From Candidatus Poribacteria bacterium (GTDB lineage: Bacteria > Poribacteria > WGA-4E > WGA-3G), in assembly GCA_965242965.1 (NCBI GenBank), contig OZ251518.1, positions 32,001-96,000 of the forward strand: a stretch of 64,000 bases of DNA, read 5' to 3'. How positions within the stretch are numbered: position 1 is the first letter of the stretch; the number at the start of each line of letters is the position of its first letter. Positions 1-64,000 of the stretch are shown here, piece by piece. The notes below the pieces were generated by a model. That model did no database searches, was not told the origin of the DNA, and saw only the letters and a list, made by a program, of their open reading frames with translations. The translations under genes and the position numbers were made by a program.

Positions 1-295
1 GGCCTGTCCCCCGCGATCTACCGACCGAAACGAGAACCGTCCGCAGCCCGGAGGCCACGGACGTTTGCTGTTAAGACCGAGGCACGGCGAGGGACAGGCC
101 CTCGCCCTACGGTTCGGGGGCACGGTTTGGATAGCCACGAAAGAAAAAGCATATTAAGGTCCTACAGACCTTAGCCACCTTCGCGTCGCATTGCTCTATA
201 GACATTACGGTCTTACGGACCTAAAGAGACGTTTTATCGTGCTAAAACAAACATGCATCGAGACCAGGAGGTCTCTCCTACTCTAAAGAGACGTT
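1..295. repeat. Mosaic cluster of REP-like palindromes (families A, B, D)
   Basis: Contains GGCCTGTCCCCCGCG, GGCGAGGGACAGGCCCTCGCCCTACG, AGGTCCTACAGACCT and TCGAGACCAGGAGGTCTCTCCTAC units that recur throughout the window. Confidence 0.9.
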
Positions 296-304
296 TTATA
301 CAGT

Positions 305-333
305 TTGACAAAATGTGAGATTGCCTGTAAAAT
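305..333 (+). promoter_or_regulatory. sigma70-type promoter for the GH32 gene
   Basis: TTGACA-17 bp-TAAAAT. Confidence 0.75.
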
Positions 334-366
334 ATAATGCATATTACTCCAATAAGGATACAACGC

Positions 367-1713
367 ATGATCCAAACTGCTTACAAGGAAGCGTATCGTC
401 CGCAATTCCATTTCACGCCGAAAACGAATTGGACGAACGACCCGAACGGCTTAATCCACTACAAAGGCGAGTTCCATCTCTTCTTCCAGCACAACCCCTT
501 CGGCATCGATTGGGGAAATATGACATGGGGACACGCTGTCAGTCCAGATTTGGTGCATTGGAAACAACTGCCGCACGCGCTTCATCCCGATGAACTCGGC
601 ACGATTTTCTCCGGTTCCGGTGTCGTTGACTGGAACAATACCGGGGGATTCCAGACCGGCGACGAAGCGGTGCTGGTAAATTTCTATACCTCTGCCGGGA
701 GTCACGCTCCCGAACCGGTGCCGTTTACGCAAAGCATCGCCTATAGCAACGACCGGGGTAGAAGTTGGACGAAATATGAGGGAAATCCTGTCATTGAGCA
801 CATCGTCGGGAGCAACCGCGATCCGAAGGTGATTTGGCATGAACCGACGCAAAAGTGGATAATGGCACTTTACCTTGACAAAAACGACTACGCGCTGTTC
901 GGTTCAACGAACCTCAAGGAGTGGACGCGGCTCTCCGATTTACAGATTCCGGACACGGAATGCCCGGATATTTTTGAGTTGCCGGTTGATGGGGATGCGG
1001 AGAATACCCGGTGGGTTTTCTGGGGCGCAGCCGGGAAGTATTACGTTGGCGATTTTGATGGCACCACTTTTACGCCGGAAGACGATGCACATCGCGCAGA
1101 CTACGGTGCCAATTTCTACGCCGCGCAAACGTGGAGTGATGTCCCTGCCTCGGACGGCCGCTGCATCCAGATTGCATGGATGAGCGGCAGTAAGCCGCCG
1201 GAGATGCCCTTTAATCAGCAGATGAGTTTCCCCTGTGAATTGACGCTTCGGACAACGTCGGAAGGCATCCGCTTGCATCGGGAGCCGGTGGCCGAGATTG
1301 AGACTCTCCATGCCTACACGCACGCTTGGAGCAACATCGCGCTGAAACCGGGCGAAGACCTGCTGGCAGGTTTAACAGGCGAACTGTTTGATATCCGTGC
1401 TGAAGTGGAGTTAAACGGTGCATCCGCTGTCGGTTTCAAAATTCGCGGCGAAGATGTCCGTTACGATGTCGCTGAGAAGCAGCTCACCTTTCTTGAGCGC
1501 AGCGGACCGCTCGTGCCGCAAGATGGCAAGATTCGGCTGCACCTTCTCGTAGATCGTATCTCCATAGAGGCGTTCGGCAACAACGGCGCACTCTCAATGA
1601 CTTCATATTTTCTTCCAGAGTTGGATAACGCGGACATCGGTATTTACGCGGAGGGCGGCACGGCAACGCTGGTATCGCTGAAGGTGCATGAGTTGAAGTC
1701 GGCGTGGGTATAA
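367..1713 (+). CDS. Glycoside hydrolase family 32 (levanase/beta-fructofuranosidase)
   Basis: WTNDPNG, FSGS, RDP and ECPD motifs; ORF is open from 337, ATG 367 follows an AGGA RBS. Confidence 0.93.
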   Translation: MIQTAYKEAYRPQFHFTPKTNWTNDPNGLIHYKGEFHLFFQHNPFGIDWGNMTWGHAVSPDLVHWKQLPHALHPDELGTIFSGSGVVDWNNTGGFQTGDEAVLVNFYTSAGSHAPEPVPFTQSIAYSNDRGRSWTKYEGNPVIEHIVGSNRDPKVIWHEPTQKWIMALYLDKNDYALFGSTNLKEWTRLSDLQIPDTECPDIFELPVDGDAENTRWVFWGAAGKYYVGDFDGTTFTPEDDAHRADYGANFYAAQTWSDVPASDGRCIQIAWMSGSKPPEMPFNQQMSFPCELTLRTTSEGIRLHREPVAEIETLHAYTHAWSNIALKPGEDLLAGLTGELFDIRAEVELNGASAVGFKIRGEDVRYDVAEKQLTFLERSGPLVPQDGKIRLHLLVDRISIEAFGNNGALSMTSYFLPELDNADIGIYAEGGTATLVSLKVHELKSAWV

Positions 1714-1715
1714 TA

Positions 1716-1922
1716 GAGGGGATTTCATATATCAATGCCTTCCCGGTAGGAGGGACATCCCTGTCCCGATACGCACCACATCGAGACCAGGAGGTCTCTC
1801 CTACGGGGAAGCCGCCTTGCAGCGAGACTCTCTGGTAGGAGGGACATCCCTGTCCCGATATGAAATCGAGACCAGGAGGTCTCTCCTACGGGGAAGACAT
1901 CGCTTGCATCGAGACCGGGAGG
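1716..1922. mobile_element. Truncated TIR-bounded repeat element (one end only)
   Basis: GAGGGGATTTCATATATCAATGCCTTCCC matches the reverse complement of the end of the 18347-18942 element, followed by REP units; cut off at the yjbQ stop. Confidence 0.65.
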
Positions 1923-2333
1923 CTAGGTATAGAGCGTCGCTATCAAATTGCGTCTGCCGCCTTGATTGCGGAATTCGCAGAGATAGATGCCCTGCCACAC
2001 GCCTAAATCCAAGCGATAATTCGCAATTGGGACGGACACGGCGAATCCGACAAGCGACGCTTTAATATGCGCGGGCATATCGTCATCGCCTTCTATCGTA
2101 TGCCGATAAAAGGGTTCGCGCTCTTTAACGAGCCGGTCGAAACTGTTGGCGAAGTCTTCCCGCACCGTCGCATCGGCGTTTTCGTTGATGGTGAGTCCTG
2201 CCGACGTATGCTTGATAAACAGGTGCAGGATGCCATCTTTCGGCAGTTCACCGACGGATTTCAGGATTTCATCGGTGATGAGATGAAACCCGCGCGGGTA
2301 TTCGGGTAGAGTGAACTCAATGTGTTGAATCAT
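1923..2333 (-). CDS. yjbQ: YjbQ/UPF0047 family protein
   Basis: HTSAGLTINEN, AHIKASL and LGVWQGIYLCEF motifs. Confidence 0.9.
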   Translation of the reverse strand: MIQHIEFTLPEYPRGFHLITDEILKSVGELPKDGILHLFIKHTSAGLTINENADATVREDFANSFDRLVKEREPFYRHTIEGDDDMPAHIKASLVGFAVSVPIANYRLDLGVWQGIYLCEFRNQGGRRNLIATLYT

Positions 2334-2372
2334 CAGGACAGTTTGCTCCAAAAAAGAAGAGGTTTTGTATCA

Positions 2373-3167
2373 ATGGATATTATCTGTGCTTCGATTTGCT
2401 ACCGAGGTTACGCTGAAGATGAGGTAGCCGCAACGTTGGAATACGCGCCAAAAATCGGTTACCGTCTCATGGAAATTCACGGGCCCCTGATCTGGAGCGT
2501 TGATGCCGCACACGCGTTTGACGCGGACAGCATGAAAGCAAAAATTGACGCATCCGGCATGCGATGCGCGGGGCTCTATCCTCCAGGATGGGGTGGACAG
2601 GACGATGCCGATGTCCGCGCCCGCGCCGAGGCAATTGCAAAATGTGCTGAGATTGCCTCGGCACTCAACGCAACGCACCTCACAACGAGCGGTGCGCAAC
2701 GCCGGACAGAGCCTGGTGCGTTAGACAGAGTCATCGCTTGCGTGCAAGAAGTGTTGGCACGCATACCCGCCGAAAGTCCCATCAAGTTGACGCTTGAGCC
2801 GCACCACGGGAACGTTCTCCAGCAACCAGAGGATTTCCAACGCGTGCTTGACGTGATTCCCGATGAACGGGTGGGTATCTGTATTGATACCGGGCATTTC
2901 CACACGTCAGGTGTTGACACGTTGGCGGCGATTCGGCAATTCGCTTCGCGCATCTATGCCGTGCATCTGAAGGACCATCTCGGTGCAGTATCTGTCGGCA
3001 TCGGGCGCGGAGAACTTGACCTGCAGCAGATTATCGGCACCCTGCAAGAAGTCGGCTACTCAGGCGATTTGACGCTGGAGTTGGAAGTGGAAGACCCCGA
3101 GAACTTGCCTCGCTATACAGAGGAGGCTTATTTCTATCTCAGCGGAATGCTAGGGCTGCAGCTATAA
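2373..3167 (+). CDS. Sugar phosphate isomerase/epimerase (xylose isomerase-like TIM barrel)
   Basis: LEPHH, DTGHF, VHLKD and GxGELD...LELE motifs; ATG 2373 follows GAGG. Confidence 0.85.
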   Translation: MDIICASICYRGYAEDEVAATLEYAPKIGYRLMEIHGPLIWSVDAAHAFDADSMKAKIDASGMRCAGLYPPGWGGQDDADVRARAEAIAKCAEIASALNATHLTTSGAQRRTEPGALDRVIACVQEVLARIPAESPIKLTLEPHHGNVLQQPEDFQRVLDVIPDERVGICIDTGHFHTSGVDTLAAIRQFASRIYAVHLKDHLGAVSVGIGRGELDLQQIIGTLQEVGYSGDLTLELEVEDPENLPRYTEEAYFYLSGMLGLQL

Positions 3168-3189
3168 CTTTTCCGAAGCGCGTTTAGTT

Positions 3190-3409
3190 CTCCAACCAGA
3201 AGGCATCGGGCCCACCTCTGTAGTTCGGGATCGCCCGATCCCGAACGGGTCAAGATCAGGCGATTTTGACCTATAGGGGGCATGCGGTCTGACACCAAAA
3301 CGCATGGCGAGGGACAGGTTTTCCCACCGCCCTACGTGAAGGGGCGGCGTTTTTTTCCCGTAGCGCGGGGCCTGTCACCGCAACGTTGAGCGATTTATGA
3401 AACACCCAC
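3190..3409. mobile_element. ~230-bp composite repeat element, right TIR retained
   Basis: Same internal module order as 10640-10837, 41580-41786 and 60030-60230; ends TTATGAAACACCCAC. Confidence 0.7.
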
Positions 3410-3412
3410 GTG

Positions 3413-4144
3413 TTACCCGCGTCCGACATAGAGCTGCCCTACCGGTAGCACCGTCGCCTCCAACATATTGATATTCGGGGGTAGCGTTGCCATGAGGACA
3501 GCGGCTTGCGCCAGATCATCCACGTCCATCATCGGTTCAGTGGGCGGCTGCGGCCGGTTTTGGACGCGCTCAACATAGGTGTTGCCGGGTTGCAAGCAGC
3601 TCGCCGTGATGCCGTGCGGTCTGCCTTCTAATGCAGTCACTTGCGTTAATCCCCAGATGCCGAATTTACTGGCACTATAAGGCGCGGTGCGCGGGCGAAC
3701 GCGGTGCGCGGAAATACTGCCGACGTTGATGATGCGTCCGCCTTGTCCCTGCGCCTTCATAATCCGCACTGCTTCCCGCGTGCAGAGGAAAGGCGCGCGG
3801 AGGTTCACCCCGATAACCCAGTCCCATGCCTCGGTTGAGAGTTCGTCGATTGGGCCGCCATCAAACGCGCCAGCGTTGTTTACCATGATGTCCAGCCTGC
3901 CGTATTCCGCCATCGCTTTCTCAAAGAGTGCCTGAATCTGTGCCTCATCCGTCACATCGGTGGGCACAGCCAAGACACGTGTGCCATTTGCGCGGATTTC
4001 ATCGGCGGTTTGCGCTAACAACTCGGCATTTCGCGCCGCGATGGTGAGGGATGCGCCTTCGGCGGCGAGTCCTTTGGCAATGCCTTTACCGATGCCGCGG
4101 TTGCCGCCTGTCACAATTGCGACTTTTCCGTCTAATTGTCCCAT
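3413..4144 (-). CDS. Short-chain dehydrogenase/reductase
   Basis: TGGNRGIG, NNAG and YSASK motifs. Confidence 0.93.
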   Translation of the reverse strand: MGQLDGKVAIVTGGNRGIGKGIAKGLAAEGASLTIAARNAELLAQTADEIRANGTRVLAVPTDVTDEAQIQALFEKAMAEYGRLDIMVNNAGAFDGGPIDELSTEAWDWVIGVNLRAPFLCTREAVRIMKAQGQGGRIINVGSISAHRVRPRTAPYSASKFGIWGLTQVTALEGRPHGITASCLQPGNTYVERVQNRPQPPTEPMMDVDDLAQAAVLMATLPPNINMLEATVLPVGQLYVGRG

Positions 4145-4175
4145 TATGAATTCTCCTATTTTCGTTGTTCTCAGC

Positions 4176-4375
4176 GTTAGCGTGGCGGGGGACAGGCCCC
4201 CGCCCTACGTATAGAGTAAGCGTCTCCATATTTTTAGCATGGCGGGGGACAGGCCCCCGCCCTACGTAAGTGAGTGTTTCCATGTTCCTAGCGTTTAGCA
4301 TGGCGGGGGACAGGCCCCCGCCCTACGTAAGCAAGGCGGTTTTTGGCACGGCAGGGGACAGGCCCCGCCCTACGT
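4176..4375. repeat. Four tandem REP-A units, mostly at ~60-bp period
   Basis: GGCGGGGGACAGGCCCCCGCCCTACGTA repeated with mutually similar spacers. Confidence 0.9.
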
Positions 4376-5071
4376 ACGCGAGTCTGACAACAGTTCTGCT
4401 AACAAACTTTCGGTTCTAACTGCATGCGTTTTGTCGCCAGCGAGCCGCATCGTAGCGAGATGCGCGTGTAAGAACGCCACGTCTGCAGGGGTATCCACAT
4501 CATACCACGGCGGCAGGAGCCCCAGTGTTGCGCCTGTTGAAAGCACGCGATCGACCGTCTGTTGGAAAACGGACTCAGTGCTCCACGCGATGTCCTCAAA
4601 AACAAAAGGCACTGTCTTCGCGAGGTTCACCGCAGAAAATCCGATGAGGTAATAGCCTCCATCCATACTCGGTCCCAGCACAACATCCCGCGAGTCAAGC
4701 GTCGCAATTGCTTGAGAAACGAACGAAAGTGGCAGCGTCGGGCTGTCGGAACCAACGATTAAAATCTTCGGATACCCTCGTTCGGCTGCCCACTGCGTCG
4801 CTGAGATGAGGCGTTCTCCGAGGTTATCGCCAACTTGCGGTATGTAGATGGCATCTTTCCCGATTAACGCTTGTAAATCGGGGAGACTCTCTGGTGGTGT
4901 ATACGCGATAATCCGCGCGGCATTGGGCAGTGCAGCGAGCGTTTCGCACCAATCCATGAGAAACGCGCGATATAACCGTGCCGCTTGCTTAGGCGATAGT
5001 TGGGGAATAAGCCGCGTTTTGACCTGGTGCGGCATCGGGTTCTTCGCGAAGATGATTAAACACGTTTTCAT
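4370..5071 (-). CDS. TIGR04282/DUF2064 family glycosyltransferase-like protein
   Basis: IFAK..P..VKTRL, GSDSP, GP.DGGYYLIG and WYDVDT motifs. Confidence 0.88.
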   Translation of the reverse strand: MKTCLIIFAKNPMPHQVKTRLIPQLSPKQAARLYRAFLMDWCETLAALPNAARIIAYTPPESLPDLQALIGKDAIYIPQVGDNLGERLISATQWAAERGYPKILIVGSDSPTLPLSFVSQAIATLDSRDVVLGPSMDGGYYLIGFSAVNLAKTVPFVFEDIAWSTESVFQQTVDRVLSTGATLGLLPPWYDVDTPADVAFLHAHLATMRLAGDKTHAVRTESLLAELLSDSRT

Positions 5072-5271
5072 CTTGTTTCCGCTGAATCTTGCTTGTTGAC
5101 GACTTCAATGTAGAAGTCCACCGTGCCTTCAAAAGCGTCGCGCAGTTCCTCGTCGGTATCTCCGTGAAAACCGACAATATCCTCAATATTAATAACGTGG
5201 CCGACAAAGCAGCCATCCTCTTCGCTATAGTGAATTTCGGCGGTATAGCCCCGATGCGTCATTGTTTTCAT
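5068..5271 (-). CDS. HicB-family antitoxin-like protein (N-terminal domain only, 67 aa)
   Basis: M.HRGYTAEIHYSEED..FVGHV..I.DIVGFHG...ELR.AF...VD.Y pattern; no hicA adjacent. Confidence 0.75.
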   Translation of the reverse strand: MKTMTHRGYTAEIHYSEEDGCFVGHVINIEDIVGFHGDTDEELRDAFEGTVDFYIEVVNKQDSAETR

Positions 5272-5333
5272 GGTGTTATCCCTATCTTTTCTAAGAAAAT
5301 CCGCGCGTCGCGAATAAGTATACCACGTTAACT

Positions 5334-5681
5334 GAGGATGTTTCATAAATCCCCGTAGGAGAGACCTCCTGGTCTCGATGCAATAGGACAGCGCGCCTAT
5401 CGGGGTCGCGGCGGCAGAAAGCCCCCCCCTTCATCGTAGGGCGAGGGCCTGTCCCTCGCCAGTGCTCGCGCAATCCAACGCGCGCGGGGGACAGGCCCCC
5501 GCGCTACGACGAAAAAAACGTCTCTTAGGTCCTAAAGGACCTAAAACGCCCCTCTTGCCGATGGCCAACGCGGGGGACAGGCCCCCGCGCTACGGGAATA
5601 TCGAGACCCGGAGGTCTCTCCTACCGGAAATCGAGCCCCGAGGTCTCTCCTACCGAACGCATCGAAATATGAAACACCCTC
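5334..5681. mobile_element. MITE-like element with TIRs and 9-bp TSD
   Basis: GAGGATGTTTCATA...TATGAAACACCCTC, flanked by ACGTTAACT at 5325-5333 and 5682-5690. Confidence 0.88.
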
Positions 5682-5715
5682 ACGTTAACTCGGAAAATGG
5701 CAAAGGAAAAACCGA

Positions 5716-6747
5716 CTACCTGTCCTCAATTAACTCGCGAACCGGCGGATTCTCTGGTGCCGCGGGCGGACGTTGACTTAACCACCACGCCAACACCATC
5801 GCAAAGCACACAAGGATAATCGCGGTGAATGCTATCGGGATGCCTTTTACCTGCCCCTCACTCGCATCGATCTGGGACTTGGCAACAATGGCAGAGACCA
5901 CGCTAACCAGCGAAAGCCCGAGGATAACTGCCCACGGCATCTGAAAAAGCGAAGCGAATAGGGCAATAACTGCAACGGAAAGACTCAGTGTGGCAAGCGC
6001 GTTGTAGGGACGCGTATCGCCGGCATCGGAGGAGAGAGTGTCGGCATGTCCAGGCAAAATCGGGACAGGGGCACCCTCTTGGTACGTCATCTCAATGAGG
6101 CGAATAAATTCCGCCAGCACTTTTTCCTGTCGAATCCACTCAAAAAGCGTGGGGTATTCGTGCCGGAGGAGGATGACAAACTCTTGACGTTGCGCGCTAA
6201 AATCGGTGAACTCTTCCCATTCGTTTTCTGGCACGGTGATAAACGGTTCAGGTCCGACGCGAATCTCATATCCTTTCTCAGGCACATAGACAACACTGCC
6301 GAGTCCTTCGCGTTCGGCAAGCGTTAATTCCCCAGAATCTGTCGAATCCTGCTGTTGGCTTTCCGCTGCGGCGACGGCGGCTAAATCGCGCTGCTTGAGC
6401 ACTTCCGCCGCTTCCTCGTGCCGGTTCGCCATCTCGTTATCCGTAATGGCAACGCCGATGCGGCTTACCAACTCCATAGCGGCAACCTGATGTTCCTGCT
6501 CCACTAACAGCGCGATTTGGCGTTCTGAGCGGACCTTGAGTGGACGGCATCGGATTTGCTGTGCCTCCAACGTCGTCTGAACAAGTTTTGCTTCCCACTC
6601 GTCTTTAGTGCGATGGATCTCCACCCAATTTGAAGGATGGGACCCCTCTGAACCTACTAATTGAGAAGCCTGTTCTAGTGTGCCGCTGCCGACTTTTATG
6701 TCGTTATACGGAGGCGTGGTAACCGTTTTTCTTGTTTCCATTTTCAC
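5716..6747 (-). CDS. Hypothetical membrane protein (N-terminal DUF2007-like segment, C-terminal DUF4190-like TM hairpins)
   Basis: 343-aa ORF directly downstream of queE; hydrophobic C-terminus with NALATLSL...KGIPIA pattern. Confidence 0.65.
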   Translation of the reverse strand: MKMETRKTVTTPPYNDIKVGSGTLEQASQLVGSEGSHPSNWVEIHRTKDEWEAKLVQTTLEAQQIRCRPLKVRSERQIALLVEQEHQVAAMELVSRIGVAITDNEMANRHEEAAEVLKQRDLAAVAAAESQQQDSTDSGELTLAEREGLGSVVYVPEKGYEIRVGPEPFITVPENEWEEFTDFSAQRQEFVILLRHEYPTLFEWIRQEKVLAEFIRLIEMTYQEGAPVPILPGHADTLSSDAGDTRPYNALATLSLSVAVIALFASLFQMPWAVILGLSLVSVVSAIVAKSQIDASEGQVKGIPIAFTAIILVCFAMVLAWWLSQRPPAAPENPPVRELIEDR

Positions 6748-6754
6748 AGCCCTG

Positions 6755-7435
6755 TCATACCCCGCGTTTGTCGCCCCAGATATCTACATGCACGCGCGGC
6801 GAATAGCGATACCCGTTCGCTTTACAGAGTTCAACCAGCCATTCCTGCTTCTGCTGGAGCATCTGCGGCGTTATCCCTTGAGGCATCAGCAGAATTGTCT
6901 CGGCAGGAATGCCGATGTCCGCCTGCAACGCTTGAATTTCCGCCAAGTCATCGGGGGTATCTACGACAAATTTGACTTGGCACGGATACGCATCCAAAAA
7001 CTTGCGGATAACGTCAGGCCGAATGCGTTCGCGCTCGTGCCGTTTGAAAAAGCGATTGTCCACCGGCGGATTCGAGTTGCGCAACTTCGGGCTCATCGAA
7101 ATGAGGTGCGCCGCAACCTCTGCGAAGACCGTGGCGTTTGTCTCAATTGTGATGTGATGCTCACGCTTATCTAATTCGCGACAGAGGGCAATCAACGCCG
7201 CTGTCTGAATAAACGGTTCACCGCCAGTGATGACGACATGCTTGCAACCGTATTGCGCAATCGCCGCAACGCTTTCCGCGACGGTAATGTCCCTGTTTTC
7301 CGGCTCCCATGAAGTGTAAGGCGTGTCGCACCAAACGCAACGCAGGTTGCAATAGCTGGTCCGGAAGAAAACAGAGGGGACTCCGATGAGCTGCCCTTCG
7401 CCTTGGATGGTGTGGAAGAGTTCGCTGTATTTCAT
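6755..7435 (-). CDS. queE: 7-carboxy-7-deazaguanine synthase (radical SAM)
   Basis: ELFHTIQGEG, CNLRCVWCDT, ITGGEP, ETN and SPK motifs. Confidence 0.88.
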   Translation of the reverse strand: MKYSELFHTIQGEGQLIGVPSVFFRTSYCNLRCVWCDTPYTSWEPENRDITVAESVAAIAQYGCKHVVITGGEPFIQTAALIALCRELDKREHHITIETNATVFAEVAAHLISMSPKLRNSNPPVDNRFFKRHERERIRPDVIRKFLDAYPCQVKFVVDTPDDLAEIQALQADIGIPAETILLMPQGITPQMLQQKQEWLVELCKANGYRYSPRVHVDIWGDKRGV

Positions 7436-7455
7436 GGTTCTAACTAAGCGTGTGG

Positions 7456-7760
7456 TTGCATGGCGAGGGACAGGCCCTCGCCCTACGGGTTAAGAAGTCG
7501 TCAAAGCACAGCGAGGGACAGGCCCTCGCCCTACGGTGCCAGGAACCGTTCTTAGTCCCGTAGCGCGGGGGCCCTCGGATGCCATCCGCGCATCCGAGCG
7601 GGTTTCCCCCGCGTTCGTTGCATGGCGAGGGACAGGCCCTCGCCCTACGGTGCCAGGAACCGTTCTTAGTCCCGTAGCGCGGGGGCCTGTCCCCCGCGTT
7701 CGTTGGCTTGCGCGGATGCTGGCGAGGGACAGGCCCTCGCCCTACGGGTTAAGAAGTCAT
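7456..7760. repeat. REP-A cluster with tandem duplication and a loop-expanded REP
   Basis: Repeated GCGAGGGACAGGCCCTCGCCCTACGG and GTAGCGCGGGGGCC...CCCCCGCG in inverted pairs. Confidence 0.9.
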
Positions 7761-7782
7761 CTATCCCTCGCCTCACAGACAA

Positions 7783-8154
7783 CTAAGCCTCAATGAGTTC
7801 GATCTGGACGTTGTCGGGGCCCTTGAAAAACGCCATCATCAGGCCGGAGGGTTTCAGATCTTCAAGTTCTGCCCCTTTTGCCTGCAATTCGGCGACGGCT
7901 GCATCCAAGTCTTCGACGGTAAAGGCGAGTTGGTAGACACCCCAGCGCGGGTTGCCGCTGGTGGCCTCTATCTCCATGTCGCCCAGTTTCGGGGAGAGGA
8001 AAATCCGTTCCCCACCGATGTCCATTCGGACAATCTTCAAGCCCCGCACCTCAACGGTTTCGGTGACTTTTCCATCAAACATCTCTTGATAGTACTGAAT
8101 CGCGCCCCCCAGGTCTTCGCACCGGAGGTGGACGTGGTGAAATGTGTATGCCAT
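7783..8154 (-). CDS. VOC/glyoxalase family protein
   Basis: FHHVHLRC.DL..AI.YY, LAFTVEDL and FFKGPDNVQIELI motifs; GGAG RBS. Confidence 0.88.
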   Translation of the reverse strand: MAYTFHHVHLRCEDLGGAIQYYQEMFDGKVTETVEVRGLKIVRMDIGGERIFLSPKLGDMEIEATSGNPRWGVYQLAFTVEDLDAAVAELQAKGAELEDLKPSGLMMAFFKGPDNVQIELIEA

Positions 8155-8371
8155 AATGAAATCTCCTATAAACATTGCACGCCTCACGGCGTTTTGAAAG
8201 AATTGAACGTCTTCTCTGATTTCTTCGCGCCGCAACGGAAGCGCGGACTTTGTCAAGTTATGTCTATTTTCGCATAACGTTGATAATTTGTCAAGTTATT
8301 TTTCGAGAGTTTTTTTCGTAATGGAAACGATTGCGAGGGACAGGCCCTCGCACTACGGGCATCCAGCATTT

Positions 8372-8400
8372 TTGACATTCTAAACGCGATATGGTATCAT
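8372..8400 (+). promoter_or_regulatory. sigma70-type promoter
   Basis: TTGACA-17 bp-TATCAT with extended -10 TG. Confidence 0.75.
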
Positions 8401-8429
8401 AACTTCTGTTTGAAGGAGGAACAAGCCTG

Positions 8430-10358
8430 ATGTTACTTAACCAATGGACGACACTTCAATCGACACATATCCGCCGCCTTGCATCCGAACTCGCAAAGCG
8501 AGAGATGCCCATGATTGTGCTATTGGAGCCCATCGCTGATTTTGAAGAGCTCCTTACGTTCGTGGCAGCGCGCCCTACGCCAATTGCATTCGCACCACAG
8601 GAGCCGGCATGGAGACTTGAATCTGTGGCGGCACGCGTGCGAGAAGCAATTGCTATCGCCGCCCATGAACCGCTCAACGATGACGACTGGGAGCCGCTGG
8701 CGCGTATACTCCTAGAGCACGCTGAATATCTTTATACCTATCCGGATGCCGCCACCGCGCGTGAGAAATTAGACGCTGGCACCGCGCTCGCATTGGCTAG
8801 CAGTGTGTGCCGTTGCGTGCCGCAAGCGGATTTGTGGCGACTCGCCGCGTTCGGACGCATTGCCAACTCCCTCGCCGAAGTCGCGCCAGCCGCCGCCGAC
8901 ACACATCTGATTGAGCCGTTGGACATCGCCTTTTCGTTGGCAAACGAACTGAATCTGCCGATTTTAGAGTCTGCGCGTTCTGTCTATAACACTGTGCGAG
9001 AATCGCGGGCGTTTATGTCAAAGAACCGTATCAATTTTCCCTTAACGTCCCCAGGTCTTTTTCGCCAACTCAATTTAGATTTTCGGGGGATGGAACGGGT
9101 TAAATCTGCCGTTTTGAAAGGCGACTTCGCCGCTGCAACATCGGCTTACACGGAATTTCGTCGGCGGTTTTTAGCGGAATTTGATGTAGACTTGATGCTG
9201 GAAAGATCCGATACTGCCGACACTGCCAAATCCTATCTCGATGCGCTGCTTCGGCTGTCCATTCACCCAGCACCTGCAATTTCGGGAACTACAGAGATAG
9301 GCATTGCCGCGCTGCTATTCCCGGAATTCCGCGGGAGTAAGCAGCTTCTCGCGCTTGCGTTACACCGCTATCAGTGGATAACCGAAGCCTTCTTCTATCC
9401 CGACGGTTTTCACCGAGAGCGGACGTTGCGCGCCCAAGTTGACGCAATCGCCGACTTCGCCAGATTTCTGCGCTTTAAGCGCACAGCGGAGTTACGTCCC
9501 TTCCTTGAAAAACTGATAGAAGCATGCCTCGCTTTGAGCCATCCAAATCTTACTTTTCCCGAACTCGGTGCGGAGCCTGCTCCCAATTTCCACGCTGATG
9601 AACTGCACGACAGCATCAAACCACAGACGACATCACATGCGCTGCCTGACACCGGCTACTACGTGATGCGAGACGGTAGCGGGCTTGATGCACAGTATCT
9701 GCTTTTCGATGTCGCCGAATTGGAGATTCGTTCCCTCTTCGCGCACGGAAGACCTCTCCTTGCACGGCGAGAGACAGGAACGCGTCTTACGGGCTCAGGA
9801 ATGAGTTCCGCCGAGCGCGATGCCTCTGATACCCGATGGATAACCACCGCTACTTTCGATTTTGTGGAGAGTTGGCACAAAGCGCGCGACGTTCATCGGA
9901 AACGTTCCATTTTTTATGTGAAGGGCATCTACTTCATCATGCACGATTTATCTCTCGGCGAAGGAAATCAGACTTTTCGCCTCGTCCCGCAGCAGGATAG
10001 ACACCTTTTCATTGACACCGTGGGTGACACTGATAAATTCTCGGCGGTTTTGAACACCCTCTTGTTCCCAATGAAACCTGATATTGAAAAGTTTCCCACC
10101 CTTGTCTCTATTGCTGTTAACACAGATGCTGACGTGTTGGCAACCGGCTTCACGGTAGAGGTGAATGGCGTAACGGACACGTTTCTCATCTCGGATGATG
10201 GCTTCGCGGCGATGTCTACGGCGGATATTGAATTTGTCGGGGAATACCTCTTTTTGCGGGGTGAGCGGTTCGTGATGCTTAACGCGCGGTATCTCAAAGT
10301 AGGCGATAACATCCTTGCCGATTTTGATGAACCGCGCGAAAGTTATGTGCGAATGTAG
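8430..10358 (+). CDS. Heparinase II/III-like protein, divergent
   Basis: LF..LNLD..G.E.VK, PDG.H.E, ALPDTGYYVMR..YLLFD and H.RSIFYVK segments; AGGAGG RBS. Confidence 0.6.
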   Translation: MLLNQWTTLQSTHIRRLASELAKREMPMIVLLEPIADFEELLTFVAARPTPIAFAPQEPAWRLESVAARVREAIAIAAHEPLNDDDWEPLARILLEHAEYLYTYPDAATAREKLDAGTALALASSVCRCVPQADLWRLAAFGRIANSLAEVAPAAADTHLIEPLDIAFSLANELNLPILESARSVYNTVRESRAFMSKNRINFPLTSPGLFRQLNLDFRGMERVKSAVLKGDFAAATSAYTEFRRRFLAEFDVDLMLERSDTADTAKSYLDALLRLSIHPAPAISGTTEIGIAALLFPEFRGSKQLLALALHRYQWITEAFFYPDGFHRERTLRAQVDAIADFARFLRFKRTAELRPFLEKLIEACLALSHPNLTFPELGAEPAPNFHADELHDSIKPQTTSHALPDTGYYVMRDGSGLDAQYLLFDVAELEIRSLFAHGRPLLARRETGTRLTGSGMSSAERDASDTRWITTATFDFVESWHKARDVHRKRSIFYVKGIYFIMHDLSLGEGNQTFRLVPQQDRHLFIDTVGDTDKFSAVLNTLLFPMKPDIEKFPTLVSIAVNTDADVLATGFTVEVNGVTDTFLISDDGFAAMSTADIEFVGEYLFLRGERFVMLNARYLKVGDNILADFDEPRESYVRM

Positions 10359-10515
10359 TTGCTCATGGATAACGCTATGCGTGTTTGGGAGCAAGCAATA
10401 ACCGACATCCCCTGCATCCCTTTCCAAAGCGAAGACGCGGATATCCTGTCGCAATTCGCAGAAACCCTCTAGGCACAACGTGTCACCTGGTTCTCTTTCG
10501 CGCGGTAATTTTAGC

Positions 10516-10837
10516 GAGTGTGTTTCATAAATCCGTTGGAGTGCCCTCCCGATCTCAATGCACGCGATGTTCCTTGTAGGCGCGCCCTCCTGGTCTCAAT
10601 GTGGTTCGTATCGGGACAAGGATGTCCCTCCTACCGGAAGGCATCAGGCCCACCTCTGTAGTTCGGGAGTGCCCGCTCCCGAACAGATCAGGAGCAGGTG
10701 CTCCTGCCCTACAGGGGTGACGCGCTCTGACAGCAAAACGGATGGCGATGGACAGGCCCTCGCCTTACGTGAAGGGGGGGGCACCGTAGCGCGGGGGCCT
10801 GTCCCCCGCGATGCTGAGCGATTTATGAAACTCCCTC
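10516..10837. mobile_element. MITE-like element with TIRs and 9-bp TSD
   Basis: GAGTGTGTTTCATAAATC...GATTTATGAAACTCCCTC, flanked by AATTTTAGC at 10507-10515 and 10838-10846. Confidence 0.88.
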
Positions 10838-11037
10838 AATTTTAGCAAGTTCGGCAGTCATCGCCTCAGCCGCCGTTTTCGGGACAGACTCTTCTATCGC
10901 AGAATCTGCCGGGACAAACAGCTATTGGATCAGCTGCGCCTCCTGCTGACGCATCGTATCTCCAATCCATCCTTCCGAATCCGCAACGTGAGAAGACAGG
11001 AGCCGTGAACGTAATAAAAAGGATACTATCCCAACGT

Positions 11038-11739
11038 TCAATCGTCAAGCGGTTTTTTCAGCAATTGCAACGGTTTGCAAAAAGAGCAAGGCGTGTGACT
11101 CTGTTTCGCCCTACCCAACGGGAGAGCCTTCGCCCTTTTGCTTCTTTTGAGGACGACGCACTTCTCACGATGGAACTTACTTCCTGAGGGAGTGACGTAG
11201 ACAAGGGTGTCATCATCGGGTAGAATTCCTTGCCCAATTGGTGCCCACAATCCCTTTTCGGTTGTCCGTGCGCGCTCCTCGTAATGCGTAAACAAGGTAA
11301 GATGCTCAAACGTTGCCTGCGTGTTCACCTGCGCGTAACCTTGCCGCACCACTTCCAGATTCACAAACAACTCATCTGGCGCGCGGCGGAGATACGCCTG
11401 TAAATTTCCAGCGGTTTCGGGCACGTCGTCCTCAAATTCGAGATAGACAGACTCACCGAGCAAGAGGTTATGCAGAAACGCCATCGCTTCTACCTGCGCT
11501 GTCTCGCTCGGGTTATCAGGATGCATCGCCTCTGGCACCTGCACGCCGATAAGTTTGACAACTGTCGGTGTGTCCTCGTAGTCAATGTTTACCGTGGCGG
11601 CATCGATGACTTTTAGGACTGAGAACGTGGTGTCGTCGGCGAACTCCACATCGGGATAGGGGAGGAGGCCGTTGTCGCTGTAATAGACGGATGCGCCTCC
11701 GAAAATGAGGAGTAGTGTTATGAAGATTTTTAATTTCAT
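11038..11739 (-). CDS. Thermonuclease (SNase)-fold protein with N-terminal signal/TM and C-terminal Cys/His metal-binding module; catalytic residues substituted
   Basis: VID..T, V.LIGV..PE, AYL...FVNLEVVRQGYA, AR...KGLW and YVT.SG.KFH..C...C..C motifs. Confidence 0.82.
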   Translation of the reverse strand: MKLKIFITLLLIFGGASVYYSDNGLLPYPDVEFADDTTFSVLKVIDAATVNIDYEDTPTVVKLIGVQVPEAMHPDNPSETAQVEAMAFLHNLLLGESVYLEFEDDVPETAGNLQAYLRRAPDELFVNLEVVRQGYAQVNTQATFEHLTLFTHYEERARTTEKGLWAPIGQGILPDDDTLVYVTPSGSKFHREKCVVLKRSKRAKALPLGRAKQSHTPCSFCKPLQLLKKPLDD

Positions 11740-11823
11740 AGATAAATCCTCCGTTGCAAACCAGCGGATAGTTTACGTTTTACCGAACAACTACGTTGGC
11801 ACTCGCCGCTGTTGCTAAATCTG

Positions 11824-12717
11824 CTAACTTGATTGGCGACGAAGATACGACTCCCGGATAGAACCATACCGATGCGCAAATTGCTGATGCTCCGGACTAC
11901 GTTTTAGCATTTGGTGACCTCTTCCCTCTTGTTCGGAATGGCAACCGAAGCAAAGAGATATAAGGTTCTCTGGAGTATTATTCTGTTTGTCGCGGTCTAT
12001 GTGATGTGCATGGAGAAAACGGCTATCGTTTTTAAGATTAATACCGCATTCCATACATCTCCAATTAGCCCTTTCGCGACATGCCAATGAGATATATTTC
12101 CAACCTGCCGGATAACCAGATGTTCTATCAACGGTCAGCGGAGCGGTGAGAGGCCCGTAGAGTCCATCTATCGGCGGCAGTTCATAGGCATCGTCAATTG
12201 CCTGAAACCAGGCATCTAGCGAAAACTCCATATCCGAACCATCAAAGAAGTCGACCCAACTAAAAGAAGGTTCGCCAAACCAAGTCTGTTGACCGAATCG
12301 ATTTGGGGCACAGTCCCTCTGGAGTTTTTTTAGACAACTTTTGCAGATTTCTAGTGTCTTCGTCGCTGGTTCGGTGTGTCCGGGAAAATAGAGGAGGAAT
12401 TCCCCATCTGTCCGGCGCGTCAGGACATAACGGGCCGCTTTGCCCCGAGTTCGCATGCCCTTGATTACAGGACAATTTACAATGTGATATTTAGGGAGGT
12501 CACCCTTTACATCTCGGATATAGAGAATCACCTTTCTGCCTTTGAATACGAGACTACCATCAGGGTGTTCGTTAATCAAATTAAGGTTCTCTGAAGCTAC
12601 GCCATCCTGACTGAGTAGTTGTCTGTCAATATCAGGATCAAATGTCAGTAAAGGAGCCCCTAGTTGCTTGCGCAGCCTATTTAATCCATCGTGATTATGG
12701 AAATCAGGCAACTTCAA
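11824..12717 (-). CDS. zorE: Zorya type II HNH nuclease ZorE
   Basis: G...GRKVILYIRD, YHI..C, C..CL, SGY...W..IS...RE.A...C..CGINL and HAHH..K.NN..NL..LC..CH; lies downstream of zorAB; TTG start after AGGAGG. Confidence 0.85.
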   Translation of the reverse strand: MKLPDFHNHDGLNRLRKQLGAPLLTFDPDIDRQLLSQDGVASENLNLINEHPDGSLVFKGRKVILYIRDVKGDLPKYHIVNCPVIKGMRTRGKAARYVLTRRTDGEFLLYFPGHTEPATKTLEICKSCLKKLQRDCAPNRFGQQTWFGEPSFSWVDFFDGSDMEFSLDAWFQAIDDAYELPPIDGLYGPLTAPLTVDRTSGYPAGWKYISLACRERANWRCMECGINLKNDSRFLHAHHIDRDKQNNTPENLISLCFGCHSEQEGRGHQMLKRSPEHQQFAHRYGSIRESYLRRQSS

Positions 12718-12728
12718 TTCATTTCCTC

Positions 12729-13808
12729 CTATTGATTGAATTCCTCTAGAAGTTCCTTAATCTCGTCAATGAGTTTCTCGGATTCTGTGACAACCCGAAA
12801 CTCAACGCGACGCGATGCCTCTTGATTCTCCATCAGAAGGTTCACAACCCGTTCTCGTGTCTCCGGTTTAAGATGAGCGAACCTTTGAATAGCGGCTACA
12901 GATTCAACAATGTCCGCTATCGTGATATTTTCGTTACCCCGTGATTCTGCAATTTCGCGGAGAACCTGCCGATGCAACTGTCTCACTAACTCTGCCGGGA
13001 TTCCCGTTTCCCTCCTCACGGCATCATAAGGGTTCACTACGGATGAACGATTTCCTACCAAATCCGGAATGAGTTGGCTAGAGGATAACCCATTGGCAGT
13101 TAACTTTTTCTTAAGCCACTCCCTATTCTGGATTACCCCAGGATGCCCAATCTGCAGAACATAGCGGAGCACGTTTCTCGCCCGGTTTTGCGATAACTCC
13201 ATGTTGTTAATGTAGGCCTCGTCCCGCGCGACCTGCAAGAACCATTCGCTAGAGGTATGGCCTTCAATGCGGATTTCCGCGATACTATCCCTATATTCAG
13301 GCTTCGTCAGGATTGCGACGTACCGCGGAAAGAAATCACGTAAGACGTTCTTAAACGCGTCTGGAACGGTAGCCTTTCCTTGGGTAAAAGGTTTCCCAAA
13401 GCGGATCGAGAGGCTTTCTATGTCTAAATAGCCGCGCCACTTTGTCCTGAATAGCTGTCTTTTGGTAGGAGTGCCTTCAAACTCCGCATGCAACTCTTCG
13501 GACAGTTGGGCTTGCAAATTTTTGTAAGCCCCCAGGAGGTCTTCAATCTTAACCTGAAGACCCTTAATCCGATTTGATTCACGTTCTGCATTCGCCCTAT
13601 GACGGTCGGCATTTACCATGTAACTAATGGCAATAAAGAGAAATATCACCATCAACCCGGCCATTACGTCAGATATGGAGACCCAATGCTCCTCAGTTTC
13701 CTGCGTCCTTAATCCAAACAATTTTCCAACCCTCTTAGTTTCTTCCGTTGGTTCCCGGCTGACACCGCTAGGATGGATTATCATCATCCGGTGGACTGCC
13801 TTTTGCAA
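12729..13808 (-). CDS. zorB: Zorya ZorB (MotB/OmpA-like); true start probably slightly downstream
   Basis: HWVSISDVMAGLMVIFL TM with conserved Asp; IRIEGHTS, NMELSQNRA and SRRVEF OmpA motifs. Confidence 0.87.
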   Translation of the reverse strand: MQKAVHRMMIIHPSGVSREPTEETKRVGKLFGLRTQETEEHWVSISDVMAGLMVIFLFIAISYMVNADRHRANAERESNRIKGLQVKIEDLLGAYKNLQAQLSEELHAEFEGTPTKRQLFRTKWRGYLDIESLSIRFGKPFTQGKATVPDAFKNVLRDFFPRYVAILTKPEYRDSIAEIRIEGHTSSEWFLQVARDEAYINNMELSQNRARNVLRYVLQIGHPGVIQNREWLKKKLTANGLSSSQLIPDLVGNRSSVVNPYDAVRRETGIPAELVRQLHRQVLREIAESRGNENITIADIVESVAAIQRFAHLKPETRERVVNLLMENQEASRRVEFRVVTESEKLIDEIKELLEEFNQ

Positions 13809-15087
13809 TAGTCAAAACCCGACGCAGTTCCTCCGTTAATGGACGGTAATCTTCAGCAAACGTTTTAGACAGACTGGCGAGTTGATCTGCTAAACTTCCT
13901 AAGGCTTTCTTCAGTTGTTCCTCAAGAGCTTTATCCAGACAATCCACTTGATCAATCATGTGCTGAGTACTTTTACGGAGTGCCTCATCCAACGCATCAG
14001 TTTGTCTTTTCAATGCATCGCGCTGGCTTGCTATGCTTTTATTCGAGGCTTTAATCGCGGTATCAACGGATGCAGAAAAGTCCTTGGTGAGTTTGTCCAA
14101 GTTATTCTGGATAAGCGGAATTGCTTCTTGCGCTCTCTTGCGCAATTCGCTAAACGCCACCAACTGATCATTCAACGTGTGGAGGATAGGATCCAATTTT
14201 TCAGCGCAGGCAACAATGCTCTCACTGCGTTCCGAGATCAAGCGCGAGGATTTCGCTACGTCTTCCAGCGAGTCGCGAGCCTTTTCAAAAGTCTTAGCGG
14301 CATCTCCCAATCCATTGATAAGTTCACTCATCCGTGTGATAAGTTCACTCATCTGTTGGCCGTATTGCTTTTGCCATGTTACGGTTTGCCTAACAGCCTC
14401 GTTTAACTCCTTGAAGTTATCCCCAAACTGCTCAGTAATCTTCGCGTTGAACTTCTCAATGACGGTTTTAAGGGCCTCAATCAGTTCCTCGGTGGCAAGT
14501 TCCGCTACACTTTCAGCAACATTCTCTGAAAACGCCCGAAATTCACCTACCAACTGCCCCAATTGGGTAAGCATGGCTTTTTGAACATCTTCCAATGCCT
14601 TCAATGTCTCCCGGGTTTTGTCTCCCTCTTCCTTTCCCAATTTCGCTAATTGATCATGATTCGCCCTAACTACTGCCTTTAATTTCCGCAGTTCGGTGTG
14701 CGTCGTGCCCTGCCCACCGGTAAGGGAATCACGAATCTGATTTAGCACAGTAATAGGATTTTCCTGTGCGCCCGGACCTATCTTTTGAAATAGGGAACCA
14801 AATTTCAAGATGAGCGAGGACCCGATACCCACAACGGAAGTCAGGAAGGCGAGTTTGAGTCCCTCCAATAAGGGACCAATGCTTCCTTCAATATTCGTGA
14901 CCTCAAAACGCCAAAGTCCGACGAAGATACCCAGGAACGTTCCAAAGATACCCACAACGGTTAAGATTGATGCCCACGCGTTAGTCCGTGTATGCCAAGC
15001 GTTATCTTCCGTGGATAATTTCCGCCAAGCGACAACCAACAAGACAATTTGGATGGAAACAAAGAGAACCAGAAGCAAATTTCCCAT
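13768..15087 (-). CDS. zorA: Zorya ZorA (MotA-like TMs plus long helical tail)
   Basis: GIFGTFLGI..GL..F....I..SI..LL.GLK.AF.TS.VG and EQFGDNFK.L...V.WQ motifs; ORF is open to 15210, ATG 15087 preferred. Confidence 0.87.
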   Translation of the reverse strand: MGNLLLVLFVSIQIVLLVVAWRKLSTEDNAWHTRTNAWASILTVVGIFGTFLGIFVGLWRFEVTNIEGSIGPLLEGLKLAFLTSVVGIGSSLILKFGSLFQKIGPGAQENPITVLNQIRDSLTGGQGTTHTELRKLKAVVRANHDQLAKLGKEEGDKTRETLKALEDVQKAMLTQLGQLVGEFRAFSENVAESVAELATEELIEALKTVIEKFNAKITEQFGDNFKELNEAVRQTVTWQKQYGQQMSELITRMSELINGLGDAAKTFEKARDSLEDVAKSSRLISERSESIVACAEKLDPILHTLNDQLVAFSELRKRAQEAIPLIQNNLDKLTKDFSASVDTAIKASNKSIASQRDALKRQTDALDEALRKSTQHMIDQVDCLDKALEEQLKKALGSLADQLASLSKTFAEDYRPLTEELRRVLTIAKGSPPDDDNPS

Positions 15088-15188
15088 AAAACACCTTTGC
15101 GGCATAAAATAATACGTTAATTTTTGCACAAAGGGTACAAAAAGTCTAGAAAATTCGGCAATCTGCGCGAAGCGATTTTCAGAAATTC

Positions 15189-15878
15189 CTATGGATTGCA
15201 CTGAAGGCACGGTAAGTAATACCGTTCAGCATCTTCCCGTGATATCGAAATGCGAGTTTTTCGCAATAAACCGCAACTCGCACGATGATACTTACTCCCT
15301 GCTGGCGTAATGTAGACAGCAGTATCAGCAGTCGGTAATGCTTGAGACGCTGTGACATCCTCCCGAACGTTTTCTTTCGCCTGCCACAAGCCTTTCTTCA
15401 CCACTCGGGCGCGCCCTTCGTAGGACGAAAACTCCGAGAGGTGCGAGAACGGAACCAGCGTATTCACTTGCGCGTAGCCTTGCCGCACTACCTCTAAATT
15501 CACGAATAACTTGTCAGGCGCGCGGTAGAGATACGCCTGCAAATCTCCTGCGGTCTCCGGCGTATCTGTCTCAAATTGGAGATAGACAGACTCACCGAGC
15601 AAAAGGTTGTGCAGGAACGCGGTCGCCTCTTCCCGCGCTACTTCAACCGGGTTATCGGGATGCATCGCCGCTGGCACCTGCACGCCGATGAGTTTGACAA
15701 CTGTCGGGTTGCCTTCGTAGTGAATCTCTACCGTGGCGGCATCGGTGACTTTTAGCACGGGAAACGTGGCTGCGTCGGTAAAGTCCTCTGCGGGATAAGG
15801 CAACAGGCCGTCGTCGCTGTAATAGATGGATACGAATCCGAAAACGAGGAATAGGGTTACGAAGATTTTTAATTTCAT
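15189..15878 (-). CDS. Second thermonuclease-fold paralog; catalytic residues substituted
   Basis: High nucleotide and protein similarity to 11038-11739, including the upstream GCAACGGAGGATTTATC RBS region. Confidence 0.82.
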   Translation of the reverse strand: MKLKIFVTLFLVFGFVSIYYSDDGLLPYPAEDFTDAATFPVLKVTDAATVEIHYEGNPTVVKLIGVQVPAAMHPDNPVEVAREEATAFLHNLLLGESVYLQFETDTPETAGDLQAYLYRAPDKLFVNLEVVRQGYAQVNTLVPFSHLSEFSSYEGRARVVKKGLWQAKENVREDVTASQALPTADTAVYITPAGSKYHRASCGLLRKTRISISREDAERYYLPCLQCNP

Positions 15879-15947
15879 GGATAAATCCTCCGTTGCTGAG
15901 GCTTTGCTGTTGGAAGTAGGGTTAGGTTTTAGTCTCGCGTGGAAGAT

Positions 15948-15976
15948 ATGATACAAGAAGTGGGGTTAAATGTCAA
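15948..15976 (-). promoter_or_regulatory. sigma70 promoter upstream of the SNase-zorABE-SNase cluster
   Basis: TTGACA-17 bp-TATCAT on the minus strand. Confidence 0.72.
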
Positions 15977-15988
15977 GGGAAAATGACG

Positions 15989-16029
15989 AAAAAAACGCGG
16001 CGCGAGGCATTGAGTCCTTCGCGCCGCGT
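15989..16029 (-). terminator. Rho-independent terminator after the vWA gene
   Basis: ACGCGGCGCGA/TCGCGCCGCGT stem followed by a T run on the minus strand. Confidence 0.8.
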
Positions 16030-16046
16030 GCTGGTGAATTCTCATC

Positions 16047-18221
16047 CTACTGCTTCTTCAGACGGATAGCCTGACGCACCAACTCAAGCAATTCCTCGTG
16101 TTGTGGGGTTTGGAGGTTGATGCCTTTAAGCACCTGTCGGACCTCTTTCAAGTCGCCGTTTTTTGCCCAGAAACTCCCGCGCAGAATTTCGGCGTATTGT
16201 GCAACAGCGGATGCCAATTGAAACGCAGGCGATGCGGCTTCAAACGTTGCTTTCAAATCTGCCGTGGAGAGAGACTTGGCGAATTCTGTCGCTTCTTCGG
16301 TACCCGGGTCTTTGTAGCGGATAGAGACTTTGGCGAGATGGCCATCACATCCGGCATTCTTATGGAGTTTCAGTTCGTAGAGGGCGGTGACGTTGTGGCC
16401 TGAACCGACATCGCCGGCATCTACGTCGTCATCGCGGAAGTCTTCGTGCTCTAGGTGGCGTTTTTCGTAGCCGAGCAATCGGAATCGACTGACTGTCTGC
16501 GGATTGAATTCTACTTGCATTTTGGCATCTTTGGCAATGACTTGCAAGGTGCCGGTCAGATTTTCGACAAAGATGCGTTTCGCCTCGGCGAGGGTATCTA
16601 CATAGGCATACATCCCGTTGCCTTTGTTGGCGAGTTGTTCCATCAAGACATCGTTGTAGTTGCCCATGCCGAAGCCTACGGTAGTTAACCAGATGCCCTT
16701 GTCGAGGTAGGAGGAAACCTTGTCAAGGATCGTGTCAGGTCCTGTGTATCCGACATTGGCAACGCCATCAGAGCATAAGATTACGCGATTAATGCAATCG
16801 GCATCGAGATTCTTCGCGGCGAGTTCGTAGCCGAGATGAATTCCTTTTTCGGCATAGGTTGCGCCGGCGGGAACTAGCGATTGGATTGCGTTCAAGATGT
16901 GTTCGCGGTTCTCAACGCGGGTATGAGGTAAGACCACTTGGGCATCGGAGCCGTAAGTGACAATGCCTACCTCATCGCCTTCGCGGAGTTGGGCGACGAG
17001 GAGCGTCAAGGCGCGCTTCACCAACTCCAACCGATTCTCCATGTGCATTGAACCGGAGATATCAATGACGAACGTTAGTCGTGCATCTTTCCGGTCTGTT
17101 TCAGGGACAACGCGTCCTTTGATACCGATACGTAACATCTTCAGCCGTTTTCCTTCACCGAATTTGGAGGGCGCGCCTTCGAGATGCACGGCGAACGCTC
17201 CTTCTGTCGGCGGCGGATAGTCATAGTCAAAGGTGTTGATAAACTCCTCAACGCGAACGGCTTCTGGCGGTAGAAGGTATCCATCTCGGAGATGGCGGCG
17301 CATGATGGAATAGGAGGCGGTGTCCACATCCATTCCGAACGTTGAGCGGGTGTCGTCCTCGGTATCGATAAACGGATTGGTGCCGTGGTGATTGAAGTAG
17401 ACATCGTTGTAAGGCGCATCGTTCGGCGGATTCAAGCCGGTGGAGAGGGATTGAAACTGCAGGCGCGCGTCTTGAGGCGATGGACTGTAGGCCAGAGACT
17501 CAAGGGAAAGTGAACATGGGACGGCCATGGATGTATCAGCGGACAACAGCGTCGCGAAAGATTCTGGAACGTTAACTTCATCAGAACCTCTAAGGACAAA
17601 ATCGCGGTATGTCCTGACGTTTTTGGCTTTGTATTTGACGATGGCGCGGTGTTTTCCCTTGCGATGGATGGTAGCATCGTGCGAGGCACACCGGAATTCT
17701 GGGAGTTCATCCGCGCTCTCAATTGAGAGCGAGAAGACGAGCGATTCCACCTGCGCGAAGGAATCAATTGAACGCGTCTTGACGGGGATGGACAAAGGAT
17801 AGGTATACCTCATCAGCACGTCAGTGTCCAGTTGCACCTGTTGTGTGTATTGGATTTGAACGCGTTGCTCCCCGTTGGGCGCGACGAGAAACTTGTGAGT
17901 GGGGATGTCACCGTCATCCGCGGACTGAGACGTGGTCTGTTCGCGGAAGCAGAGGTAGGGTGCGTCACACCCTGTCATTTGCTTTTCGGTAGACAGCGCG
18001 ATACCGTCAATGCGAAGCGCGAAATCGGAAATGTCTGTGTTAAAACCGGGTGGGAAGATGCAGGCACCCTCCATTTCAACGTCACCCCGGTTTTTCAGCA
18101 CCAATTCGATTTTTGTCGTCGCGATGTTATCAACGATTGCGACGTTCACTTGATACTTTTTGAGGCGGATAGGCACTGCAAAAGCATCTGTGTGAACGTG
18201 CGGCATTTTTCGATTTTTCAT
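16047..18221 (-). CDS. VIT-like plus von Willebrand A domain protein (YfbK/DUF3520-like)
   Basis: STFGMDVDTASY, VRVEEFIN.F.Y, DISGSM MIDAS, SDGVANVG and FRLLGYE motifs; N-terminal VIT-like region. Confidence 0.88.
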   Translation of the reverse strand: MKNRKMPHVHTDAFAVPIRLKKYQVNVAIVDNIATTKIELVLKNRGDVEMEGACIFPPGFNTDISDFALRIDGIALSTEKQMTGCDAPYLCFREQTTSQSADDGDIPTHKFLVAPNGEQRVQIQYTQQVQLDTDVLMRYTYPLSIPVKTRSIDSFAQVESLVFSLSIESADELPEFRCASHDATIHRKGKHRAIVKYKAKNVRTYRDFVLRGSDEVNVPESFATLLSADTSMAVPCSLSLESLAYSPSPQDARLQFQSLSTGLNPPNDAPYNDVYFNHHGTNPFIDTEDDTRSTFGMDVDTASYSIMRRHLRDGYLLPPEAVRVEEFINTFDYDYPPPTEGAFAVHLEGAPSKFGEGKRLKMLRIGIKGRVVPETDRKDARLTFVIDISGSMHMENRLELVKRALTLLVAQLREGDEVGIVTYGSDAQVVLPHTRVENREHILNAIQSLVPAGATYAEKGIHLGYELAAKNLDADCINRVILCSDGVANVGYTGPDTILDKVSSYLDKGIWLTTVGFGMGNYNDVLMEQLANKGNGMYAYVDTLAEAKRIFVENLTGTLQVIAKDAKMQVEFNPQTVSRFRLLGYEKRHLEHEDFRDDDVDAGDVGSGHNVTALYELKLHKNAGCDGHLAKVSIRYKDPGTEEATEFAKSLSTADLKATFEAASPAFQLASAVAQYAEILRGSFWAKNGDLKEVRQVLKGINLQTPQHEELLELVRQAIRLKKQ

Positions 18222-18307
18222 GGGATTTCTCCGTGTGTTTTTATTTGGTTGGTTATTGTTACAAACGCTTTGATCGGGTATTAGGTTACGTAAAGTTTAA
18301 TGATAAC

Positions 18308-18336
18308 TTGACATTTGGCGCGCGATATGCTATAAT
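18308..18336 (+). promoter_or_regulatory. Perfect-consensus sigma70 promoter
   Basis: TTGACA-17 bp-TATAAT with extended TG. Confidence 0.82.
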
Positions 18337-18346
18337 TTATTATTAG

Positions 18347-18942
18347 GAGGGGGTTTCATATTTCGCTGCACACCCGTAGGAGAGACCTCCCGGTCTCGAT
18401 GGCACCTCGGTAGGAGAGCCTTCCTGGTCTCGATGCGTTCGGGGGGTTCCCGTAGGGCGAGGGCCTGTCCCTCGCCGTGCTTGATTGCCCTTTTCACCGT
18501 AGGGCGAGGGCCTGTCCCTCGCCATGCGCCGGTCGTGACAGCAAACGTCCGTGGTCTCTGGGTTGCGGGTGTTTTTCGCATAGGTTGAGAGATCGCGGGG
18601 GACAGGTAATTTGTCTCGTTTCTGTAGGTCAAGATCGCCTGATCTTGACCCGTTCGGGAGCAGGTGCTCCCGAACTACAGTCACTGGGGCACGCGGGCGA
18701 TCTCGGGGGAAACCCGCTCGCATGCACGTGTGGCATGCGAGGGCCCCCGCGCTACGGTAGGAAAGCTGATTTTCCTCGCCAAGATGTTCCTAATCTTGGA
18801 AATCTTGGAAATCTTGGAAATCCTGCTTCAGACTATTAAGATTGCGGGGGCCTGTCCCCCGCGCTACGAACTGCGGACGTTTGAGGCATCGAGACCGGGA
18901 GGTCTCTCCTACGGGGAAGGCATTGATATATGAAACCCTCTC
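18347..18942. mobile_element. MITE-like element with TIRs and ~13-bp TSD
   Basis: GAGGGGGTTTCATAT...ATATGAAACCCTCTC, flanked by AATTTATTATTA(G/T). Confidence 0.8.
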
Positions 18943-19032
18943 AATTTATTATTATGGAACAAATGGCGCAGGCTTCTCCAAGAACGCGCTTGCAAAGCAC
19001 ACCTACCTGTGGAAATATAGGAGGAATGTAAA

Positions 19033-20691
19033 ATGGACATTCAACAGAATCATCGACAGAGGCGAACTTTCGGCACGCGAGGGCCGGTGAATCCGCAACA
19101 GCACTATGTTGTCGCGCGCAGGGAAGAACTCGCCGATTTCATTCAGCGTGTCAAAGAGGGACGCTACGTCGTCATTTTCGCGCCACGTCAGACGGGCAAG
19201 ACGACGTTTTTCCGTTGTGCTTTGGATGTGCTTGCGAAGGAAGAATCGGATTATTTTCCGCTTGAATTGAGTCTTGAGATGTATAAAAACGTCACGACTG
19301 AGGCTTTTTACGCGAATCTCACGGAAGATATTGAGGAGGCAATTGAGGCGAGCCTCCAGCGGCGCGGGAGCGTTCCTTCGGATGCCTTAAGGCAATTCTT
19401 GGCGGATACAACGCTCACCGATCATTTCGCACTGCGGCGGTTTTTTAGGAGACTTCCGAGTCTGCTTGAAGCGCAACGGATTGTGCTCATCATTGACGAA
19501 TTTTCGGGCATTCCGCCTGCTGTGGTGAGTGATTTTCTTCACACGCTGCGTCGGATTTATCACACGGATTTGTCTATTCGGAGTCCTTACAGCGTCGGCA
19601 TCGTCGGCGTGAAGAATATCACGCAGTTGAACTATGACAGGAGCATCTCGCCGTTCAACATCCAAGACGAATTCTCTTTACCACCTTTCACGTTGGAACA
19701 AGTGGGGGAGCTTCTTGGGCAATACACGGCAGAAACCGGTCAGGCGTTCGCGCCGGAAGTTATTCGGACGCTGCACCGGCAGACAGGCGGACAACCGTTT
19801 CTCGTCAACCGCCTCTCGGAGATACTCACCGAGGAGATGGATATCCCGAAAAGCGAACGGATTACCCTCGCGCATTTCGCGAAAGCGCACACTGCACTCC
19901 TGCGAGAAGATAACGTGAACTTTAACCATCTCACTACTAACATCCGGCGGAATGCACGCTTTGAGAGGACCTTGATGCAGATTGCTTGCTCGGGGAAGAG
20001 TCTCCTCTTCACACCGCGCGATGAGGTTATGGAGGAACTCGCCATACACGGTGTGATCCAAAAGGGTGCCGATGGCATGTGTGAGATTGTCAATCCGATT
20101 TATCAAATCTGTATTATGCAGACATTTCAACCCGCGGTGAACGGATTGGAACGGGACTACTTCCCAGAAGATGCTTGCCCAAAAGGCTCGGATTATCTCA
20201 CGCCGACTGGGGCGTTAGACATGGAGGCGTTGCTGAATAACTTTCGGGATTTCATCGCCCGCGTCGGGTTTCGCATCCTCCAAGTGCCCGGACTGCCACG
20301 GGAATCGGTAGGACAACACCTGCTCGCTAGTTATCTCGACGCATTCGTGCAGATGGTGGGTGGTGATATGTATCTCGAACTGCCAACGGGAAGGGGCCGG
20401 ATGGATCTGGTGGTGTTTCACAAGAACCGCAAGTATATCGTCGAAATCAAAATTTGGCAAGGCGCTCAGGGTTATGAGGGAGGCAAGGAGCAACTCGCCG
20501 CCTATCTCAAATCGGAGGGGGTTTCGGAGGGCTACTATGTCGTATTCGACCATGGTAAGAATCCGAACCCGCGCGACGAGACAGAAACGGTGAACGGGTT
20601 CAGGATTCGGAGTTATGTGATTCCGGTGGTGCAGGAACGGCCGTCCGATCTTTCAGAGGAAGAAGCGGCATACAGGCAGGTTTCCCAATAA
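19033..20691 (+). CDS. AAA-like P-loop ATPase fused to a C-terminal PD-(D/E)XK nuclease-like domain
   Basis: APRQTGKTT Walker A, LIIDE Walker B, SPFNI, TGGQPFLV; C-terminal E..TGRGR.D...Y.VEIK...QL..YL. Confidence 0.85.
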   Translation: MDIQQNHRQRRTFGTRGPVNPQQHYVVARREELADFIQRVKEGRYVVIFAPRQTGKTTFFRCALDVLAKEESDYFPLELSLEMYKNVTTEAFYANLTEDIEEAIEASLQRRGSVPSDALRQFLADTTLTDHFALRRFFRRLPSLLEAQRIVLIIDEFSGIPPAVVSDFLHTLRRIYHTDLSIRSPYSVGIVGVKNITQLNYDRSISPFNIQDEFSLPPFTLEQVGELLGQYTAETGQAFAPEVIRTLHRQTGGQPFLVNRLSEILTEEMDIPKSERITLAHFAKAHTALLREDNVNFNHLTTNIRRNARFERTLMQIACSGKSLLFTPRDEVMEELAIHGVIQKGADGMCEIVNPIYQICIMQTFQPAVNGLERDYFPEDACPKGSDYLTPTGALDMEALLNNFRDFIARVGFRILQVPGLPRESVGQHLLASYLDAFVQMVGGDMYLELPTGRGRMDLVVFHKNRKYIVEIKIWQGAQGYEGGKEQLAAYLKSEGVSEGYYVVFDHGKNPNPRDETETVNGFRIRSYVIPVVQERPSDLSEEEAAYRQVSQ

Positions 20692-20702
20692 CCTACTCTT
20701 CA

Positions 20703-22178
20703 TTAATCCAACGGAAAGATTGGCCTCCGAATCTCCTGATAGGTAAAGTGCTGCGGATTCACGGCTGTCAGCCCAGGCGTATCCACCTCAATAATCTCGC
20801 CTGCGATGGGTTCGTAGGCGGCGCGGTAGGCAATGGCTGCTTTGACGACAATTATCTGCATCGCCTGCGGCTGAATGCCGAGACTGAGCAGTTGCTGAAG
20901 GCTAAACGGCGTTTGTCGTCTGCTTGTTAATATCACTAGTGAGCGATGCGGCGCGGCTAATTCAACTACCGCTGTCAAGCCTTGATTGTGATATTTCTGT
21001 CCGCCGTGCCGAGGTTCTGTCTCAACAAAATGCCCATCGTGGATGAGCCGGACGCGGCCCCGAATAGGCACCGGTTCACCATGTAGCGTGTCTGTCTTGC
21101 CACCGACGTTGAGCGCAACTTCTTCGCCGACCCCGGTCTGTAGACATGTCTGCACGCTTTCAACATCGCAGAGAACAACAACAAACCCGAATGCCCTCTG
21201 TTTCAGCAACTCGGCGAGAATAATGGTGCTATCCCCCGGTGAGCCGCCGCCGATGTTATCACCCATTTCGACGAGGATGACAGGATGCTTTTCGGCGTTG
21301 ATGGCTTGTCGGACAGCCGTTGCTGCATCGGGTAAATCAAGCGTGAGTTGCCCGTGCACATTCCACAACATCTCCGATAACCTATCTGCTTCTTGGCGTG
21401 CGAGTTGGAGGTGCTCATCCGTAACGACGACAAAGGCGGGACCTGCTTCATACACATCGGCGTAGGGATACCCCGCGGCGACGTTCGCGACGAGGACATC
21501 GTCCCGCGCTTCTAATTCGGCCGCGGCGTTCAGAATGGAACGCATCGGTTCGGCACTGGTGTTTTGATACCGGATATTGAGGAGCATCGACGGTTTTGAC
21601 AGTGACTGCGTCGGCGTGATGCCCTCGGAGAGGATACGATGCATTAGGGCAAACGCCTGAAGCCCGCGTTGCCGCTGATCGATGTGCGGATTTGTTTTGT
21701 AAATCACCAATGCTGTGGAGAGGTTTACCATTTGTTCGGAAACGTTGGCGTGATGGTCCAACGTGACAACGATGGGAAATTCTGCGGGGAAAATAGCGCG
21801 TAGCCGGCGTAATAACTCGCCATCGCCATCGGGATAACTCTCCACCACCATTGCTCCGTGCAGCGCGAGGAGTAATCCTTCATAAGTCGGCGCAGAAACC
21901 TTGAGACGTTGGATGAGCATATCGGTAAGCCGGTCGAACGCGGCATCGGTGACGCGCCCTGCAGGGGTGGCGGAAGCCATGAGTGTGGGATAGAGGGTGT
22001 ATTCGTGCTGCTCTGCACTTTCAATAGAGCCAATAAAGCCGCCCATCTCATGGTGCGTATCTGCCCAGGCGTTGATTATCTCATCGTCAACCGAGGTGTG
22101 AAACGCGTCAAAATCGGTAGGCGTATCGCTAAACGTGTTGGATTCGTGCATGATGCCGCCGATGGCAACTGTTTTCAT
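20703..22178 (-). CDS. M81 family metallopeptidase (MlrC-like)
   Basis: HESNTF, LHGAM, LDHHAN, Y.TNPH.D and DN.GGG..GD motifs. Confidence 0.92.
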   Translation of the reverse strand: MKTVAIGGIMHESNTFSDTPTDFDAFHTSVDDEIINAWADTHHEMGGFIGSIESAEQHEYTLYPTLMASATPAGRVTDAAFDRLTDMLIQRLKVSAPTYEGLLLALHGAMVVESYPDGDGELLRRLRAIFPAEFPIVVTLDHHANVSEQMVNLSTALVIYKTNPHIDQRQRGLQAFALMHRILSEGITPTQSLSKPSMLLNIRYQNTSAEPMRSILNAAAELEARDDVLVANVAAGYPYADVYEAGPAFVVVTDEHLQLARQEADRLSEMLWNVHGQLTLDLPDAATAVRQAINAEKHPVILVEMGDNIGGGSPGDSTIILAELLKQRAFGFVVVLCDVESVQTCLQTGVGEEVALNVGGKTDTLHGEPVPIRGRVRLIHDGHFVETEPRHGGQKYHNQGLTAVVELAAPHRSLVILTSRRQTPFSLQQLLSLGIQPQAMQIIVVKAAIAYRAAYEPIAGEIIEVDTPGLTAVNPQHFTYQEIRRPIFPLD

Positions 22179-22263
22179 AAGGTTCTCCGAATCCGGGTAG
22201 GCGCGCTTTCACTTTTCACAAAGTGGGGCATCTACCGAGAAATTACAATCTCAAAAAAAGTTC

Positions 22264-22293
22264 TTGACATATCTGTGACAAATATGGTATCAT
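22264..22293 (+). promoter_or_regulatory. sigma70 promoter just left of the 2.9-kb element
   Basis: TTGACA-18 bp-TATCAT. Confidence 0.65.
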
Positions 22294-22786
22294 ATTTTCA
22301 TAATTTAAGTGAGGGTGTTTCATAACTCGCTCAACGTCGCGGGGGACAGACCCCCGCGCTACGAAAAAAAACGTCTCTTAGGTCCGTAGGACCTGAATGT
22401 CTATAGCGCGTCGGTCTGCAAAGAGCCCTAAGGTCCTTTAGGTCCTTAATAGCCTTTGAGATGCCGCGTGTTTTTTATTAAGGACCTAAAGGACCTTGAA
22501 AAGGGGCCGTCACGTTTTTCTATAGACATGTAGGTCCTAAAGGACCTAAGAGGCTCTCTTGTCGACAGGCTTAGCGAGGGACAGGCCCTCGCGCTACGGT
22601 GTCAGCGGCATTTATTTCTCGCAACGCTCGCGGGGGACAGGTCTGTTCTCTCCCTTGCGCTACGGTGAAAAAACGGCTTCCCTTCATCGTAGGGCGAGGG
22701 ACAGGCCCTCGCGCTACGGTGTCAGCGGCATTTATTTCTCGAAACGATCGCAAAGAAAAATCCCCAAAAATCCACAAAAATAAAAA

Positions 22787-22815
22787 TTGACATTTTCCCA
22801 CATTTATGATACAAT
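22787..22815 (+). promoter_or_regulatory. sigma70 promoter of the ankyrin cargo gene
   Basis: TTGACA-17 bp-TACAAT, extended TG, A-tracts upstream. Confidence 0.78.
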
Positions 22816-22929
22816 TAAAACATAATGCTGAATAGGCTGCGCGCGACACAAACGCGCAACCACAAACCCTAACCGCACGTTACCCGAAAACCGGGCATCG
22901 CGCAACGAGAACGCATAGGAAAAACGACT

Positions 22930-24696
22930 ATGATAACACGAAACAACCTCCGAAAACTCGCCCGCGAAACTGGCGCATTCCTCGCGCTCTGGATCGCTAT
23001 TATCGGCGGCCTCATCCTCTTCAAAGCCTACAAACAGGCAGAAGGATTTATCACCGTCGCACAGAGCGATTATAAACGGTTTGTCAACGGCGAAAATGTC
23101 CTCATCAAACGCGTCCACGAAGAACATTGGGACATATTCTACCAATTCTACGCGGACTGCCCCGACAGCCGCAAAACCGAAGAGAACTATCGGACTCTCC
23201 GCGAAAAACTCGAAGAAGGAATCAGGATTTGGCTAGCACCGCTACGGGAAATCACCGACAGACCTATTGTCGATAAGTTTGTTTTCCATAAAAGCAAAGA
23301 AACCAATCATCTCCTGACTGAAAGTGGTCTGCAAGTTGAATATGAGATTTACGCAGTCTTCTCATGTAAGCAAGGGCGGTCATCAGCAGATAGACAAAAC
23401 AGAGGTGTAGCTATGAGGGAGAAGACAAACGGCAAAAAATCTCCGGTGTTTGGCAACCTTCCCTACAGTGACATTACACTTCTGCACGAGCTGGGTCATG
23501 CTTTTGACCTAGCCGATACCTACGTTGACAATCCAAGCTTTTCTCCTCCCAATGCCGGCACTTATTTCAGAACGATAGGTAACCAACCGAAATCCGTGAT
23601 GAGCGGATCTTATTGCAGTCGGCAGGGAGGGCTTTGTCTGGACGATAAGCGCGCCATCCAGTGGCTCTACCGTTACCATTGGGAAGGACTCGACCCGACG
23701 GATTGCCCCCCTGAATTCGTTTACGAGGAACTGACTTGGCGGGGACTCACAGTTGGGGGATGCGTCTATCGCCAGCCGCTGATAATCGAACTCCGACAAA
23801 AGCACCTAGACAGGGCGAAGAAACTGCTTGAGAACGCCAAAAACCTCAAAATCAACGATCAGGATGAGCATGGGCTAACCGCACTTCACTATGTTGCTCT
23901 GCTGCACCCTGAATTTGACATAGGGAATATTCGTCTTACTTTATTTGCAGTCCTCAAACACCCCGATGTTGACATCAATATCACCAATAAATGGGGTAAT
24001 ACTCCTCTACATACAGCGGCATGGTTAGGAAACCTTGGTATGGTTTCTAGTCTGCTGTTTGTGAACACCGAACGTATCCGAGAGGGGATTATGCTAAACG
24101 CTAAAAACGATTACGGCGTAACTGCGTTACACTATGCAGCTAAGTTAGACAGGAAAATATGTGTTGAGGTTCTACTGATGCGTACGGACATCGACCTCAA
24201 CATCAAAGAATCTCGTTTTGGCAACACCCCTCTCCACGAAGCCGTCAAGAACGGACGGACCGAGGTCGTCACAATGTTGCTCGCGCATCAGGACATCAAC
24301 CCCAATCTCCGCAATGCAGCCGGTTTCACACCGTTGCAGCTAGCCATGCAGGGAGGCGCGGTATCAGACGCAGACAGTGATGCCGGTTTCCAAGCGGATT
24401 ACCCAGAATTCTGGTCTTCGTTATCGGAGGAAGATAAGCAGCACATGAGCCCGCGTCTCTCTCCTGCAGCGTTGCAGCAGGCACACGCCGAGATCGCCGC
24501 ATTGCTCCGCGCGCATCCCGGAATTATCCTCCCCGATGCCTCGGATGTCAACGGTGATGGTATCGTCAACATCTTGGATCTCGTGAAAGTCTCCAATGCG
24601 TTCGGTCAGCGCGGTCAGATACCGGAAGATGTCAACGGCGATGGTGTCGTGAACGTTCAAGATTTGGTGTGGGTATCGGGTGCGTTTGGACAGTAG
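22930..24696 (+). CDS. Exported zinc metallopeptidase-like, ankyrin-repeat, dockerin-like protein
   Basis: N-terminal TM; HELGHAFDLAD plus SVM Met-turn; about 5 G.T(A/P)LH ankyrin repeats; two DVNGDG.VN..DL Ca-binding repeats. Confidence 0.85.
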   Translation: MITRNNLRKLARETGAFLALWIAIIGGLILFKAYKQAEGFITVAQSDYKRFVNGENVLIKRVHEEHWDIFYQFYADCPDSRKTEENYRTLREKLEEGIRIWLAPLREITDRPIVDKFVFHKSKETNHLLTESGLQVEYEIYAVFSCKQGRSSADRQNRGVAMREKTNGKKSPVFGNLPYSDITLLHELGHAFDLADTYVDNPSFSPPNAGTYFRTIGNQPKSVMSGSYCSRQGGLCLDDKRAIQWLYRYHWEGLDPTDCPPEFVYEELTWRGLTVGGCVYRQPLIIELRQKHLDRAKKLLENAKNLKINDQDEHGLTALHYVALLHPEFDIGNIRLTLFAVLKHPDVDINITNKWGNTPLHTAAWLGNLGMVSSLLFVNTERIREGIMLNAKNDYGVTALHYAAKLDRKICVEVLLMRTDIDLNIKESRFGNTPLHEAVKNGRTEVVTMLLAHQDINPNLRNAAGFTPLQLAMQGGAVSDADSDAGFQADYPEFWSSLSEEDKQHMSPRLSPAALQQAHAEIAALLRAHPGIILPDASDVNGDGIVNILDLVKVSNAFGQRGQIPEDVNGDGVVNVQDLVWVSGAFGQ

Positions 24697-25246
24697 GTCT
24701 CCGTAGGTCGACGCTCGCGGGGGACAGGCCCCCGCGCTACGGTGAAGCGAGACCGTAGTTCGGGAGCGCCTGCTCCCGAACGGATCGACGGTAAAAAAAA
24801 CGGCCCGGGTTACCGTAGGGCTTGGGCCCTCGGATGCCACACGCGCATGCGAGCGGGTTCCCCTCGCCATGCTGCGACCTATAAAAGACCGTAGTTCGGG
24901 AGCGCCTGCTCCCGAACGGGTCAAGAGCAGGCGCTCTTGACCTATAGAATGGGGACCAACGATCGCGGGGGACAGGCCCCCGCGCTACGGTGTCAGCGGC
25001 ATTTCTCGCAACGATCGCGGGGGACAGGCTCTTTTAGGTCTGTAAGACCTTAATGTCTATAGAAAAACGTGCTTCACCCTATCAAGGTCCTTTAGGTCCT
25101 TAATAAGGTTTAGCGTGTTGCATCGAGACCGGGAGGTCTCTCCTACCAGGGAAACGGAATCGTTCGGGGTATCACGAAACCGTTTTTACAAAACGACTTA
25201 TGAAACACCCTCATTTAAGTCTGTAAAAAATATGTAGACTGAAACT

Positions 25247-25858
25247 ATGGTTTGTAACGGGAAAAGCCAGATTGAACATGCCCTTGAAATCGCTGCGGAA
25301 GCGCATCAGGGACAATACCGGAAGGGCACCAACACGCCTTACATTTCGCATCCGTATGCTGTCGGGTTGCTGTTAATGGAAGCTGGCTGCACCGAGGCGG
25401 TGATTATCGCCGGCATCCTGCACGATACCGTCGAAGATACGCCGCTGACGTTAGATTTCATTCGGGATGAGTTTGGCGAACAGGTTGCGGCTATCGTTGC
25501 GGGCTGTTCTGAAAATAAAAGTTTGCGGTGGCGCGCCCGGAAAACGGAACGCATCGAAGCGTTGAAAACCGCTAGCATGGAGGTGTGTCTCGTTACGTGC
25601 GCGGACAAACTCCACAACCTGCGCACTATCATCTCAGAATACGAGCAGATTGGCGATACCGTGTGGGAACGGTTCCACGGCGAAGCGGCAGACCAGGCGT
25701 GGTATTATCGCAGCATGATGCACAGTTTGCAAGTAAAAAGTGGACAAAAACAGGGAGAATGTGATAAACTAGTTGACAGCGTTGTGAATCGGCAATTTGA
25801 TTCTATCTTCCAGCAGCTGCAGCGCGCTGTAGCCTATCTATTTCAGGGAGAAAACTAA
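25247..25858 (+). CDS. HD-domain protein (Mesh1/SpoT hydrolase-like)
   Basis: H.GQ.RK...PYI.HP, LHDTVEDT and ADKLHNL motifs. Confidence 0.88.
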   Translation: MVCNGKSQIEHALEIAAEAHQGQYRKGTNTPYISHPYAVGLLLMEAGCTEAVIIAGILHDTVEDTPLTLDFIRDEFGEQVAAIVAGCSENKSLRWRARKTERIEALKTASMEVCLVTCADKLHNLRTIISEYEQIGDTVWERFHGEAADQAWYYRSMMHSLQVKSGQKQGECDKLVDSVVNRQFDSIFQQLQRAVAYLFQGEN

Positions 25859-26754
25859 TGAAGATTGCGTATGCGTTTCGGCGATGTGCATCGTATCCAT
25901 ATAACGGACCTGGGTTACCCACCGATGCATCGGACAGACGACAATTTTTGGCGAAAGTGAAAGAAATCGGGTTTGACGGGATAGAACTTCCGGCGATGAA
26001 CCTCGCAGATGCGGCGGTTGATACCCTTCGCGCTGAACTTGAGGATGCCGGTGTGCCGTGCGTCGCCATTCGCGGCGGCGGTGGTGCAGCACATCCACGC
26101 GTCGCTGCCGCCAACAAGAAACGGATGGAAGAGGCTGTCCGCTTTGCCGCCAAAATCGGTGCAAGTGTCGTCAATTCTACCGTGACAACACCGCCTCGCG
26201 ACCCGGGCGGAAAGGGGACTTATCGCGGCGAATCCGTGTCGCAAGGTTCTAGCCGATATGCCATCACTACGGATTATGAACACACGGCAAATGCAGTCAC
26301 GGATGTTGCCAAGATCGCGGCAGACCTCGGGGTAGAGATTTCCATTGAGGTGCATCAGAACTCCATTGCGGATAACTCCTGGTCGGCGTTGCATCTGCTG
26401 GAGTTGATTGACGCGTCAAACGTCGGCATCAATCCGGACTTGGGCAACATCTATTGGACTTACGATATTCCGGAAGAATCGTGCGAAGAGGCAATCGTCG
26501 CTCTCGCACCGCATGTCAACTATTGGCACTGCAAGAGCCTCTGTCGCGTTCATATTCCAGATTTGGAGAAGGCCATCTATGTGCAGGTGCCGCTGCCTGA
26601 TGGCGAAATTGACTACCGCTTCGCTATTGCCGCTCTGCTGGATGCCGGCTACGAAGGTTATCTCGCGATTGAAGGTGTCCGCGACGGCGATGCGTTCCAT
26701 CAAGATGGCAGAAGCGTCGCGTATGTCAAATCTTTGTTAGCCGAATTGGGTTGA
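25858..26754 (+). CDS. Sugar phosphate isomerase/epimerase (TIM barrel)
   Basis: GFDGIE, IEVH, DLGN, WHCK and G.IDY...GY.G..AIE motifs. Confidence 0.82.
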   Translation: MKIAYAFRRCASYPYNGPGLPTDASDRRQFLAKVKEIGFDGIELPAMNLADAAVDTLRAELEDAGVPCVAIRGGGGAAHPRVAAANKKRMEEAVRFAAKIGASVVNSTVTTPPRDPGGKGTYRGESVSQGSSRYAITTDYEHTANAVTDVAKIAADLGVEISIEVHQNSIADNSWSALHLLELIDASNVGINPDLGNIYWTYDIPEESCEEAIVALAPHVNYWHCKSLCRVHIPDLEKAIYVQVPLPDGEIDYRFAIAALLDAGYEGYLAIEGVRDGDAFHQDGRSVAYVKSLLAELG

Positions 26755-26835
26755 GAGGTCCTGCAGCAATCGCGGGGACGGGCCCCGCGCTCCGGTGAAG
26801 GACCGGATGCTTCGCGCCAAGACGAAAAATAGAAA

Positions 26836-27915
26836 ATGACACGACAAAAAATCCGTCTTACGGCTACAGTGAAATGCGCTGGGTGAGCATCAAAACTGGC
26901 TCCGGGGGAGCTTGCACACGTTTTGAGCAACATACCCAAGTCAACGGATGCGAACCTGCTCGTCGGCACTGAAACGTCCGATGATGCAGGCATCTATCGG
27001 CTTTCCGATGAACTTGCCCTCGTCAACACGGTGGACTATTTCACGCCGATAGTCGATGAGCCTTACACGTTCGGTGCCATCGCCGCGACGAATTCGCTCA
27101 GTGATGTCTACAGCATGGGCGGCACGCCGAAAACGGCGTTGAATATCACCTGCTGGCCGAAGGCTGACTTGGAGTTATCGGTGCTCGGTGAAATCATCCG
27201 CGGCGGAACTGATAAGGTGCTTGAGGCGGGGGCGGCTCTCGTCGGTGGACATACCGTCGATGCACCGGAACTGATGTATGGCCTCGCTGTGACAGGTGTT
27301 GTGCATCCGAAGAAGTTCGTGAGAAATTATGGCGCGCAGCCCGGCGATGTGCTGATTCTCACCAAGAAACTCGGCATCGGCATTTTGACGACAGGCTTGA
27401 AATTCAACAAAATCGGCGACGAAGTCTTGCCGAAAATCGTGGAATCCATGACGCGTCTCAATGCATACGCCGCCAAAGTGATGCTAAAATACGGCGCGCA
27501 TGCCTGCACCGATGTCACCGGTTACGGACTCCTCGGCCACGGCATGGAGATGGCGGAGGGAAACAACGTCGCCTTGAAAATCGACAGCCGCGCCGTGCCG
27601 TTTTTCACTGAGGCACCAGAGTTGGTTGCGCAAGATACCTACACGCAGGCGTATCTCGCGAATATGGCGTTCCTCGCCGATAAGGTAACTTTTCATGAGG
27701 GAGTCGAGACCGGGAGAACTCGCCTATCGGGAGAGTCCGTTGATGCGATGCGTCACATCCTCATGGAGGCAGAGACTTCCGGGGGATTGCTCTTCGCGCT
27801 GCCTGCCGAACATGCAGATGCGGCATTAGACGAACTGCATGCCGGCGATTGCCCGGAAGCCGCCATCATCGGCGAAGTCGTCGCCGCGGATACAGCACAT
27901 ATTGATGTCTTTTAG
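26836..27915 (+). CDS. selD: Selenide, water dikinase (selenoprotein, Sec at codon 17)
   Basis: MTRQKIRLTATVKCAG-U(TGA 26884-26886)-ASKL is in frame with DDAG, DYFTP, NSLSDVY, GGHT, TDVTGYG and TSGGLL. Confidence 0.95.
26891..26925 (+). promoter_or_regulatory. Putative bacterial SECIS hairpin
   Basis: CAAAAC/GTTTTG lower stem and GCTCC/GGAGC upper stem with a G-rich loop, just 3' of the UGA. Confidence 0.65.
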
Positions 27916-27933
27916 GATATAAGGAGACGCTCC

Positions 27934-28518
27934 TTGAACTCGAAACGTAATCTTGGAAATCTTGCTAATCCTGAAAATCTTGCTAATCCTGGAAATCCTG
28001 CTTCAGAATTGGCTAAGCAGATTCGCGATGTCGCCTATCTGACAGGGGAGTTTAAACTCCGCTCCGGCAAAATCAGCAACTTTTACTGGGACAAATACCG
28101 ATTTGAGAGCAATCCGGTTTTACTGTCCGCCATCGCAAACGAGATGGAGCAACGGCTTCCAGAAGGCGTAGACGGCCTCGCCGGGTTAGAACTCGGCGGC
28201 ATTCCCCTCGCCACCGCGCTCTCCTTGCAAACCGGCCATCCCTGCTACTACGTCCGCAAAGCACCGAAGGACTACGGGACCTGTAATTTGATCGAAGGCG
28301 GGGTGCAGAAAGGTGCGAACCTTGTCGTCATCGAAGATGTGATTACCACCGCAGGCCAAGTCTGCACCTCTATTGAACAGATGCGCGCCGAGGGGATTGT
28401 CGTTGAACACGTTATCGCTGCGATTGATAGACAGGCAGGCGGCGAAGAGAAAATTAACGCGCTCGGCTGCACCTTAGCTGCCGTTTTCACACTCGCAGAA
28501 TTAGAAGCGATAAGTTGA
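27934..28518 (+). CDS. pyrE: Orotate phosphoribosyltransferase
   Basis: GEFKLRSG..S.FY.D, ELGGIP, RK..K.YG and VIEDVITT motifs; TTG start after AAGGAG. Confidence 0.9.
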   Translation: MNSKRNLGNLANPENLANPGNPASELAKQIRDVAYLTGEFKLRSGKISNFYWDKYRFESNPVLLSAIANEMEQRLPEGVDGLAGLELGGIPLATALSLQTGHPCYYVRKAPKDYGTCNLIEGGVQKGANLVVIEDVITTAGQVCTSIEQMRAEGIVVEHVIAAIDRQAGGEEKINALGCTLAAVFTLAELEAIS

Positions 28519-29083
28519 AGGTGCTTCATGTTCGGTAGGAGAGACCTCCTGGTCTCGATGTGCCCGTAGCGCGGGGGCCTGTCCCCCGCGATGGCTCAAG
28601 AACCGTTTTTTTTCCCGTAGCGCGGGGGCCTGTCCCCCGCGATCGTTGGAGTGCGCGGACGAGGGCGAGGGGAACCCGCTCGGATGCGCGTGTGGCATGC
28701 GAGGGCCCAAGCCCTACGGTAACGCACGCCGTTTTTTCGGACGCATCGTTTTAGGTCCTTTAGGACCTACATGTCTATAGAAATACGTGCCGGTCCCATG
28801 TCAAGGGCCTTTAGGTCCTTAATAAAAAACACGCGCGGCCCTGGCAAAACCTATTAAGGACCTAAAGGACCTTAGGATTCTTCGCGGGCGCGCGGGCTAT
28901 AGACATTAAGGTCCTACGGACCTAAGAGACGTTTTTCAAGGGGCTTTTTGCCGCAGCGGCCCCGGTAGGCGCGCCACCCTATTGCATCGAGACCAGGAGG
29001 TCTCTCCTACGGGGACATCGATTCGATTGAGACCGGTAGGCGCGCCGACTGGAAAAAATCGAGACCGGGAGGGCTCTCCTACC
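28517..29083. repeat. REP mosaic cluster with degenerate left TIR
   Basis: GAAGGTGCTTCATG followed by REP-A, B and D units and a loop-expanded unit. Confidence 0.85.
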
Positions 29084-29095
29084 AAGACGAAAAAT

Positions 29096-29872
29096 ATGAA
29101 GATACTTTTTATCGGAGACATCGTTGGGAACCCAGGTCGGAAAGCGGTTCTCGATTTCCTTGACAGACATCGCGCGCAATATGATTTCACCGTCGTCAAC
29201 GGCGAAAACGCCGCCGGTGGGAAAGGCATCACCTTTGAAATCACCGACGCGCTGTTGGCAGCCGGCGTTTCTGCCATCACCACCGGAAACCATATCTGGG
29301 ATCACAAAGCGATTTTTGATTTCATTGAGACGACACCGCAACTTATCCGGCCCGCGAACTATCCGGCGAAGGTGCCAGGCCGCGGCTGGACGCTCGTTTC
29401 GTCGGTGGATGGCGAGAGCCAACTCGGCGTGCTGAATCTCGCCGGCCAGGTCTTCATGAAGGCGTATGCAAATCCTTTTCACGCGTTGGATGCGATATTA
29501 CCGGAGATTCAGGCGGAGACAAAGTTTGTGATGCTTGATTTCCACGCCGAGGCGACTTCGGAGAAAATAGCGATGGGGTGGTATGCCGATGGCCGCGTCG
29601 GTGCAGTCGTTGGCACGCACACGCACGTCCCGACAGCCGATGCGCGCGTTTTACCGCAAGGCACCGCTTACATCACGGATGTCGGGATGACCGGGCCCTA
29701 CGATTCTGTCATCGGTGTTAAAACGGAGCCGATTCTGGAGCGGTTTCTCACGACGATGCCAGTGCGCCAGACTGTCGCTAAAGGCAACGTCAAACTCTGC
29801 GCTGTCAGCATCGAACTTAACGACGAAACGGGAATGGCAGTTAGCATTGAGCCAATGCAATGCCAATTTTAA
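29096..29872 (+). CDS. ymdB: TIGR00282/YmdB family metallophosphoesterase
   Basis: MKILFIGDIVG, NGEN, TGNH, DFHAEATSEK and GTHTHV motifs. Confidence 0.93.
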   Translation: MKILFIGDIVGNPGRKAVLDFLDRHRAQYDFTVVNGENAAGGKGITFEITDALLAAGVSAITTGNHIWDHKAIFDFIETTPQLIRPANYPAKVPGRGWTLVSSVDGESQLGVLNLAGQVFMKAYANPFHALDAILPEIQAETKFVMLDFHAEATSEKIAMGWYADGRVGAVVGTHTHVPTADARVLPQGTAYITDVGMTGPYDSVIGVKTEPILERFLTTMPVRQTVAKGNVKLCAVSIELNDETGMAVSIEPMQCQF

Positions 29873-31161
29873 CGATGCAAACAGAATTCCACATTCCTCA
29901 AACCGTCCACAGCGTTAGCGAAATAACGGCTATACTATCGCGACTTATACAGCGACAGCCACACCTCCAAAACGCGTGGGTGCAAGGACAAGTTTCCAAT
30001 TGGGTGCGTTCTGCAGCCGGACATATCTATTTCACGTTGAAAGACGCGAACAGCCAAATCAGTTGTGTCCTCTTTCAGATGAACGCCGGCCGTATCTTGT
30101 CGCTCCCACAGGATGGCGATGCGGTGCGCGTGCAGGGCAAAATCAATATCTATGCGCCGCGCGGCGAATATCAGATTAACGTCACTGCCATAGAACTGCA
30201 GGGTGTCGGCGCGATGCAAAGAGCCTTTGAGGAACTCAAACGGCAACTCGCAGCCGAAGGGGTGTTTGACCAGAGGCACAAGCAGCCGCTGCCCGCATTT
30301 CCGAATAAAATCGGTGTCGTAACATCGGCGACCGGGGCTGCTATTGAGGATATCCAGACGCAATTAGCGAGACGGTACCCGTTGGCGGAGTTGCAACTTT
30401 ATCCGACGCTTGTTCAGGGTGAACCAGCGGCAGAGCAGATTGCGCATGCAATCCGGGCTATGAATCGGCGCGATGAGAGTGATGTCCTGATTGTCGGACG
30501 CGGCGGGGGCAGCATCGAAGATCTTTGGGCATTCAACGAAGAGAGCGTGGCTCGCGCCATTTTCGCGTCGAAAATCCCTGTCGTCTCCGCTGTCGGACAT
30601 GAAACGGATTTTACTATCGCCGATTTAGCGGCAGACCACAGGGCCCCAACGCCTTCAGCCGCTGTAGAACATATTGTCCCAGACCGGGAGGAGCTCCTCG
30701 CGCAATTAGGCGGAAGGGAAGCGCAGTTGCACGGCAGCATCAAGCAGAACGTCCAGAATCTGGCAAGAAAGTTGGATGACATGGAAGCAACCCTTGCGCC
30801 GACGCACCGAATGGACGTGATAAATCAACACCATCAAACGGTGGATAATTTGGAGGCAGCGTGCCGCGCAGCGAGCGAACATCGGCGCAGCACCGCGCAA
30901 CACACTCTACATACCCTCGCGCAACGCCTGAATACGCTCAGCCCGTTAGGTACACTCAAGCGAGGTTATAGTATCAGCCGAAACGTAGATGGCGATGTCC
31001 TCACCGATACCGAGCAAGTCACGGTGGGAGAACAGATTTCGGTTCAACTTTCACAGGGAGCCCTTACCTGCAAAGTTGAGGCAAAAGTCGCATCGAGACC
31101 GGGAGGTCTCTCCTACCCGGGTGGAGCCCTTACCTGCAAAGTTGAGGCAAAAGGAGAATAG
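29860..31161 (+). CDS. xseA: Exodeoxyribonuclease VII large subunit
   Basis: GHIYFTLKD, GRGGGSIEDLWAFN, VGHETD and RAPTPS motifs; start may be 29875. Confidence 0.95.
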   Translation: MPILTMQTEFHIPQTVHSVSEITAILSRLIQRQPHLQNAWVQGQVSNWVRSAAGHIYFTLKDANSQISCVLFQMNAGRILSLPQDGDAVRVQGKINIYAPRGEYQINVTAIELQGVGAMQRAFEELKRQLAAEGVFDQRHKQPLPAFPNKIGVVTSATGAAIEDIQTQLARRYPLAELQLYPTLVQGEPAAEQIAHAIRAMNRRDESDVLIVGRGGGSIEDLWAFNEESVARAIFASKIPVVSAVGHETDFTIADLAADHRAPTPSAAVEHIVPDREELLAQLGGREAQLHGSIKQNVQNLARKLDDMEATLAPTHRMDVINQHHQTVDNLEAACRAASEHRRSTAQHTLHTLAQRLNTLSPLGTLKRGYSISRNVDGDVLTDTEQVTVGEQISVQLSQGALTCKVEAKVASRPGGLSYPGGALTCKVEAKGE

Positions 31162-31165
31162 ACAA

Positions 31166-31372
31166 ATGACATTTGAAGAAAAACTTGAACGACTCAACCA
31201 CATTGTTGAACAATTGGAAGCCGGCGATGCCTTGACGCTTGATGCATCTCTCACCCTTTTTGAAGAAGGCATCACTCTCGTCCGCGGCTGTCGGCAGCTG
31301 CTGGAAACCGCCGAACTCCGCGTGCAAAACGTGCTTGAACACGACGAGCCAGAACCCGGTGAAAATGAATAG
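31166..31372 (+). CDS. xseB: Exodeoxyribonuclease VII small subunit
   Basis: TFEE...L..IV..LE...L..SL..FEEG..L...C...L..AE pattern; GGAG RBS. Confidence 0.92.
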   Translation: MTFEEKLERLNHIVEQLEAGDALTLDASLTLFEEGITLVRGCRQLLETAELRVQNVLEHDEPEPGENE

Positions 31373-31428
31373 ACATTCAGCCGCTACGCGGCTTTATCGG
31401 TATGGACTCCTTTCTTCTTGAGGAATAA

Positions 31429-33366
31429 TTGATGTTGTTAGAGAAAATCGACACCCCAGCTGCCCTCAAAACGCTTGACACCGCGGCGTTGAAGACGCTC
31501 GCCGAGGAGATGCGCGCGTATTTGCTAACCGTGCTTTCCGAACATCCTGGGCATTTCGCTCCCAACTTCGGCACCGTCGAATTGGCGATTGCGCTGCATA
31601 CCGTCTTTGATACGCCGCATGATAAAATTGTGTGGGACATCGGCCATCAGGCGTATCCGCATAAACTGCTAACGGGCCGCCGCGATGCCTTCCCTACACT
31701 TCGCCAATTGGACGGCATCAGCGGCTTCCTCAGCCGCGCCGAAAGCGAATACGATGTGTTCGGTGCCGGGCATTCTAGCACCTCTATCGCCGCCGCACTC
31801 GGCATCGCTGCCGCCCGCGATTTAACCAACGCCAATTACAAAGTCGTCGCTGTTATCGGGGACGGAGGCTTGACTGGCGGCATGGCACTCGAAGGGTTAA
31901 ACGCTGCAGGCTCACTCGGCACACAAAAAAGTCAGACGAACCTGCTCGTTATCCTCAACGACAACCAGATGTCCATCTCCGCCACCGTCGGCGCACTCGG
32001 ACACCACCTGAAGGCGCATTTGGAAACTTCCAAGCATTTTCATACGCTGACGAGCTCACCGAACTACAACTTTCTGCGTTCCGGTGTGAAGGAACTGATG
32101 AACCACATCTCACCGGAAGCGAAAGCTCTGGCGAGTAAGGTGGAGGCTGCCTTGAAACCGGGCACGCTGTTTGAAGAACTCGGCTTCCGATACTTCGGCC
32201 CGATTGACGGGAACGATTTAGACGCGCTGATACCCGTTCTTACCGGTATCCGACAACTCTCAGGGCCGATACTGCTCCATCTCTCGACAGAGAAGGGACG
32301 CGGATATCCCCCCGCTGAAGCAGACCCGGTTGGATTTTACAGCGTCAGCGGGCCCTTTAATCTTAAAACTGGTAAAACCACACGGCAGAAATCCCGAATC
32401 CCGACGTATACCGAGGTATTCAGCCAGACGTTGACACAATTGGCACAACGCGATGCGCGTATTGTCGGCGTGACAGCGGCAATGCCCGGCGGAACGGGAC
32501 TTGATACATTCGCCGATGCATTTCCGAACCGATGCTTTGACTTGGGATTGGCAGAGCAGTGCGCTGTCACCTTCGCCGCTGGACTCGCCACTGAAGGATT
32601 GCGGCCCGTCGTCGCCATCTACTCTACCTTCCTCCAACGCGCGTATGACCAGGTGTTACACGACGTTTGTATCCAAAACCTGCCGGTTATCTTCGCTCTG
32701 GATAGAGCCGGTCTCGTCGGTGCGGATGGCCCCACACATCACGGCGTGTTCGATCTTGCCTATCTCCGTTCCATCCCGAATCTGGTGGTGATGGCCCCGA
32801 AGGACGAGAACGAATTGCAACATGCATTGAAAACGGCGTTGGAGTATCAAGACGGCCCCATCGCCTTCCGTTATCCGCGTGGCACGGGTGTCGGCGTGAA
32901 AATGGAAGAGATGCCCAAGGCTTTCCCCATCGGCAGGGGTGAACTCGTCAGAGAAGGGAATGATATCCTCATCGTCGCCGTTGGCAACCGAGTGCATCCC
33001 GCACTGGCCGCCGCGAAAACCTTGGAGGATAACGGTATTTCGGTTGCCGTTATCAATCCGCGGTTTGTCAAACCGTTGGATACCGGCCTCATCCTGCCGA
33101 TGGCGGAACGCATCGGCAAAGTCATCACCGTTGAAGATGGCGTAGTGATGGGCGGCTTCGGCAGCGCAGTGCTAGAAGCACTCTCGGATGCAGGCATGCC
33201 CGGCGTGCAGGTGAAACGTCTCGGCATTCCCGATGCATTTGTTGAGCACGGCGACACGTCCCAACTCTACGCCTTATGCGGCTGTGACGAGAACGGCATT
33301 ATCCGCGCTGTGGAAACTATGATGCAGACACCGTCACCTGCCCGGCAAATCAGGAGCCCGAGATGA
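31429..33366 (+). CDS. dxs: 1-deoxy-D-xylulose-5-phosphate synthase
   Basis: WDIGHQAYPHK, GHSSTS, GDG..TGG, NDN and DRAGLVG.DG.TH motifs. Confidence 0.96.
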   Translation: MMLLEKIDTPAALKTLDTAALKTLAEEMRAYLLTVLSEHPGHFAPNFGTVELAIALHTVFDTPHDKIVWDIGHQAYPHKLLTGRRDAFPTLRQLDGISGFLSRAESEYDVFGAGHSSTSIAAALGIAAARDLTNANYKVVAVIGDGGLTGGMALEGLNAAGSLGTQKSQTNLLVILNDNQMSISATVGALGHHLKAHLETSKHFHTLTSSPNYNFLRSGVKELMNHISPEAKALASKVEAALKPGTLFEELGFRYFGPIDGNDLDALIPVLTGIRQLSGPILLHLSTEKGRGYPPAEADPVGFYSVSGPFNLKTGKTTRQKSRIPTYTEVFSQTLTQLAQRDARIVGVTAAMPGGTGLDTFADAFPNRCFDLGLAEQCAVTFAAGLATEGLRPVVAIYSTFLQRAYDQVLHDVCIQNLPVIFALDRAGLVGADGPTHHGVFDLAYLRSIPNLVVMAPKDENELQHALKTALEYQDGPIAFRYPRGTGVGVKMEEMPKAFPIGRGELVREGNDILIVAVGNRVHPALAAAKTLEDNGISVAVINPRFVKPLDTGLILPMAERIGKVITVEDGVVMGGFGSAVLEALSDAGMPGVQVKRLGIPDAFVEHGDTSQLYALCGCDENGIIRAVETMMQTPSPARQIRSPR

Positions 33367-34229
33367 CAACAAAAATCCGCATCGATACGTTACTCGTGCA
33401 GCGCGAACTCGTCGAAAGTCGAGAACAAGCGAAACGGCTTCTCCTCGCGGGTTCCGTTCGTGTCAATGGCGAATCGCTGACGAAACCGGGACACCGCGTC
33501 TCCACCGATGCCGATGTTGTCGTGTTGCATCCACCAAAATATGTCAGCCGCGGCGGCTTCAAGTTGGAAAAGGCACTCCGCGTTTTTGACATTGACGTGC
33601 GCGCCCGGGTCGCGATTGATGTCGGTGCTTCCACGGGCGGCTTCACCGATTGCTTGCTCCAGCACGGCGCGGAGTTCGTTTACGCCATTGACGTTGGGTA
33701 TGGGCAACTCGCGTGGAAACTACGCACACATCCTCGCGTCAAACCGATAGAAAAAACGAACATCCGTGACGTAGAGCCAGAATTGTTCACGGATTGCGCC
33801 GGTAGGAGAGACATTCAAGACAAGGAGTTTTCCCCTACAGTGCTACACCTTGCGGTGATTGACGTTTCGTTTATCTCACTCAGGACGGTGCTGCCAAAGG
33901 TAGTCGCCCTCTGTCCGCAGGATATCGTCGCGCTGGTGAAACCGCAATTTGAAGCTGGACGCGCGCACGTCAAAAAAGGTGGAATTGTGCCTGATAAACA
34001 CGTGCATCTTGAGACACTCAAGAATCTGATCTCGTTTTGTGAGGCGCATCTCAATGTGTGCTTGCAAGGGTTAACCTATTCGCCAATTCACCGTGACATC
34101 GGAAATATTGAATATTTGCTGTGGCTGCAACCGGGGATTCCTCATGGCAAAACTGCATCGGTGGAAGAGGTTGTCCAGACAGCCCATCACCACTTTCAGG
34201 CAGGAAAAGCATCATGCATGACTTCATAA
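33363..34229 (+). CDS. tlyA: TlyA family rRNA methyltransferase
   Basis: S4 domain plus YVSRGG.KL, DVGASTGGFT, DVSFISL and LVKPQFE motifs. Confidence 0.95.
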   Translation: MTTKIRIDTLLVQRELVESREQAKRLLLAGSVRVNGESLTKPGHRVSTDADVVVLHPPKYVSRGGFKLEKALRVFDIDVRARVAIDVGASTGGFTDCLLQHGAEFVYAIDVGYGQLAWKLRTHPRVKPIEKTNIRDVEPELFTDCAGRRDIQDKEFSPTVLHLAVIDVSFISLRTVLPKVVALCPQDIVALVKPQFEAGRAHVKKGGIVPDKHVHLETLKNLISFCEAHLNVCLQGLTYSPIHRDIGNIEYLLWLQPGIPHGKTASVEEVVQTAHHHFQAGKASCMTS

Positions 34230-37200
34230 AACGCTTTATCAGAAGCAAAATTCTACTCAGCGCATTCGCCTTTTTCAGCATCGCACTCATCGGTGGTGCG
34301 CTCTTCATCCAGTCAGGCACAGTCATGAATTGGGTAAAACAGCGCGTTGAAGCCGAGATTCGCAAGCAGATAACTGATACCTACACCGTGAATATCGGCG
34401 AAATCACTGGGAATGTGCTGACAGGTGTCAAGGTTGATAACGTCGTTGTGTTTCCAAAGGGAGGAAACCCTTCTGACGCGGCAGTCTTGTCGCTGCGGCA
34501 GCTTACCCTCAAGTATAATTTATTCGCACTGCTTTTCCGCAAAATTGAGGTGACAGCACTTGAAATGTCCCAACCGCGTCTCTACGCCGAAGTGGATGCA
34601 GGCGGGACTTTGAACCTCACCGAACTCTTCCGGTTATCCAAAGAATCGCAGGGAGCGGCTCCTCGCGCAACAGACCAGGAAGCATCGGGTTGGACATTTG
34701 CCGTGCAACGCGTTCGCTGCTCAAAAGGCACACTCCGATTCTTGGATAGACAGCGCAACCTAGACATCGCGATTACCGGGGTTACCTTATCCGTCCAGGG
34801 CCCGCTCAACACTTGGAATCATCAAGGTGCTTTCAGTATCAGCGATGGTAGCATCGCATTCAACGACTCGGCGATGGCGATAACACGATTTGACGCTGAT
34901 TTCCTGATTGCCGCTAGCGGCGGCGAGTTGACACAGTTTCAACTCAACGTTGGAAACCACTCGGTTTTAGAAGCAACCGCTCGCTACGATGGAACGTGGC
35001 ACGCCGATATCAACGTGAAAGTAGATGCAGCGGATGTCCAAAAATTCGTGGGAGATATGCCACATATCAACGGTATAGCGTCGTTACACGTCACCGCCGA
35101 AGGCACATCTGATACTGCTTCTGGCACCCTCACTGCAACCGTGCCTTCCCTCACGATAGCCGGACTCTCTGGGCATTTCACGCCTACCGGTGGCACCTTG
35201 TCGCTCCATGATGTGGCAATAGATGTGGATTTCAACACATACCCGGTGCCCACGTTTACTCTCAATCAATTGCAGATGCACGTCGCGGAGGGGCTTTTCC
35301 AAGCCAGCGCGCGGGTGAGAGAGGATAGTTATGAAGGCACATGGCACGCGGCCGGCGTTCAACTCGCCGCTCTTCCACCGATGGAGCCTTTCAGTAATTG
35401 GGACGGAAGTCTCTCCACAACCGGCATGTTCAGTGGAAAAGGCACCGACATCATTAGCACCCTCCGCCTTGAAAGCACGTTGGAGTTAACGGATACACTG
35501 CTGAACAGCATCGCGGTTGAAGATACTAGCATCACCTGCACTGTTGCCGCATCGCCGGTAAGCGCGGTTTCAAACCGTGCCTACGGGAGAAGCAGGGAGC
35601 TCAATGTTGTGGGCACACTCGCCGAAGCCGATGTGCAACTGGGTGGATTCCTTGGAGAAGATTTACATCTCCACGCCACCTCACTTCGCATGGATAAACT
35701 GATGGACATTTTTGGCGGCGGACCGCTTGACGGACTCGGCGAGTTGATTGCGGACATTTCACCGACAGGGACGATGAAAGGACACATCGAAATCCCTGAC
35801 GCAACTTTCATGGACATCCCCCTCGGCGTATTGGCAGGCGATTTTCGGTATCAAGACGCGCAAGTGTTCGTGGAAAACGGCCTCTTGACAAAGGGTGAAA
35901 GTCGTGTTTCCATAGAAGGAACAGTTGATGTTGAAGGCGAACTCCCCGCGCGGTTTCGCATCTTCGCCAATTCGTGCCAGGTCGCGGAGTATCGGCAACT
36001 CCTCTTTGGAAACGCCGAGTATGACATATCGGGGCGCGTCACCGGCGAACTCTTCTGTGACGGTTCTCTCTCTCGTCTTGATGGCAGCGGAACGTTCGCT
36101 GTTACCGAAGGCATCGCTTGGGGTATGCGTTTAGATGAATTGACACTCCCACTGGAAATAGAGGACTATGCCATCGCTATCCCGAATTTCCAGATTTCGG
36201 CGAGAGGACAGCGCGCCGTTCTGAATTTGGAACTAGCGACTACCGGCGACTTCACGCTTGACATCCGGACTCACGCGCCTGTGCAACTCGCCGAACTGGT
36301 GCGCGCCGCTGATGTCCCTGACTTCCCGATAGACGCGAACATGGATATCGTCGTCAGAGGAACGACAAAACATGAGCCCGAAAACGGGTTACGTCAACAA
36401 ACGTCAGTGCCCACAGCCACCTCTCCGAACGCCTCGCGAACAACAAAAAAACGAACGTCAGTGCCCACAGCCACGTCGCCAAACGCCTCGCGAACAACAA
36501 AACTTGACTTCAAATTGGACATCAGGCTGGCTGACATTACCTATGAAGGCAATCCACTAACCGATGCCACCCTGCACGGCACCCTTGTCGAACGAAAAAA
36601 GACGACAGGAGAACCGGACATCTTTCAGTTTGTTGGGGAAGCGTTTGAGGGCGCGAGCCAGATCAGCGGTGAAATCAGCACTGCCACCGACAGTCCCTAT
36701 CGCTTTACCGTGCAGAGCCGCGCGATGCCCGCCACCCCTATTTTGCGATGCCTCCATCCGATGCTGGAAGTGGTAACGGGCACAGCGGATAGCACAGTTG
36801 AAATCACCGGGACATTGGCAGCTCTTTCGCCGAAGGCAACGGCGTTGTTCTCGGAAGGCGAAAAACCTGTCTATCCTTACGATGTGGATATTGCCATTGA
36901 CACAACGACTCTTCGTTATCGGGACATCCCGATAACGAATTCGGAACAGATTCGCCTGCACCTGAAAGATGATGTGTGGACGTTTGCGGATTTTCGTCTC
37001 GCAACCGAGATGGAAGCAGCTTCACCTTTTGTCTCGCTTACCGGCACCTTTTCTGCACGAGATGAAGCGATGGACATCGTGGCAAAATCGGCAGGTTTCG
37101 CGCTTGAACCTTTAGGCACCGCATTCGGATTCGCTATTGATGGCACGGCGCGTTATGAAATGTCCATGAACGGGACGGTGACTGCGCCAGAAGTTACACT

Positions 37201-40200
37201 TGAACTGATTCTTCCCGCGTTGCGCATGCAAACGGAATTCGGAGATATCCTCGCGTCCACAGCGGATACCGGCGCGAGGGTTCGGTATGAAAACAACTCG
37301 GTGCAGATTGAACCCTTCGCCTTGCAGGTTCATGGGAATAAAATAGATGTGGAGGGAAACATTTCTGTGAATCCAAAAGACATGAACGCTACTCGGCTGA
37401 ATGTCCAACTCCGCGCGCCGCAACTCGCACTCGCGAATTATGAACATCTTATCCGAAAAAGTCTCCCGCCTGAAACGTTCGCGTTGCTAACGGAATCAGT
37501 CTCCCATCCCGATACCGTAGCGCGGGAGCCTGATGGGTTTGCACCGAGACCGGGAGGACTCTCCTACGCCCGCCCCGATACCGTAGTGCGGAGGCCTGTC
37601 CCCCGAAATCCTGATTCTCCTCTCAATACCGTAGCGCGGGGGCCTGTCCCCCGAAATCCTGATTCCTTGGAATGGATAACCGGCACGCTAGACGTTTCCG
37701 TAAACATAGCGGGCAGTCTCGTTGAACCCATCATTACCGTCCAGGCCAAATCCGCCGAAAATCCTGCACGTAATTCTGGAAATCTTGGAAATCCTGCGCA
37801 AATTCGCATCGGCGCGTTCCCGAAACCGATAATTTTGGACGCTATGCAGGCAAGCGTTACCCTAAATCAAGAGACTGTGCGTATCAGCGACGTTGACGTG
37901 AACTGGCAGATAGCGGATGCCACCTATCACGCACACGGCGAGGCAAACTTCCCTAATAGGAAAGCCGTCCCGGGCTCAACAGAACTCCCTATGCTGAAAC
38001 CCCGATTTGCCTTCACTCTCGCCGCAAATCAACTAGAAGTAGCCGATTTTGCTGCTCTGTTCCTTAAACAAGCAAAACCGTCACTCCGCGGCACGCTTTC
38101 CGCAGTAGTGGAGTTGACAGGCAGCGGCATGTCGCCAGAACAAATCTCTGCAACTTGCGAGGTAACCTCCCTATCCGTTACTGCCGGTTCACTGTATTTC
38201 TCAAACCCGGACACCGTGCTTACTGTGGCATCCCGCTATGGTGCGCTGGAGGGTGCGTTCACCTTCAATCTCGCGTCACCACTGCTCGCCGGTTCGGTGA
38301 ACGTCGCCATCGGCGGCACACACACTGCACCGGAAATTGTTGCAACCGGACATGGGGCTCTCCACCATCTCAATTGGCTTGGTGCCATTGATTACCGTGA
38401 TGAACAGATTACCGTCCATCGTGTGGAACTTAGTTCACGTGAGCAGAAAAAGTTAACGCTGACTGGCAGTATCCCCTTCAATCTGGCACTGACATCCGTG
38501 CCGGTAACGGAACGGTTCCTGGATAAACCGGTGGAGGTGCATCTCCGTGGACACGAACTGCCGCTTGCGTTTTTCCCGAAAATGGACGCAGTCTTTTCAA
38601 CGTCCGAAGGTGTTGTTGATATTAACATCGGTATCGTCGGTGCAACACGCTCGCCGCAGCTCAGTGGCGGTGTTTCCGTATTGGCACCACATCTTCAATT
38701 AAAGGGTTTTCCCGAGCCGTTCCGTAATGCAACGCTGCATCTCACGGCAAGTGAGGCCGGACTTGAAAGTCATAACTTTCGTTTTGAGGTGGGTGATGGC
38801 GCGTGCATCGGGCAGCGCGCCCACGTGATGTTAGATGGATTAACGCCGAAGGGACTTACGCTCACCGGATTCCATCTCCACCAATTTCCGCTAGCAGGCA
38901 TCGCGCGGCAGGCTGTTCCATCCGATGCGCTAGGGGCGGTTCGCGGACATGTCACGGCAACTGTGTCGGAATTCCGCATCCCGCTAGATAGTTTTTTCAT
39001 TGAAGCGATGCCCGGTGTGCCTTTTCCACAACTCAGCCGAGTCCCATCGCTCACTGCACTCGCCGAAGTCGCCACGGCATCAGCTGAAATAGAAGAGGTT
39101 CGCTTCGCCTTTAACGCGGCGGTAACTGCCTCAGGCGAACCGATTCAATACGACTTGCGGAATATGGAACCCGTGCCGATAGTGCTAGCAGATGGCAGCG
39201 CGCGCCTTTTGAAGGAATTTTTGATGAAAGATTTTTCCTATTGGCGCGCAGCATTCGGACAGGGGAACGCAGCAGTGGGACAGCCGCTATTTCGCATCAA
39301 AGGCGATTTTGTTGCGCAACTGAACGATGACAAGTTGCCCTCGGAACTTCAAACGCGACTGCAGGAACGCGCGCCGATGGAAAGTTACATACTCACGAAA
39401 AGAGAAGATTTATGGCGGATTTTTGGCGGGGATACAAACGCGCCTGACTTCTGGCTTTGGCAGCGCGTGAAAGCTGATGAGCAGTCTAACGGCCGGATAC
39501 AGATTTTTGAAGAGTCCCCTGCACTCGGCGTGGACAGGGAGGCATCTTTTGGAATCAAGGCAGATTTCTCGCAGGAACTTAATGCTGAGACGGTGCCAGC
39601 AGAACTTCGCAGCCAATTGCAATCCAAAGGGCTTATTCTTCCCGAAACGCTCCACGTCTCTAAAATTGACACGCTATGGCAAGTGCATGATGAAGAAACG
39701 AAGCATCGCTGGATGCTGTCACAAGAAGGGGCAGGCACGAAAGAGCCCGTTCTCTCGGTTTTTGAGCACAGTCTCCAAGTGAGTTTGGATAAAGGGAGCA
39801 CGGTTCAAATGGCGGCATGTGATATCGCGGCGCGTGTCAAAAATCTTGATGTCGCGCCTCTGACAATGGACTGGCCCGAGGAGTATCAAGTCAAAGGGAC
39901 ACTTTCCGCGAGTCTCCAATTGGGAACTACCAACGGTGCGCCTAGGATAACGCTCCGCCGGAAGAAGCCGAGGACTCGGACGCATCTCGACGGCATCCAT
40001 CTCAACGGCGTACCGATTGAACTGAACGGGCGGCTCCGTTATACCGATGGTGCATGGGAACTGACAGAAACCAGACCTTTTCTGCTCGCCATTGAACCCG
40101 AAAATACCATCGCTGTCTTTTTTGTCTGCAAGGCACCGCCAAGCACGGAGAAGGAAACGGGTGGCGATGAAGTTGTGAAGACTTCGGTTCCTGGTCCTTT

Positions 40201-41413
40201 TTGGAAACAGGTTTTTGAAGCACCGGCGCATTTGCTTACAGGGAAACTCACCGGCGGTGTGGATATTCAAATGCAAGACCTGAAAACGCTCCAATTTCTC
40301 ATGCCTACCGTGAGCGATGCTGGCGGCGCGTGCGAAGGCACTGTCCGCCTGAGTGGCACACTAGATACCCCGCAAATTGATGGCACGGTGATGTTCACGA
40401 ATCTCGCGTTGGAGCAGGAAGAAACCGGGCTTGCGTTCCATTCGGTGGAAGGCGCGTGCCAACTCTCCAATGCACAACTCGCGATTACGCGACTCGGCGG
40501 CATCGTGAACGGCGGCGGCTTCTCTGTAACCGGTGATGTATTCTTATGGACAACAGCCGAACGCCTATGGAACCCTATTGAACCGACATTCGCTCTGGAA
40601 TCCACGCTAGCGAAGGCAACGTTCGCTCAAGAAGGACAGTATCATCTCGAAGTGGATTCAGCGACGTTGGGATTTGACGGGCCCATCGCCTCCCCACTCC
40701 TCACCGGCACGGTGAATATCCGCGACGGCGAATATCGTCAAAATTGGGAGAACGTGCGCGAGTGGTTCGCCGGCACCTCGGTTACCGCCACGGAAGTCGC
40801 CTTAGATGCATCCCCACTCCGCGAACTTCAGTTAGACGTGCGCCTCAACGTGCCGAGTTTCTACCTACTCTCCTCGGTGGTAGGCCCGACAGACATCCAC
40901 ATCGCCTGCGACGGCACACTTACAGGGTTGGTGCAACAGCCCATTTTCAAAGGCGATGTCCGAATCCTTGATGGACGGGTGAGTTTCTTGACACAGCAAT
41001 TCGCGTTCGTTGAAGGTTCACGTATCAGCAACGATAGCACCACCGTGTTTGACCCGGGGCTGGACATTCGCCTCCGGACTGTCAACCCGCTTCGGGCAGT
41101 CCCGCTCCGCGACGGTAGCACGGCAGACTTGGATGTGTTGCTCACCTATCAGGGAAACCTGAGCGATGCCGATTTCAATCTGCGCGCGGAACCAGTGAAC
41201 GCCACGACAACCGAATTGCCAACGCAGGAAGAAATCTGGACGTTGCTCTCGCAGCGACTTACGCTACCTTTCGGCGGTGTCACCTTCGGTTTTGAACCCT
41301 ATTCCCGGCATATCAGTGTCGAATATCTATTGCCGCGAAATATGTCGCTTAAGTTTGAACGGGACAAGCACGAGGGATATGGCATTGATTTCCAATTTGA
41401 AGGCCGCTTTTGA
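34214..41413 (+). CDS. Very large AsmA/TamB-like translocation-assembly protein (~2400 aa)
   Basis: N-terminal TM anchor, beta-taco-like repeats, DUF490-like C-terminus ending in F; upstream of an Omp85 gene. Confidence 0.82.
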   Translation: MHDFIKRFIRSKILLSAFAFFSIALIGGALFIQSGTVMNWVKQRVEAEIRKQITDTYTVNIGEITGNVLTGVKVDNVVVFPKGGNPSDAAVLSLRQLTLKYNLFALLFRKIEVTALEMSQPRLYAEVDAGGTLNLTELFRLSKESQGAAPRATDQEASGWTFAVQRVRCSKGTLRFLDRQRNLDIAITGVTLSVQGPLNTWNHQGAFSISDGSIAFNDSAMAITRFDADFLIAASGGELTQFQLNVGNHSVLEATARYDGTWHADINVKVDAADVQKFVGDMPHINGIASLHVTAEGTSDTASGTLTATVPSLTIAGLSGHFTPTGGTLSLHDVAIDVDFNTYPVPTFTLNQLQMHVAEGLFQASARVREDSYEGTWHAAGVQLAALPPMEPFSNWDGSLSTTGMFSGKGTDIISTLRLESTLELTDTLLNSIAVEDTSITCTVAASPVSAVSNRAYGRSRELNVVGTLAEADVQLGGFLGEDLHLHATSLRMDKLMDIFGGGPLDGLGELIADISPTGTMKGHIEIPDATFMDIPLGVLAGDFRYQDAQVFVENGLLTKGESRVSIEGTVDVEGELPARFRIFANSCQVAEYRQLLFGNAEYDISGRVTGELFCDGSLSRLDGSGTFAVTEGIAWGMRLDELTLPLEIEDYAIAIPNFQISARGQRAVLNLELATTGDFTLDIRTHAPVQLAELVRAADVPDFPIDANMDIVVRGTTKHEPENGLRQQTSVPTATSPNASRTTKKRTSVPTATSPNASRTTKLDFKLDIRLADITYEGNPLTDATLHGTLVERKKTTGEPDIFQFVGEAFEGASQISGEISTATDSPYRFTVQSRAMPATPILRCLHPMLEVVTGTADSTVEITGTLAALSPKATALFSEGEKPVYPYDVDIAIDTTTLRYRDIPITNSEQIRLHLKDDVWTFADFRLATEMEAASPFVSLTGTFSARDEAMDIVAKSAGFALEPLGTAFGFAIDGTARYEMSMNGTVTAPEVTLELILPALRMQTEFGDILASTADTGARVRYENNSVQIEPFALQVHGNKIDVEGNISVNPKDMNATRLNVQLRAPQLALANYEHLIRKSLPPETFALLTESVSHPDTVAREPDGFAPRPGGLSYARPDTVVRRPVPRNPDSPLNTVARGPVPRNPDSLEWITGTLDVSVNIAGSLVEPIITVQAKSAENPARNSGNLGNPAQIRIGAFPKPIILDAMQASVTLNQETVRISDVDVNWQIADATYHAHGEANFPNRKAVPGSTELPMLKPRFAFTLAANQLEVADFAALFLKQAKPSLRGTLSAVVELTGSGMSPEQISATCEVTSLSVTAGSLYFSNPDTVLTVASRYGALEGAFTFNLASPLLAGSVNVAIGGTHTAPEIVATGHGALHHLNWLGAIDYRDEQITVHRVELSSREQKKLTLTGSIPFNLALTSVPVTERFLDKPVEVHLRGHELPLAFFPKMDAVFSTSEGVVDINIGIVGATRSPQLSGGVSVLAPHLQLKGFPEPFRNATLHLTASEAGLESHNFRFEVGDGACIGQRAHVMLDGLTPKGLTLTGFHLHQFPLAGIARQAVPSDALGAVRGHVTATVSEFRIPLDSFFIEAMPGVPFPQLSRVPSLTALAEVATASAEIEEVRFAFNAAVTASGEPIQYDLRNMEPVPIVLADGSARLLKEFLMKDFSYWRAAFGQGNAAVGQPLFRIKGDFVAQLNDDKLPSELQTRLQERAPMESYILTKREDLWRIFGGDTNAPDFWLWQRVKADEQSNGRIQIFEESPALGVDREASFGIKADFSQELNAETVPAELRSQLQSKGLILPETLHVSKIDTLWQVHDEETKHRWMLSQEGAGTKEPVLSVFEHSLQVSLDKGSTVQMAACDIAARVKNLDVAPLTMDWPEEYQVKGTLSASLQLGTTNGAPRITLRRKKPRTRTHLDGIHLNGVPIELNGRLRYTDGAWELTETRPFLLAIEPENTIAVFFVCKAPPSTEKETGGDEVVKTSVPGPFWKQVFEAPAHLLTGKLTGGVDIQMQDLKTLQFLMPTVSDAGGACEGTVRLSGTLDTPQIDGTVMFTNLALEQEETGLAFHSVEGACQLSNAQLAITRLGGIVNGGGFSVTGDVFLWTTAERLWNPIEPTFALESTLAKATFAQEGQYHLEVDSATLGFDGPIASPLLTGTVNIRDGEYRQNWENVREWFAGTSVTATEVALDASPLRELQLDVRLNVPSFYLLSSVVGPTDIHIACDGTLTGLVQQPIFKGDVRILDGRVSFLTQQFAFVEGSRISNDSTTVFDPGLDIRLRTVNPLRAVPLRDGSTADLDVLLTYQGNLSDADFNLRAEPVNATTTELPTQEEIWTLLSQRLTLPFGGVTFGFEPYSRHISVEYLLPRNMSLKFERDKHEGYGIDFQFEGRF

Positions 41414-41520
41414 GCAGGATTCACAAGATTTACAAGATTTTCAGGATTATAGGATACGTTCAATAACAGTCTCCTTGTATCCTACTATCATGACGCTATC
41501 GGACTTCAAGAGGGAAATTT

Positions 41521-41786
41521 GAGGGTGTTTCATAACTCCGTTTCGGTAGTTATCCCGCCTTGGAGGGCGAGCGAATACCAGAAGGCATCGGGCCCACCTC
41601 TGTAGTTCGGGAGCGCCTGCTCCCGAACAGGTCAAGATCAGGCGATCTTGACCTACAGGGGTGATGCGGTCTGCCAGCCAAACCATGGCGAGGGCCTGTC
41701 CCTCGCCCTACGTGAAGCGGAGGCGTTTTTTTCACCGGCGCGCGATGCCTGTCACCGCGACGTTGAGCGAGTTATGAAACACCCTC
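41521..41786. mobile_element. MITE-like element with perfect 18-bp TIR
   Basis: GAGGGTGTTTCATAACTC/GAGTTATGAAACACCCTC; flanks GGGAAATTT vs GGGCGATTT (decayed 9-bp TSD). Confidence 0.82.
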
Positions 41787-41888
41787 GGGCGATTTGCAAT
41801 TGCAACCAGAAATCGGGCCAGGAATCTGGTATAATCCTGCCAATCCTGCTTGCGTGCCAAACCACAACCAGAGACAAGGAGACTCGCC

Positions 41889-44800
41889 GTGAACCAAAAC
41901 TATAATCCTGGAAATCTTGGAAATCTTGGAAATCCTGCTCCGGTTTTGATGCTGTGCTTTTTCTTCTTCACCCTCTGCGCCGGTGTCACGCACGCAGTGC
42001 CGGTAGTGCATATTACCTATCAACTCGATTCTGTCCCCGTGACAGACGAAGAAACCCTCGCGATGCTGCGTGCACGAATGCATCTCAGCGTCGGTGAACC
42101 CTTCTCGCGCCACGCTGTCCACCGTAGCGTTGTCGCGCTTTACGCTTCGGCGCAGTTTTCACAAGTTACCGTTGATGCGATAGAAACACTAGAGGGTGTC
42201 TCGCTTCTCTTTTCGCTCAAGGCTGTGTTGAAGATTGCGGGCATTACGATATCCAACGTGCCAGAAGAACTGCGCTTACCACTGAAAGCAGTCCTACAGT
42301 TGCAAGCCGGCGGTGCGTATCATCCGGCTGTTGCGCAGCGGGATGTCGTCAGCATCAAAAACGTGTGCGCGGCGTATGGGTATTTTGACGCGTCCGCCGC
42401 GGCGTTCTTCTCACCCACCCCTGGCTCAAAGATAACCGGCAATTTGACATACCGTGTCACTCTTGGCGCGCCTTCGCTGATTCAAACGGTTCGGGTTGAG
42501 GAAAATACGGACAGCGAAACACAATCCCTCACCGATGCCTTGCGCACAAGTCGGCCCGGCGAGCCGTATCGTCACACTGCCGTCGAACGAGATGCCGCGG
42601 CACTTGTCTCGCTGTATCGGGAAAGGGGTTACCTTACAGCAACGGTTCGCCACACCTTCACACCAGCAACAGGGATGCTGCAATTCTTTGTCGATGCCGG
42701 CAAACGATTCGTTTTTTCATATCTTCGCACCGAGAACTTAGATAGCGAAACGTCATTGCAAACAACGAAAAAACCGGCGGATATTGATGAACAGGAGTTG
42801 CGTAACCTGGTTGCTTCCTCGCGGCAGTCGCCGTTTCTGTGGCAACAGCGCGTCAAGGCATATTTTGAATCAAAAGGTTACGACAGCACACAGGTAGAGA
42901 TTGAAGAAAATCAGGAGCGGATAACGTTGACGATTCGTCCGGGGACGCGCTACGTCGTCACGCGCGTGACTTTTTCTGGAAACCTCGCCTTTTCCGAATC
43001 CGACTTGCTGCGGGAGATGAAGACGAAGCCGCAGGGATTCTTCGCGAAACGCTTCCTGAAACGTTTTTTCAATGCACAGACGCTTGAAACCGACATTGAC
43101 AGGCTCACTATTCTCTATCGCAACGAGGGTTATCCGGGTGTCCGAATAGAGACGCGAACCGAGAAGGATGCAACCGCCGGTGAAATCGCTATCCACGTGC
43201 AGATTGCTGCATCGGCGCGTGAAGTCATCTATCGGTGCGAATTCAACGGGAATAGTGCGTTAACGGAGGATACGCTGCTTGCAGCCCTGCAAGAAGCCGG
43301 ATTCTCGCCGCCGCAGCCGAATGCGCGATTCGTTCAGAACGATTACCGGAACGCTGTCCTTCGCGCCTATCAGGAACGCGGGTTTATGGATGTGGCAGTG
43401 AACGTTCGCTACGTCGCAAAAAACACAGAACCGGTTTTCCAAATTAAAGGTGATGCCGCGGCAGAAATCAGTGCCGCCCTCCACACCGGCACGCTCTCGG
43501 AGGCACTCCATCACCATTTTGAACAGGCAACGGGCATGCGGTTACCAGCGGTATCTCTCGCAACGCAAATCGACACGCTCTGGAGTTTACAAGATACAGC
43601 AGGGATTGCGCGCTACACCCTCCAAATTGACAACGTCATTGACAATGTCACTGTCGGCGATACAGAGAGCGACGTGTCCGCACAGAAACCGTCAGCAAGC
43701 GCAACGAAAATCCTCTCGGTTTTCGAGCATCACCTCCTTGCGTTTGACATCTCGGAAGGACAGCCTGTTCATTTCGGCACCTTCACGTTTCTCGGCGATG
43801 CTGGCGTGAAAGAAGAGGTGCTGACGCGAGAAGTGAAGCACCTAGGAGGCACGCTCTGGACACCGGCGAAATTGAGTCAAACTGTGCGGAATCTTTACAA
43901 TACCGGGATTTTTCGGCGGGTTGATGCACAGCCGAGCGCGGAGAATGTGTCAGGCATTCGCGCGAAGAACGTAGACGGCGACAACGGCGATATTGGAGAC
44001 GAGGCGAAAGATGCGCTTGCCTCAGAAACGCTTGTCAAACGGAACGTTTTCGTTCAGGTAGAAAAGCAAAAACCGGGCAGCTATCGCGCCGGGCTCGGCT
44101 ATAGCACGACAGACGGCTTTCGCACCACGCTCGCGATGCAACACCGCAACCTCTACCAACGGAATATCGGCGTTTCACTCCGCGGCAGGGCCGGACTCCG
44201 AGCTGGCACACTCGGGTACCTGCTGGAAAGCAGATTGACGAAACCGTGGCTGTTTGGGAGAAACCGCGGCACGCTGCAAGTCTCCGAAAGAAACCTTGAA
44301 GAAGATGATAACGTCCGCGCTCTCCAAAGCAGCGTGACGCTCAGTCGGGAACTCTCTAACGAACTGCTCCTCCAATTCCAATACAATTACAGGTTCTTGC
44401 GCCAAGCCACGCCGATGTTGAACGAACAAGAACGCCTCGCTCTACAACAGATTGAAACCGAACCAGATCTTCGCACTACCGTCAGTAGCCTGCGGCTTTC
44501 TTGGACGTATGACAGCAGCCTCCCCTACCTCGCGCCGACATCAGGGATGCACAACGAGGTGACATTGGAATACGCCGGTGGATTCCTGCAAGGCGAAACC
44601 AGTTTTATTAAGACGACGACAGACTTCCGACTCTATCGGCAACTCTTCACCGCCGGGCCAACCGTAGCAACGGCTTTGCGCCTCGGTGTCACCAACGGAT
44701 TGCGTGCGAATCGCGGCGCGGAGCTCATTTCGTTTGAACGGTTCTGGGCCGGCGGCAGCACGACGGTGCGGGGATACGCTGAACGCGGCCTCGGGCCGCT

Positions 44801-45089
44801 GGATAGCGCAGGCAACCACCGCGGCGATATTCAATTCATCTTCAACACCGAATTGCGCTTTCCTATCTACAAACCGATTCGGGGCGTGCTTTTCTTTGAT
44901 ACAGGCAACGTCTGGCGTTCGCTGGACACTTTCGACTTTATCCTCACGGAATTGCCGGCGGCTATCGGCGCGGGCATTCGTCTGCAGTGGGGTGCTTTCA
45001 CGGGCGGCGTGGATTACGCTGTGCCACTACGCGATATCCCCAGTGCCGCTGCTACTCCCCTCTACTGGCGACTCGGCAGCACTTTTTAG
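41889..45089 (+). CDS. Omp85 family outer-membrane assembly protein (BamA/TamA-like)
   Basis: Multiple POTRA repeats (Y...GY), ERF.AGG..TVRGY, FFDTGNVW and C-terminal LG.TF. Confidence 0.9.
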   Translation: MNQNYNPGNLGNLGNPAPVLMLCFFFFTLCAGVTHAVPVVHITYQLDSVPVTDEETLAMLRARMHLSVGEPFSRHAVHRSVVALYASAQFSQVTVDAIETLEGVSLLFSLKAVLKIAGITISNVPEELRLPLKAVLQLQAGGAYHPAVAQRDVVSIKNVCAAYGYFDASAAAFFSPTPGSKITGNLTYRVTLGAPSLIQTVRVEENTDSETQSLTDALRTSRPGEPYRHTAVERDAAALVSLYRERGYLTATVRHTFTPATGMLQFFVDAGKRFVFSYLRTENLDSETSLQTTKKPADIDEQELRNLVASSRQSPFLWQQRVKAYFESKGYDSTQVEIEENQERITLTIRPGTRYVVTRVTFSGNLAFSESDLLREMKTKPQGFFAKRFLKRFFNAQTLETDIDRLTILYRNEGYPGVRIETRTEKDATAGEIAIHVQIAASAREVIYRCEFNGNSALTEDTLLAALQEAGFSPPQPNARFVQNDYRNAVLRAYQERGFMDVAVNVRYVAKNTEPVFQIKGDAAAEISAALHTGTLSEALHHHFEQATGMRLPAVSLATQIDTLWSLQDTAGIARYTLQIDNVIDNVTVGDTESDVSAQKPSASATKILSVFEHHLLAFDISEGQPVHFGTFTFLGDAGVKEEVLTREVKHLGGTLWTPAKLSQTVRNLYNTGIFRRVDAQPSAENVSGIRAKNVDGDNGDIGDEAKDALASETLVKRNVFVQVEKQKPGSYRAGLGYSTTDGFRTTLAMQHRNLYQRNIGVSLRGRAGLRAGTLGYLLESRLTKPWLFGRNRGTLQVSERNLEEDDNVRALQSSVTLSRELSNELLLQFQYNYRFLRQATPMLNEQERLALQQIETEPDLRTTVSSLRLSWTYDSSLPYLAPTSGMHNEVTLEYAGGFLQGETSFIKTTTDFRLYRQLFTAGPTVATALRLGVTNGLRANRGAELISFERFWAGGSTTVRGYAERGLGPLDSAGNHRGDIQFIFNTELRFPIYKPIRGVLFFDTGNVWRSLDTFDFILTELPAAIGAGIRLQWGAFTGGVDYAVPLRDIPSAAATPLYWRLGSTF

Positions 45090-45094
45090 TCTTC

Positions 45095-45905
45095 TTCGGT
45101 ATTTATTCTCCCTTGGGGAGCGGGCGACTCCCGCGCCCTCTGGGTAGGAGAGACCACCCAGTCTCGATTATCCCCGTAGGCGAGATCGCCCGGTCTCGAT
45201 TGCCATCAGGCCCTCGCCCTACGGTGGTAGGAGGGGTGTTTTAGATGACGTAGCGCGGGGGCCTGTCCCCCGCGATCTCTCCGCCGAAACGAAAAACGTT
45301 CGCAGCCCCAGAGGCATGGGCGTTTACTGTCACGATCGAGGCATGGCGAGGGACAGGCCCTCGCCCTACGGTGGTAAGAGGGTGTTTTAGGTGCCGTAGC
45401 GCGGGGGCCTGTCCCCCGCGATGCTAAGTGTCTGAAGCAGGATTTGCAGGATTTACAAGATTTACAAGATTATCTCCCGCGCCGCTAGCGTTTTTTGCAA
45501 TGGATACCTCTTCAGGTCCTTTAGGTCCTGCATGTCTATAGAAAAAACAGACATGCCACTGTTTTCAAGGTCCTTTAGGTCCTTAATGGAAATGGCAGCC
45601 AAGCGAGTCAAGGCACATTAAGGTCCTACAGACCTTAGGGTGCGCTGCGATGCAGGATGCTATAGACATTAAGGTCTTACAGACCTTAAGTCCCGAGCGG
45701 AAACGCCAAGGTTACCGTAGCGCGGGGGCCTGTCCCCCGCGAGTGTTCGATCCAAACGAAAAACGTCGCGGTTACCGTAGCGCGGGGGACAGGCCCCCGC
45801 GATCTACCGAACGAAACGAGAAACGTCCACAGCCCAAGAGGCCACGGACGTTGCCTGTTAATACCGGCGCATGGCGAGGGACAGGCCCTCGCCCTACGGT
45901 GAACG
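45095..45905. repeat. Large REP mosaic cluster between convergent genes
   Basis: REP-A, B and D units plus 9-mer CAGGATTT/CAAGATTT runs. Confidence 0.9.
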
Positions 45906-45916
45906 GAAACGGTTTC

Positions 45917-47533
45917 CTACTTCCGAATGACCATCTTCCGGGTTGCGGAGAAATCATCCGCGGTCAACGTATAGAAATAAACACCGCTGGCAACAGGCTC
46001 ACCCGCCGCATTCCGGCCATCCCAATAGGCTGCGCGAGAACGGTTTTGATAGATGCCCGCCGGGACCTGACCGAGGTCGAGTGCGCGGACGAGTTTTCCG
46101 TCTGCCGAATAAATAGAGACTTTCACCCCAGCGGGTTTTGCCAACTGATACGGTATCCATGTCTCTGGGTTAAACGGATTTGGATAATTCGCAAGCAGGA
46201 CTGTCTCTTTCGGCTGTGCTTCGACGCGCGTTAATGCCGCTAAGAGCCGTTCCAGCGCGGCGATTCCCGCCGGGTCTGCGTTCGCTGCCTTTGCATCACG
46301 GAGCCACCGCTGCACATCTGCTGCCTGTAGGCTCCCGGTCTTGATGTTTGCCTGTGTTAATGCAGGCGCACCTGCAGCATCCACCGCCTCTGCCACAGCA
46401 ATGAAATCGTCAACATCAACCTTCCCATCGTTATTAACATCCGCCCTCCGGTTTGCACCGGCACCGACGGTTTTCCCGTAGTTTCTGGCCACCTCTACAA
46501 GATCATTGACGTTGACTTTACCATTCCCCGTGACATCCACTGTGAGCAATCGCCACAAACCGATGTCTTGCTGAAGAGGCACCTTGCCCGCGAGAATCTG
46601 CCCATTCGGTGAAAACGCTAAGCCCGCCGACGACCCCCCTCCGTATCCCGTGAGCGCGGTTTTGAGGGCACCGGTGTTCGGATTCCAAAGGCGGAGGGTG
46701 CCGTGCGTTGCCCCCCTCTGGCGACCCGCACTCACCAACGTCTCCCCGTTCGGATGGAACGCTAACGAAATAATATATTGGCGAGGTACCTGCAGCACGT
46801 GCCGGGTGGTGTGCGTATCGGGATTCCAGAGGCGGATGGTTTTGTCGTGACTTCCACTCGCGAGGATGCGGCCATCCGGACTCCACGCCACGCAGTTGAC
46901 CGACTCCGTATGCCCCCGCAGCACGGCGAAGTTGATGCCGTTGCTTGGATTCCACAACCGCACCGTGCCATCATTACTCGCACTCGCTAGCACCCTACCA
47001 TCTGGACTCCACGCGACCGATCTGACAGCTTCCGTGTGCCCCCGCAGTGTGCGCACATGCCGCAGGTTGTTGATGTCACCCACATCCCAGATACGGATAG
47101 TCTTGTCACCACTCGCACTCGCCAGCACATAACTGTTCAGCTTGAAGGCGAGGCTGATGACAACGTCTGTATGCCCCGCCACCGAGCCGCGCCAGTCGCC
47201 ATCGGAGCTATAGCGCATCCGAATCTTATGATTATCTACCCCACCACCATAGGCGATGAAGTGGGGGTTCTGCGAAGGGAGCGCAACGGCGTAGACCTCA
47301 TTCCCGACATCCTGTTCCCAGCGTTGTGTGCCGGTGGTGACATTCCAGGCGCGGAGAGTGTTGTCATAACTCCCACTGATTAGCGTCCCGTTATCCTTGA
47401 AGACTACCACCCTGACATAATGCGTGTGTCCCGTCAAGGTATCGGTGTGGACGTATTGTTGTGCGGTGGCGGTCGTCACTGCCATCGCTGCTATTAACAC
47501 TAGTGTTAAGGTTAAAACCGTTAATTTTCTCAT
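45917..47533 (-). CDS. Secreted WD40 protein with dockerin-like repeats and a FlgD/T9SS-like C-terminal domain
   Basis: Signal peptide; GH...V..VAWSPDG...WD repeats; DV.G.G.V...DL; LLANYPNPFNPETWIPY...WDGRN..GE.VASGVYFY. Confidence 0.9.
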   Translation of the reverse strand: MRKLTVLTLTLVLIAAMAVTTATAQQYVHTDTLTGHTHYVRVVVFKDNGTLISGSYDNTLRAWNVTTGTQRWEQDVGNEVYAVALPSQNPHFIAYGGGVDNHKIRMRYSSDGDWRGSVAGHTDVVISLAFKLNSYVLASASGDKTIRIWDVGDINNLRHVRTLRGHTEAVRSVAWSPDGRVLASASNDGTVRLWNPSNGINFAVLRGHTESVNCVAWSPDGRILASGSHDKTIRLWNPDTHTTRHVLQVPRQYIISLAFHPNGETLVSAGRQRGATHGTLRLWNPNTGALKTALTGYGGGSSAGLAFSPNGQILAGKVPLQQDIGLWRLLTVDVTGNGKVNVNDLVEVARNYGKTVGAGANRRADVNNDGKVDVDDFIAVAEAVDAAGAPALTQANIKTGSLQAADVQRWLRDAKAANADPAGIAALERLLAALTRVEAQPKETVLLANYPNPFNPETWIPYQLAKPAGVKVSIYSADGKLVRALDLGQVPAGIYQNRSRAAYWDGRNAAGEPVASGVYFYTLTADDFSATRKMVIRK

Positions 47534-47577
47534 GATAAAAAAATTCCTTTGCCCGCCATTAATAGCGAGCATTCGTA

Positions 47578-48072
47578 TCAATCCGCTTCCCCCAGATGCC
47601 GAATCTCAAAAGCGTAAACGCGCATCTTCACGTAACCGCTCTTCTTATACTCGGCGTGACTCTCACATCTGATGAGAAGCCCAGTAAACTCGTATTTGTG
47701 CCCCCGTTCGTAGGTCTCGGGGGGATTCGGTACATCTAGCGGATACACGTCAACCACATTTCCTTCTAGCGTTATCTTCCGAACCTGTTTCGTTCGGAAG
47801 GAGGTCTCAACAAGTCCAGCCACACCTGTGAAACGGACAAACCGCCCCACATACTGGTCCCAGTTCTGCTGCAGCTCTCGGAAGCGCATCGGCTTGATCC
47901 AAACGTGCTCCTCACCCCGTCCCCGTGCAAAGAGCCTCACCTGAACGGGAACCCCATTCAAAGTGCTTGAAAACCCCTGAGAGAAATGAACAATCGGCTC
48001 TCTTGCAACGAGGATTGCACTAACGCTTAAAACCATCAGCGCAATGACGATGCAAAATTTTCTGCAGGTCAT
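47578..48072 (-). CDS. Hypothetical exported protein
   Basis: 164-aa ORF with signal peptide and GAGG RBS, upstream of the WD40 gene. Confidence 0.6.
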   Translation of the reverse strand: MTCRKFCIVIALMVLSVSAILVAREPIVHFSQGFSSTLNGVPVQVRLFARGRGEEHVWIKPMRFRELQQNWDQYVGRFVRFTGVAGLVETSFRTKQVRKITLEGNVVDVYPLDVPNPPETYERGHKYEFTGLLIRCESHAEYKKSGYVKMRVYAFEIRHLGEAD

Positions 48073-48135
48073 TCAAAATCCTCTTTCGTTTGTGATAAAA
48101 ACCGCGTTAAACCGCGCGGTTTTCGTCTATTCCGT

Positions 48136-48317
48136 TGTCTGAATCAGGATTTCCAAGATTCAAGGATTTCCAAGATGAGGGATTGCTTGTCCTCGTAAAT
48201 CCCTCTGGCGCGTTAGGAATGATCTCCATATCGCAATTTCTACGAAGGTCAGCCTTGGCGAAGCGATGCGCTCCTAATCCTGTAAATCCTATCATCTTGT
48301 GAATCCTGATTCAGACA
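48136..48317. repeat. Element bounded by inverted 9-mer arrays
   Basis: TGTCTGAATCAGGATT...AATCCTGATTCAGACA 16-bp inverted ends. Confidence 0.75.
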
Positions 48318-48467
48318 GTTAATTGCAATTCGTCTCCAGACAACGTGTCTGGGGTTGCGGCGGGAGGTTGCAGTCGCCTTTCGGCGATGCAGTGCCTCCC
48401 GTAAACGTGGAAACATTCCAAAATTCACGCGCCCGGTGTCAAACACTAGGCGATACAGGAAGAGAGT

Positions 48468-49106
48468 TCAGTCCTGGCCCCTTGAGAGATCCATGGAATT
48501 AAATCCACGAATCTTGATATCGTCATCCCCCTTGAACTGGACATACTTCTCTTTATAGAGTTTGAATAGGCACAGTTGAATAGGGATAACCTCTGAAGCG
48601 TTGATTGGACCGAGCACTCCTGCCTTCTCTAAGGCAGCAACAACAAGTTCGGAACAGAAGAATTTCTCAAAATCCTCCCGATTCGCAGTGGGGCCTAAGG
48701 CATCAAGGATACCATCTATGGCAGCTTTGACGGCTTGGCCGTAATCGTAGGGTTTCCCCTCTTGTTCAAGCAAAAAATCAATGAGTTTTTGCTTATCCAA
48801 TTTGCAGCGGGCTTCGTCACTCAAAGGCAACCACCAGAGTTCGCCTTCATAAGCCTCTTCAAGCCGGCTCAGTCGGCTGAATTGAACTCCTTCAGCGGTA
48901 GCCTCTGCAACTCGGACGCGCCTATTGGGTTGTGCGGTATCATCTACCACGAGTTCGCTGTGGAGGACAATGCCGACATGTGACACATTACTGTTCGTAA
49001 ACAACTTTATCGCGTCGGAGACAGGCTTTTTGCCGGCAAAAGCGATGATATCTCCGGGTTGCATCTTATCTCTGATACTCGCGTACGTACCTCGTTTCCA
49101 GGACAC
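48468..49106 (-). CDS. Permuted papain-like amidase (YiiX/YaeF, NlpC/P60 superfamily)
   Basis: QPGDII.F, SHVGI, GKPYD and FFCSELV motifs; GTG start after GAGGAG. Confidence 0.85.
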   Translation of the reverse strand: MSWKRGTYASIRDKMQPGDIIAFAGKKPVSDAIKLFTNSNVSHVGIVLHSELVVDDTAQPNRRVRVAEATAEGVQFSRLSRLEEAYEGELWWLPLSDEARCKLDKQKLIDFLLEQEGKPYDYGQAVKAAIDGILDALGPTANREDFEKFFCSELVVAALEKAGVLGPINASEVIPIQLCLFKLYKEKYVQFKGDDDIKIRGFNSMDLSRGQD

Positions 49107-49550
49107 TTTTTTCTCCTCTCTTGTGCAGAACGAACCGAATTGAGTCAGCGACACGATGGGCAGCATTGCCCATCGCAGCGTCGCTGGTTTCAACGGTGTT
49201 CGTTAGACAGATTCTCGCCGCGTCTCGCCGCTGTCAGGAGCAAGACACGGTATCGGGTTTAAAAACAGTCCCACTCGGCGTTAACTGACATAGTCTCAAG
49301 TGGCTTTCCGTTGAGGGTAGTTGAAATGTCCTCGGACAGACTCACTCAAATTTCGTCAGCGTCCACTACGGTGGAAGACAATCAATGTTTGCGCTATGCC
49401 ACAAAAATTTGGCTGCGGCGGAGGGGACCAACGCTGTTCTGCCCCCGCGTTCGCCGCAACTCTCGCACGGTCCCAACCCCACCGGGCCGCCGAAAAATGC
49501 TCGCGGCGTAGGGTGAAGTGACGCGAGACCGTAGGTTGGTGGCCTTCAAC

Positions 49551-49964
49551 CTAGTCTTCAGCGAGGGAGTTTGTCAAAGCTAATTCCACTTTGACCCAGT
49601 CTCCCCCGAATGGTTCCCTATTATACAACGAGATCGTGCGGCTGACAGGGTGACCTCCTCGAGGAACTCTGAAACTGATAGTCTTATCATCCGCAAGATC
49701 TTCAGTATTTTCAGACGTTCCCTCATAAAATCGCACTGCGACCTCCATATTAACATGGCCATCGTCAACTAAGCGTCCGGTCATGTCAACTTCAACGCGG
49801 CACTCATCACCCCATCTGACGTGTGGGATATCAAAGTTATCAATAGGGTTGCTACCATCAAAAATTCTTTCTCTCTTATAGGCGCGATGAACGGGCACAT
49901 CTTTTTTGTACCATTCATCATCGATGCCTGTGATAATAATCGTGGCAAAAACGCGTCTTGCCAT
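49551..49964 (-). CDS. Hypothetical protein (137 aa, beta-rich)
   Basis: AAGGAG RBS and a clean ORF; family not recognised. Confidence 0.65.
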   Translation of the reverse strand: MARRVFATIIITGIDDEWYKKDVPVHRAYKRERIFDGSNPIDNFDIPHVRWGDECRVEVDMTGRLVDDGHVNMEVAVRFYEGTSENTEDLADDKTISFRVPRGGHPVSRTISLYNREPFGGDWVKVELALTNSLAED

Positions 49965-50345
49965 TTTATGGCTCCTTCTTTAATTTGTTTGGTAGAACAC
50001 AGATGTCCCACCTACTTATGGGTGCTTAATTTGAGAAACTAAGCAGGATTCAGGTTAAAGACACCTGCCACTATCCGGACACTATTCCAACACTACCATC
50101 CCCTCCATTTGCCGCCATCAAGAATAGACAGCGACAGAAATCCGCACCACCAAACGCGGCGCACGGAAATCTCGTATGGACAAACAGGGAGAATAACAAG
50201 GGAAACGGGTGCAACGGGAAATATGGCAGGGAAATGCATCGGGCCAGTCCCGATGCAACGAAAGTAACCCGCCACGCAAGAATGCGTGCGGGGTCAAAGA
50301 CAACAGGACGACAAAAGTCGCCGCTGTCAAGTGAATAAGATTTGC

Positions 50346-50519
50346 TTAACGCCTGTGGGTGTCGGGGGGGGTCGAGCCTCCCCTCTGGACATTAAGCCGA
50401 ACGGGAACTCGTGACGGCGCGACAACGGGCATAGACGCACGGCAAACGTGCATCTCTCGGTGCCCAAGCAGGTCTACGGTGACCTCGGTAGCAATGGAAA
50501 AATCAATTCGCTGGTTCAC
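50346..50519 (-). CDS. Putative small ORF/leader peptide (57 aa)
   Basis: GAGGA RBS plus GTG, directly downstream of the tandem promoters. Confidence 0.3.
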   Translation of the reverse strand: MNQRIDFSIATEVTVDLLGHREMHVCRASMPVVAPSRVPVRLNVQRGGSTPPDTHRR

Positions 50520-50591
50520 GGTATCGTTCCTCTGTTCGGTTTCGGTTTCGCGGTGGCGCATTTTTTCGCGCGTATCACCGCGTTTGCATTA

Positions 50592-50766
50592 ATGATACAC
50601 GAACATGCAATAAATGTCAAACATTTTTTTGCGAAAAATCGTGGAAATGTTGACAATTAACCACATTCTACATGAATTTCGGTTTTTTGTCAACGTTTTT
50701 CTGCGGAAAATCGTGAAAAATGTTTAAAACTGATTTTATTTTAGCAAATGTCACGTTTTTTGTCAA
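50592..50766 (-). promoter_or_regulatory. Three tandem sigma70 promoters, 73-bp period
   Basis: TTGACA-17-TAAAAT (50766-50738), TTGACA-17-TAGAAT (50693-50665) and TTGACA-17-TATCAT (50620-50592). Confidence 0.82.
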
Positions 50767-50794
50767 GGTTATTGCGCGAAAAAAAACGCTGCTG

Positions 50795-51480
50795 CTACCG
50801 TAGCGTGGGGGCCTGTCCCCCGCGATGCTAATTGTCTGAAGCAGGATTTCCAAGATTAGCAGGATTTGCAGGATGAAGAGTTGTTCGCCTTGACACGTCT
50901 ATGGGGACATCAAAGAATGCTCTTCAGGTCCGTAGGACCTGCATGTCTATAGAAAAGTAGATCTGCCACCGTTTTCAAGGTCCGTTAGGACCTTAATGGA
51001 AATGGCACAAGCGAGTCAAAGCACATTAAGGTCCTACAGACCTTAGGTTCATCGTGATGCGAGGTGCTATAGACATTAAGGTCTTACAGACCTAAAGAAA
51101 CATTTCGGCGCAATACCCGCCTAATCCTGAAAATCTTGAAAATCTTGTAAATCCTGCTCCAGACCGAGGCACGGCGAGGGACAGGCCCTCGCCCTACGGT
51201 GGCAGGAGAATTTTGGCACGGCGAGGGAAACCCGCTCGCATGCGCGTGTGGCATGCGAGGGCCCAAGCCCTACGGTTCGACGGCGCGGTTTGGATAGCCA
51301 CGAAATAAAAAGCATATTAAGGTCCTACAGACCTTAGCCATCTTCGCATCACATTGCTCTATAGACATTAAGGTCCTACAGCCCTAAAGAGACGTTTCGG
51401 CGCGATACCCTCCTAATCTTGCTAATCTTGTAAATCTTGGAAATCCTGCTCATATCTTGCCTAATCTTGTAAATCCTACT
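50795..51480. repeat. Large REP and 9-mer mosaic cluster
   Basis: Shares a ~300-bp segment with 45394-45690 and another segment with 80-230. Confidence 0.9.
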
Positions 51481-51485
51481 CGGTG

Positions 51486-52415
51486 TTATTCCCGCTCTGG
51501 ATACGGCTTTCCTAATGCAGCAGGTGCCTCCGCGCGGCCGACGAAGCCCGCCAGCACCGCTAAGCAAAGCACGTAAGGCAACATCAATAGCACTTGATGT
51601 GGAATGCCCCAGCCGAAGGCCTGAAATCGGACATCCAGCGCGCCGCCGAGTCCAAAAAGCAACGCCGCCCCACACGCTTTCACCGGATGCCACTTCCCAA
51701 AGATGACTATCGCTAACGCAATAAACCCGCGTCCTACCGTCATGTTCGGCGTGAAATAGGGGACATCCGCCAGCGAGAGGTACCCACCGCCGATGCCTGC
51801 CATCGCACCGGCAAATAAGAGGCACGCCGTGCGCAGCAGCGGGACGTTCGTGCCAACCGCCGCTACTGCCTCTGGATGCTCGCCGCACGCACGAATGTGA
51901 AGCCCCGGGCGTGTGTGGTAGATGAAAAAGGTGACGCACGGCACCAGCAGGAACGTTAGAAACACTAAGATATTATGCGAAAAGAATGCCCGTCCAAAAA
52001 AAGGTATCTGCGAAAGGAACGGGATTGCTAAAGGCTGGAACGAGGGCACCCGCAGCGCGCTGCCTGTCACGCCGAAGAGGCGTTGATAAAGCACTTCGGT
52101 TAAGCCCAAGGCGAGCAGTGTGATGGCAGTGCCGATAATCACCTGGTCTCCTCGCAATCGGATGGCGAAGAGCGCGAAGAGCGCGGCGGTGCAAACACCA
52201 GCGATGCCAGCCAGCAGTAGCCCACACCCCGGCGCGAGGAACGGAACCTGCGCCGTGTAGAAAGAACCTACCATGCCGAAAAACGCACCCATCAGCATCA
52301 TGCCTTCAATGCCGATGTTGATGATGCCTGCGCGTTGCGATACGACTTCGCCTAACGCGGCGAGCAGCAGCGGTGTCGCGCCTCGAACCGTTGCGGAGAA
52401 CGTCTCTTCAAACAT
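51486..52415 (-). CDS. ABC transporter permease (nucleoside/simple-sugar type)
   Basis: GIINIGIEG, RACGE.P.A and GRGFIALA motifs. Confidence 0.92.
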   Translation of the reverse strand: MFEETFSATVRGATPLLLAALGEVVSQRAGIINIGIEGMMLMGAFFGMVGSFYTAQVPFLAPGCGLLLAGIAGVCTAALFALFAIRLRGDQVIIGTAITLLALGLTEVLYQRLFGVTGSALRVPSFQPLAIPFLSQIPFFGRAFFSHNILVFLTFLLVPCVTFFIYHTRPGLHIRACGEHPEAVAAVGTNVPLLRTACLLFAGAMAGIGGGYLSLADVPYFTPNMTVGRGFIALAIVIFGKWHPVKACGAALLFGLGGALDVRFQAFGWGIPHQVLLMLPYVLCLAVLAGFVGRAEAPAALGKPYPERE

Positions 52416-52451
52416 TTTTACCTCACATGCATCGAGACCGGGAGGTCTCGC

Positions 52452-53534
52452 CTACCTGCAATTTTCTGTTTCCTCCGGTAGGCGCGGTTTGAAACCGCGC
52501 TTTCGGAAAGTGTTGTCCTTCAAGAATTTCGCGGAACCGTAACCGAGCACAGCCAGCAGAATCGTCGCCTGCATGACAAGCGTTACCTTATCCGAAATGC
52601 CGACACCGCGTTGCATCGCATACGAACCTGTCGTGAGCGCGCCGAAAAGGAGTGCCGCCGCCATTGTGACTAGCGGATGCAACTTCGCTAGCAACGCCAC
52701 CGCAATCGCCGTGTAGCCGTAGCCGGGTGAGAAGTTGAGGAATAATCGGCGCGTCAGAGCCATTAGTTCTATCGCACCGCCGAGTCCTGCTAAGACACCG
52801 CTGATAAAAAAGACGCGGAACGTGTTATGCACAATGGAGATACCCGCCGCCTCCGCTGCCGCTGCCCCCGCGCCAACAGCACGCAGTTGATATCCAAATG
52901 TCGTCCGAAAAAGGACGAATGTGAGAATAATCGCCAAAACAATCGCGATGACGATGCCGAGATGGATGCGGTGAGGTGGAAACAGCCTCGGCAGAAATAC
53001 CCACTCGACGAGCCTGTCACTTTGCGGGCCACGCTGCGATACCTCCTGTAATGGCCCGCTGTCTACCATGAAACTGACGAGGTAGATGGCAACGTAGTTG
53101 AGCATAATCGTGCTAATGACTTCGTTTACACCGCGCGTTATCTTGAGGAACGCGGGAATCAGGGCCCAGATGCCACCTGCCAGTGCTGCGAAACAGAGAC
53201 ACAACGGCACGGCTATCCACGGTGTCGCGGGAAAAAACGGCGCGAGTTTCGTGCCGAACCATGTCGCCGCTAACGCGCCCATCAAAAACTGTCCCTCCGC
53301 GCCGATGTTCCATATCCCGCACCGGAAAGCGACAGCGACAGAAAGCCCTGCCATCAAAAACGGCGTGCTTTTCACCAGCGTCTCCCCTAATTTCCTGCCG
53401 TTGCCGAACGCGCCGCCGACTGCCGCCGCGTAAGCCTCTAGCGGATTATAGCCGCACACGAGCATGATGATGCCGTTCGTCGCAAACGCGCTGATGAGAA
53501 TGAGCGCGGGCATCCCGAGCCAACGTTTTATCAC
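52452..53534 (-). CDS. ABC transporter permease (nucleoside/simple-sugar type)
   Basis: NIGAEGQ, NEVISTIMLNY and GYGYTAIAVALL motifs. Confidence 0.92.
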   Translation of the reverse strand: MIKRWLGMPALILISAFATNGIIMLVCGYNPLEAYAAAVGGAFGNGRKLGETLVKSTPFLMAGLSVAVAFRCGIWNIGAEGQFLMGALAATWFGTKLAPFFPATPWIAVPLCLCFAALAGGIWALIPAFLKITRGVNEVISTIMLNYVAIYLVSFMVDSGPLQEVSQRGPQSDRLVEWVFLPRLFPPHRIHLGIVIAIVLAIILTFVLFRTTFGYQLRAVGAGAAAAEAAGISIVHNTFRVFFISGVLAGLGGAIELMALTRRLFLNFSPGYGYTAIAVALLAKLHPLVTMAAALLFGALTTGSYAMQRGVGISDKVTLVMQATILLAVLGYGSAKFLKDNTFRKRGFKPRLPEETENCR

Positions 53535-55066
53535 GTGCTCCCTCCAGTCATTAACAAGCCTAATGCCTCAATGTCGTTCCGATGCGCCGTCGCTTCATGG
53601 AGTTGCCCTTTTGACATGACATAGAGCCTGTCGCTCAGTTGCAAGACTTCGTCTAATTCGGTGGAGATAAGCAGCACCGATTTGCCGCGGTTGCGCTGTG
53701 TTAGTAGATTCTGATGCACATAACGGGCGGCACTGATATCCAAGCCACGCGTCGGATTCACTGCGATGAGCAGTTCCGGTTCCGGTTCCATCTCTCGCGC
53801 GAGGACAACCTTCTGTTGATTGCCGCCGGATAGCGCGCCCGCGTCCAATTGAGGGTTAGGCGGACGGATATCGTAGGCATCTATCAGTTGTGCAACTGTC
53901 TCCCGCCGCTTTTTCTGTGGCAGAAGCCAACCGTATTGTTTGAGGTGTAGCACACTCAATTCAAGATTCTCCGCTACCGAAAACGATGGAATAAGCCCAA
54001 GCGTTTGTCTATCTTCCGGAATATAGCCGACACCGAGCAGGCGCGTCGACTTTGTGCCACGGGGTGCCTTGCCGAGGATTTCTATCGTGCTAGCGTCGCT
54101 TGCCGCTCGCAACCCCATAATCGCCTCGGCGAGTTCACGTTGCCCGTTACCGTCAACCCCCGCTACCCCAACGATTTCACCGCGATGTGTCGTCAGTGAG
54201 ACATCCGACACCGCGAGTTCATCACGACTGCCACGCACACTCAGCTCAGAAACGTGGAGCACCTTTTCCTGCGCGGGGCTTCGTTCCTCTCGCACCACTT
54301 CTCTCACCTCCTTGCCGAGCATCTCTCTGGCGAGCTCGCGAGCGGTTAGTTCCCCGGTGCATCCTTCATAAACTTTTTTGCCGCGCCTTAAGACGGTAAT
54401 CCTATCGCTAATCTGTAACACCTCGTTCATCTTATGGCTGATGAAGAGGATAGAACGGTTATCCGCCTGCAAGTTGCGCAGAATGGTAAAGAAACTGTCT
54501 ACTTCCTGCGGACTCAGCACCGCCGTCGGTTCATCAAGGATGAGGATGCGCGCATCACCGGCGAGTGCCTTGAGGATTTCAACGCGCTGTTTTAACCCAA
54601 CTGACAACGTTCGGACGAGGGCATTTGCGTCAACGGCGAGACCAAACTTATCAGAAAGTGCCGCTGTCGTTTTCACGGCATCGGCTTTTTTGAAGCGAAA
54701 TCCTTGAGTCCGTGGCGCGAGTGCCTGTCCCTCGCGAACCTTCCGATGCGCGGCACTCAGCGCGATATTCTCGGCGACGGTGAGGTTCTCAATCAACATG
54801 AAATGTTGATGCACCATGCCGATGCCGTTGGCGATGGCATCGCGCGGCGTTTTGAAGTTTTTCCGCTCATGCCTAACGCAGATGCTCCCTGATGTCGGTT
54901 GATACAAACCGTAGATGAGGTGCATCAATGTCGATTTGCCCGCGCCGTTTTCGCCTAAAATGGCGTGGATTTCCCCTTCCTTGAGGGTGAAATCGACGTT
55001 ATCCACGGCGACAAGGTTTCCAAAGGCTTTGGTGATGTTGCGGAGTTCTAAGATGTTTTCTGCCAC
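53531..55066 (-). CDS. ABC transporter ATP-binding protein (duplicated NBD)
   Basis: GENGAGKST, LDEPT, LSGGNQQK and PTRGLD motifs. Confidence 0.95.
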   Translation of the reverse strand: MAENILELRNITKAFGNLVAVDNVDFTLKEGEIHAILGENGAGKSTLMHLIYGLYQPTSGSICVRHERKNFKTPRDAIANGIGMVHQHFMLIENLTVAENIALSAAHRKVREGQALAPRTQGFRFKKADAVKTTAALSDKFGLAVDANALVRTLSVGLKQRVEILKALAGDARILILDEPTAVLSPQEVDSFFTILRNLQADNRSILFISHKMNEVLQISDRITVLRRGKKVYEGCTGELTARELAREMLGKEVREVVREERSPAQEKVLHVSELSVRGSRDELAVSDVSLTTHRGEIVGVAGVDGNGQRELAEAIMGLRAASDASTIEILGKAPRGTKSTRLLGVGYIPEDRQTLGLIPSFSVAENLELSVLHLKQYGWLLPQKKRRETVAQLIDAYDIRPPNPQLDAGALSGGNQQKVVLAREMEPEPELLIAVNPTRGLDISAARYVHQNLLTQRNRGKSVLLISTELDEVLQLSDRLYVMSKGQLHEATAHRNDIEALGLLMTGGST

Positions 55067-55908
55067 CGGACCGCGTGTGCCTCCGTTAATTCGCCATCAT
55101 ACGCAACAACGCGCAGCGAGAGTTTCCATGATTCTCCCGCCGGTGTGGAGAGAGTTGCTCTCCAGGTCGGATTATAGAGTGCCATGCCGTAATCGCGGAT
55201 GAACCACGGACCGCGGGCACGCTCATCCACTGGGAGAATCGTCATGAAAACACCAAAATGCCCATGGCCGAACAGACGGTTTTGATAGGCGACGAAATCG
55301 GAGTCGGCTTCATGGACGACATCGGCGTTCCCGACGCGGTTATTATCACCGATGACTACGCCGCCCATGACTGGCAGAAGCCTCGGTTCAACGCGGATGC
55401 CGATACTGCCGAATTTCGTCTGTGGATAGGTGACAGCACCGTAGTTAGCAATTTTCTCGCTCGTCACATCGCAGATTGTCGCGTCTGGCAGACTCCAGAG
55501 GTTCACCGTCCGGATTTCGTCAATTAGCGGTTCTTCGTTCGCGTCGCGCCAAATCACCTTCTGGACGAATCTCACGCCATCTGCATGCGGCGTGATGTCC
55601 ACCTCTTTTTGGGTATCCATCCGCCCCATGTTGGCGAAGACTTTATCGGTGAAGGAACGTTGCGGCGGAGCGGCCCAAAAGCCCGCTTCTCGTTCGCCGA
55701 CATGAACCGGACCTTGGCCAACGAAAACGCCGTTGTGAAACGGATGATCGAAGGCGAATTCTTGAACGACGGTATGTCCCGCCGGCGTGTAAAGTGGAAA
55801 GACGAAGGGCCGATAAAAGTTAGCACCTACGCCGCCGAGGCAGCGGCCGCTCTCTTTCTCCACAACGAGGTGGGTTTTGGCGTTGATTTTGACTTCAAAG
55901 TTGCTCAT
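55048..55908 (-). CDS. DUF6807/'PmoA family'-like hypothetical protein
   Basis: RPF.FPL.TP.G..V...DHP.H.G motif; ATG 55908 preferred. Confidence 0.6.
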   Translation of the reverse strand: MSNFEVKINAKTHLVVEKESGRCLGGVGANFYRPFVFPLYTPAGHTVVQEFAFDHPFHNGVFVGQGPVHVGEREAGFWAAPPQRSFTDKVFANMGRMDTQKEVDITPHADGVRFVQKVIWRDANEEPLIDEIRTVNLWSLPDATICDVTSEKIANYGAVTYPQTKFGSIGIRVEPRLLPVMGGVVIGDNNRVGNADVVHEADSDFVAYQNRLFGHGHFGVFMTILPVDERARGPWFIRDYGMALYNPTWRATLSTPAGESWKLSLRVVAYDGELTEAHAVRWQKTS

Positions 55909-58024
55909 GATTTTCCAAATGAATGATTTTCTCGAAATCCCAAAGGAGGACTGTGCCATCCGAACTCCCGCTAGCAAGCGTTTTGCCATCGGGAGAAAAT
56001 ACCAAAGACCGGAGCCATCGCGTATGTCCTGTCTGTGTGGACAAAAGATGCCCGGTCTGGGGATTCCAGAACTGTAGAATTCCGTGCCGAGTTCCGTTCA
56101 CCAAGATACCGCTATCTGGTGAAAAGGCGAGATCTCCAGCTGTTTTGTGCTGTTCTCGTTTCAGCACACTGATTCTGTCACCGGTGGCGGCATCCCATAC
56201 ATAGCACTGCCTTTCACTCGCACTCGCAAGCATTTTGTTGTCCGGCGAAAATGCCAATGACAAAACGGGATGCTGATGTTGTGTGAGCGTCCGAATTGCA
56301 CTGCCAGTGTCCACATTCCACAAGCAGACCTTGGAATCCCCTCCGCTACTTGCAACCGTTTTTCCATCTGGTGAGAATGTCAATGTGATAACCCTACCAG
56401 CGTGTGCTTTAAGCGTGATGTGGGGCTCGATCTTCGCCGCGGTAGCAGGAAAGAGTTGTTTAATCGCAGATTTTGGACGGTGCGGAACTTCCCACAATCG
56501 CAGGCGGCCAGTCTTATCGCCGCTCGCGAGGATGTTCCCCTCCGGCGAAAATGCGAATTTGACATTTAAATCATTCTTTCGATGCACTGAGGCTAAAACG
56601 GCCTCGGAGCGGTCCCGGTGCAGATTCCATAAATGGAATGTCCTATTTCTGTCTTCAGCGGCAAGAGTTGTGCCATCCGGTGAAATTGCCTCGGCTGCAA
56701 GAATCTTGAGGGAGTGCATCGACAGGTGGCTTCCGGTGCGGGAATCCCAGTGTCGATGTTGGATAATTCCGCGAGTAGTCCAGCTAGGCCGATTCACACT
56801 AGCGACAGTTCTTCCATCTTGAGAGAAAAATATTCCTTCAATTGGCCCCATAAACTCCGAGCAAGTGAACTGTTGGCTACCGGTGAGAGTATCCCATGCG
56901 CGGACTGTGCCATCGTGACTGCCACTGATGAGCGTTTTCCCATCCGGCGAAAATGCCAAATTCGTCACCTTGGCGTTATGCCCATTAAGGACGAGCGATG
57001 GCATATACTGCCCAACAGCGTCCCACCACTTTTCCTCCGTTTTGGTAGCATTCCATAGGTAAATAGTGCCATTTAAACTCCCGCTTGCGAGAAAGTTGCC
57101 GTTTGGTGAAAAGGCTAAGGCGTGGTGCCCACCACCAGCAGGAAGCTTGAAGGTTGCCAGCCGCTCACCGCCTTTCACATCCCACAAAAAGATAGTTTTG
57201 GATTCATCGCCGCTCGCAAGTGTCTTGCCATCGGGTGAAAAAACAAGGGACCGGATCCAGCTCGTATGCTCGGTTAAGTTAGACGTGAGGTTCCCTGTCC
57301 GCGTATCCCACACCTGAATCGGAAACCTTCGGTTCCGCCGATAGACACCCCGTGCCGCTGTGGCAAGAACCGACGCGCCGGGAGAGAGTTCCATCAAAGG
57401 CTCAAGGGGTTTTTTATCTCTCTTGAGAGGAACAGTTTTACGTGCGCCTCTGCCTTTCTCCCATTCGTGAAGTTTCCAGTTACGCAGTGCCAAGAGCAGT
57501 TTCGTTCCGGCATTTGAGAAAACGAGGGATTCAACGCGTCCGGCAATTGGAATCGTTTCAAGAAGTTCGCCAGTTTCTACATGCCCCGGCTCTACATGCC
57601 AAATTCGCAATTCCGAGCCTTCGTCTCCGCTGGCGAGTGTGCTGCCATCTGGCGAAAAAGCGATAGCACTAACCCTCTTTTGATGTCCTATCCACAGCGC
57701 GAGTTCTGTTCCAGTTTGCGCGTCGTAGAGCCAAATTCCGATAGAGGTCGCTACTGCAAAACGGCTGCCATCGGGCGCGAACTTGATGTCGGTTATTTCG
57801 CCTTTACCGAGGCGTGCGGTGGCACCTTCCGGCAAACCCCATCGGATATACGCGGGCGCGGCAACCTCCGGATACGGTTCTTGTCGTTCCGATTTATTTG
57901 CTGCTTCGTCTACGTTGTCTACGTTCCGAGTGGATATCACCCACCGTGCGCACACGGCAAGCAGCAGAACGGAACCGCAAAATAACAGCAGTATCAGTAG
58001 CATGCGATGTGATGTTTTCATCAT
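55895..58024 (-). CDS. Membrane-anchored WD40-repeat protein
   Basis: N-terminal TM, WGLPEGA.ARLGKG and about 13 FSPDG..LAS repeats. Confidence 0.9.
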   Translation of the reverse strand: MMKTSHRMLLILLLFCGSVLLLAVCARWVISTRNVDNVDEAANKSERQEPYPEVAAPAYIRWGLPEGATARLGKGEITDIKFAPDGSRFAVATSIGIWLYDAQTGTELALWIGHQKRVSAIAFSPDGSTLASGDEGSELRIWHVEPGHVETGELLETIPIAGRVESLVFSNAGTKLLLALRNWKLHEWEKGRGARKTVPLKRDKKPLEPLMELSPGASVLATAARGVYRRNRRFPIQVWDTRTGNLTSNLTEHTSWIRSLVFSPDGKTLASGDESKTIFLWDVKGGERLATFKLPAGGGHHALAFSPNGNFLASGSLNGTIYLWNATKTEEKWWDAVGQYMPSLVLNGHNAKVTNLAFSPDGKTLISGSHDGTVRAWDTLTGSQQFTCSEFMGPIEGIFFSQDGRTVASVNRPSWTTRGIIQHRHWDSRTGSHLSMHSLKILAAEAISPDGTTLAAEDRNRTFHLWNLHRDRSEAVLASVHRKNDLNVKFAFSPEGNILASGDKTGRLRLWEVPHRPKSAIKQLFPATAAKIEPHITLKAHAGRVITLTFSPDGKTVASSGGDSKVCLWNVDTGSAIRTLTQHQHPVLSLAFSPDNKMLASASERQCYVWDAATGDRISVLKREQHKTAGDLAFSPDSGILVNGTRHGILQFWNPQTGHLLSTQTGHTRWLRSLVFSPDGKTLASGSSDGTVLLWDFEKIIHLENHEQL

Positions 58025-58058
58025 GGCCCCTCACAAATCGGCAGAACTTGGTATTATT

Positions 58059-58316
58059 GAGGGTGTTTCATAAATCGCTCAACGTCGCGGGGGAAACCCG
58101 CTCGGATGCGCATGTGGCATCCGAGGGCCCCGCGCTACGGTGAAAAAAACGTCTCCCCATCACGTAGGGCGGGGGCCTGTCCCCCGCCATCGCTCGCGCG
58201 CCAGGCCCTGTAAGTCAGGATCGCCCGATCCTGACCCGTTCGGGAGCGGGTGCTCCCGAACTACAGAACGGGGCCTGATGCGCCCCCCAAGGGGGGTAAA
58301 TTTATGAAACCCCCTC
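58059..58316. mobile_element. MITE-like element with TIRs and decayed 13-bp TSD
   Basis: GAGGGTGTTTCATAAAT...ATTTATGAAACCCCCTC; flanks ACTTGGTATTATT vs ATTTAGTATTATT. Confidence 0.78.
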
Positions 58317-58324
58317 ATTTAGTA

Positions 58325-58786
58325 TTATTGCGGATGCAGGACAGCCTCATCAATTCGCCGATAGACGTGAAGTTCGTCTGGTGCGAACAAGATGCCTAAT
58401 TCGCGCCGGGCGTTCTCTGGAGAATCGGATGCATGCACGACGTTGTGCGTCACATTGAGCGAAAAATCGCCACGGATGCTCCCGGGTTGCGCTGCGAGCG
58501 GGTCTGTCGCGCCGTTGAGGGTGCGGACTAACTCTATGGCATTCCGTCCCTCTACGGCAAGCGCGACAATCGGTGCCGAGGTCACGAATTGGATGAGCGT
58601 CTCATAAAACGGCTTGCCGCCATGATGCACGGCGTAAAGTGCCGCTGCTGTCGTGGGTGAAAGTTGCATCATCTTCATGCCGACGAGCTTGAGCCCTTTG
58701 CGTTCATATCGCGCAATAATTTCCCCGATGAGGCGGCGTTGAACGCCATCGGGTTTGATTAAAATCAGTGTTTGTTCTGTCTCCAT
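58325..58786 (-). CDS. ndk: Nucleoside diphosphate kinase
   Basis: IKPDGVQR, GATDP..A.PGSIRGDF and NVVHASDS motifs. Confidence 0.96.
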   Translation of the reverse strand: METEQTLILIKPDGVQRRLIGEIIARYERKGLKLVGMKMMQLSPTTAAALYAVHHGGKPFYETLIQFVTSAPIVALAVEGRNAIELVRTLNGATDPLAAQPGSIRGDFSLNVTHNVVHASDSPENARRELGILFAPDELHVYRRIDEAVLHPQ

Positions 58787-58853
58787 TGCCTCTCCTATTT
58801 CTTAGCGGTTGTTTGAGGTAGTCTTATCTCCAAAAGTTTTTCTTCAGTCTGGC

Positions 58854-58901
58854 TTGACATGAAGTCGTTTTAAGTATATCATATTTTGTAGGATTTGCCA
58901 A
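58854..58901. promoter_or_regulatory. Overlapping divergent sigma70 promoters (ndk / GNAT)
   Basis: + strand TTGACA-17-TATCAT (58854-58882); - strand TTGGCA-17-TATACT (58901-58873). Confidence 0.68.
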
Positions 58902-58926
58902 ATTTATTTTTTTACGAGGCGGAACG

Positions 58927-59913
58927 ATGTTCAATCAACTAGCGGAAGTGGTGCTAAAAACTGGGGAACGGATGGAAGTGGGTGTGATTACCGCGCCCGA
59001 TGCCCCACATGCGGCGGAAATGAAGGCGTTTCTCGGACATAAACCGGGGAACTATAAATGGCATATTGAACGCTGCGTGACTGAATCGCTGGACGCGTTG
59101 GAAACGCGGTTCTATGTCGGGAAACTTGATGGAAACGTGATTACTAATATCATGACGGTGGAGCATGAAGGAATTGGGATTTTAGGGCACGTCTTCACCT
59201 TACCGGAGCAGCGGCGGAAAGGGGCGTGTAAAGGCGTGATGGCACACCAGATGGAAGATTTTCGGCAACGTGGCGGCCGCGCGCTCTACCTCGGCACGGG
59301 ATACAACAGCGCGCCGTATCATATCTACCACAGCTTCGGGTTCAAGAGTGTCTTTCCGGCATCCGGGTTTATGCACTATTTTGTCAGCGCTGATTTTGCG
59401 GAACACTACTTCGCACCGGCACTCGCAAAGCCGAAGTCGGTTGAATGGCACGATTGGCCGAAAGTTACGGCTCTCTCGGCGATTGTTGGCGGGGACACGC
59501 TTCGGAGTTTGACATGGGGTGTTTACGGGCCCACGAACCTTGAGGGCGGATTTCTGGCTTTCAAACACGATTTGGAGACAGCGGATACCTACGCCGATGC
59601 CAAGTTGCTCGTCGCGCAGAACGGGGCAATCGTCGGTTGGGCGACGGTGATTTGGGATGCGCGCTGGCGCGGCACGTCTGCCGTGCTAGACATTTTCTTC
59701 CATCCCAATTTTGCCGATGCTGTTCCTACACTGCTTTCTGCTTTGACGTTTCCTGATGCGAAAGTTCAGTGTTACGTTGACGAGGATGCAACAGTGAAGG
59801 CAGATATTTTGACATCGGCTGGGTTTGATTGCGAGGCGCGTTTGAAGCAACAGTTTGCGTATAACGCGCGGCGTTATGACGTTTTGGTGTTCGGTAGTTC
59901 GGAAGGCGTTTAA
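58927..59913 (+). CDS. GNAT family N-acetyltransferase
   Basis: V.TLPEQRRKG motif A; LYL.T....YH.FGF. Confidence 0.85.
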   Translation: MFNQLAEVVLKTGERMEVGVITAPDAPHAAEMKAFLGHKPGNYKWHIERCVTESLDALETRFYVGKLDGNVITNIMTVEHEGIGILGHVFTLPEQRRKGACKGVMAHQMEDFRQRGGRALYLGTGYNSAPYHIYHSFGFKSVFPASGFMHYFVSADFAEHYFAPALAKPKSVEWHDWPKVTALSAIVGGDTLRSLTWGVYGPTNLEGGFLAFKHDLETADTYADAKLLVAQNGAIVGWATVIWDARWRGTSAVLDIFFHPNFADAVPTLLSALTFPDAKVQCYVDEDATVKADILTSAGFDCEARLKQQFAYNARRYDVLVFGSSEGV

Positions 59914-60230
59914 TAAGCGTTTCTCGGTATTTATGAATACCGCGCCTTCTTGGTAGGAGAGACCTCCTGGTCTCGATGCTGCCAGACGTTAGGTGCTCGC
60001 AAACTCGAGTGGTGGGCATCTCCTACCGGCAGACATCGGCCCCCTGTAGTTCGGGATCGCCTGATCCCGAACGGTTCAGGATCAGGCGATCCTGAACTAC
60101 AAGGGGGATGCGCTTTGACAGCAAGACGCATGGCGAGGGACAGGCCCTCGCCCTACGTGAAGGGGCGGCGTTTTTTCATCGTAGCGCGGGGCATGTCCCC
60201 GCGCCGTTGAGCCATTTATGAAACACGCTC
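59902..60230. mobile_element. MITE-like element; degenerate left TIR overlaps the GNAT stop
   Basis: GAAGGCGTTTAATAA...TTATGAAACACGCTC; internal modules as in 41521-41786. Confidence 0.68.
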
Positions 60231-60232
60231 AA

Positions 60233-63200
60233 TTATTTTACAACGACAATTTTGCCAACTTTATTCCGGCGCGTTTCGCCTTGGCGCGCGGTGAATTTAT
60301 AGAGATACACACCGTTCGCAAGCGGTTCACCATCGGCATCCAACCCATCGTAGTGGAATTCGTTGTAGGAGACAGCCGCGTCAAGTGTGTCAATCGCTGT
60401 GATGAGGCGGCCGGTGAGGGTATAAATTTTTAGCGTTACCTCGTCCGCGCTCTCTGTCAGGTAATAGGCGAAATCGGTGCCGCGCCCGGGCGTAAACGGG
60501 TTCGGGAAATTCGCAATGTTCTTAATCTCAAACTCTCCTGCGACGGTGGCTGTCCTGCCTGTGGATGCCGGGTTCCCATTTGCATCCTGCGCTTGCAACC
60601 GAATGGCATATTCACCCGCCTCTAAAATGGGCGTATAGGTTATCAACAGCACATTGCTATTGACAGGCGAAGCGGCGATGACATATTCGTCTTGCGGCAC
60701 GCGCTCGCTGTTTTTGGTGAGGACGATGTTCTCCGGACGCGTGTCAACGCCGTTGGCATCCTCAATCCGTGCAGAAATCGTGGGCGTATCGGAAATATAA
60801 TCGCCATCAATGAAGCCTTGGTTTTCAACAGTCAACTCCAGCGAAGGTGGACGTGAATCGGCGTGGGACAGCAGCGCGAAGGTGCCGGGCAACTCAACTT
60901 GGGTTGAGAGTGTCTCTTCGCTGCGCGTTTCATCGCCAATGCGAATCCAATTCCCAGTCCTCTCGTCCAGCATATAGATGTGGTGAATATCTGTCACCGA
61001 CGATGCCTCGGAAAAATGGAATGTAGCAGTCGCCGCAAATCCGTTCTGCGCGTCTAAACCGAGTTGATAAGCCATAGGGGCTGCTGAAGCAGGAACGATA
61101 TCGGGTTGATTGGTAATCGTCACCTCTTTCCGGTCAAGCGTCATAAGCGTCGGTGTTTGAATGCTGCCTGGCGTAAGTGAGAGCCGCAACGTGCCATCGC
61201 CACTCACGATTTCCCGCTGCTCCGGCGTGAGCAGAATCCAATTGCTAGAGAACCTTCGGGTGGCGGTGTTATTCCGCTCTCTGCGTTCAATGATAACCCC
61301 TTTTGGCAGTTCTGCCGATGGCATGTCCACAACTACCGTGACGAGATAATTGCCGGGGGCGGGTTGCCACCGCACACTCGCCTCCACTTCACCACCCGGC
61401 GGCACTTCTGCCAACATCTGAACTGCACCAATCGGTGTGGCGTTTTGGAGATCTTCTTCAAGGAGCACTGTCTCTTCAGTCTCCTCCGTTGCTGTTGTTT
61501 GGAGAAATTGGACCGGGACGTTTCGCACAAGCGCAGAACCGAAGTTCACAATCTTCGCCGAAAGCGTGAAGGGGGATGCGTCATCAACATCTGAACTTGC
61601 CCAGACGATGGTTTGCTCTAAAACACTCAAATCTACGTTGCGCTCACCAAACTCATAACTCTCTATCTCGGTTTGGAGGCTCCGGCCGTTCTGCAGCGTG
61701 ACTTCTAGATAGTAATCAATTAACTCCCGTTCCGGATAGCCGGGAATGGGCTGCTCGGTGCGATAGGTTGCACCCCTGTGCCGCACGACAGGAATTGTCT
61801 CAAATTCCAGTCCGTCTAAACTCCAAAACAGCGTCAGCGAATCAAGCGCGTTCTCGTCTTTTACCTCGCCGTAAAAATGCACGGGCTGGTTGGGTTCAAC
61901 TGGGTAAGGCGAGATGCGGATGTCAGTAATGTATCGCTCAAGCGCAGTATAACTGACAGAACCGACGGTATCTTCCTCCGCATTCCACGCGTAAGCGCGC
62001 ACGTCGCCCTCATCAAATTGGCTATTTGCGGGGAGAGATACGGCTACAGCGAACTTGCCATTGACAACAGAAACTGTCTCTTGCTCCGGTGGCGCGACAG
62101 GGAGTTCATTGCCACGTGGGATTGCTGTTGGAACAACGGTAACTTCAGCCTGTCCGTCAAAATTGCGGTTGGATAGCGTGCCGGTCACGGATACCGAATC
62201 CTCGCCTACATCGGCGGTTACTGCAATCTGGGGGAACGGTAACCGGAGCCGAGTCGCCGGATCTCCGAAGAGGGTGAAGACTTCCGCTAAGTCGAAATAG
62301 TGCGGCGCGTTAATGACAAATTGGGTTTTCGCCTGCGCAAGAATGGCACCGAGGTGCCTTACCGGTGTCGATTCCGCAAAAATCGCATCAAAAATCTCTC
62401 TGTTAAGCACGTAGTCGCCCTCAAGCAGCCCGATGCTAGTCCCGCCGATGACTGCAATTGCCCCACCATTCTGCGAACGGAGCAGCTCCTCGGCGAGGCA
62501 GCTCTGATTGCCATCAAAAAAGCCGGTGAAGCACGTCATGCTGATAACAAAGGGGAGTTGTTCAATATTGGTGAGGTTCTGCTCGGGGTCCTCCAGGTCT
62601 AACATGCGGCTCGATGCCCAGATACCGCCGCCACCGTGTCCGATGTAGTTGACGAGGATGGCACCGTCGTTGAATCCATCAATCACTTGTGTTGCGATGG
62701 GCGAACGGACGCGCTCGTCGAAGGCTTGCCCCTCGTTCGTCGGCGCGAAGATGTCCTTCACTTCATAAGTCGCCGCGAGATTGTTTCTGCCGATGAGCCA
62801 ATTGGTTTGGGTATGAAATATCCATTCCGTGCCAGCGAGCATGAGGAGCCGTTTTTGCCACGGCCCGATTTCCGCTTGTGTCTCATAATTGATGGCTCGC
62901 TCAACGAATACCCGCGCATCCACCCGATTCCTCGCCGGCATTCTGCCGATGAACATGTCAGGAAAATTGTCATCCCCGCGGAAGGTGACGAACTGATGGT
63001 CTGACGCTGTTGCACCGTATCCCGGAATCTGCACTTGTATGGTGGGGACAAAACTGAGTTCGTTCTTCAAGTCAACGTGCGTGTCGCCGACGAGTAGGAC
63101 ATAGGTCGGCGCGGGCGGCTGCCAGTTTTCGTAGGCATATTTCAGGAATTCGCGAATCGCATACGGATTAAGGATGCCGTGACTAAACTCATCGTAAATA

Positions 63201-64000
63201 TTTTGGATATTGACAACCTTTGTCCGCAAGTTACCGTGTTGCGCCCGGAAATCGGCAAGGGGTTGCACGTCCGGCAGGAAAGGCGTATCGGTGATGATGA
63301 TGTAATCCGCGCCGTTGTGCATGCCGCGCAACTCGGATGGGGATGCTTCAACGATTTGCGGTTTACGGAATTTCTCTCGCGTCAGCGCGATGTATTGCGT
63401 GTCGGTATCTTGCGCATTCCGTGAGACGAGTGTGTCCCGGAAGATGACGCGGTAGGTGCCCGTTTCTTCATCAAGAAGCGGATTTAACCCGACATACCGG
63501 GAGCCGTCAACGCCATAAATTTCAATGTCGCGCTCCGAGAAATTGTTCAATTGCACCTCAAAATTCGGGTTCACGGTGCCGGTTTCGTCGGCGAAAGGTG
63601 TGATGGAGAATCGAAGGATGTCCTTTTCTACGTCAAACGTCCGCCAATAATCGACTTCAAACCAGTTCACCATCACGATGTCCAAGAGGGTGCTCGGGAG
63701 AAGCGCGCGGAGGGAATTGTTCCCGTTTTTGAGATAGGACTGCAAAAGTGCAGTATCCTCAAATTGATACTCCGTCTCCCCCTCCCACCGCAATTGTTCA
63801 AAATTGAGTGTGTCGTTCAGCCACAAGCCAATACGGTGTTCCGTGTCCGATCTTCCGTAGAAACTCACTCTCAGCGTTGCAAACCGGTCCGTCCCTGCAA
63901 CCCCCGCGAGTGTGAAGCCCAAAGCGACAGAACGCCTCGGTTCACTTTTTTCGGTTTTGAGCGTGGGTAGCGATTGCCAGAACCAACTGTCATTAGGCAG
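60233..64000 (-). CDS. C25 family cysteine peptidase (gingipain/PorU-like) with CARDB-like and FlgD/T9SS-like C-terminal domains; 5' end outside the window
   Basis: ADYIII, IYDEF, YVLLVGD, IGR.P, NYIGHG (His), MTC (Cys), LFGDP; C-terminal NFPNPF...NGVYLY; frame is open to the window edge. Confidence 0.88.
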   Translation of the reverse strand: MPNDSWFWQSLPTLKTEKSEPRRSVALGFTLAGVAGTDRFATLRVSFYGRSDTEHRIGLWLNDTLNFEQLRWEGETEYQFEDTALLQSYLKNGNNSLRALLPSTLLDIVMVNWFEVDYWRTFDVEKDILRFSITPFADETGTVNPNFEVQLNNFSERDIEIYGVDGSRYVGLNPLLDEETGTYRVIFRDTLVSRNAQDTDTQYIALTREKFRKPQIVEASPSELRGMHNGADYIIITDTPFLPDVQPLADFRAQHGNLRTKVVNIQNIYDEFSHGILNPYAIREFLKYAYENWQPPAPTYVLLVGDTHVDLKNELSFVPTIQVQIPGYGATASDHQFVTFRGDDNFPDMFIGRMPARNRVDARVFVERAINYETQAEIGPWQKRLLMLAGTEWIFHTQTNWLIGRNNLAATYEVKDIFAPTNEGQAFDERVRSPIATQVIDGFNDGAILVNYIGHGGGGIWASSRMLDLEDPEQNLTNIEQLPFVISMTCFTGFFDGNQSCLAEELLRSQNGGAIAVIGGTSIGLLEGDYVLNREIFDAIFAESTPVRHLGAILAQAKTQFVINAPHYFDLAEVFTLFGDPATRLRLPFPQIAVTADVGEDSVSVTGTLSNRNFDGQAEVTVVPTAIPRGNELPVAPPEQETVSVVNGKFAVAVSLPANSQFDEGDVRAYAWNAEEDTVGSVSYTALERYITDIRISPYPVEPNQPVHFYGEVKDENALDSLTLFWSLDGLEFETIPVVRHRGATYRTEQPIPGYPERELIDYYLEVTLQNGRSLQTEIESYEFGERNVDLSVLEQTIVWASSDVDDASPFTLSAKIVNFGSALVRNVPVQFLQTTATEETEETVLLEEDLQNATPIGAVQMLAEVPPGGEVEASVRWQPAPGNYLVTVVVDMPSAELPKGVIIERRERNNTATRRFSSNWILLTPEQREIVSGDGTLRLSLTPGSIQTPTLMTLDRKEVTITNQPDIVPASAAPMAYQLGLDAQNGFAATATFHFSEASSVTDIHHIYMLDERTGNWIRIGDETRSEETLSTQVELPGTFALLSHADSRPPSLELTVENQGFIDGDYISDTPTISARIEDANGVDTRPENIVLTKNSERVPQDEYVIAASPVNSNVLLITYTPILEAGEYAIRLQAQDANGNPASTGRTATVAGEFEIKNIANFPNPFTPGRGTDFAYYLTESADEVTLKIYTLTGRLITAIDTLDAAVSYNEFHYDGLDADGEPLANGVYLYKFTARQGETRRNKVGKIVVVK

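Follow-up and report, generated by a model that had tools for sequence, protein, structure and literature searches.

A type II Zorya operon of Candidatus Poribacteria bracketed by two paralogous genes for predicted exported SNase-fold pseudo-nucleases

We analysed a stretch of 64,000 nucleotides from a Candidatus Poribacteria bacterium, hereafter referred to as the window, in which five co-oriented open reading frames follow each other on the minus strand in the order SN1-zorA-zorB-zorE-SN2, as proposed in the original prediction (Table 1). The zor genes lie in a defence hotspot of this Candidatus Poribacteria genome, flanked by a heparinase-like gene on one side and a gene for an M81 peptidase on the other. 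Among Logan contigs of four runs, one from the sample of another study (X2 record 21, 14846-15404) spans zorA to SN1, and no SN1-SN2 joint is present among the 15 Logan joints listed of 44.

Table 1. Genes and regulatory features of the Zorya locus in the window
Feature	Position	Strand	Description
hairpin + U-run	15988..16029	-	end of upstream vWA/YfbK_C gene
promoter-like site 5' of SN1	15948..15976	-	sigma-70-like TTGACA-17-TATCAT, 11/12
SN1	15189..15878	-	229 aa; predicted exported SNase-fold pseudo-nuclease; C-terminal H-x3-C...C-x2-C module; C-terminus ...LPCLQCNP
SN1-zorA spacer	15106..15188	-	promoter-like TAGACT (15148-15143)-17-AAAAAT (15125-15120), TG ahead
zorA type II	13768..15105	-	445 aa from ATG at 15105; MotA/ExbB-like channel and coiled-coil tail
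zorB type II	12729..13721	-	MotB/OmpA-like, long form with periplasmic-domain insertion; conserved transmembrane Asp
zorE	11824..12717	-	HNH effector of type II Zorya; start 11 nt past zorB
SN2	11038..11739	-	233 aa; predicted exported SNase-fold pseudo-nuclease; 84 nt 3' of zorE

The assignment of the three central genes to type II Zorya was confirmed with PADLOC, which returned ZorA2 (PDLC00637, 8e-71, profile positions 21-417 of 420), ZorB2 (PDLC00641, 7e-71) and ZorE2 (PDLC00643, 3e-47, positions 3-280 of 282). The same three type II families were matched in NCBIfam, all three under the curated equivalog cut-offs (ZorA versus NF041792: 125.5 bits, cut-off 700; ZorB versus NF041787: 140 bits, cut-off 400), so that the window encodes a divergent member. 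Pfam recognises OmpA in ZorB (32 bits, cut-off 27.2) and HNH in ZorE (24.9 bits, cut-off 21.4), and the transmembrane Asp of ZorB, D18, is invariant across 39 aligned ZorBs. Judged from its sequence, zorA-zorB-zorE is apparently an ordinary, intact type II Zorya system, sharing with known members the gene order, the MotA-like channel and coiled-coil tail of ZorA, the transmembrane Asp and OmpA-like peptidoglycan-binding domain of ZorB and the HNH domain of ZorE. It differs from these in the two bracketing SNase-fold genes and in the long ZorB carrying a periplasmic-domain insertion. ZorAB is described as a 5:2 ion-driven motor recruiting the ZorE nickase on infection (PMC11890865), and according to a published model it senses envelope perturbation (PMC11946911).

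Both flanking proteins match the Pfam SNase family (PF00565; 43 bits, cut-off 21), share 61% identity (E 4e-102) and possess the N-terminal hydrophobic segment (MKLKIF..., a signal or anchor) and the C-terminal Cys/His module ascribed to them beforehand; SN2-type proteins end in ...TPCSFCKPLQLLKKPLDD. They have the fold of the staphylococcal (micrococcal) nuclease family (AF2 pLDDT near 90 for residues 31-170; Foldseek matches including 1snc at E 1e-9). Reading the catalytic positions from an alignment to staphylococcal nuclease, we found the motif replacements noted earlier, i.e. DGDT to DAAT, RLxGxDxPE to KLIGVQVP(E/A) and DxYGR to ETAG(N/D), to be correct in all three comparisons. In contrast to the active enzyme, both proteins have lost the Ca2+ ligands (D21 to A, D40 to Q) and the phosphate-binding R87, which is N in SN2 and D in SN1, and both show K in place of R35, the other phosphate-binding residue, as well as the substitutions T41 to V and Y85 to A; the general base E43 is retained in SN2 only, being A in SN1. 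Their SNase domains also match the candidate defence effector profile PDLC01096 of PADLOC, 'C3a212 SNc+LTD' (E 1e-16 to 1e-17), covering only positions 47-207 of 279 and differing from it by the missing LTD part and the missing catalytic residues. No longer, fused version of SN2, SNase-Zorya fusions included, was retrieved in a dedicated search, which is weak evidence.

The degeneration of the active site is common to a clade. All 41 close homologue clusters lack D21 (A or S), D40 (K, Q or S) and R87 (replaced, or its loop deleted) and 39 of the 41 keep E43; 39 of the dead-SNase clusters are metagenomic. Among more distant clusters (at most 50% identity), 76 of 79 are canonical at D21, D40 and R87. 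Secreted SNases of Poribacteria (P0042 and relatives), being 45-50% identical to the SN proteins, share with them the signal sequence, the SNase domain, the linker and the H-x3-C...C-x2-C module and differ in having the three catalytic residues that every dead-clade member lacks. Whereas the SN genes are duplicated around a defence operon, these live genes are single-copy and lie in variable contexts with no Zorya within 10 kb; in other genera they show neither synteny with the SN locus nor constant neighbours. We conclude that the SN genes are an addition specific to one genus and stem from a secreted nuclease of the phylum itself.

Searching 176 Poribacteria genomes for dead SNases yielded one other genome, G002, which belongs to the same genus and has the same five-gene order; the sandwich was inspected in these two genomes and amounts to effectively one evolutionary event. 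Representatives of SN1-type and SN2-type clusters lie on contigs of matching size (48,853 and 54,250), which indicates further SN1/SN2 pairs, and the representatives of P0083, a third degenerate SNase, and of P0157, a ZorB from the related clade, are found on contigs of one and the same size (65,399). Of the longest-contig values given for the SNase and ZorB clusters, only 5,011,778 (G002) and 65,399 are shared. We considered reading the lack of other matches as solitary SNases occurring without Zorya and rejected this, since SN1-type and ZorB clusters each comprise many members and the listed value probably covers only the representative of each cluster. Neither a scan of JGI metagenomes with the SNase alignment nor a scan of viral contigs revealed a relative.

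The C-terminal module contains H190, C194, C218 and C221 in SN1 and SN2; across 78 sequences H190 and C194 never vary, while conservation of C218 and C221 is 90% or higher. The C-terminal 58 residues were modelled as a small beta/alpha, zinc-knuckle-like fold, and among 48,161 chains the best structural match was the N-terminal zinc domain of E. coli Ada (N-Ada) in complex with DNA (1u8b; rmsd 2.9 over 55 of 58 residues), the Z-score of this comparison (VIA), 5.1, being modest. The other N-Ada/DNA structure, 1eyf, reached Z 3.8, the next unrelated chain Z 2.6. N-Ada also fills the top three rows of a Foldseek search with the module, at a weak E of 2.0, and in the nearest Atlas cluster 20% of members carry Ada_Zn_binding; the Pfam Ada_Zn_binding profile (PF02805) matched neither of the two window modules nor the 78 homologues. 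The ligand spacing, [H/C]-x3-C-x23-26-C-x2-C, apparently corresponds to that of N-Ada. In contrast to N-Ada, which is cytoplasmic and has a methyl-accepting Cys as first ligand, the SN module is predicted to be exported and has a His at this ligand position. The modelled module looks like a DNA-backbone-binding zinc domain, resembling N-Ada most, and SN1 and SN2 would most likely be exported proteins that are anchored in the membrane and bind DNA without being able to cut it.

The original prediction assumed one promoter preceding all five genes. The site in front of SN1 exists, and relative G002 has identical TTGACA and TATCAT hexamers about 320 nt 5' of its SN1. As judged by the predicted fold, the hairpin and U-run upstream of it shield this promoter from upstream transcription (region 15980-16050: -30.7 kcal/mol, z -5.07, equalled by 0 of 200 shuffles). 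A second promoter-like element is however present directly 5' of zorA; the SN1-zorA spacer shows 84% conservation relative to G002, where the counterpart of the element reads TTGACT-17-AATAAT with TG (10/12). By these motifs, zorABE possesses a conserved promoter-like site of its own, separate from that of SN1, from which transcription may read through into zorA. The 84-nt spacer between zorE and SN2 was found to contain neither a terminator-like nor a conserved promoter-like site, and homology between the SN copies starts about 20 nt 5' of the ATG, so that it covers the ribosome-binding site and no promoter. SN2, having a duplicated ribosome-binding site and no promoter of its own, therefore probably shares the zor transcript, on which it would be the fourth gene.

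Both SN copies are under purifying selection by the estimated ortholog dN/dS (SN1 0.19, SN2 0.24). Over codons 1-140 the dS between paralogues of one genome is 0.49 (G000) and 0.24 (G002), whereas orthologs show 0.67 and 0.75; the paralogue dS being lower than the ortholog dS, the copies exchange sequence and their first 140 codons are, on this comparison, homogenised by gene conversion. The N-termini of certain SN1-type proteins are nearly identical to SN2-type ones, and the longest exact DNA match between SN1 and SN2 is about 25 nt. SN1 and SN2 have a GC3 of 0.59-0.60, like the neighbouring host genes (0.55-0.65), whereas zorABE has 0.42-0.52. Between the window species and G002, ZorA is 52% and ZorE 45% identical, whereas the flanking genes reach 75-94%, and the sandwich order has persisted over an ortholog dS of 0.6-0.8.

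We surveyed 79 other ZorB2 loci, 54 of them flanked by 5 kb or more on either side, and found no SNase adjoining Zorya in any, which agrees with the statement that SNase partners are not part of the standard definition of type II Zorya. The single SNase of this survey is catalytically canonical and lies about 6 kb from zorA on the opposite strand. The proposed neighbourhood survey for SNase co-occurrence with zorABE thus came out negative, the same order having been found only in G002, and among the papers searched none names both Zorya and SNase. In a sister genus, G003 has a syntenic type II Zorya at the same hotspot without SNase, so that the SN genes are dispensable for this Zorya clade in general; a 212-aa gene 5' of zorA in G003 was tried as an SNase-like candidate and rejected (hhalign probability 0.6). 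The hotspot site is empty in G004 and G005, and in another genus of the same family two other SNase-domain paralogues bracket an HNH/T5orf172/HSDR_N cassette. Comparison of these loci suggests Zorya being present at the hotspot before the SNases arrived.

In our reconstruction, a type II Zorya has gained a pair of paralogues in one genus, with SN1 on its upstream and SN2 on its downstream side. Their ancestor was the phylum's own secreted nuclease, composed of signal peptide, SNase domain and N-Ada-like zinc module; the Ca2+ ligands and R87 were lost in this lineage and the zinc module was kept, all before the divergence of the two species available. We tentatively favour the SN pair being an optional, lineage-specific, co-expressed accessory of this Zorya, at somewhat less than an even chance. 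The pair would bind DNA on the periplasmic side of the inner membrane, the place at which envelope perturbation is sensed by ZorAB, and would hold or report incoming DNA. An accessory role is favoured by the dead active site combined with a conserved zinc-module candidate and purifying selection, by the recurrence of the five-gene order in G002, the further contig-matched SN pairs and the contig match of P0083 with P0157, and by the position of SN2 closely behind zorE without own promoter. Against it stand the 79 ZorB2 loci devoid of adjacent SNases, the SNase-free Zorya of G003, the promoter-like site of zorABE, the host-like GC3 of the SN genes as opposed to the lower one of zorABE, the restriction to two genomes of one genus and, weakly, the lack of fused SNase-Zorya proteins; furthermore, flanking paralogues are what a segmental duplication produces, and accessories are not expected one on each side. 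The same points divide the original idea of envelope pseudo-nucleases serving ZorAB: a nucleic-acid-binding pseudo-nuclease is a fair reading of the sequences and models, while the service to ZorAB is opposed by the survey, G003, the separate promoter-like site and the GC3 contrast. We regard it as unlikely that this is a variant of Zorya II with SN1 and SN2 as genuine subunits in the periplasm, i.e. non-cleaving, membrane-anchored DNA binders coupling foreign DNA in the envelope to the activation or positioning of ZorAB; the copies would then differ in their C-terminal halves, the N-terminal halves being kept alike by gene conversion.

An unrelated function, the duplication being a by-product, is only slightly less likely than the accessory role. 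SN1 and SN2 would be host envelope genes, acting in extracellular DNA binding or as a passive barrier, which came to flank Zorya through local segmental duplication in a hotspot where defence genes cluster, for example by tandem duplication of SN together with zorABE and subsequent loss of one zorABE copy. Host-like GC and GC3 of the SN genes, the absence of SNases from the surveyed ZorB2 loci, the G003 Zorya and the empty sites of G004 and G005, the separate conserved promoter-like site of zorABE, the active gene conversion and the SNase-domain paralogues around another cassette in the family all suit bystanders. They account less well for SN2 lying 84 nt behind zorE without a promoter, for loss of catalysis, move beside Zorya and duplication all falling on the same branch, for an arrangement that has lasted over an ortholog dS of 0.6-0.8 despite flanking direct repeats that recombine, and for the contig match of P0083 and P0157. 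The alternative of the original prediction, insertion of zorABE at a duplicated SNase gene, is borne out insofar as a local duplication prone to recombination would agree with the composition and the gene conversion, and is opposed by the order of arrival suggested by the locus comparison.

It is rather improbable that the 0.7-kb direct repeats serve mainly as homology arms for excision of zorABE as a circle, for its loss and re-acquisition or for strain-to-strain exchange through homologous recombination at a resident SN gene. The low paralogue dS in codons 1-140, the nearly identical N-termini and the divergence of ZorA and ZorE relative to their flanks would be explained in this way, whereas the short exact match between the copies speaks against it, as does purifying selection on both proteins, which mere homology arms do not need. 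A first FastTree phylogeny splitting the ZorBs of G000 and G002 had suggested cassette replacement between the SN arms; this was rejected, because a better-modelled tree of 37 rows chosen from 202 joins the G000 and G002 clades (99 SH-aLRT) with the G003 clade outside, fitting vertical descent. That the SN proteins are still nucleases using another metal site or other catalytic residues, as a separate periplasmic restriction barrier, is very improbable: E43 in SN2 and in most of the dead clade and the intact fold and putative DNA-binding module would allow it, but throughout the clade both acidic Ca2+ ligands are replaced and R87 is either substituted or missing along with its loop, SN1 lacks E43 as well, and single mutations at these positions of staphylococcal nuclease reduce kcat by orders of magnitude.

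As a summary, a type II Zorya accompanied by predicted exported, dead DNA binders would allow a direct test of whether binding of nucleic acids in the periplasm can feed into the motor, and if the subunit reading were true, Zorya would gain a nucleic-acid input besides envelope perturbation. Even without a functional link, the locus exemplifies the conversion of an enzyme into a pseudo-enzyme kept under selection, the concerted evolution of direct repeats bracketing a defence cassette and a defined defence hotspot in an uncultivated phylum of sponge symbionts.

Five open reading frames, SN1, zorA, zorB, zorE and SN2, share one orientation on the minus strand, SN1 and SN2 encoding the SNase-fold proteins on either side of zorABE.

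Features of the Zorya-SNase locus in the window
Feature	Position	Strand	Assignment
SN1	15189-15878	minus	229 aa, counted from the ATG after a GGAGGA ribosome-binding site
zorA	13768-15105	minus	PADLOC ZorA2, 8e-71
zorB	12729-13721	minus	PADLOC ZorB2, 7e-71; Pfam OmpA
zorE	11824-12717	minus	PADLOC ZorE2, 3e-47; Pfam HNH
SN2	11038-11739	minus	Pfam SNase

The three zor genes each match nearly the whole PADLOC profile, and NCBIfam assigns them to the same type II families with scores below the curated equivalog cut-offs, supporting that zorABE is, as originally predicted, a type II Zorya, divergent but complete. The 39 aligned ZorBs, that of the window among them, all have the transmembrane Asp. 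One ZorB relative has a source name from Candidatus Poribacteria, the nearest loci in genome contigs are Poribacteria MAGs and the public sequencing runs containing the locus are for the most part sponge metagenomes. With 330 aa, the window ZorB belongs to a long form that has ~70-80 extra residues inserted within or following the OmpA-like domain (window 12820-13060) and is shared by a Poribacteria clade (316-356 aa); close short forms comprise 254-262 aa. According to two reports, ZorAB is a 5:2 motor and the nickase ZorE is recruited to the membrane upon infection (PMC11890865), and ZorAB was proposed to sense envelope perturbation via ZorB binding to peptidoglycan (PMC11946911).

SN1 and SN2 are 61% identical (E 4e-102) and both match Pfam SNase with 43 bits (cut-off 21). 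The AlphaFold model of SN2 (mean pLDDT 81, ~90 across residues 31-170) matches staphylococcal nuclease structures with a Foldseek E of 1e-9. Aligning both sequences to the solved enzyme confirmed that catalytic positions are replaced: both carry D21A, D40Q, T41V, R35K and Y85A, R87 is replaced by Asn in SN2 and by Asp in SN1, and E43 is present in SN2 and Ala in SN1; the roles of these positions in staphylococcal nuclease are Ca2+ ligation, phosphate binding and general base. Among the best 120 of 227 SNase homologue clusters, the 41 that share at least 59% identity invariably lack D21, D40 and R87, R87 being substituted or gone together with a 5-residue loop. Of the remaining 79, which share 50% identity or less, 76 are canonical, i.e. 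have all three residues, the exceptions being P0077, P0083 and P0096. As R35 varies within the canonical group too, its replacement by Lys is of little weight. The loss shared by all close clusters, its rarity among distant ones and dN/dS values of 0.19 (SN1) and 0.24 (SN2) between the two available species argue that it does not reflect decay. One metagenomic SN2-type protein (P0001, 294 aa) contains an internal duplication of ~60 residues of the SNase domain, either a repeat-caused assembly artefact or a real product of in-gene recombination.

At the N-terminus of both proteins, MKLKIF precedes ~15 hydrophobic residues and an acidic stretch, consistent with a signal peptide or signal anchor, by which their body should be located outside the cytoplasmic membrane. 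The C-terminal module of both has invariant G, K, H and C residues followed by P-C-x2-C, and it was not covered by any Pfam family, either in the window pair or in the 78 homologues searched. Folded alone with 17 homologues (pLDDT 81.5) and compared to 48,161 representative chains, its top match is the DNA-bound N-terminal zinc domain of E. coli Ada (1u8b; Z 5.1, rmsd 2.9, 55 residues aligned), followed by N-Ada 1eyf (Z 3.8), the next unrelated chain reaching Z 2.6. The top three Foldseek rows are N-Ada as well, none of them significant, and Ada_Zn_binding occurs in 20% of the members of the nearest Atlas cluster. With moderate confidence, we read the modelled module as an N-Ada-like zinc domain binding the DNA backbone. 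The description of two anchored SNase-fold proteins with a Cys/His module stands and is sharpened to catalytically dead proteins of SNase fold, predicted to be exported and probably equipped with a zinc module for binding DNA.

A search of 176 genomes from the phylum located such dead SNases in the window genome and in one congener alone, G002, where the order SN1-zorA-zorB-zorE-SN2 is found in the same neighbourhood. G001, the remaining genome from this genus (86% complete, 210 contigs), shows neither SNase nor ZorB; as its contigs break at the region borders, it is uninformative either way. The canonical SNase homologues of other genera are single-copy, lack Zorya genes within 10 kb and show no synteny with the window locus; their neighbours differ from case to case, secreted EEP-dockerin nucleases, restriction-like genes and transposases among them. 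SNases next to zorABE did not emerge beyond this genus: in 79 other ZorB2 loci from many phyla, 54 flanked by 5 kb or more on each side, a single SNase-domain ORF was found, canonical and ~6 kb from zorA on the other strand, and our literature search found no paper mentioning Zorya together with SNase. In two genomes of another genus of the family, paralogous SNase-domain gene pairs bracket an HNH/T5orf172-DUF4041/HSDR_N cassette (G039, L024 6596-14984; G028, L026 6878-13127); three of these four genes have an N-terminal HSDR_N_2, the fourth (L026, 154 aa) is an SNase domain alone, and DGDT and R87 are kept with Gln at R35 and Asn at D40.

Comparison with sister genera identifies the locus as a hotspot. 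In G004 and G005, both from one sister genus, a heparinase-like gene directly adjoins an M81 peptidase gene; between these two genes, G003, from a different sister genus, carries an AAA_35 gene, a Type ISP restriction-modification gene and zorE-zorB-zorA oriented as in the window, with an unrelated 212-aa gene preceding zorA and no SNase in the interval. The ZorA of this G003 hotspot (L110 437-7657 with L116) is much longer, 714 aa versus 445 aa in the window. We selected 37 of 202 ZorBs for a rooted tree, in which the window and G002 clades form one group (99 SH-aLRT) with the G003 clade outside. Zorya thus looks vertically inherited at the hotspot, with the SN genes apparently added later within one genus. 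Identity between the two species is 75-94% for flanking genes, 78% for SN1, 70% for SN2, 71% for ZorB, 52% for ZorA and 45% for ZorE. The GC3 of SN1 (0.59) and SN2 (0.60) matches neighbouring host genes (0.55-0.65); zorA, zorB and zorE have 0.48, 0.52 and 0.42, and zorABE GC is lower in G002 and G003 as well. A VIT/vWA/YfbK_C protein gene (window 16047-18221) between SN1 and the AAA_35 gene is missing at this position in G002, and the AAA_35 ATPase gene, which adjoins the island (window 19033-20691), belongs to a strongly expanded, often tandem family, for which three related genomes give 14, 20 and 22 matches. Short interspersed repeats occupy many intergenic regions (window 10600-10840, 18330-18900 and most other spacers); summed contig depths of ~57,000 to 395,000 across four sequencing runs for 10607-10813 suggest a REP/MITE-like element family of very high copy number.

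The DNA homology of SN1 and SN2 starts ~20 nt upstream of the ATG, covering the ribosome-binding site and nothing farther upstream. Over codons 1-140, the paralogue dS within a genome (0.49 in the window genome, 0.24 in G002) is below the orthologue dS (0.67 and 0.75); from codon 141 onward this is reversed, with 1.98 and 0.90 for paralogues against 0.49 and 1.00 for orthologues. The 5' 420 nt are thus homogenised through gene conversion, and the C-terminal parts set apart two stable types. SN1-type and SN2-type sequences form one clade each (tree of 81 rows), and the N-termini of some SN1-type metagenomic proteins are almost identical to SN2-type.

A single promoter had been proposed for all five genes. 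A near-consensus promoter-like site is indeed predicted before SN1, behind the upstream vWA gene, which ends in a strong predicted terminator hairpin (-30.7 kcal/mol, z -5.1), but a second promoter-like element precedes zorA. At 84% identity between species, the SN1-zorA spacer is more conserved than expected from the synonymous divergence of the adjoining genes, and its element scores 10/12 with an extended -10 in G002 and 8/12 in the window. The zorE-SN2 spacer is conserved at the ribosome-binding site only and in neither genome contains a promoter-like or terminator-like site. By these predictions, zorABE probably has its own promoter, from which SN2 is probably transcribed. A promoter-like site over the SN2 3' end in both species (window 11020-11048, TTGACG-17-TATCCT; G002, L003 7858-7886, TTGACA-17-TATCCT with TG) may merely reflect conserved C-terminal codons.

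Our leading, still tentative reading is that SN1 and SN2 are an optional, lineage-specific accessory of Zorya. SN2, predicted to lack its own promoter, sits directly behind zorE, activity loss, relocation and duplication fall on one branch, the arrangement persists in spite of recombining direct repeats, and representatives of P0083, a third degenerate SNase, and P0157, a related ZorB, lie on contigs of equal size (65,399). Almost as probable is that the SN genes have an independent function and the arrangement is a by-product, as SNases are absent beside every other type II Zorya examined, including the syntenic one of G003, the SN genes differ from zorABE in composition and zorABE has a separate promoter-like site. 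Paralogues on both sides of a cassette are moreover the expected signature of segmental duplication, and a second, unrelated SNase-domain paralogue pair brackets a nuclease-rich cassette in another genus of the family. That the repeats act chiefly as recombination handles is unlikely, and that proteins with these substitutions keep residual nuclease activity is very improbable.

As the canonical relatives have the same architecture as SN1 and SN2, the ancestor would have been a secreted nuclease with a DNA-binding module, of which the dead clade apparently lost the cutter and kept the binder.

Follow-up and report, generated by a model that had tools for sequence, protein, structure and literature searches.

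The window analyzed here, a stretch of 64,000 nucleotides from a Candidatus Poribacteria genome (G000; 94.7% complete, 2 contigs), contains between an M81-family peptidase gene and an HD-domain gene a segment of 2,902 bp that is bracketed by perfect 15 bp inverted ends and an 8 bp direct repeat. The only substantial gene inside it is an open reading frame of 1,767 bp (Table 1). The left terminal inverted repeat (TIR) continues into the 'CTCGCTC...' subterminal type, which is found at 295 of the 989 TIR ends of the genome. REP-type sequence lies on both sides of the gene, extending on the right over 24697-25197. A palindromic 'AGGTCC' module (~22375-22570) and a 58-nt repeat (22574-22631 and 22694-22751) are located within the left array, while the 20-mer GCTACGGTGTCAGCGGCATT occurs on both sides of the gene, at 22593, 22713, and 24984. 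The segment next to the right TIR, with half an 'AGGTCC' module and a 'CTCGTTGT'-type end, matches the right-hand 185 bp of the short MITE C1:206990-207726 at 84%. The TIRs, direct repeats, REP arrays, and repeated segment all agree with a preliminary description of this sequence, as does a sigma-70 promoter inside the element, for which a consensus-type site is present.

Table 1. Coordinates of the features at the locus and of the three TIR-bounded cassettes of the genome
Feature	Position	Strand	Remarks
M81-family (MlrC-like) peptidase gene	20703-22178	-	left neighbor, divergent to HD
Resident sigma-70-like HD promoter, TTGACA-18-TATCAT, TG upstream	22264-22293	+	kept in the G001 and G002 empty sites
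Target duplication, left copy, 8 bp ATTTAAGT	22303-22310	.	homologous single copy in G001 is ATTTAAAT
Left TIR GAGGGTGTTTCATAA	22311-22325	+	15/15 match
Left REP array	22326-22775	.	22332-22600 collinear (87%) with upstream flank of TIR-less paralog
Promoter-like site of cargo gene, TTGACA-17-TACAAT, TG upstream	22787-22815	+	
Cargo gene, 588 aa	22930-24696	+	N-terminal hydrophobic segment, metzincin-like domain (predicted), ankyrin repeats, C-terminal dockerin
Right REP array	24697-25029	.	79% collinear with paralog downstream flank; same HSP as 3' half of gene
MITE-derived right subterminal segment	25030-25197	.	absent from paralog locus
Right TIR GAGGGTGTTTCATAA	25198-25212	-	15/15 match
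Target duplication, right copy, 8 bp ATTTAAGT	25213-25220	.	
HD-domain gene	25247-25858	+	downstream neighbor, same orientation as cargo gene
Cassette 1 (window)	22311-25212		protease-ankyrin-dockerin gene; empty site in G001
Cassette 2	C1:188873-192792		Type ISP-like methyltransferase; empty site in G001
Cassette 3	C1:1621407-1627910		LTD (lamin-tail-domain) protein; empty site in G001

The ankyrin and dockerin domains previously assigned to the cargo protein both score above the Pfam gathering thresholds (Ank_2, 88.6 bits, cut-off 27.3, E 4e-25; Dockerin_1, 29.7 bits, cut-off 22.9, E 8e-7). The metallopeptidase assignment made alongside them is suggested by motif and predicted fold, but not by any Pfam family. 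Metzincins are defined by an HExxHxxGxxH/D zinc motif, a Met-turn, and the metzincin fold. The window copy has the zinc-type motif HELGHAFDLAD ... SVM, which reads HELGHAFGLAD in more distant homologues, and the H, E, H, and D residues and the downstream M are invariant across 11 sequences. In the structural model of the N-terminal domain (residues ~36-302; pLDDT 72, pTM 0.79), the predicted fold is metzincin-like, the top Foldseek matches being catalytic domains of MMPs (E 3e-4, probability ~1, target-normalized TM 0.42-0.55). The same domain matches no Pfam peptidase family significantly (best Reprolysin_5, E 0.21), and a PDB sequence search with it returned nothing significant. The hydrophobic N-terminal segment together with the dockerin suggests a surface or secreted protein, and the product is predicted to be a metzincin-like protease, either anchored in the membrane or secreted, that also has ankyrin repeats and a dockerin. 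An injected effector of the Dot/Icm Ank type is not supported by family models, as the NCBIfam T4SS Ank models reach only 18-47 bits against cut-offs of 450-1400 and match the protein on its ankyrin repeats only. The gene would be expressed from its own consensus promoter, and the region comprising this promoter and the 5'UTR is 91% conserved in the paralog discussed below. When genome contigs were scanned with the cargo protein, a single locus was found, in a G001-like Poribacteria MAG, and a scan of metagenome contigs with the same protein gave 30 pattern matches with no relative among them.

The preliminary description had proposed looking for an empty site between the M81 and HD genes. In G001 and G002, two genomes of the same genus, these genes are adjacent, ~130-145 bp apart, with a single copy of the target. 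In G001 this copy, ATTTAAAT, is located downstream of the HD promoter and ahead of the start codon of HD. A third empty site is provided by a contig of 1,539 nt from the metagenome run X7, which joins 21802-22298 to 25214-25697 with 4 letters between them. Its flanks are ~98% identical to the window, with 12 mismatches and 1 gap over 497 nt on the left and 7 mismatches over 484 nt on the right. Since the site is empty in all three, the whole 2.9 kb is one recent insertion, and the 2,902 bp constitute a single insertion with an 8 bp target duplication. The ankyrin gene standing at this locus without TIRs, which had been named as evidence against a mobile element, is seen in neither G001 nor G002. 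The filled right junction (25157-25700) is present in run X4, which comes from another study. Run X7 also contains window-type gene pieces, 92-98% identical and without a link to the empty-site contig, that may derive from another strain, and at a threshold of 92% identity several parts of the cargo gene are not covered by runs X6 and X7. As a result of the insertion, which separates the resident promoter from the HD start codon, the HD gene is now 2.9 kb from its own promoter, and this promoter points into the element.

It is the empty sites in relatives, and not the match between the two target copies, that make the case for insertion. Because the target is a biased A-N-T-T-A-A-N-T site, the match alone is not significant genome-wide. 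Perfect 8 bp flanks are found for 2 of the 1,377 +/- end pairs lying 1-30 kb apart, while 1.56 are expected by chance, and the use of these statistics as decisive proof was therefore set aside. The probability that a left and a right flank paired at random are identical is p = 0.0011, corresponding to an expectation of 0.07 for the 62 large adjacent pairs. The same numbers are relevant to the possibility that a native gene has by chance come to lie between two facing but unrelated MITE ends. This is the common situation in the genome, as 8 of the 11 large TIR-bracketed intervals tested for synteny hold native syntenic genes (L053, L054, L057, L058, and L061-L064), and ~1.6 perfect flank matches are expected among the 1,377 pairs anyway. 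For the window element, however, the entire interval is missing in G001, G002, and the X7 contig, with the flanks contiguous around one target copy. These empty sites refute a chance arrangement, to which we assign practically no probability.

The ends of the element belong to a large family. TIR matches with at most 2 mismatches number 13 in the window against 0.08 expected, and the short pairs among them include 5334-5681, 10516-10837, 41521-41786, and 58059-58316, in line with the earlier observation of short MITEs with this TIR elsewhere in the window. The 989 ends of the whole genome form 352 adjacent pairs, 290 of which are under 1 kb. With at most 1 mismatch, 807 ends are found in G000 compared to no more than 15 in each of 40 relatives, and the MITE burst is lineage-specific. 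MITEs are usually defined as small (a few hundred bp) and non-coding. The window element shares its TIRs, target duplication, and target preference with the 290 short pairs, but with a length of 2,902 bp and an open reading frame of 1,767 bp it was not classified as a MITE proper; it is a protein-coding MITE derivative.

An IS with matching ends and a DDE transposase, as the preliminary description had suggested searching for, is present in the related Poribacteria genome G022. It is 1,107 bp long, occurs in 7 intact copies, and terminates in 17 bp inverted repeats that start with the same 15-mer as the TIR of the element. Its target duplications are 8 bp (e.g., AGATAATT and AATTAATT), and a broken copy of an IS with the same ends is found in G024. 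Its 353-aa open frame is a DDE transposase (PF13612, DDE_Tnp_1_3, 39.1 bits, cut-off 27). The IS resembles the IS982 family in its size of ~1.1 kb, single DDE transposase, and short inverted repeats; the best NCBIfam match of the transposase is likewise IS982, although the score of 54.9 bits is below the cut-off of 130. A search of a plasmid database with the transposase gave one weak match, with 34.5% identity over 39% of the protein. The absence of a transposase reported for the element extends to the whole of G000, where genome-wide profile searches gave 0 matches to PF13612 and 0 to PF01609 (DDE_Tnp_1). The cognate transposase as a query finds just two short decayed fragments in G000, at C1:2.37 Mb. 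Given that no cognate transposase is present in G000 now, mobilization in trans is something that we infer.

It may be asked whether the TIRs took part in the insertion at all. REPs are extremely abundant (4,618 core matches in the genome) and gene families have spread together with them, so one may envisage a REP-associated or other recombinase, or recombination of foreign DNA into the site, with the TIRs being mere bystanders. Such a route is very unlikely, since the insertion begins and ends exactly at the TIR tips, the duplication is 8 bp, as that made by the cognate IS, and the same TIR-tip boundaries and 8 bp duplication recur in three independent cassettes.

The two further cassettes emerge from the synteny test mentioned above, in which the remaining 3 of the 11 large intervals proved to be true insertions, G001 having just one copy of the target at each site. 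Besides the window element, gene-enclosing insertions bounded by TIRs and target duplications, and empty in G001, are thus present at two more places in the same genome, and the objection that no other TIR pair of the lineage encloses a gene does not hold. Both have pristine TIRs, while their nearest paralogs are just 85% and 88% identical. The methyltransferase cassette additionally holds internal TIR copies, GACGGTGTTTCATAA, at 189056 and 189251, which raises the question of whether the window element could be a composite transposon, with a complete MITE on either side of the gene and transposition via the outermost ends. In the window element, however, no internal TIR is found at up to 3 mismatches, and there are 8 internal matches with 4-5 mismatches, a number near the chance level (4.3 in shuffled sequences). 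With no inner TIRs, this alternative was dropped for the window element as extremely improbable. Among the six closest Type ISP-like paralogs, inspected for a common TIR-bounded structure, the picture is mixed and includes incomplete MITE fragments as well as right ends standing alone. Each of the three cargo genes is a member of a multi-copy family flanked by REPs; most family copies lack TIRs, which shows that REP-mediated duplication works without them. No second TIR-bounded copy of any of the three cargos was found at another site. Each cassette is thus single-copy, and the evidence for movement as a unit is indirect.

The origin of the cargo can be traced to a TIR-less paralog at 1.71 Mb in G000, of which the window gene is a diverged duplicate. 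The homologue in G001 and this paralog share their flanking SDR and UDP-glucose dehydrogenase genes, which identifies the paralog locus as the ancestral one. The window copy is collinear with the paralog locus over 22332-22600 and 22776-25029, and homology to the G001 orthologue begins at 22757, thereby including the cargo promoter site. What is left, 21 bp at the left end and 183 bp at the right, corresponds to a canonical MITE subfamily with 7 short members. No TIR is found at up to 3 mismatches next to the gene, either at the 1.71 Mb paralog or in G001, G002, G004, and G005; TIRs are lacking from the G001 orthologue as well as from the sole full-length paralog. A near-identical sibling of the window cassette was not found elsewhere in the genome.

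Divergence at 4-fold sites amounts to 0.248 for the window copy compared with the paralog and to 0.39-0.42 against G001, the flanking housekeeping genes of G000 and G001 differing by 0.16-0.30. All 30 TIR bases and the 8 bp target duplication are nevertheless unchanged. Arithmetic from the value of 0.248 shows that, for a MITE resident since the duplication, a perfect target duplication would have p ~0.10 and two perfect TIRs p ~0.02, provided that rates are neutral and equal and that the extant paralog stands for the donor lineage.

These data are critical for the main rival explanation, namely that a short MITE at ATTTAAGT later received the gene block in situ through REP-REP recombination or gene conversion, so that the 2.9 kb as such never transposed. 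It is consistent with the collinearity of the interior with the TIR-less ancestral locus, both junctions lying in REPs, with the single copy of the cassette, with the TIR-less duplication of REP-flanked families in G000, with the REP arrays that make up MITE interiors (563 of the 4,618 REP cores are inside short MITEs), and with the lack of a transposase in G000 now. On the other hand, the paralog is 25% diverged at 4-fold sites, as against perfect TIRs and a perfect target duplication, and a contig with ~98% identical flanks has the site empty; capture in situ consequently needs a third, now-lost donor of the window type. Cassettes 2 and 3 show the same discrepancy between pristine TIRs and paralogs of 85% and 88% identity. 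We consider capture at the present site doubtful, albeit by far the strongest competitor. Recombination at the repeats was also the alternative of the preliminary description, and it remains the best explanation of how the cargo was loaded.

We regard it as rather probable that the element is a mobile insertion cassette (MIC) moved as a unit, a non-autonomous MITE-derived transposon with two 15 bp IS-type TIRs around a passenger gene. Both ends are perfect and identical to those of the 1,107 bp IS of G022 and G024; it carries one 588-aa passenger gene in a genome with no DDE_Tnp_1_3 or DDE_Tnp_1 match; and the 8 bp duplication is of the kind made by the IS copies, with empty sites that have one target copy. 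The empty sites, the matching IS, and the two further cassettes likewise favor the non-autonomous cargo vehicle originally envisaged. The REP flanks collinear with the ancestral locus and the termini matching a MITE subfamily indicate loading by REP-REP recombination. As a point against movement of the unit, ~12% of the REP cores are in short MITEs, so that some duplicates would reach MITEs by chance. In the mechanism we propose, the gene with its promoter and REP flanks would have entered a MITE via a double crossover or gene conversion between REPs. The loaded cassette would then have been moved to its present site by the IS transposase acting in trans, probably by cut-and-paste, a mode of movement that predicts exactly the absence of a near-identical sibling copy. 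The transposase would since have been lost from G000, making the cassette probably immobile at present.

Pack-MULEs and other Pack-type elements of plants are non-autonomous TIR elements in which host gene sequence, copied from another genomic location, has taken the place of the original interior. The window element resembles them in these respects, but it occurs in a prokaryote and is associated with another transposase superfamily, and it has captured a whole gene with its promoter, apparently templated by dispersed REPs. A tentative generalization, which we put forward as possible rather than likely, is that REP arrays act as homology arms that load host genes and promoters into resident MITEs to give cut-and-paste cassettes, a bacterial Pack-type counterpart by which at least three expanded families may have been relocated in this Poribacteria lineage.

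MICs, with passenger genes between the inverted repeats of an IS or transposon, are already well described (PMC4337579, PMC3129680), examples being MIC231 of Bacillus cereus (Chen et al. 1999, as cited in PMC4337579) and the TnXax1-IR-flanked TALE/effector MICs of Xanthomonas (PMC4337579, PMC3129680). The window element, which is this known kind in a new lineage, has in common with them a passenger gene enclosed by inverted repeats of IS or transposon type, the lack of an internal transposase, a target duplication of the length that the cognate element makes, and presumed mobilization in trans. It differs in that its ends derive from an IS982-like DDE IS rather than from IS231 or Tn3, and its duplication is 8 bp instead of 5 bp. 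Unlike the known MICs, it looks built on a REP-filled MITE that acquired its cargo via REP homology, and its host is an uncultured sponge symbiont whose genome lacks the cognate transposase.

Full-text searching brought up no paper that connects MITEs with Poribacteria or sponge symbionts. Sponge symbionts characteristically encode eukaryote-like repeat proteins. Such proteins have been catalogued in Poribacteria in a study whose relevant sections do not treat gene movement (PMC3909097). The locus offers a base-resolved example of a protease-ankyrin-dockerin gene within a cassette devoid of transposase, for which close relatives show the empty site and a sister lineage contains the matching IS. 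It is accompanied by a lineage-specific MITE burst, three independent gene-carrying derivatives, and sequence evidence for loading homology supplied by REPs. If REP loading of MITEs is correct, it could be a general route for shuffling eukaryote-like and defense genes next to host promoters in sponge symbionts. Since the insertions land beside promoters, the one in the window splitting HD from its own, they may also rewire the expression of neighboring genes.

The element at 22311-25212 (2,902 bp) is closed by two perfect TIRs with a perfect 8-bp direct repeat (TSD) directly outside them, which bears out the bracket claimed in the preliminary description. The claimed REP arrays at both ends were likewise recovered by blastn against the G000 assembly (5.70 Mb, two contigs, the window being C1:32001-96000), where the REP-type end segments 22311-22760 and 24700-25212 each have hundreds of copies and the intervening 22761-24700 only one further copy. 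A promoter-like site is present, in keeping with the internal promoter that had been proposed, and the cargo gene is the sole substantial ORF inside.

Coordinates of the element, its cassette relatives and its empty sites (bare coordinates, window positions except in the G002 row; C1, contig of G000; M81, peptidase gene left of the element; HD, HD-domain gene downstream; G001 and G002, same-genus genomes)
Feature	Position	Strand	Remarks
Left TIR	22311-22325	+	GAGGGTGTTTCATAA, perfect copy
Right TIR	25198-25212	-	GAGGGTGTTTCATAA, perfect copy
TSD, 8 bp	22303-22310 and 25213-25220		ATTTAAGT
Promoter-like site	22787-22815		TTGACA-17-TACAAT
Cargo ORF	22930-24696		588 aa, ankyrin repeats and dockerin
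Short TIR pairs (n = 4)	5334-5681, 10516-10837, 41521-41786, 58059-58316		252-348 bp
Solo TIR ends (n = 3)	3395-3409, 18347-18361, 60216-60230
Second cassette	C1:188873-192792		3,920 bp, perfect TIRs, TSD AATAAATT
Third cassette	C1:1621407-1627910		6,504 bp, perfect TIRs, TSD AACTAATT/AACTAAAT, one mismatch
G001 M81 and HD, adjacent	C197:18430-19890 and C197:20035-20658
G002 M81 and HD, adjacent	2861035-2862498 and 2862626-2863246

Taken alone, the TSD match is weak evidence for a single insertion: random left/right pairings give identical 8-bp flanks with p = 0.0011, and among the 1,377 +/- end pairs lying 1-30 kb apart two perfect flanks were seen against 1.56 expected. The comparative evidence is decisive. 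A single target copy between M81 and HD, the empty site anticipated in the preliminary description, is found in G001 (ATTTAAAT), in G002 (ATCTAAAT) and in a contig of the public metagenome run X7. The aligned empty sites show a conserved promoter (TTGACA-18-TATCAT), then the single target copy, then the HD leader, which puts the insertion point of the element between the promoter of HD and its start codon. The X7 contig (1,539 nt) spans 21802-22298 and 25214-25697 with 4 letters in between; its identity to these two window flanks is about 97.4% and 98.6%, respectively, and it is an empty site from a relative much closer than G001. In the run X4, from another study, one contig leads from 25157, inside the right end, into HD, and pieces of the cargo gene occur without any difference; the best-matching runs are not independent support, because they may include the source sample.

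Synteny of 11 large TIR-bracketed intervals with G001 and G002 identified insertions in three, this element included; the other eight were rejected as cassettes because they contain native genes. Two more TIR pairs thus enclose inserted genes. The cargo of the second cassette encodes a Type ISP-like methyltransferase/specificity protein of 1,023 aa, and two GACGGTGTTTCATAA copies lie inside this cassette; at its empty site in G001, one AATAAATT stands directly next to the ArgB promoter. The third, encoding a 1,482-aa lamin-tail-domain (LTD) protein, is absent from the corresponding site in G001 and G002, the former having a single AACTAAAC with contiguous flanks; its right end retains IS-derived subterminal sequence. 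Each of the three cargo genes is a member of a multi-copy family with REP flanks, the nearest paralogs having 79-86% (this cargo), 85% (Type ISP-like) and 88% (LTD) identity. About 22 loci in G000 are paralogous to the Type ISP-like gene, six of them at 81-85% nucleotide identity including the REP flanks, and about 30 to the LTD protein in its C-terminal portion; both families are unusually large for a 5.7-Mb genome. Each cassette sits a few to tens of bases from a sigma-70-like consensus promoter of the downstream gene, namely HD (promoter 22264-22293), ArgB and polyprenyl synthetase, and an AT-rich target may bias insertion toward promoter regions.

The TIR population is far larger in this genome than in its relatives. 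With ≤2 mismatches allowed, 13 ends lie in the window where 0.08 would be expected; with ≤1 mismatch, the 15-mer is found 807 times in G000 and 0-15 times in each of 40 other genomes (24 of 41 genomes having at least one match). The 989 ends in G000, with the biased target consensus A-N-T-T-A-A-N-T, form 352 adjacent inward-facing pairs, 290 of them <1 kb and 62 ≥1 kb. Just 17 of the 290 short MITEs combine a perfect TIR at either end with a perfect TSD, which places this cassette and the second one in the best-preserved class. The flanks of 192 of the 290 short pairs differ at ≥2 of 8 positions, no more alike than random pairs, and 285 of the 989 ends are unpaired; recombination between copies, tip indels or age may account for both. 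The REP-like palindromic unit (core GCGGGGGACAGGCCCCCGCGCTACG; window examples 22332-22370 and 24717-24741) is extremely abundant genome-wide, with 4,618 core matches at ≤4 mismatches in searches of both strands, which may count sites twice, and only 563 of these lie inside short MITEs. In another relative (G006:C106), a variant end, GAGGGTGGTTCATAA, was seen some 280 bp away from where a 384-aa TnpB/OrfB_IS605 gene has its 3' end; G006 and G019 have this variant at several of their contig ends as well.

An IS with the same TIR and a DDE transposase, as the preliminary description had envisaged, exists in two related genomes. In G024 it is broken, a TIR pair of 1,108 bp enclosing the damaged gene (G024:C222:77-1184), whose N-terminal part has matches in 7 of 41 genomes. 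In G022 it is intact, with seven identical 1,107-bp copies that have a 353-aa open frame, a 17-bp IR opening with the element's 15-mer, and 8-bp TSDs; the transposase passes Pfam DDE_Tnp_1_3, and its nearest NCBIfam model is IS982, yet with a score under that model's cut-off. The absence of a transposase from the element holds, and in G000 the cognate gene survives as two decayed fragments only, beside a solo TIR (C1:2371347-2371746), with no PF13612 or PF01609 match anywhere. The MITEs and the cassette are thus now orphaned, within a 94.7%-complete assembly.

One other full-length cargo copy is found in G000 (C1:1710279-1712048, 74% protein identity), flanked by REP arrays on both sides and lacking TIRs. 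A single in-frame TGA near codon 497 interrupts this copy, which may be a pseudogene or encode a product ending ahead of the dockerin. The cargo homologue in G001 has the same SDR and UDP-glucose dehydrogenase neighbours, so the paralog locus is ancestral. Divergence at 4-fold sites (window-paralog 0.248, window-G001 0.393, paralog-G001 0.415) identifies the window copy as an old within-lineage duplicate. Its segments 22332-22600 and 22776-25029 are collinear with the paralog locus. What remains at the two ends (left, 21 bp; right, 183 bp) matches instead a short-MITE subfamily of seven short members with an A-type left end and a 'CTCGTTGT'-type right end (25029-25210 aligns at 84% with the MITE at C1:206990-207726). 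Both paralog/MITE junctions are located in REP units, the pattern that a double crossover or gene conversion leaves behind; the cargo would have been loaded by recombination between the REPs of a MITE and those beside the gene. A truncated window-type remnant at C1:4369884-4370093, whose neighbours are a sulfatase-like gene and one encoding 380 aa, retains the promoter, the leader and some 20 codons (MITRNNLRKLTRETGVVLAL and a stop codon) up to the REP units that cut it off; it shows that further cargo copies were formerly present.

We consider it rather probable that the already loaded cassette relocated as a unit, by cut-and-paste, to its present site. Capture of the gene by a MITE already resident there is unlikely: loading in situ from the extant paralog lineage makes the MITE older than 25% neutral divergence, whereas the 8-bp TSD and the 30 TIR bases are unchanged (p about 0.10 and about 0.02, respectively, by arithmetic from the 4-fold divergence) and the M81-HD site is empty in the X7 contig, with flanks only about 2% different. 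In-situ capture otherwise demands a third, now-lost donor copy. G000 contains no near-identical sibling of the cargo, and a single cut-and-paste event explains the perfect ends, the empty site in a close relative and the missing sibling alike. Window-type gene pieces at 92-98% identity occur in X7 in addition to the empty-site contig and are not linkable to one strain. The remaining alternatives have, even jointly, a slight chance.

As for the cargo protein, the ankyrin repeats and the dockerin of the preliminary description stand; its putative metallopeptidase domain is matched by no significant Pfam peptidase model and is indicated by a HELGH..LAD motif and downstream Met, invariant across 11 homologues, and by a metzincin-like catalytic fold in the N-terminal model (pLDDT 72; best Foldseek matches MMP catalytic domains, E 3e-4). 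The label of effector is not supported, the T4SS Ank effector models matching solely on the ankyrin repeats, far under their cut-offs. The dockerin and an N-terminal hydrophobic segment point to a predicted surface or secreted protease instead.

Passenger genes between IS-type inverted repeats, with a cognate TSD and no transposase, are described in passages of PMC3129680 and PMC4337579 as mobile insertion cassettes (MICs); the latter places Xanthomonas effector genes in MICs and refers to MIC231, from Bacillus cereus. The element shares the structural features so described, its mobilisation in trans being putative. Overall, the observation of the preliminary description is confirmed and its interpretation supported. 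No paper that connects MITEs with Poribacteria or with sponge symbionts came up in our literature search. The element type is already known, and the loading mechanism, as deduced here, is moderately novel; compared with the MICs in those passages, the new aspects are the Poribacteria lineage, the IS982-like ends, the probable REP-mediated loading and the types of cargo.

Follow-up and report, generated by a model that had tools for sequence, protein, structure and literature searches.

The closest described system is the leader-peptide phase-variation attenuator of the pil1 (and pil3) locus of Streptococcus gallolyticus (Danne et al. 2014; PMC3894217). In that description, a promoter is followed by a small leader ORF with a slippage-prone repeat, the short frame stops 39 bp before a stem-loop terminator, and the out-of-frame repeat lengths give longer peptides whose translation enters the hairpin. 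Surface proteins are the products of the gated genes, and the short (low) state prevails among the cells (PMC3894217). The locus of Candidatus Poribacteria studied here has the same elements in its sequence, namely a leader ORF with a ribosome-binding site, a slippage-prone repeat inside this ORF, and a stem-loop past the short stop (~50 nt away in this case), and most of its copies are likewise in the short state. However, the repeat of pil1 is described as GCAGA pentamers, whereas that of the Poribacteria cassette is a homopolymer (C7-C13). In addition, Poribacteria represent another phylum and another lifestyle (uncultivated sponge symbiont), and their leader is much longer, with many helices (H1-H8) and a pyrimidine-rich tract. 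Furthermore, the Poribacteria cassette, known here from sequence alone, is portable, with ~18 copies (43 loci of the wider design) and stacked promoters.

Homopolymeric-tract contingency loci are also known in Neisseria, Haemophilus and Bordetella. The poly-G genes of Campylobacter jejuni resemble the present design, as they are described with G/C runs of 8-13 nt at many loci per genome, a bias to surface or accessory functions, and frame-dependent stops just past the tract (PMC11955535). However, the tract of such loci, as they are usually described, lies in the gene or in the promoter spacer, whereas in Poribacteria it is part of a distinct ORF upstream of the gene and would work via the terminator, and only 2 of the 43 promoter-linked runs of the present genome are fused to long genes. 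Two further systems share parts of the design. In hmw1A of Haemophilus influenzae, the repeat belongs to a transcribed, structured 5′ leader in which a G-rich arm is its pairing partner, and the leader structure is reported to matter for phase-variable expression (PMC12721329). However, that repeat is described as an untranslated heptamer with RNase III processing (PMC12721329), whereas the Poribacteria run is inside an ORF, and its G-rich partner was not evident by eye in most distant genera. [quoted passage not shown] In contrast to the present locus, both are described as physiology-sensing single loci, with no frame switching in that description.

Copies of the cassette and the promoter array

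The window (the whole analysed stretch of 64,000 nucleotides) carries the locus on the minus strand. A BlastN search found 18 copies of at least 300 nt in the genome, one of them truncated. Every copy has a different co-directional ORF behind it, 53-329 nt after hairpin H8, and these genes mostly encode secreted or eukaryote-like proteins. Judged by these copies, the locus is a single instance of a portable regulatory cassette that Candidatus Poribacteria uses ahead of many different accessory genes. Its 5′ part contains the following features.

50779..50826, minus strand: 5′ edge of the cassette, with a T8 run after a REP-like GC hairpin (CGCGGGGGACAGGCCCCC..)
50738..50766, minus strand: promoter-like site P1, TTGACA-17-TAAAAT with TG before the -10, 11/12 matches, conserved in paralogues
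50665..50693, minus strand: promoter-like site P2, TTGACA-17-TAGAAT, 11/12 matches, conserved in paralogues
50592..50620, minus strand: promoter-like site P3, TTGACA-17-TATCAT, 11/12 matches

The preliminary description had reported three promoters at an exact spacing of 73 nt, and our consensus scan found the same three sites on the minus strand, each with 11 of 12 matches. The repeated spacer word that it had noted is also present, as CACGATTTT(C/T)CGC before P2 and P3 (GCG(A/G)AAAATCGTG on the plus strand). The three sites are sigma-70-type and would drive transcription, and the transcript from P3 would start near 50585. At the 11/12 stringency, there were 657 sites in the whole genome, and therefore three sites within 150 nt of one strand are not expected by chance. 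However, Tandem Repeats Finder did not report the 73-nt period because the three units are too diverged (mean likeness only 72%).

In the alignments of the copies, P3 was found in all of them, other species included. Furthermore, the triple recurs, with at least three sites in 13 of the 18 copies and two sites in 3 of the 18; the spacings were 72-75 or 103-104 nt, and 81-82 nt in the sole copy with four promoters. The block of REP-like hairpin and T8 run opens 15 of the 18 copies, and the similarity of the present locus to the other copies begins at 50826. The 73-nt period derives from the repeated promoter modules of a multi-copy cassette and is not a special property of this locus. The rrn operons of E. 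coli have tandem promoters P1-P2, and the present array resembles rRNA promoters in that near-consensus promoters are stacked 70-125 nt apart with A/T-rich upstream flanks. However, an rRNA-linked array of five sites in the same genome (C1:3550335-3550738) has a different repeat unit, and the present array serves accessory genes.

The relationships among the copies bear on a selfish or neutral origin, in which the region would be a nonautonomous mobile element, or a repeat homogenised by gene conversion, with outward promoters (a "mobile promoter") and with an ORF and hairpins of no regulatory role. Such a repeat would explain that 16 of 17 copies of this genome formed one clade (support 100/99), apart from the copies of two congeners, and that paralogues are up to 92% alike, as against 84% for the probable orthologue in a congener. 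It would also fit a genome packed with other repeats, in which the flank at 50830-51300 matches hundreds of places. However, each full copy points into a downstream gene, the frame and the start codon of the ORF are maintained, and the architecture (an ORF of ~50 codons, a pure C run and three hairpins) survives across genera beyond the range of alignment. In addition, there was no transposase-like ORF in the cassette, and neither terminal inverted repeats nor target duplications were noticed when the borders of the copy alignment were read by eye. Thus, on these points we regard a purely selfish repeat as improbable.

The structured leader

A structured leader of ~620 nt had been proposed downstream of the promoters. 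The distance from ~50585 to the ATG at 49964 is indeed 621 nt, and the single-sequence fold of this leader has -233 kcal/mol (z = -6.18 against shuffles). Both hairpins mentioned at that time also exist, CGCGGTG..CACCGCG at 50582-50549 and TGCATCGGG..CCCGATGCA at 50257-50235. The consensus structure has 104 pairs, and these are 90.0% paired across the copies, against 35-45% with partners slid. Furthermore, 18 pairs were changed on both sides, against 5-14 when the partners were slid, and the covariation of 0.141 exceeded that of the control (at most 0.057) and was reached by none of 500 shuffles. The elements of the leader outside the ORF are listed below.

50549..50582, minus strand: 5′-terminal hairpin H1 (CGCGGUG..CGCG loop CGCG..CACCGCG); helices 2-3 are 92-94% paired, and three pairs are changed on both sides
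50299..50328, minus strand: hairpin H6, helices 17-18, part of the model R1
50257..50293, minus strand: terminator-like hairpin H7 with U-rich tail UUACUUUCGUU; stem at 50293-50268, ~10 bp, -16.7 kcal/mol
50235..50257, minus strand: hairpin H8 (UGCAUCGGG..CCCGAUGCA), helix 20, 97% paired
50170..50234, minus strand: pyrimidine-rich, A-poor stretch with no stops in the three frames
50143..50163, minus strand: further hairpin (UGCGCCGCG UUUGG UGGUGCG), with variants in several copies
50051..50076, minus strand: 3′ module GGAUAGUGGCAGGUGUCUUUAACCUG, followed by hairpins; common to about half of the copies (copy alignment, by eye)

In H6, one pair is changed from AU to GC in seven sequences. H7 has ~-16 kcal/mol across 29 copies, and the 10 nt behind it contain 6-8 U; in distant genera it has compensatory changes and a conserved GGGCUAUUUUUGU. 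The tail of H7 is interrupted in the present copy (UUACUUUCGUU). By its form, H7 may be a site of transcription termination. The pyrimidine-rich stretch had median contents of 39% T, 30% C, 20% G and 10% A over 27 loci. The locus-unique sequence begins just 3′ of the hairpin at 50143..50163, and the long contigs from public runs stop there too (50141-50146).

An abundant noncoding RNA had been considered for this region. However, the search of positions 48000-53000 against Rfam 15 gave no relevant match, only two chance-level ones outside the leader (E 0.4 and 0.91). A tRNA/tmRNA scan of the window found none. In the single-sequence and consensus folds, there was also no convincing alternative (antiterminator) pairing. 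A pairing of the G-rich segment described below with the 5′ arm of H7 was looked for by eye and was dropped, because a ribosome on the C run would cover the G run and because a comparable G run was not evident in most distant genera.

The leader ORF

Between H1 and H6 there is a short ORF, and its features are as follows.

50528..50532, minus strand: Shine-Dalgarno sequence GAGGA of the leader ORF, 8 nt before the start
50346..50519, minus strand: leader ORF with GTG start, 57 codons, TAA stop at 50348-50346
50377..50383, minus strand: GGGGAGG, the partner of the C run in the predicted fold (helices 15-16)
50364..50371, minus strand: pure C8 run (ACC CCC CCC, Thr-Pro-Pro), 5 codons before the stop

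This ORF had been called doubtful in the preliminary description, and we now take the opposite view. Its frame is free of stops in 27 of 29 copies, the other two frames in only 1 of 29 and 0 of 29. The start codon is GTG or ATG in one alignment column, and Shine-Dalgarno sequence and start are present in 29 of 29 copies, with (G/A)AGGA in all of them and GGA invariant. Within the ORF, upstream of the C run, there are six indels, and all of them are multiples of 3. In addition, the probability that eight diverged lineages are stop-free by chance is ~0.001. Thus, frame, Shine-Dalgarno sequence and start are maintained, and the leader ORF is probably translated. In the predicted fold, the Shine-Dalgarno sequence pairs with GUUCC inside the ORF, and this putative helix is invariant across the copies.

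A calculation of dN/dS for the ORF gave 0.80, which is no better than the values of the other frames (0.94 and 0.64), and constraint on the amino acids is therefore not supported. A highly expressed, functional small protein is likewise not supported, because this value is indistinguishable from those of the other two frames. In addition, the leader peptide had no match in Pfam. As far as the aligned copies tell, what is kept in the leader ORF is the reading frame, the start site and the C run, and the amino-acid sequence is unconstrained. Among the roles that had been suggested at first, that of a leader stands, the highly expressed small protein looks unlikely (dN/dS 0.80), and the stand-alone abundant noncoding RNA does not hold, since Rfam was empty and every copy enters a co-directional gene.

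These results also bear on the view that the region is a ligand- or protein-binding cis-regulatory RNA (riboswitch-like, or the target of an antiterminator protein), or a separate multi-copy small RNA that ends at H7, with the ORF being incidental. The strongly stable multi-helix structure with its covariation would suit such an RNA, and H7 could end a transcript of ~330 nt. However, an incidental ORF would not be expected to stay open in 27 of 29 copies with conserved start and in-frame indels, and the distant genera lose the sequence of the 5′ half and keep the ORF with the C run. Together with the empty Rfam search and a brief look in which a conserved unpaired pocket was not identified, this makes such an RNA very improbable to us.

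The C run and its reading frames

The C run ranges from C7 to C13 in relatives. Genome-wide, proline is encoded by CCG in 49% and by CCC in 21% of cases, and codon usage does not explain a run of pure C because CCC makes up only 21% of the proline codons. As written, the run segment of the leader ORF is CCCCCCCC, and a recoded counterpart is CCGCCGCC.

The short frame stops ~50 nt upstream of H7 and 78 nt before the end of H7, and H6 lies between. The same layout was found in 25 of 27 loci, in which the frame of the DNA stops 0-8 codons past the run and 57-98 nt before the end of H7. Of these 27 loci, 22 have exactly one frame open across H6-H8. Among the full copies of this genome, the short state holds for 16 of 17; the remaining one (L027) has a 1-nt insertion, and its frame stops before the run.

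Public sequences contain the other states. There were 106 public protein clusters similar to the leader peptide, with proline runs 1-5 residues long, and they comprised 73 short forms (stop at most 6 residues after the proline run), 5 intermediate forms (7-12 residues), 22 long forms (reading on) and 6 unclassified ones. Furthermore, one and the same downstream sequence is read in each of the three frames among the public relatives (LIFR*, TYFPLRVF* and LFSVK...). Metagenome relatives include a copy with C8, whose frame ends 4 codons past the run, and one with C9, whose frame continues across the hairpins until its stop overlaps the start of the main gene (ATGA). Metagenome loci that are 90-95% identical have C8, C9 and C11.

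Variation of the tract within one population or clone was not seen, and the two near-identical metagenome pairs (99.2% and 100%) had equal runs. The contigs of four public runs had no C-run indel at the listing threshold of at least 10%, but contigs drop rare variants and are therefore uninformative on switching. These contigs break inside the repeat. A first metagenome pattern with the exact C-run flanks of the present subfamily had no match. The run may change its length fast enough for switching. In named MAGs, C8 and C11 account for 19 of 25 run lengths, a strong bias to one frame class, which fits selection for a fixed frame too.

A fixed frame is what would be expected of a non-heritable translational sensor, a proline-codon attenuator like mgtP or mgtL of Salmonella in which the DNA length of the run does not change. 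Ribosomes would slow or shift at the CCC codons depending on Pro-tRNA, EF-P or tRNA modification, and where they pause would determine whether transcription is ended by H7 or by Rho. The run always encodes at least Pro-Pro, 0-8 codons before the stop (5 codons before it in the present ORF), one frame class is favoured (C8 and C11), variants with PP or PPP that keep the frame are common, the leader peptide is otherwise unconstrained, and a pyrimidine-rich untranslated stretch follows. However, proline stalling needs no homopolymer, and the preferred CCG never breaks the run. The proline codons of mgtP and mgtL are not known to be a pure homopolymer. In addition, 22 of the 106 natural variants are frame-shifted to long forms, runs of 7-13 exist, and two runs of this genome are fused in frame to long genes, which is the classical layout of DNA-level switching. 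Analogues of such a sensor are described in the mgtCBR leader with mgtP (PMC3641672) and in work on EF-P, which is reported to keep transcription and translation coupled (PMC5021804). Weighing both sides, we consider a sensor of this kind unlikely.

One further idea was that the read-through frame is specially open up to the main start codon. The frame-length test was negative, and the idea is unsupported because the long frame is the longest of the three in only 9 of 22 loci (medians 166 vs. 143 nt). All three frames are open past H8 (median 143-166 nt) because the stretch is A-poor.

Proposed mechanism

We favour, at somewhat better than even chances, a leader-ORF phase-variation attenuator like that of S. 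gallolyticus pil1, with a homopolymer as the repeat. The cassette consists of a REP-type hairpin with a T run, 1-4 near-consensus sigma-70 promoter modules, and a structured leader with an ORF of ~57 codons that has its own Shine-Dalgarno sequence and start and a pure poly-C near codon 50. With the frame that this DNA has, the ribosome would stop 5 codons past the run, ~50 nt before H7. H7 would then form, transcription would be ended or weakened, and the pyrimidine-rich stretch that comes next would be left untranslated. With one C more (or two fewer), the ribosome would enter the only frame that leads through H6-H8, the terminator would be melted, and the downstream gene would be expressed. 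With one C fewer, it would enter a second short frame, which a UGA ends at the base of H6. The assignment of ON to one frame, and the mechanistic difference between the short state and simple termination, are proposals drawn from the layout of frames and hairpins. On this model, the cassette would act as an on/off gate that is both heritable and stochastic, present many times per genome ahead of genes for accessory, secreted and eukaryote-like proteins.

The gated gene of the present copy is listed below.

49551..49976, minus strand: ribosome-binding site AGGAG (49976-49972) and gated gene, 137 aa, all-beta; 8 homologue clusters

As previously stated, this gene (49964-49551) encodes 137 aa with no known family. 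There was no match in Pfam, and a fold search with the model of the protein (pLDDT 93) had no meaningful match (best TM 0.38; secretin rows had rmsd >13 Å).

If the proposed attenuator is right, one recognisable DNA device would mark genes that are expressed stochastically, cell by cell (~18 close copies and ~43 loci). The leader-peptide phase-variation attenuator, so far demonstrated in Streptococcus as far as PMC3894217 describes it, would extend to a distant phylum and to homopolymers. In addition, a device of this type would be seen to spread together with its promoters, as a portable cassette. The device would also provide a sequence-based list of candidate host-interaction genes, and C-run length would be a simple read-out that is measurable in existing sponge metagenomes.

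Distribution and genome-wide design

A model of the 3′ domain (R1) had hits in 41 of 112 genomes of the family and in all 6 of its 6 genera, and in 0 of 47 genomes of three sister families. Behind a promoter, 7 of 8 distant hits had a C7-C13 run in an ORF of 45-65 codons. An HMM of the leader peptide had no significant match at the distant-genus loci, and homology of the 5′ half past genus-level relatives therefore rests on architecture alone. Pattern matches in named genomes all belonged to Candidatus Poribacteria (25/25).

The design is also wider than the 18 close copies. There were 118 C/G runs of at least 8 nt in the genome, and 43 of them lie 114-302 nt behind a promoter of 11/12 stringency, where ~3 are expected. 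Of these 43 runs, 38 are in an ORF led by a Shine-Dalgarno sequence, with the run at codon 22-60; 29 of these ORFs are short, 7 are long, and 2 are fused to long genes. Furthermore, a terminator-like hairpin follows 26 of the 43 promoter-linked runs, against 5 of the 75 other runs and 25 of 1000 random sites.

A broader reading is that Poribacteria run a genome-wide contingency system, in which dozens of accessory genes would be gated by poly-C leader-ORF attenuators and one subfamily would be the portable cassette, spreading to new genes and homogenised within the genome. It would also be a rare example of an entire regulatory device that behaves as a mobile module. We put this forward tentatively, as a possibility somewhat short of even. 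We found no description of a poly-C leader-ORF design in Poribacteria in the literature. Sponge symbionts such as Poribacteria are unculturable and have large sets of eukaryote-like and surface proteins. If such a system exists, each symbiont cell would display a random subset of the host-interaction repertoire, a form of bet-hedging or immune evasion that is not yet described for sponge symbionts. The candidate gated genes encode eukaryote-like repeat proteins, dockerin/cohesin proteins, T9SS-tailed proteins, proteases and a tyrosinase, and those of relatives encode patatin and lamin-tail proteins.

Promoters and leader RNA

The leader ahead of the 137-aa gene is very probably a cis-regulatory RNA whose small ORF is translated. 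By analogy, we somewhat favor a more specific reading, namely a pil1-type leader-ORF phase-variation attenuator with a homopolymer repeat. The features of the cassette are as follows.

-35 boxes at 50766, 50693 and 50620, minus strand: promoter-like sites P1, P2 and P3 (consensus scan; 11 of 12 matches and a 17-nt spacer each)
50371-50364, minus strand: pure C8 run (Thr-Pro-Pro), with a TAA stop five codons further on
50051-50076: second conserved block GGAUAGUGGCAGGUGUYUUUAACC, then a variable hairpin, shortly 5' of the RBS of the gated gene; present in roughly half of the copies

The scan recovered the triple promoter with 73-nt steps of the preliminary description. The repeated spacer word reported with it was found upstream of both P2 and P3 as CACGATTTT(C/T)CGC, with an A-rich stretch after it. 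The promoter units are alike at 72% only, and Tandem Repeats Finder reported no 73-nt period. Genome-wide, 657 sites reached at least 11/12. At least three promoter sites were found in 13 of the 18 cassette copies and two sites in 3 of 18. The spacings across copies were 72-75 or 103-104 nt, with 81-82 nt in one four-site copy. Since the 72-75- and 103-104-nt spacings recur, the exact 73-nt period belongs to repeated promoter modules. Steps of 73 and 103 nt both come close to whole numbers of helical turns, from which we draw nothing. In addition, two promoter modules of the P1/P2 type (same upstream word and spacer) lie 102 nt apart at C1:2676329-2676460 (+) of the source genome, and blastn linked no leader copy to this pair. 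Modules of this type may also serve other leaders.

The leader begins near 50585 and extends to the ATG at 49964. Its 621 nt fold at -233 kcal/mol (z = -6.18 versus shuffles), which agrees with the structured leader of about 620 nt first described. It had no match in Rfam, and no tRNAs were found in the window. The structure was examined on an alignment of 29 copies (A2), onto which the single-sequence fold was mapped as 104 pairs. Paired cells amounted to 90.0% in the real structure versus 35-45% with the partners slid, and pairs changed on both sides numbered 18 versus 5-14. Furthermore, the covariation check on homologues proposed earlier gave a score of 0.141 versus at most 0.057 with the partners slid, a value reached by none of 500 shuffles. 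Best backed were the helices of the 5'-terminal hairpin H1 and of the 3' hairpins H6, H7 and H8, together with the helix that closes on the hairpin of G-rich segment and C run. In all 29 copies, the H7 stem spans about 10 bp (about -16 kcal/mol) and has 6-8 U among the next 10 nt, the form of an intrinsic terminator.

Leader ORF and C run

The frame of the leader ORF is open for 52-65 codons in 27/29 copies, against 1/29 and 0/29 for the two alternative frames. GTG serves as the start codon in most copies, and five have ATG. Within the ORF, six indels precede the C run, each with a length divisible by three (3, 3, 15, 3, 3 and 9 nt), and a 1-nt insertion breaks the frame in copy L027. With the observed substitution numbers placed at random, the joint probability of eight diverged lineages staying stop-free is about 0.001, a figure that treats lineages as independent and is somewhat overstated. 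However, dN/dS was 0.80, no better than in the other frames (0.94 and 0.64), and the variable columns by codon position (28, 29 and 35) showed no enrichment of third positions. So it is the reading of the frame that appears to be conserved, and not the peptide sequence. The 57-aa sORF had been called doubtful; its frame is maintained, but a constrained small protein is not supported. A ligand- or protein-binding RNA, or a separate sRNA, fits less well and seems to us improbable.

CCC makes up only 21% of the Pro codons in long ORFs of the genome (CCG 49%), and therefore codon preference is no explanation for the pure C run. At 25/27 loci, the DNA frame reaches a stop 0-8 codons past the run, with 57-98 nt left to the 3' end of H7, and exactly one frame is open across H6-H8 in 22/27. 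For the window copy, the loss of one C would bring the frame to a UGA stop where H6 begins to pair, and the gain of one C would let it run 96 codons to the TAG at 50073-50071. The long frame is not specially kept open to the main start codon; the stretch past H8 is open in all three frames because of its composition (T 39%, C 30%, G 20%, A 10%). The open length past H8 had medians of 166 nt for the long frame versus 143 nt, and the long frame was the longest in 9/22 loci. In the source genome, C runs of 6, 7 and 8 nt number 281, 48 and 34, a steep fall from 6 to 7 and hardly any from 7 to 8, and G runs of the same lengths number 303, 58 and 44. This suggests that C/G runs of at least 8 are kept for a reason.

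Natural variants and precedent

Gene-caller predictions of peptide relatives in public assemblies fell into 106 clusters, 82 of them with 31-100 aa and the other 24 above that length. The stop lies at most 6 residues past the Pro run in 73/106 clusters and 7-12 residues past it in 5/106, and 22/106 read on for more than 12 residues. The other 6/106 were unclassifiable, and three of them had lost the run and read on. Pro run lengths were 1 (10 clusters), 2 (71), 3 (17), 4 (1) and 5 (1). One downstream sequence was seen in all three frames, as ..PPLIFR (stop), ..PPTYFPLRVF (stop) and ..PLFSVK.. (long). The main rival of the attenuator is a sensor of the proline/EF-P type, which would not be heritable, as in the Salmonella mgt leaders (PMC3641672, PMC5021804). 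That run lengths are strongly biased to one frame class would suit such a sensor, but the purity of the homopolymer and the large number of natural variants with a shifted frame argue against it, and we consider it rather unlikely.

Among eight metagenome loci of another lineage, a C8 copy stops four codons past the run. A C9 copy, in metagenome record L054, reads through the hairpins, and its TGA overlaps the ATG of the main gene (ATGA) about 100 nt past the H7/H8 match. This arrangement hints at possible translational coupling of the leader ORF to the main gene in that lineage; the overlap is not a general feature of own-genome copies. The two metagenome pairs at 99.2% and 100% identity had equal run lengths and so gave no sign of rapid switching.

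The phase-variation attenuator has its precedent in Streptococcus gallolyticus pil1. There (PMC3894217), the repeat in the leader ORF sets the frame. It was shown experimentally that a short peptide ending 39 bp before the terminator leads to low expression, and with out-of-frame lengths the peptides are longer and their translation keeps the hairpin from forming. The anatomy of the cassette, known here from sequence, agrees with that account at every point compared. However, the repeat here is a homopolymer, and the device is a many-times-used cassette with stacked promoters in a sponge symbiont. We found no literature, supplements aside, on such a device in Poribacteria.

Copies and species distribution

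The region 51300-49300 was compared with the own genome (5.70 Mb, two contigs). The part between 50826 and about 50180 was found in 18 copies (69-92% identity), including the window copy and one truncated copy, and a GC hairpin plus T run opens 15/18 copies. A truncated copy (C1:31640-32017, just before the window, touching window positions 1-17) keeps three promoters and the leader's initial ~180 nt. Another leader copy, more diverged, lies about 2 kb from it at C1:29229-29747 (peptide HMM E = 8.9e-16; 29.9 bits with R1, a covariance model built on H6-H8). The flank 50830-51300 consists of short repeat families, as in most intergenic DNA, each with tens to hundreds of genome matches: CTACGG/CCGTAG-tagged GC hairpins, AGGTCYGTAGGACCT hairpins and 9-nt AATCTTGAA-type tandems.

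By blastn, the cassette core was present in 4/41 related genomes (own, two congeners and one other genus). In the tree of the 29 copies, 16 of the 17 from the own genome formed one clade (support 100/99), and paralogues reached 92% identity versus 84% for the probable orthologue in a congener. This pattern shows amplification or concerted evolution within the genome. Judged from these copies, the leader subfamily of the window is a putative portable promoter-leader cassette with within-genome homogenisation. A purely selfish repeat fits less well and is improbable.

R1 matched 22 places in the own genome and 41/112 genomes of the family, covering all 6 genera, versus 0/47 genomes in three sister families of the order, which doubles as a control for weaker matches. 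We inspected eight weak matches (40-48 bits), all in other genera. Compensatory changes in H7/H8 and a conserved GGGCUAUUUUUGU appeared in the four alignments shown. In 7/8, a C7-C13 run lies 30-65 nt 5' of the match inside a 45-65-codon ORF, and four of the loci have a promoter-like site. Their peptides were not recognisably related to the window leader peptide. Among named species genomes, the pattern of C run plus H7 tail gave 25 records, all Candidatus Poribacteria MAGs, with runs of C8 (11), C11 (8), C10 (2) and C7, C9, C12 and C13 (1 each); 17/18 of their SD-led ORFs were in the short state, stopping soon after the run.

In the own genome, 43/118 C/G runs of at least 8 lie 114-302 nt behind a same-strand 11/12 promoter versus about 3 expected. 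A terminator-like hairpin follows within 20-190 nt 3' in 26/43 of these versus 5/75 other runs and 25/1000 random positions. Furthermore, an SD-led ORF contains the run in 38 of the 43, at a distance of 22-60 codons from its start; 29 of these ORFs are short, 7 are long and 2 are fused with genes of >1000 codons. The promoter-linked C8 runs at C1:906659 (+) and C1:4262531 (-) lie 29 and 44 codons into frames continuing 1076 and 1514 codons. At these two places the leader ORF is in frame with a very long gene, the arrangement classically seen in phase-variable genes.

Downstream genes

Every full copy has a different co-directional ORF 3', starting 53-329 nt past the last conserved hairpin. We scanned 27 downstream proteins (17 from the own genome and 10 from relatives) against Pfam. 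They include dockerin- and cohesin/FlgD-Ig/T9SS-tail proteins; TPR, FRG+TPR and LRR proteins; a WD40 protein and a lamin-tail-domain protein; tyrosinase, trypsin-like protease and patatin; and laminin-G-like, Big_5, long coiled-coil and GTPase proteins. No Pfam family was found for 9/27. The 137-aa gene of the window (49551-49964, minus strand), described earlier as unknown, is likewise an ORF without a Pfam family. Its protein has 8 homologue clusters in a collection of 5.8 billion proteins, 37-95% identical and all unnamed. It is confidently predicted to have an all-beta fold (pLDDT 93), for which no solved structure was a meaningful match (best TM 0.38). Past this gene, the apparent operon of the window goes on to encode a C92-type peptidase, a protein of unknown kind and a WD40 protein. 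The product of its final gene (45917-47581, minus strand) has a signal peptide and at least 5 WD40 repeats, and the C-terminus of this product, read by eye and not among the Pfam rows shown, resembles a dockerin-like segment plus a T9SS-type sorting tail. Similar WD40 proteins lie behind several other cassette copies.
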